Positions 1 to 13,140 of a stretch of 13,140 bases of DNA are shown in pieces. This DNA is from Candidatus Xenobia bacterium (GTDB lineage: Bacteria; Vulcanimicrobiota; Xenobia; Xenobiales; QWHO01), in the NCBI GenBank assembly GCA_045863235.1, contig BTUM01000133.1, positions 1 to 13,140 on the forward strand, given 5' to 3'. The notes beneath the pieces are model-generated. The model had not been told where the DNA came from. It made no database searches and saw only the letters and a program-made list of their open reading frames with translations. The position numbers and the translations under genes are program-made. Position 1 is the stretch's first letter, and every line of letters begins with the position of its first letter.

Positions 1-62
1 CCCGGAAGGGCGGCTTGGTTGCCCGGAAGGGCGGCTTGGTTGCCCGGAAGGGCGGTTGGTTG
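1..62. repeat. Tandem 21-bp REP-like repeat (CCCGGAAGGGCGGCTTGGTTG), 3 visible copies, probably continuing off the left edge
   Basis: Copies at 1-21, 22-42 and 43-62 (third has a 1-nt deletion). GGGCGGC-TTG-GTTGCCC forms an imperfect 7-bp hairpin across unit junctions. Confidence 0.9.
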
Positions 63-67
63 CCCTG

Positions 68-94
68 AGGGTCGTCTGGGATCGCCGACCCTAC
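68..94 (-). repeat. GTAG-type REP-like palindrome
   Basis: Minus strand reads GTAGGGTCGGCGATCCCAGACGACCCT: a 5' GTAG tetranucleotide followed by a stem (AGGGTCG 68-74 / CGACCCT 86-92), the layout of GTAG-family REPs. Confidence 0.5.
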
Positions 95-102
95 TGAGTA
101 AA

Positions 103-495
103 TCGAACGTACGCTCGTCCCCCGCGGGGACGAAACTCCTGCCGAACACCCTCGCGCCAGCAGGTCACAATGCCTGCCTCAGAGCCAGTTGGGGACTCGC
201 CCTCGAACGTGTTGGGACTCGCCCTCGAACGTATGCTCGTCCCCCGCGGGGACGAAAATCCTGCCGAACACCCTCACGCCAGCAGGTCACCAAGCACGCC
301 TCAGAGCCAGCGCGCCTGGGAGCGAGCTTGGATCCCGGGCTCGAACGTACGCTCGTCCCCCGCGGGGACGAAACTCCTGCCGAACACCCTCACGCCAGCA
401 GGTCACAATGCCTGCCTCAGAGCCAAATTGGGCCTCGCCCTCGAACGTACGCTCGTCCCCCGTGGGGACGAAAGTCCTGCCGAACACCCTCACGC
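103..495. repeat. Array of four ~85-bp structured direct repeats with short variable linkers
   Basis: Units start at 103, 225, 341 and 441 (periods 122, 116, 100); the fourth is truncated after 55 bp. Core TCGAACGTACGCTCGTCCCCCGCGGGGACGAAACTCCTGCCGAACACCCTCACGC contains the hairpin TCGTCCCC-N3-GGGGACGA. Confidence 0.95.
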
Positions 496-572
496 GATTT
501 CAACCTTTTTTCAGCCTCCAGGGGTAATCTGACCCAGACATCGGGCCAGGGCCCGATGCGTTGCTTTCTCTA

Positions 573-612
573 CCCGTGGCCGGGAACGGTCGACGGGTGT
601 TCGGCGTTTTTT
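573..612 (+). promoter_or_regulatory. Conserved GNRA-capped hairpin followed by a T6 tract (terminator/attenuator-like) in the leader of 71-aa gene copy A
   Basis: CCCGT-GGCCG-[GGAA]-CGGTC-G-ACGGG (573-597; 10 bp with one bulge) and TTTTTT at 607-612. The hairpin is identical in copy B. Confidence 0.45.
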
Positions 613-655
613 CAGGGCAAGCCAGCATAATCAGGTCATCGGAGGTGCGAACCAG

Positions 656-871
656 ATGACCAACCAGACGGAAAACTTCTACCAGGTGCTCAGCTCAGTG
701 TTCGGAGGCTTCAGCCAGAAGCGCCACGACCGCTCCCAGCGCCAGGCCGTCGTCAGCTCGCGCTCGCTTCCCGAGGCCGGCGATGTGCCCGTTGATCGGG
801 TCACCTGGTCCGCCGGTCTGTTTCAGGCCATCTCCGATGACCTGGTCTCGGTCTGGAAGCTGGCCGCCTGA
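656..871 (+). CDS. Small hypothetical protein (71 aa), copy A, C-terminus -KLAA
   Basis: SD GGAGGT at 641-646, 9 nt before the ATG. GC3-rich codons. 13 synonymous vs 3 non-synonymous codon differences from its paralog at 2618-2833. Confidence 0.85.
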   Translation: MTNQTENFYQVLSSVFGGFSQKRHDRSQRQAVVSSRSLPEAGDVPVDRVTWSAGLFQAISDDLVSVWKLAA

Positions 872-937
872 TCGACCGGCCTCGCGGGCCCGACCCTCGC
901 CCGAACATCAGCGACTTCGGGCCTGGAGCGCCACCTT

Positions 938-1915
938 CTACGCCACCCTCCTGCGTGAGCGCCGCTTCCTGGCCACCGCCTGCAACTCTTCTTGCCGCAC
1001 CGTCACGCTGCGTTCACCCAGCTGGACCGGGCTGCGGACTGTCTGCAAGTAATCGAGCAGAACAGCCATGACCTCCTTGAAGAGCTCGATCTCCCCCGCG
1101 TCGGGTAGCGCGCTCTCCTCGAGCCGGGAGGTGCTGCAAAGCATCGGAGCCAGCAACGTGCCGTCGTCATCCTCGCAAAGGGGCAGATTGAGCGTGTCGA
1201 TCTCACGGGCCACGGCCAGCCCATAGTCTTCCGCCGTTGCGTAAGTCAATGCCAGACACGGCAACCCGGACAGGGAGCCCCCGCGCGCGACCTGGCGCAC
1301 GCCGCGAAGGTCGCGATAGATCCCCAATCCTCGCTCCACTCCCTCTGAGCCCAGCACCGAGCAGTAGAGAGGCTCCGGGGTCAAACCTTCGAGCACCAGC
1401 AGCGTTCTCGTCGAGATCCACTCCCAGGCCGACAACTCCCAGAACTCCCCGGCCAGCTCGAACATCTCCAACACCAGGTCAGGGCCCACCCCTTCCTGGT
1501 CGAGGTAGCCATCGGCGAGGCTGGCCAGCGCTCCCTCCATCTCGGCCAGGATGCCCTGGATCGAGGAGGGGTCGGACATCACCGCCACCTGCGTGTGCAG
1601 AGGTGCCAGGGCTGTTTTCAGGTGGCGAGCCACGGCCGGGTTGGCCACCAGTACACGCTGAGGACGACCGGCCAGCGAAGGCGGCGCCGGAGCCAGCATC
1701 GCCTGAATCAGGGACTCGAACAGCGCCTCAGCTTCGGAGAGAGCGCTGGGACTGGCGCTCAAGCTGCGCAACTGTCCTTCCTGGTCGGCCCACAGAGTCA
1801 GGCTCATCTCGCCTTCCACCGAGTAAGAGATCTCGCGTCGACCTCCGGCGAAAACGCTGCCCTTCAGGAGTGGGAGCTTGAGGATCTTCTTGAGGATAGA
1901 ACGACTGAGCTGCAT
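938..1915 (-). CDS. DUF6930/DUF7309-like hypothetical protein (325 aa)
   Basis: ATG at 1915 with SD GGAGG at 1929-1925. Motifs AMLAPAPPSLAGRPQRVLV and FWELSAWEWI...LYCSVLGSEGVERGLGIYR resemble, from recall, the cyanobacterial-type DUF6930 + DUF7309 proteins. Confidence 0.7.
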   Translation of the reverse strand: MQLSRSILKKILKLPLLKGSVFAGGRREISYSVEGEMSLTLWADQEGQLRSLSASPSALSEAEALFESLIQAMLAPAPPSLAGRPQRVLVANPAVARHLKTALAPLHTQVAVMSDPSSIQGILAEMEGALASLADGYLDQEGVGPDLVLEMFELAGEFWELSAWEWISTRTLLVLEGLTPEPLYCSVLGSEGVERGLGIYRDLRGVRQVARGGSLSGLPCLALTYATAEDYGLAVAREIDTLNLPLCEDDDGTLLAPMLCSTSRLEESALPDAGEIELFKEVMAVLLDYLQTVRSPVQLGERSVTVRQEELQAVARKRRSRRRVA

Positions 1916-1923
1916 CGACAAAC

Positions 1924-1947
1924 GCCTCCCATCAAATGACAGGAGGC
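1924..1947 (-). promoter_or_regulatory. Anti-Shine-Dalgarno hairpin over the RBS of the 325-aa gene
   Basis: mRNA GCCUCCUGUC-AUUU-GAUGGGAGGC forms a 10-bp stem with two G-U pairs that covers GGAGG. Confidence 0.55.
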
Positions 1948-1973
1948 TCTTCGACGCCGGTCTTGAAATTCAT

Positions 1974-2387
1974 TCAAAGCGAGCGCATAGACATTTGCTG
2001 GCGGTAGCGGACCCCGAAATAGCCTCCCACCAGGGCAGGCACCGCCAGGGCCGCCGGCCCGACGAAGACTGCCGCCACCGAGCAGGAGACGTTCAGAGCC
2101 GCCCCCGCCAGCATCGCGGGGGAGACCCCGGTCGGGGCCGATCTCGGGCCTTCCATCAGCAGCCCCAACGGCACCGCTCCGACCAGAGGAATGGCCGAGA
2201 GGGTGGAACCCACCACCGCCGCTCGGAGCAAGCGCCACGGGGAGGGAGGCCTGGCTCTGGGAGCGGAGTTTCCCCAGCCCCGGCACTCAAAGGATTCCTC
2301 GGGGGCCTTGTTGACGGACCGAACTCTCCCTCTGGCCTGGCGCTGGGCGAAGTTGAGAGTCCGCAGGAACGAGATTGCGTTGCTCAT
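1974..2387 (-). CDS. Hypothetical membrane protein (137 aa), possibly leaderless
   Basis: Basic N-terminus followed by 2-3 Gly/Ala-rich hydrophobic segments. -10-like TATCTT at 2399-2394 lies 6 nt before the ATG; no SD. Confidence 0.6.
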   Translation of the reverse strand: MSNAISFLRTLNFAQRQARGRVRSVNKAPEESFECRGWGNSAPRARPPSPWRLLRAAVVGSTLSAIPLVGAVPLGLLMEGPRSAPTGVSPAMLAGAALNVSCSVAAVFVGPAALAVPALVGGYFGVRYRQQMSMRSL

Positions 2388-2399
2388 GCCGACAAGATA

Positions 2400-2416
2400 G
2401 CTCGAACAGTTCGAGC
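2400..2416. promoter_or_regulatory. Perfect 8-1-8 palindrome, putative operator
   Basis: GCTCGAAC-A-GTTCGAGC immediately upstream of the TATCTT -10 box, in the divergent intergenic region. Confidence 0.45.
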
Positions 2417-2534
2417 CGATCCAAAATCACAGACTGCTTGTGTTAACAATGTCAGCGATTTCAGCCTTCTTTCAGGCTCCACGGCTAATCTGGCAAAGAC
2501 GCACGGGCCAGGGCCCGAAGCGCCGCTTTCTCTA

Positions 2535-2574
2535 CCCGTGGCCGGGAACGGTCGACGGGCCTTCGGCATTTTTT
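2535..2574 (+). promoter_or_regulatory. Conserved GNRA-capped hairpin + T6 tract in the leader of 71-aa gene copy B
   Basis: Same hairpin as 573-597 at 2535-2559; TTTTTT at 2569-2574. Confidence 0.45.
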
Positions 2575-2617
2575 CAGGGCACTCGAGCATAATCAGGTCA
2601 TCGGAGGTGCGAACCAG

Positions 2618-2833
2618 ATGACCAACCAGACGGAGAACTTCTACCAGGTGCTCAGCTCGGTGTTCGGCGGTTTCAGCCAGAAGCGCCACGACCGCTCCCA
2701 GCGCCAGGCCGTCATCAGCTCGCGCTCGCTGCCCGAAGCCGGCGAGGGTCCGGTCGACCGGGTCACCTGGTCCGCGGGCCTGTTCCAGGCCATCTCCGAC
2801 GACCTGGTCTCGGTCTGGAAGCTGGCCGCCTGA
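2618..2833 (+). CDS. Small hypothetical protein (71 aa), copy B, C-terminus -KLAA
   Basis: SD GGAGGT at 2603-2608. 68/71 aa identical to 656-871, with mostly synonymous nucleotide changes. Confidence 0.85.
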   Translation: MTNQTENFYQVLSSVFGGFSQKRHDRSQRQAVISSRSLPEAGEGPVDRVTWSAGLFQAISDDLVSVWKLAA

Positions 2834-2940
2834 GCTTCGCATCGGGCAATGTGCTCGAAATGCGGCGAGCGAGCATTCTTGGGTCTCTTCAGCCAGACAT
2901 CCAGAAGGTCCAAACCTCAGGACACAGAACGGACGGACCT

Positions 2941-3702
2941 ATGACAAAGATGAGTTCTGGCCGCTTCTGCTGGCACGAGTTGCTGACCACCGACCCGGCG
3001 AAATCCCTGACCTTTCTCGAGGCCTTGCTGGGCGTCAAGGGGAAGGGATCGCAGCACGCTCCCGACGCGTACACCGAGCTCTATGCCGCAGAGAGCCCCT
3101 TCGGCGGCCTGATGGCCACGCCCGACCCCGCCATTCCCTCATGCTGGCTGGGCTACATCCTGGTCGAGGATCTCGCCCGCGATACCGAGCGGGCCCGGGA
3201 GCTGGGAGCCGAGGTCCACATGGCCAACCAGGAGATCCCCAAGGTGGGACGCTTCTCGATGCTGAGAGACCCTCAGGGAGCGGTCTTCTACCTGTTCCAG
3301 AGCCAGGACGAGATGCCCGCAGGGGAAGTGGCGCCCGGAACCGTATGCTGGAGCGAGCTCCACAGCCCCGACCTGGAGGGCTCGACCGCATTCTACTCGC
3401 AGCTGCTGGGGTGGAAGCAGAAGACACTCCCCTTGCCGGGCTTCCAGTACACGATGTTCGAGCAGGGGGGTAAGGACGTGGCCGGCATGATGGCGGCCCA
3501 GAGCGGCACCCCCCCCTTCTGGCTGCACTACTTTCTGGTGCAGAACACCGACCAGACCTGTGAGAAAGCGCTCGAGCTGGGAGCCCGGGTCATGGCGCCC
3601 CCCAGCGACGTCCCCGACATGGGGCGCATGGCGGTGCTGGCCGATCCGACCGGGGCTGTCTTTGCCCTCTGGGCCCCGGTCACGGCGGGGGTCTCTCAGT
3701 GA
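2941..3702 (+). CDS. VOC family (glyoxalase/bleomycin resistance) two-domain protein, Rv0577/CFP32-like
   Basis: Two tandem VOC modules: GRFCWHELLTTDP...GRFSMLRDPQGAVF and GTVCWSELHSPDL...GRMAVLADPTGAVFALW. Start is ATG 2941 or 2950. Confidence 0.9.
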   Translation: MTKMSSGRFCWHELLTTDPAKSLTFLEALLGVKGKGSQHAPDAYTELYAAESPFGGLMATPDPAIPSCWLGYILVEDLARDTERARELGAEVHMANQEIPKVGRFSMLRDPQGAVFYLFQSQDEMPAGEVAPGTVCWSELHSPDLEGSTAFYSQLLGWKQKTLPLPGFQYTMFEQGGKDVAGMMAAQSGTPPFWLHYFLVQNTDQTCEKALELGARVMAPPSDVPDMGRMAVLADPTGAVFALWAPVTAGVSQ

Positions 3703-3881
3703 AGGGTTAGCACCCCGGCCGCGATGAGGACCAGAGAGAGCGCCACGAAAAAGAGCCTGGCGCCGGTGTGCCCGAGCAGGGAAACGACCGGTCGGGTTCT
3801 GCGGTGTCGCCAGAGCCAGGGGCTGGGACTGAGAGCCCCCAGCAAACTCGAAACCCCGGCCAGGATCATCAGCCAGCTCAT
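3696..3881 (-). CDS. Imm17-like small membrane (immunity-type) protein, ~61 aa
   Basis: LAGVSSLLGAL..PWLWRHRRTR.VVSLLGHTGARLFFVALSLVLIAAG: two TM helices around a W/basic loop and a GxxGAR motif, matching my recollection of Imm17. The start could be 3905 (TTG), 3890, 3881 or 3869. Confidence 0.55.
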   Translation of the reverse strand: MSWLMILAGVSSLLGALSPSPWLWRHRRTRPVVSLLGHTGARLFFVALSLVLIAAGVLTLH

Positions 3882-3927
3882 CAGTTGCACCAGCAATGAC
3901 TTCAAGCCGGCTCGCGCCTGACCTCCC

Positions 3928-4548
3928 TTGATAGACCTCAAGAAGAAGTCCGAGGAGATCGTGCTGCGCGCGGGTGGCATCGTGAACCCGGACCTGCCAG
4001 AGCTCAGCCCTCACCGCGAGCTCCGCTCGCAAGAAGCCATCCTGGGCCGAATGCTGGCTCTCTATGCGATGGTGGGACTGATCTACGTGGTCAGCGAGCC
4101 CATCATCAAGTGGCTCGAGGCCAACGACCTGATGATCTTCGTTTCCCCGGAAGAGCGGCGACTGCTCGCTTCCGATGTCACCTCGCAGGAAACCCATGTC
4201 TTGGAGTGGTCGATCGAATCGATCTGGGCCTTTGCGTGGATGCTGAGCCTGGTGAACGAGCTGCCCTTTACCTGGCGAGCAGGCGAGGCGATCCCCGAGG
4301 GGTTCCCCAGCATCCTCGAAGGAGAAAGCTGCGCGGCACTGCGCCAGAGAGCGCACCTGCGTCCCCGAGAGGAGATCGTAGCCCAGCTCGACCTTTACTA
4401 CCGGCTCGGCTGGTGGACGCGAGACCGGATGCAGAACTTCGCCTACGTCGAGCACGTCAACTACGATGCGGTGATGGAGCGCCTCAAGGCACTGGACTGG
4501 GCGCTCAGCCTCGAGGACTGGGACGAGGTCGACGTGCGCAACCGGTGA
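3928..4548 (+). CDS. DUF4272 domain-containing protein (206 aa)
   Basis: Characteristic WSIESIWAFAWML, LRPREEI...DLYYRLGW and VMERLKALDWAL...DWDEV motifs. The TTG start is uncertain. Confidence 0.8.
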   Translation: MIDLKKKSEEIVLRAGGIVNPDLPELSPHRELRSQEAILGRMLALYAMVGLIYVVSEPIIKWLEANDLMIFVSPEERRLLASDVTSQETHVLEWSIESIWAFAWMLSLVNELPFTWRAGEAIPEGFPSILEGESCAALRQRAHLRPREEIVAQLDLYYRLGWWTRDRMQNFAYVEHVNYDAVMERLKALDWALSLEDWDEVDVRNR

Positions 4549-4556
4549 TCAAGCAC

Positions 4557-4586
4557 AGAAGCCCGCCGTAGCGGGCTTCTCGTTTT
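4557..4586. terminator. Intrinsic terminator-like hairpin between the convergent DUF4272 gene and tRNA-Ala
   Basis: Perfect 10-bp stem AGAAGCCCGC-CGTA-GCGGGCTTCT (4557-4580), then CGTTTT on the + strand. Confidence 0.75.
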
Positions 4587-4661
4587 GGTGGAGGAGAAGG
4601 GATTCGAACCCTCGACCTTTGCATTGCGAACGCAACGCTCTCCCAGCTGAGCTACTCCCCC
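4586..4661 (-). tRNA. tRNA-Ala (anticodon CGC)
   Basis: GGGGGAGTAGCTCAGCTGGGAGAGCGTTGCGTTCGCAATGCAAAGGTCGAGGGTTCGAATCCCTTCTCCTCCACCA: 76 nt, G3-U70 alanine identity pair, A73, encoded CCA, TTCGAA T-loop, anticodon loop TT-CGC-AA. Confidence 0.98.
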
Positions 4662-4676
4662 GAGCAGAACGGATTG

Positions 4677-4705
4677 ATTATAGGCAATGAGAGCGCCCCG
4701 GTCAA
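4677..4705 (-). promoter_or_regulatory. Sigma70-type promoter of tRNA-Ala
   Basis: TTGACC (4705-4700), 17-nt spacer, TATAAT (4682-4677). The -35 box overlaps the stop codon of the upstream gene. Confidence 0.85.
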
Positions 4706-5724
4706 GAAGCGGCGGCCACCGGAACGCGCACGCCGCCCACCACCAGGTAGCCGGCCTGGCGCTTCACGCCGGAGGTCTGGCCGGGATTGGCCAGCTGGTG
4801 TACCTCCGCGGACATCTCTTTGAGCCGAGCGAGCTGCTGCTCCCACCCGGCCAGGTGGCGCTCCAGTGTCAGAATCTTCTTCTCGCGCCGCAGCATGACG
4901 TGACCCACCGTTGTCAGGGCGGCCGAGCCGCCGAAGCCCAGCGCGATGCCAGTGGCTCCCAGAAAGGGCAGTCCGACCAGGCCCAGGATCATGCCGCCGA
5001 CCGCCCCATAGCCCACCTTGAGCATCTGCTTGCGCAGGGCCTGCTGCTCTTCGGCCAGGTTGGCACGCACCTCGCTCAGCGTCGCCTCGGGCCGGGCCGA
5101 GAGGCCCGCAAAATCGTGCTCCACCTCGCTGAGGGCGGCGGCGTGGCCGGGCTGGTCCAGGTTTGCCGCCAGATAACCCCGTGAGGCTTGCATGAGATCG
5201 AGCACTTCCTCCCGGGTGGCGGGAGTGTCCGGCCGGACCGACGGCAGGGCCTTGAGCCACTCGCCAGGCGCCAGCGGGGGGACTGTGGCCACCCGCGTCC
5301 AGCGCTCGAGCATCTCGCCGGTCTCTTGATAGAATCGGTCATTGCTAAATCCGCCGTAGCCTGCGATGAAGGCCAGAGCGGCTGCCCCTGTGCCTACGAT
5401 GGGGGCGATCATTGCGCCCGTGGGAAAGCTTCCGGCCAACGCCAGACCGGTTGCCGCCCCGGCAGCCAGCAATCCAGCGCCCACCACAAGACCCTTACGA
5501 CCGCCCGAGCGCGAATCAGCCCGCAGCCTGGCAAGCTCGCTGTGCATTGCGGCCGTGTCGGCCCCGGGAATCTGCTCCAGGCGATGGGCCTCGCGCAGCA
5601 CGACGGCCCGGGCGGCAGCGCTGCCCGGGTCGGAAAGCTCGGAGCTCTTGAGGCGGTCGGCCCGTTCGTAGACCGTCCTCATCACGGCGTCCCGGCCGAG
5701 GACGTGGACCTGCATGTCCTCCAA
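4702..5724 (-). CDS. Hypothetical membrane protein (~340 aa) with two internal repeats, each ending in a Gly/Ala-rich TM hairpin
   Basis: Long ORF with two hydrophobic hairpins and the repeated motif LxxPGxAAAxxxVxx[ED]xxxLxxxPxA. Start is TTG 5724 or ATG 5715. Confidence 0.75.
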   Translation of the reverse strand: MEDMQVHVLGRDAVMRTVYERADRLKSSELSDPGSAAARAVVLREAHRLEQIPGADTAAMHSELARLRADSRSGGRKGLVVGAGLLAAGAATGLALAGSFPTGAMIAPIVGTGAAALAFIAGYGGFSNDRFYQETGEMLERWTRVATVPPLAPGEWLKALPSVRPDTPATREEVLDLMQASRGYLAANLDQPGHAAALSEVEHDFAGLSARPEATLSEVRANLAEEQQALRKQMLKVGYGAVGGMILGLVGLPFLGATGIALGFGGSAALTTVGHVMLRREKKILTLERHLAGWEQQLARLKEMSAEVHQLANPGQTSGVKRQAGYLVVGGVRVPVAAAS

Positions 5725-5802
5725 CTCACGCCCCCGGTCCAGGGGGTAAAGGGGCGAATGTTACGCAGAGGTTGCCGCTTCGTCAGCCTCGAAACCCCAG
5801 CC

Positions 5803-6264
5803 ATGACGCGCATGCTTCTGGCCCTGCTTTTGGCCCTGCCCTTGATCGCCGAGCCGCCCGACTTGGAGCAGCAAATCTTTATAAAAACAAACCAGGAGCG
5901 CTTGAAACTGGGTCTGACGCCCCTGAAGAACGCCTCCGTGCTGGCTGATTGCGCGCGCCAACACTCACAGGAGATGTTCGAGCTCGGATACTTTTCCCAC
6001 GTATCTCCGACCCCCGGCCGGGCAACCACCCGTGATCGAGTCAATGCCTTCGGAGTGACCTCACACACGATGGGGGAGAACATCTTTATGTGCTCGGGCC
6101 AGAAGCTCGAAGACGTGCCACAACTAACGATCAAGAGGCTCATGAGCAGCCCCTCCCATCGCGAGAACATCCTCAGCACCAACTTTACGTCGCTTGGAGT
6201 GGGAGTTTACGTCTCCGGTCCCAACGTCTACGTGACCCAGGTGTTCAGCGCCGACCTGGAGTGA
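5803..6264 (+). CDS. Secreted CAP (SCP/YkwD-like) domain protein (153 aa)
   Basis: Signal peptide MTRMLLALLLALPLIA; motifs TNQER, ARQHSQEM..GYFSH, GENI, SPSHRENIL, GVGV and VTQVF. Confidence 0.9.
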   Translation: MTRMLLALLLALPLIAEPPDLEQQIFIKTNQERLKLGLTPLKNASVLADCARQHSQEMFELGYFSHVSPTPGRATTRDRVNAFGVTSHTMGENIFMCSGQKLEDVPQLTIKRLMSSPSHRENILSTNFTSLGVGVYVSGPNVYVTQVFSADLE

Positions 6265-7976
6265 CCGAGCAAGAGCGCCTCGAGCTCGACCCCGAAAAGG
6301 CAGCCCAGCGCAAACGGCGGGCCGCCCGCCGGCTGCATGTGGTGGAGATCCCCCTTTACCGGATGATCGGGATGCTCTTCATGGTCTTGCTGGTGCGTCT
6401 GCATCCCACCGATCCCTGGCCCACCTGGGTCTGGCTCTTCCCCACCCTCTCGCTGGGCTACGCCGCCGTCAGCTGGCTCATCTTGTACCGCTGGGATCGC
6501 CTGGGACTGGTCTTTCTGTATCTTGACGTTCTGATCTACTGTCTCACCATCTACCTGACCGGGGTGGAGGAGAGCTGGTACATCTTCCTCCTGATCATCC
6601 GCGTGGCCGATCAGATCCCGGCCGGCCCCCGCCGCACTCTGGCCTTCGCCCACTTCAACCTGGCCTGCTACGTGCTGATGCTGGGCTTTGCCAGCATGGC
6701 CGGACATCACGTGCAGGGCCCGGCGGCGGTGCAGAAGGCACTCATCATCTACCTGAGCGGGCTTTACCTTTGCCTCAGCGCCCTGACGGCCGAGCGGCTG
6801 CGCCAGCGGGCCGCCAATGCCCTGCGTACCTCGCGCCACCTGATCGTCGAGCTCGAGCAGCGCACCCGCGAGCTGGAGGAGGCCAACCAGGCCAAGACGC
6901 GCTTCCTGGCCAACACTTCCCACGAGCTGCGCACCCCGATGAACGGGGTGCTGGGCATGCTCGACCTGACCCTGGATACGCAGCTCAGCGACCAGCAGCG
7001 CTCCTACCTGCGCGACGCCCGCGATTCGGCCAGCTCGCTCTTGCGGGTCCTCAACGACATCCTGGACGTGAGCAAGCTCGAGTCGGGCCGTTTCACCATC
7101 CAGCCCGGGCCCTTCGAGCTCAGACAGTTCCTGCACGAGGTGCACAGTTTCTTCGTGGCCCGGGCCCACAGCCAGGGAGTCGAGCTCGACCTGGTGATGG
7201 GCTCGAACCTGCCTGAGCGAGTGCGAGGAGACCGTGACCGGCTGCGGCAGATCCTGCTCAACCTGCTCGACAACGCCTTCAAGTTTACCCTCCAGGGAAC
7301 GGTGACCTTGAGCGCTCACTGGAAGGACGGCCTATTCCGCGGCTCGGTGCGGGATACCGGCCGGGGGATCGAGCCCGAGAAGCTCGACAAGGTCTTCGAG
7401 CCTTTCGTGCAGGGGGACGACTCGATGACCCGCGAGCAGGGAGGCACCGGGTTGGGACTGGCCATCTGCCGCGAGCTGGCCCAGTTGATGGGAGGCAACC
7501 TGACGGCCTCGAGCCAGCCAGGCCAGGGCTCTGAGTTCGTGCTGGAGGTTCCGCTGGAGGTGCTGGCCGACAGGGCGGCCCCCTCTCTGGCCCCCGCCAC
7601 CGAGCATCCTGGCCGTGCGCTCAAGGTGCTGGTGGCCGAAGACAACCCGGTCAACCAGCGCGTCTGCGCCCGCATGCTCGAACGCTTCGGACATCGTCCG
7701 GTGCTGGCCTCGGACGGTCACCAGGCCCTGGCGCTGCTGGAAAGAGAGAGCTTCGACCTGGTGCTGATGGACATCCAGATGCCCGGCATCGATGGCCTCG
7801 AGGTCACCCGCCGCGTGCGCGAGAGCGGAGGCACAGTGCCCATCGTCGCCCTCACCGCCCACGCCACGACGGGCTACCGCGAGCACTGCCTGAGCCAGGG
7901 GATGGACGGCTATCTGGACAAGCCCATCCGGATGGAGGACCTCAGGCAGGTGCTGGAGCAGTACGACCGAGCATGA
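6261..7976 (+). CDS. Membrane-bound hybrid sensor histidine kinase (TM region - HisKA - HATPase - REC), 571 aa
   Basis: H-box SHELRTPMNG, N-box QILLNLLDNAFKFT, G1 DTGRGI, G2 GGTGLGL and receiver DLVLMDIQMP. The GTG start at 6261 overlaps the CAP stop (GTGA). Confidence 0.93.
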   Translation: MTEQERLELDPEKAAQRKRRAARRLHVVEIPLYRMIGMLFMVLLVRLHPTDPWPTWVWLFPTLSLGYAAVSWLILYRWDRLGLVFLYLDVLIYCLTIYLTGVEESWYIFLLIIRVADQIPAGPRRTLAFAHFNLACYVLMLGFASMAGHHVQGPAAVQKALIIYLSGLYLCLSALTAERLRQRAANALRTSRHLIVELEQRTRELEEANQAKTRFLANTSHELRTPMNGVLGMLDLTLDTQLSDQQRSYLRDARDSASSLLRVLNDILDVSKLESGRFTIQPGPFELRQFLHEVHSFFVARAHSQGVELDLVMGSNLPERVRGDRDRLRQILLNLLDNAFKFTLQGTVTLSAHWKDGLFRGSVRDTGRGIEPEKLDKVFEPFVQGDDSMTREQGGTGLGLAICRELAQLMGGNLTASSQPGQGSEFVLEVPLEVLADRAAPSLAPATEHPGRALKVLVAEDNPVNQRVCARMLERFGHRPVLASDGHQALALLERESFDLVLMDIQMPGIDGLEVTRRVRESGGTVPIVALTAHATTGYREHCLSQGMDGYLDKPIRMEDLRQVLEQYDRA

Positions 7977-9223
7977 GATTTCTCTGGGGAGCGGCCACCG
8001 CCAGCTACCAGATCGAGGGCGCCTGGAACGAAGACGGCAAGGGCGAGTCGATCTGGGATCGCTTTTCGCACACCCCTGGCAAGATCCACAACGCAGACAC
8101 CGGGGACGTGGCCTGCGACCACTACCACCGCTGGCGCGAGGACATCGCCCTGATGAAGGAGTTGGGGCTGGGTGCCTACCGCTTCAGCCTTTCCTGGCCG
8201 CGCATCCTGCCGCAGGGAACCGGTCAGGTCAATGCACGCGGGCTCGACTTTTACAGCCGGCTGGTGGACGGGTTGCTCGAGGCCGGCATCAAGCCCTTCG
8301 TGACCCTGTATCACTGGGATCTGCCCCAGGCCCTGGAGGATGAGGGCGGCTGGCAGAACCCGTCCATGGGCGACTGGCTGACCGAGTACGCGCTGGTGGT
8401 GGCCGAGCGCCTGGGAGACCGGGTGGGCCACTTCATGGTGCTCAATGAGCCGTGGGTATTCACCTGGTACGGCTATCACGAGGGGATCCACGCCCCTGGC
8501 AAGCAGGGCCTGTTCGTGCCCGTGAGCCACCAGGTCAATCTGGCCCACGCCCGGGCCCTGAACGCCCTCAAGGGCCAGTACCCCAACCTGGAGGTGGGCT
8601 CGGCCTTCAGCTTCGCGCCCTCCTATTCTCTCGGCCCCCAGGACGAGGAGGCCGCGGCGCGCCAGCACGCCTTCAACAACGACTGGTTCCTGCGTCCACT
8701 GTTGCGGGGATCGTATCCCGAGGGCCTGTGGGAGATGCCCGAGCCGGTGGCGGCGCCGCTCGACTTCATCGGAGTCAACCTCTACTTCCGCCAAATCGTG
8801 CAAGACGACCCGAGCGACGAGTTCCTGGGCGTGAAGCTGGTGGAAGGGCCCGGTTGGAAGACCGACATCGGCTGGGAGGTCTGGCCCGAGGCCCTCTCGC
8901 GCATGCTCACCTGGCTCTCGGAGGAGTACCGGCTCCCCCTCTACGTGACCGAGAACGGCTGCGCCCTGGACGAGCCGACCGCGGACCAGCGCCGCATCGA
9001 ATACCTCGACGGCCACATCCGCGAGGCCCTCAAGGCCCGCGACGCCGGCGCCGACCTGCGCGGATACTTCTGTTGGAGCCTGCTCGACAACTTCGAGTGG
9101 GCCTGGGGCTATCGCCAGCGCTTCGGCCTGGTGCACGTCGACTATGCGAGCCAGAAGCGCACGGTGAAGGCCAGCGGGCGCTGGTACCACGACAGCTTCG
9201 GGCGTGCTATAATGCCGGTGTGA
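7973..9223 (+). CDS. Glycoside hydrolase family 1 beta-glucosidase (416 aa)
   Basis: FLWGAATASYQIEGA, DHYHRW, YRFSLSWPRI, TLYHWDLP, acid/base NEP, nucleophile VTENG, WSLLDNFEW. ATGA overlap with the kinase stop. Confidence 0.95.
   Translation: MRFLWGAATASYQIEGAWNEDGKGESIWDRFSHTPGKIHNADTGDVACDHYHRWREDIALMKELGLGAYRFSLSWPRILPQGTGQVNARGLDFYSRLVDGLLEAGIKPFVTLYHWDLPQALEDEGGWQNPSMGDWLTEYALVVAERLGDRVGHFMVLNEPWVFTWYGYHEGIHAPGKQGLFVPVSHQVNLAHARALNALKGQYPNLEVGSAFSFAPSYSLGPQDEEAAARQHAFNNDWFLRPLLRGSYPEGLWEMPEPVAAPLDFIGVNLYFRQIVQDDPSDEFLGVKLVEGPGWKTDIGWEVWPEALSRMLTWLSEEYRLPLYVTENGCALDEPTADQRRIEYLDGHIREALKARDAGADLRGYFCWSLLDNFEWAWGYRQRFGLVHVDYASQKRTVKASGRWYHDSFGRAIMPV
9205..9213 (+). promoter_or_regulatory. 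Extended -10 promoter inside the 3' end of the GH1 gene
   Basis: Perfect TGnTATAAT (TGCTATAAT) in GC-rich context, 6 nt before GTG 9220. Confidence 0.6.
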
Positions 9224-9294
9224 AGCCGGTGCTCGCCCGGGCCCCCGAGAAGTGGCAGGCCGACCTGCAGGGCCTCTTGAAGCAGCCCGCGTGA
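9220..9294 (+). CDS. Putative 24-aa small ORF MKPVLARAPEKWQADLQGLLKQPA
   Basis: All 24 codons end in G/C. Its GTG overlaps the GH1 stop and its TGA overlaps the aminotransferase GTG. Confidence 0.5.
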   Translation: MKPVLARAPEKWQADLQGLLKQPA

Positions 9295-10568
9295 GCGAGC
9301 CGATCCCGGGTTTTCGTACCGTGCCCCGCACCGGGGTCATCTACGTCATGAGCCGCGCCGCCGAGCTGGGCTTCTCCTACGGACATCCCGAGTGGGCCAA
9401 CCTGGGCCAGGGCTCGCCGGAAACCGGTCCGCTGCCGGGCTCTCCGCCCCGCATCGAAGCCCTCCAGGTCAAGCCGTCGCTGCAGGCTTACAGCCCTGTG
9501 GAAGGCCTGCTCGAGCTGCGCGAGAAGGTGGCCGTCTTCTACAACACCGTCTACCGCAAAGGCCAGCGCTCTTTGTATACGGCCGAGAACGTCTCCATCG
9601 CCGGGGGCGGGCGGTTGGCCCTGACCCGGGTGGCGGCGGCCCTGGACGCCATCAACATGGGCTACTTCATCCCCGACTACACGGCCTATGAGGAGCTGCT
9701 CTCGGGCTTCAAGAACTTCGTGCCCATCCCCATCCTGCTCGACCCCTCCTCGGGCTACAAGATCAGCCAGGGCGACCTGCGCAAGGAGGTTCTGGGGCGC
9801 GGCCTCTCGGCCGTGCTGGTCTCCAACCCCACCAACCCCACCGGCCAGCTGGCCGAGGGCAACGAGCTGAAAGCCTGGGTGCGGCTGGCGCGCGAGTGCC
9901 GCTGCACCTTCATTCTGGACGAGTTCTACTCCCACTTCATCTACACCGGCTCTTCCCCGGCCGAGGGCAAGATGGTCAGCGCCGCCGCCTACGTCGAGGA
10001 CGTGGAGGAGGATCCGGTGCTGATCGTGGACGGCCTGACCAAGAACTGGCGCTATCCCGGCTGGCGCATCAGCTGGACGGTGGGGCCGCGCTCCATCATC
10101 GAGGCCATCGCCAGCGCCGGCTCGTTCCTCGACGGCGGTGCCAACCACCCTTTCCAGCAGCAGGCCGTGGCCCTGCTCGACCCGGAGCTGGCCCTGGCCG
10201 AGACGGTGGCCCTGCAGACCTGCTTTTGGGAGAAGCGGGCCTATATGCTGCAGCGCCTCAAGGAGATGGGGATCGAGCCCGACGCCGACCCGGAGGGCGC
10301 CTTCTACGTGTGGGCCAACCTCTCGAGGCTGCCCGAGCCGCTCAACCGGGGCATGGCCTTCTTCGAGGCCGGCCTGAAGGAGAAGGTGATCACCGTGCCC
10401 GGCGTGTTCTTCGACGTCAACCCTGGCAAGCGCCGCTCCAACATGCGCTACGAGCACTACGCGCGCATCAGCTTCGGTCCAGAGATGGCCGTACTCGAGC
10501 GCGGGCTGGACGCCCTGGCCCGGGTGGTGGCGTCAGCGGGCGTCGCTCGGAGCCGGGCTTCGGCTTGA
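9291..10568 (+). CDS. PLP-dependent aminotransferase class I/II (425 aa)
   Basis: NLGQG.PE, SNPTNPTG, ILDEFY, PLP-lysine motif GLTKNWRYPGWRI, PEGAFY and RISFG. GTG start at 9291. Confidence 0.93.
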   Translation: MSEPIPGFRTVPRTGVIYVMSRAAELGFSYGHPEWANLGQGSPETGPLPGSPPRIEALQVKPSLQAYSPVEGLLELREKVAVFYNTVYRKGQRSLYTAENVSIAGGGRLALTRVAAALDAINMGYFIPDYTAYEELLSGFKNFVPIPILLDPSSGYKISQGDLRKEVLGRGLSAVLVSNPTNPTGQLAEGNELKAWVRLARECRCTFILDEFYSHFIYTGSSPAEGKMVSAAAYVEDVEEDPVLIVDGLTKNWRYPGWRISWTVGPRSIIEAIASAGSFLDGGANHPFQQQAVALLDPELALAETVALQTCFWEKRAYMLQRLKEMGIEPDADPEGAFYVWANLSRLPEPLNRGMAFFEAGLKEKVITVPGVFFDVNPGKRRSNMRYEHYARISFGPEMAVLERGLDALARVVASAGVARSRASA

Positions 10569-10618
10569 GTATATCGGTCCGGCACGAGGCAACCGCCACA
10601 CGACCCGAGTCCCCGGAG

Positions 10619-11140
10619 CTAGTGCCTCGCTGCCAGGAACAAGGCCAGCTCCTCCATCTGCCACTCTTGCAGGCGCACAGGGTAGACTGACTCCGCGCCC
10701 GTCACGGTGACTCCGAGCGCACCGGTTCTGGCTGCGCTCTCCAGGGCTGCCCTCCAGCCATCGCCGGGCGTAATCACAACCATGCAGGCCGGAAACGAGT
10801 TCTCCCAGCCCTCGTCAAACCCCAGTTGCTGCTGCAAGGCCTCAAACTCGTTCTGAGGCTCGTAAGCATAAGGGATGGCCCAGCCGCCCGGCCCGAGCCG
10901 TAGCTCGAAGTAATTCAGCATGAGGACCAGGGCGTCTTGAAAGGCCCGCAGGTGAATCCAATAAGCCAGCTCGGTGGAAAAGGGGAGCTGATCGGGGGGG
11001 AGGACCATCACGCTCAGACGCTCCCGGCCAGGAAGCTCCACGCTCCTGAGAGAGTCTGGCTGGGGCTGAAAGGCCGGCACGGCAAACAGCCTGTCGAGGA
11101 GGTCGGGATCAATAGGCTTGAGATTGAGTTTCTTTGCCAT
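10619..11140 (-). CDS. Hypothetical protein (173 aa), probably leaderless
   Basis: Fills the gap between the aminotransferase and GH13 genes with globular-protein composition. TGCTAAGCT lies 6 nt before the ATG; no family recognised. Confidence 0.7.
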   Translation of the reverse strand: MAKKLNLKPIDPDLLDRLFAVPAFQPQPDSLRSVELPGRERLSVMVLPPDQLPFSTELAYWIHLRAFQDALVLMLNYFELRLGPGGWAIPYAYEPQNEFEALQQQLGFDEGWENSFPACMVVITPGDGWRAALESAARTGALGVTVTGAESVYPVRLQEWQMEELALFLAARH

Positions 11141-11146
11141 GACTTG

Positions 11147-11155
11147 AGCTTAGCA
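11147..11155 (-). promoter_or_regulatory. Extended -10 promoter of the 173-aa gene
   Basis: TGCTAAGCT (TGnTAnnnT) at 11155-11147, then 6 nt, then ATG at 11140. Confidence 0.5.
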
Positions 11156-11195
11156 GGGACGGGCAAGGGAATTTTCCCAGAGCCAACAAGCGCCA

Positions 11196-12929
11196 TCAAG
11201 CTCGGTAGATCTCCCCGCCCGCCCGGCTGACCGCCGGGAGCCGCCCGCTCAGCCGCTCTCCGCCGAGCAATCCGACCAGCGAAAAACCGGGCAGCTCCAC
11301 CGCTTCGGCCGGCCCCCTGCGCACGTCCACCACCAGCCGCTCGTCGCGCGAGCGGCGCTCGAGCACCACGCGGTCGGCGCCCACGTGCAGCACCCGGAAG
11401 CCCCCCCGCCTCAGAGCCGACGAGCTGCGGCGCAACCCGCAGAGCCGCTTTACCAGCTCGCGGGTAGCCTGGCACCAGCGCTCCTCTTGCCACACCATGG
11501 GGGCCCGGTTGTGCGGATCGCGCCCTCCGCTCATCCCGACCTCGTCGCCGTAGTACACGCAGGGCACGCCCGGGAAGGCGAAGAGCAGCACCATGGCGGC
11601 CTGGATCCGGTCCAGGTCCTCGCCCAGCAAGAAGCGGATGCGGGGCATGTCGTGGCTGCCCAGCTGGTTGAACTGCAGGCGGGCGACCTGCCAGGGGATG
11701 GCGCTCAGGAAGGCCAGCCACTGAGCCACCAGGGCGTTGGTGGGCAGAGGGCGGCCCTCGCCGTGGGGGGCCTTCTGGTGGAAGGCCAGGTCGCCTCCCG
11801 AGAGCCAGTGGATCACCGGCACGGTGAAGCCGCGGTAGTTCATGCTAGCGTCCAGCTCTTCGCCCTGCAGGTGGGGGGTGCCGTCGAAGAAGTGCTCGCC
11901 CAACAGGTAAGCCTCGGGATTCTCGGCCTTGACCGCCCGGCGCAGGGCGCGACCGATCTTGTGGCCCAGCTGGCTCTCGCCCTGGCGGGCCAGCATGTTG
12001 GCCACGTCCAGGCGCCAGCCATCCAGCCGGTAAGGCGGACGGAGCCAGTGGCGCAGGATCGAGATCATCTCCTCGCGCAGCAAGGCGCTGCGATAGTTGA
12101 GCTTGGGCAGCGACCTCACCCCCAGCCAGCACTCGTATTCGTCGGGATGACGCAGGAAGCTGAAGAACTCGGCGGTGGGGGCGTTCTTGTCCTGCAAAGC
12201 CTGCACGAACCAGGGATGGGTCTCGCCGCAGTGATTGGGCACCACGTCCAGGATCAGGCGCATCCCCTGGCGGTGCACCGCGTCCATGAGCGAGGCGAAA
12301 GCCCGGTCGCCGCCGAGGTGGGGATCCACCTCCCGGTAGTCGGCCACGTCGTACTTGTGGGAGGAGGGCGCGGTGAAGATGGGATTGAGATAGATGGCGT
12401 TGCAGCCGAGCTCTTGCAGGTAGTCGAGCTTCTGCTCCAGGCCGGGCAGGTCGCCTCCGAAGAACTCGTGCCACCCGGTCTTTGCCTGTGGGAGCTCATG
12501 CCAGGCCCGGGCGATCACCGGCTTCCCCGAGCAAAGATACTCGCCATTCTGCACGTTGCTCTCGCTCTCGCCATCGTAGAACCGGTCGGGGAAGACCTGG
12601 TAGAAGACGGCATCCTCGAGCCAGGCGGGCGACTCGAAGCGGGTCAGGTGGCGAAAGTCGGTGGCGTCTGTGGGCGTGTGGCGGGTCAGCCCGGCGGCGC
12701 TGAGCCAGAAAGCGCCTTCGGCGGTCTTGAGGTAGAAGCGATACCCCAGGCGGGGCGCCGAGAGGGGCAGGACGGCCGTGAGGTCGGAATTCATCGGCAG
12801 CATCACCTCCTCTCCGTCGGGGGCGGTGCGGACGAAGGCCTGCTCCACCCCCTCGGCCTCGAGCCTCAGCTCGAGCCCGTCCGGGCGGCGTGTGCAGAAA
12901 AGGTCGCTGGAGTCGTGGTAGGCTTGCAT
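11196..12929 (-). CDS. malZ: GH13 maltodextrin glucosidase / neopullulanase-like enzyme (577 aa)
   Basis: FYQVFPDRF, GGDL.G..KLDYL, SHKYD, nucleophile GWRLDVA, acid/base GEHF, SHD and YYGDEVG. The N-terminal RTAPDGEE and LDASMNYRGF motifs are MalZ-like. ATG at 12929. Confidence 0.85.
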   Translation of the reverse strand: MQAYHDSSDLFCTRRPDGLELRLEAEGVEQAFVRTAPDGEEVMLPMNSDLTAVLPLSAPRLGYRFYLKTAEGAFWLSAAGLTRHTPTDATDFRHLTRFESPAWLEDAVFYQVFPDRFYDGESESNVQNGEYLCSGKPVIARAWHELPQAKTGWHEFFGGDLPGLEQKLDYLQELGCNAIYLNPIFTAPSSHKYDVADYREVDPHLGGDRAFASLMDAVHRQGMRLILDVVPNHCGETHPWFVQALQDKNAPTAEFFSFLRHPDEYECWLGVRSLPKLNYRSALLREEMISILRHWLRPPYRLDGWRLDVANMLARQGESQLGHKIGRALRRAVKAENPEAYLLGEHFFDGTPHLQGEELDASMNYRGFTVPVIHWLSGGDLAFHQKAPHGEGRPLPTNALVAQWLAFLSAIPWQVARLQFNQLGSHDMPRIRFLLGEDLDRIQAAMVLLFAFPGVPCVYYGDEVGMSGGRDPHNRAPMVWQEERWCQATRELVKRLCGLRRSSSALRRGGFRVLHVGADRVVLERRSRDERLVVDVRRGPAEAVELPGFSLVGLLGGERLSGRLPAVSRAGGEIYRA

Positions 12930-12982
12930 GCGGGATAGGATCGAAGCCGGGCGGGCAACTCCTGCCTTAGAAGCAAATCCGT

Positions 12983-13140
12983 GCAAAGTTGACAGCCCGT
13001 GCGTCTGCTCATGTGCTGACACCGCCTGTCAACTCGGTCGGGGCAAAGTTGACAGCTCGCGCGTCTGCTCATGAGCTGACACCGGGCCTGTCAACTCGGT
13101 CGGGGCAAAGTTGACAGCTCGCGCGTCTGCTCATGAGCTG
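12983..13140. repeat. Tandem 60-62-bp palindromic repeat array, running off the right edge
   Basis: Units start at 12983, 13043 and 13105. Complete units carry a 9-bp inverted repeat AGTTGACAG...CTGTCAACT around a central GCTCATGAGC palindrome (GCTCATGTGC in unit 1). Confidence 0.93.

Follow-up and report, generated by a model that had tools for sequence, protein, structure and literature searches.

The window analysed here, a 13,140-nt stretch of contig BTUM01000133.1 from a Candidatus Xenobia bacterium (assembly GCA_045863235.1), carries two copies of a gene for a 71-aa protein, each preceded by the same upstream DNA, and raises the question of what this protein is and why it is kept twice together with its leader. 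A sequence-only reading had proposed a real small protein in two functional copies, with leader plus coding sequence as a self-contained unit of duplication and a regulatory or toxin-antitoxin-like module as its possible nature. The features used below are as follows.

497..530, plus strand: predicted distal promoter of copy 1 (repeat 498-503/509-514 with an 11-bp period, 10-nt spacer, -10 at 525-530)
539..599, plus strand: structured segment between the copy 1 promoters, with hairpins at 539-558 and about 571-599
598..631, plus strand: predicted proximal promoter of copy 1 (degenerate first half-site, TTTCAG at 610-615, 10-nt spacer, -10 at 626-631)
641..646, plus strand: Shine-Dalgarno GGAGGT of copy 1, read from the sequence
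656..871, plus strand: 71-aa gene copy 1 (helix 3-16, disordered linker 20-43, D-x-V-x-W-S 47-52, amphipathic helix 53-70)
938..1915, minus strand: DUF7309/DUF6930 gene, a context gene that adjoins copy 1 in convergent orientation in 4/4 strains
2458..2491, plus strand: predicted distal promoter of copy 2 (PWM 37.7 bits, rank 1 of 378)
2535..2559, plus strand: conserved hairpin ahead of the proximal box of copy 2, from comparison of copies
2560..2593, plus strand: predicted proximal promoter of copy 2 (PWM 27.1 bits)
2603..2608, plus strand: Shine-Dalgarno GGAGGT of copy 2, read from the sequence
2618..2833, plus strand: 71-aa gene copy 2, from pairwise comparison with copy 1

The gene pair and its family

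Codon-by-codon comparison of 656-871 with 2618-2833 reproduced the earlier count of 17 nucleotide changes across 16 codons, 13 synonymous and 3 non-synonymous (V33I, D43E and V44G); third codon positions hold 15 of the 17 differences, and dN/dS of the pair, a check the sequence-only reading had suggested, is 0.056 (NG86; Fisher p 2.3e-7). GGAGGT is kept ahead of both copies, as described, and BLASTN recovered the reported homology of about 160 nt of upstream DNA plus coding sequence, aligning 494-871 with 2455-2833 (342/379 identical, 90%) and stopping at the stop codon. Of the six reading frames, only the 71-aa one stays open throughout the 8 copies compared (GC3 0.85-0.96). The gene thus encodes a real small protein under purifying selection, present in two intact copies as had been claimed.

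Exactly two copies were found in the genome by tblastn and profile search, and a six-frame search of the genome with the C-terminal motif returned no further paralogue; the proposed hunt for relatives found the protein only in one Vulcanimicrobiota genus plus a few unplaced metagenome proteins. Two copies are present per strain in 4/4 strains examined, a tRNA-Ala integration site is found close to the locus, and the chromosomal positions of the locus are stable across the genus. The copies are old and bear signs of gene conversion. Because the distant genus member G054 is already occupied at both positions, the extent of the homology probably reflects the stretch that is maintained by selection and gene conversion, and not a duplication breakpoint. 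A 137-aa ORF at 1974-2387 was rejected as part of the unit, since L030 has not retained it. In other strains the neighbours are presumably cysDNC, a chloride-channel-like gene and DUF7309 (names partly from the translations).

The protein was without a match in Pfam, PADLOC and PHROGs, in NCBIfam (all 10 alignment members searched) and among PDB sequences (best E 0.78), bearing out the earlier statement that no family could be recognised; ESM Atlas yielded nothing, and the FlgM models (PF04316 and NCBIfam) did not match. Its predicted structure is helix-linker-helix with low fold confidence (pLDDT 60), and Foldseek with this model gave 0 matches. There is no membrane-spanning stretch (maximum 19-residue Kyte-Doolittle mean 0.89), net charge is 0, and the C-terminal helix is amphipathic (moment 0.39). 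The family alignment is conserved at the ends and variable in the middle, with D47, V49, W51 and S52 invariant in 10/10 sequences. Two long proteins from the representative search (E 2e-5 and 4e-4), four marginal genome matches (E 0.002-0.008) and one at E 0.03 were taken to be chance matches and excluded from the family, which is new and narrow.

Upstream DNA and the promoter class

As read from its letters, the 160-nt leader resolves into two promoters in tandem with the pattern TTTCAG-N5-TTTCAG-N10-TAnnnT, a motif that is observed and an activity that is predicted. The distal promoter of copy 1 scored 37.1 bits and ranks 2 of 378, directly behind that of copy 2 (both ranks scored on core columns, with window sites excluded from training); the proximal one scored 24.5 bits and is kept in 8/8 copies, and both promoters together are retained in 8/8 copies of the gene. 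Close tandem pairs number 4 among about 378 genome sites, and 2 of the 4 are the 71-aa gene leaders. The predicted proximal start lies only about 18 nt from the ATG, most of the 'leader' being promoter DNA, and in copy 2 of G054 the ATG sits exactly 6 nt past the proximal -10, as in a leaderless gene. A plain sigma-70 promoter scan gave 0 sites because the -35 is absent, and no box-type promoter was found on the opposite strand. RNA-library contigs cover copy 1 in 3/4 runs; as these same contigs extend over intergenic and neighbouring DNA too and end wherever sequence is common to both copies, their coverage shows neither transcription nor a start site.

Between the copy 1 promoters, segment 539..599 is predicted to form the 5' UTR when transcription begins at the distal promoter, or else a short RNA. 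Folding of 537-610 gave z -2.8, and the copy 2 leader folded no better than shuffles (z 0.2). The second hairpin varies at 2/27 columns against 37/72 elsewhere in the leader (6 copies), and G054 has a hairpin of different sequence at the same place. Rfam returned no match at gathering level within 1-3200.

The motif recurs across the genome. Among 566 TYTTTCAG sites a spacer of 10 occurred in 57 (other spacers at most 5), a period of 11 was seen in 56 pairs (other periods at most 3), and unbiased TTCAG-to-TAnnnT distances peaked at 10 (188) and 21 (119), over 18-47. Sites at 18 bits or more numbered 372 in the genome versus 7 in the reversed genome, and held-out contigs gave 161 matches versus 1 control. 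A period of 11 was found at 361 sites versus 31-120 at 9, 10, 12 and 13, and a 10-nt spacer at 366 versus 56-81 at 7-9 and 11-13, with no separate -35. Start codons cluster 6-7 nt past the -10 (71/122), and the box marks about 5% of 800 sampled genes. A previously unnoticed putative promoter type, arranged like promoters activated by OmpR-type regulators (CiaR), thus precedes about 370 genes. The strict motif occurs in 21/44 genomes of the class and in 0/19 of family f2, and the promoter class spans three families, whereas the 71-aa protein is restricted to one genus. The shared upstream DNA therefore belongs to a genome-wide promoter class, which would wire the 71-aa gene into a large regulon; together with the occupancy of both positions in G054, this speaks against the view of leader plus coding sequence as a self-contained duplication unit.

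The PhoB pho box and the Salmonella HilA box are 11-bp-period repeats read by winged-helix activators, and a comparable hexamer repeat is what HilA uses to switch on promoters of type III secretion; the HilA box sits further upstream and controls apparatus operons, whereas apparatus operons here are without the box. Closest in layout are the CiaR-activated promoters of streptococci (OmpR family), given in PMC3091779 as TTTAAG-N5-TTTAAG-N10-TATAAT, which share the hexamer direct repeat, the 5-nt gap, the distance of 10 nt to a sigma-70-type -10 and a second half-site more conserved than the first. They differ in hexamer (TTTCAG here) and in number (15 sites for CiaR, about 370 here), and the present sites lie in a different phylum, mostly precede leaderless genes and have candidate regulators only.

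Fourteen OmpR-type genes were compared as candidate readers of the box. For G000:C58:11243-11878, orthologues with at least 56% identity were found in 17/44 genomes and in none from f2 or genus g4; yet g4 shows a weak motif signal, and G090 carries the gene with little signal. A second OmpR candidate (the C8/C15 pair) follows the motif less cleanly. FliA is a less likely reader, being encoded in 43/44 genomes, among them the 19/19 f2 genomes without the strict motif, and no half-site is placed at -35 distance. No box was found upstream of any of the 11 candidate regulators examined, and hence no autoregulatory one.

Regulon products and the export apparatus

A Sec-like N-terminus was found in 4% of 221 regulon products, compared with 29% and 24% in two control groups (212 and 1338), and the DxVxL motif in 21%, compared with 5% and 4%. 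Of 40 regulon members drawn at random, 30 had no Pfam match, and in 9/10 of those with one the match begins only from residue 76 onward; some members are ordinary proteins, e.g. a glycosyltransferase. As a group the regulon shows a non-cleaved, S/P/A/T-rich, acid-poor N-terminal signal that the first 30 residues of the 71-aa protein do not show: its N-terminus carries none of the signature features, and its first 25-30 residues fall at the 12th percentile of regulon N-termini and the 61st of background. Its D-x-V-x-W-S lies at residue 47, versus 25-39 in the regulon, with W in place of L, and scores 6.2-8.9 bits under the regulon motif (93rd-98th percentile of background).

The genome encodes an export apparatus (FlhA, FlhB, FliF, FliI, FliJ, FliK, FliM and rod proteins) and, in the flagellar cluster, a FliA-like sigma; flagellin, FlgM and MotA were not found in this genome, which is 97.6% complete. 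The apparatus operon is without the box, except for 1/8 copies of an 81-aa cluster-linked gene family. The predicted fold of the 81-aa protein is one long helix and gives no identity. Box and apparatus do not strictly co-occur, because FlhB is present in 43/44 class genomes and the strict motif in 21/44 and 0/19 of f2; co-occurrence across the class genomes thus lent no support. Neither the motif nor the export system was described in the literature covered on Vulcanimicrobiota, Xenobia, Eremiobacter and Eudoremicrobi (subscription journals lay mostly outside this coverage).

Role of the 71-aa protein

Our preferred reading, to which we give a probability of roughly 0.4, is that the 71-aa protein is a strongly co-induced, dosage-kept member of the regulon, probably a small exported or export-linked protein. 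An OmpR/PhoB-type response regulator would bind the 11-bp-period TTTCAG repeat and recruit housekeeping-sigma RNA polymerase to the TAnnnT 10 nt downstream, a step we consider likely. The same switch stands ahead of about 370 genes, for the most part orphans without a leader, or else enzymes extended far at the N-terminus, that lack a Sec signal; their products are, on balance, probable cargo of a type III export system of flagellar origin. With two gene copies under four promoters, among them the two that score highest genome-wide, induction of the regulon would yield a very large amount of the protein, and purifying selection and gene conversion would hold the copies alike. The last step is the weakest: here the protein would most likely be a minimal polypeptide, exported or associated with export, in which a disordered linker with the regulon's D-x-V-x-(L/W)-S precedes a partner-binding amphipathic helix. 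The export step is weakened by an N-terminus unlike the regulon's and by a motif displaced to residue 47 with W for L. The reading as a whole is weakened by an apparatus operon largely without the box, by the small share of genes with the N-terminal signature that have a box within 120 nt (11/47), by the loose co-occurrence of box and apparatus and the absence of upstream boxes from the 11 candidate regulators, and by the genus restriction of a protein whose promoter class is wider.

The same observations could be accommodated, though doubtfully, by a cytoplasmic, co-induced protein unrelated to export, e.g. one that modulates an enzyme or stress physiology, within a regulon that is a general envelope or lifestyle programme; the atypical N-terminus, the mostly boxless apparatus genes and the ordinary proteins among regulon members agree with this, which leaves the invariant, regulon-like D-x-V-x-W-S and the Sec-signal depletion of the regulon unexplained. 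FlgM is a small type III-secreted feedback regulator that has a D-x-V-x-L-S motif, a resemblance that counts for a feedback role, as do the top-ranked tandem promoters, the helix-linker-helix anatomy at pLDDT 60 and a FliA-like sigma in a flagellar cluster where FlgM was not found. ExsE and LcrQ/YscM1/YscM2 are further small type III-secreted negative feedback regulators, with two copies in Y. enterocolitica (PMC3962397). A protein of this kind, small, disordered and made from the strongest promoters, would bind an activator, a FliA-like sigma or a chaperone and be removed by export, coupling expression to secretion. The 71-aa protein is likewise small, probably largely disordered, promoter-tied to a presumed export programme and, like YscM1/YscM2, encoded twice; unlike FlgM, ExsE and YscM, it has only one helix after D-x-V-x-x-S and its export is predicted. 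It is also without a sequence match to FlgM or the other regulators in Pfam, NCBIfam or PDB sequences, unlinked to any apparatus or regulator gene, and confined to one genus against a FliA-like sigma in 43/44 class genomes and a promoter class in three families, and we consider the feedback role unlikely. Its fullest form, a several-hundred-protein regulon with flagellin-less type III export, one OmpR-type activator and the 71-aa protein as secreted brake, appears quite improbable.

Type I toxin-antitoxin toxins are small and multi-copy, with structured upstream RNA, a transmembrane helix and an antisense RNA. The 71-aa protein shares the small size, the copy number and the structured RNA upstream (z -2.8 for 537-610, with a conserved hairpin), and the amphipathic helix and nearby tRNA-Ala integration site would also suit a toxic peptide controlled by a structured leader and antisense RNA. 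It differs from them in being 71 aa long, neutral and without a transmembrane helix and in having activator-type promoters common to a large regulon; no antisense RNA was found by Rfam within 1-3200, nor a box-type promoter on the opposite strand; in addition, PADLOC and Pfam gave no match, the copy 2 leader folds like shuffles, the proximal promoter bypasses the structured segment, and chromosomal positions are stable genus-wide. A type II partner gene is absent from the duplicated segment, which holds one ORF. The earlier suggestion of a toxin-antitoxin-like module gained no support on these points (no co-duplicated partner, Rfam match or membrane span, and promoters of a genome-wide class), and we regard a type I system as very unlikely. 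The short, duplicated gene with conserved ends and a variable middle, and the richness of a related marine family in biosynthetic clusters (PMC9259500), might instead evoke the precursor of a ribosomally made, modified peptide with enzymes encoded elsewhere. No maturation enzyme lies among the annotated neighbours in the window, nor are cysDNC, the chloride-channel-like gene and DUF7309 of other strains of this kind, and the variable part is the middle and not a terminal core, so that we give this origin hardly any weight.

Of greater value than the new protein family is the promoter class that it exposed, a sharply defined motif ahead of about 370 genes in an uncultured lineage and conserved in three families of the class. 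The motif lets the co-regulated, mostly unknown, type III cargo-like proteins be listed in any genome of the group. Relatives of these bacteria have been proposed as predators (PMC9259500), and such protein lists offer a route to testing that proposal.

Two copies of a 71-aa gene and their history

Copies 1 and 2 of the 71-aa gene differ at 17 nucleotides in 16 codons (13 synonymous and 3 non-synonymous), the same counts as in the sequence-only reading, and their homology spans 494-871, ending at the stop at 871, and 2455-2833 (342 of 379 positions identical). The purifying selection proposed there was tested and borne out: dN/dS between the copies is 0.056 (Fisher p 2.3e-7), within the range of neighbouring genes compared between strains (DUF7309 ~0.03, glyoxalase ~0.15), and of all reading frames the 71-aa frame alone is open in every one of the 8 copies examined. 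The search for further paralogues, by homology and by profile, returned exactly two copies in the 8.36-Mb host genome, of which the window is one entire 13-kb contig.

Relatives occur in Eremiobacteraeota/Vulcanimicrobiota records. True matches were present in 3 of 401 genomes in the phylum, all in the window's genus and with two copies each; a profile search of 40 genomes of the order recovered the same 3, and no copy was found in two more genomes of the genus at 64-65% completeness. Two protein searches gave 4 and 3 short relatives, partly identical with the genome copies. L030, the fourth strain with the gene, came from a metagenome scan and likewise has two copies. In an alignment of 10 sequences, the N-terminal helix and a C-terminal D-x-V-x-W-S-x-G-L-F-x-A-I-x-x-D-L block were conserved and the middle was variable; the AlphaFold model (mean pLDDT 60) has helices at 3-16 and 53-70 with disorder at 20-43. 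The protein, for which no family had been recognised, is a new narrow family. No published account of it or of the promoter class described below was found in the literature searched, and the portions of PMC11484240 and PMC10469934 that were available hold nothing on either.

Features flanking copy 2 in the window:
3696-3980, (-) strand, Imm17-like gene (below cut-off), between copy 2 and the tRNA
3928-4548, (+) strand, DUF4272 gene, between copy 2 and the tRNA
4586-4661, (-) strand, tRNA-Ala(CGC), with copy 2 on its near side

Copy 1 is convergent with the DUF7309 gene in 4 of 4 strains, and in the distant strain G054 copy 2 directly adjoins the 3' end of tRNA-Ala; both copy positions are therefore old. 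The G054 copies are strongly diverged: in the parts that match the query, their identity to it is 62% and 55%. Within each of the other three strains the copies are 89-92% alike in DNA. Across these strains no site consistently distinguishes copy 1 from copy 2, 5 sites are common to both copies of one strain only, and dS of copy 1 between the host genome and strain G046 is 0.04 (neighbours 0.23-0.35), a pattern which points to gene conversion and recombination. In G054 the cysDNC genes lie between the copies; in G046 and L030 they are upstream of copy 1, a shift that recombination between the repeats could produce. An integrase gene (G054 locus L014:863-2095) next to tRNA-Ala marks an integration site in G054. 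Tandem repeats occupy the contig ends at 1-65 (21 bp), 103-493 (~116 bp) and 12964-13140 (62 bp), each type being also present on one other contig.

The leader and its promoter class

The leader alignment contains two conserved blocks, each carrying a site of the box class TTTCAG-N5-TTTCAG-N10-TAnnnT. The sequence-only reading had taken the leader as part of a self-contained regulatory or toxin-antitoxin-like module; it is better explained as two predicted promoters of a genome-wide class.

Box sites in the window (weight matrix):
497, (+) strand, distal site of copy 1
598, (+) strand, proximal site of copy 1
2458, (+) strand, distal site of copy 2
2560, (+) strand, proximal site of copy 2

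Genome-wide, the gap between TYTTTCAG and a following TAnnnT is precisely 10 nt at 57 of 566 TYTTTCAG sites (any other gap length at ≤5), and TTTCAG repeat pairs number 56 at period 11 (other periods ≤3). With a threshold of ≥18 bits the matrix found 372 sites, compared with 7 when the genome was reversed; a matrix trained on the odd contigs recovered 161 sites on the even ones, against 1 in the control. With the window sites left out of training, the distal pair ranked 1 and 2 of 378 (core columns) or 2 and 3 (all columns), and the proximal pair 237 and 245 of 378. Start codons are most frequent 6-7 nt past the -10, and a start is no more than 10 nt away at 223 of the 378 sites, a spacing that would fit leaderless sigma-70-type transcripts; in G054 copy 2, ATG stands 6 nt after the proximal -10. 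Both sites are kept in 8 of 8 copies, and variable columns among 6 copies number 5/36 in the boxes, 2/27 in the hairpin, 3/24 in the last 24 nt and 37/72 in the rest. The G054 between-promoter segments, 176-182 nt (L014:6734-6910; 2417-2599 (-)) versus ~100 nt in other strains, fold into long hairpins and are a possible regulatory RNA.

Among 44 genomes of the class, the strict motif occurred in 4/4 of family f1, 14/16 of f3, 2/3 of f4, 0/19 of f2 and 0/1 of f5, with 0 control matches, so that f1, f3 and f4 also hold the box class; with a looser motif, each genome of the genus had 29-87 matches, and f2 was near control level. The box shares its geometry with promoters of CiaR, an OmpR-family activator, as described in the part of PMC3091779 available, and we infer an activator of this class. 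A candidate activator is a single-copy OmpR-type regulator (C58:11243-11878 (-)), with an orthologue in 17/44 class genomes, mostly motif-rich ones.

Regulon content and the flagellum-type export system

Most genes behind the ~370 box sites of the host genome are leaderless orphans that carry a non-Sec signature at the N-terminus. A random sample of 60 was taken from the 292 eligible regulon genes, and its first 40 members were run against Pfam; 30 had no match. The 10 matched domains were ADP-dependent kinase, adenosine and cytidine deaminases, HD plus macro domain, DHH, DeoC-type aldolase, peptidase C26, SAM decarboxylase, glycosyltransferase and DUF7379, and in 9 of the 10 the domain began only from residue 76 onward. 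Gene starts came from a simple in-house caller, so the shares given here for the regulon are approximate. A Sec-like signal was seen in 4% of 221 leaderless members, as against 29% of 212 and 24% of 1338 controls, and residues 20-45 more often held a D-x-V-x-L motif (21% versus 5% and 4%). Strong boxes also precede the genes of another pair of mutually similar, uncharacterised 64-67-aa proteins (C27:16952-17152, C51:45256-45447).

Export-related loci in the host genome:
C27:60720-79363 and C74:1-2683, flagellar-type type III export cluster with FliA-like sigma
C27:55986-57051, three identical 81-aa genes near flhA (multi-copy family in 38/44 class genomes)

No match to flagellin, FlgM or MotA was found in the host genome; class-wide, FlhB and the FliA-like sigma are each present in 43/44 genomes and flagellin in 10/44. 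Five further host proteins hold only the C-terminal part of FlhA. The 81-aa protein, without family match and predicted as one long helix, is a candidate filament subunit. A related marine family has been proposed as predatory, according to the part of PMC9259500 available.

By analogy with established features of type III substrates, the regulon proteins may be cargo of this system. Against this, the apparatus operon has no box, only 1/8 copies of the cluster-linked 81-aa family and 11/47 genes with the N-terminal signature have one, and genomes of f2 carry the apparatus but not the strict motif.

Readings of the 71-aa protein

We tentatively favour, at about 40%, a small protein made in high dose and either exported or associated with export. 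The protein's invariant D-x-V-x-W-S is similar to the motif of the regulon, at the 93rd-98th percentile of background, but lies ~15-20 residues later, and the protein's first 25-30 residues are without the regulon composition; an unrelated co-regulated cytoplasmic protein is a less probable account. A feedback regulator like FlgM, ExsE or YscM1/2, a reading with precedent in the available part of PMC3962397, is somewhat less probable again. The protein is neutral overall (net charge 0), its two helices are amphipathic, and sequence analysis found no transmembrane stretch; a type I toxin is improbable, and the precursor of a modified peptide slightly more so. Whichever function the 71-aa protein may have, the box ahead of its gene is a further variant of a known promoter type, with an unusually large regulon.
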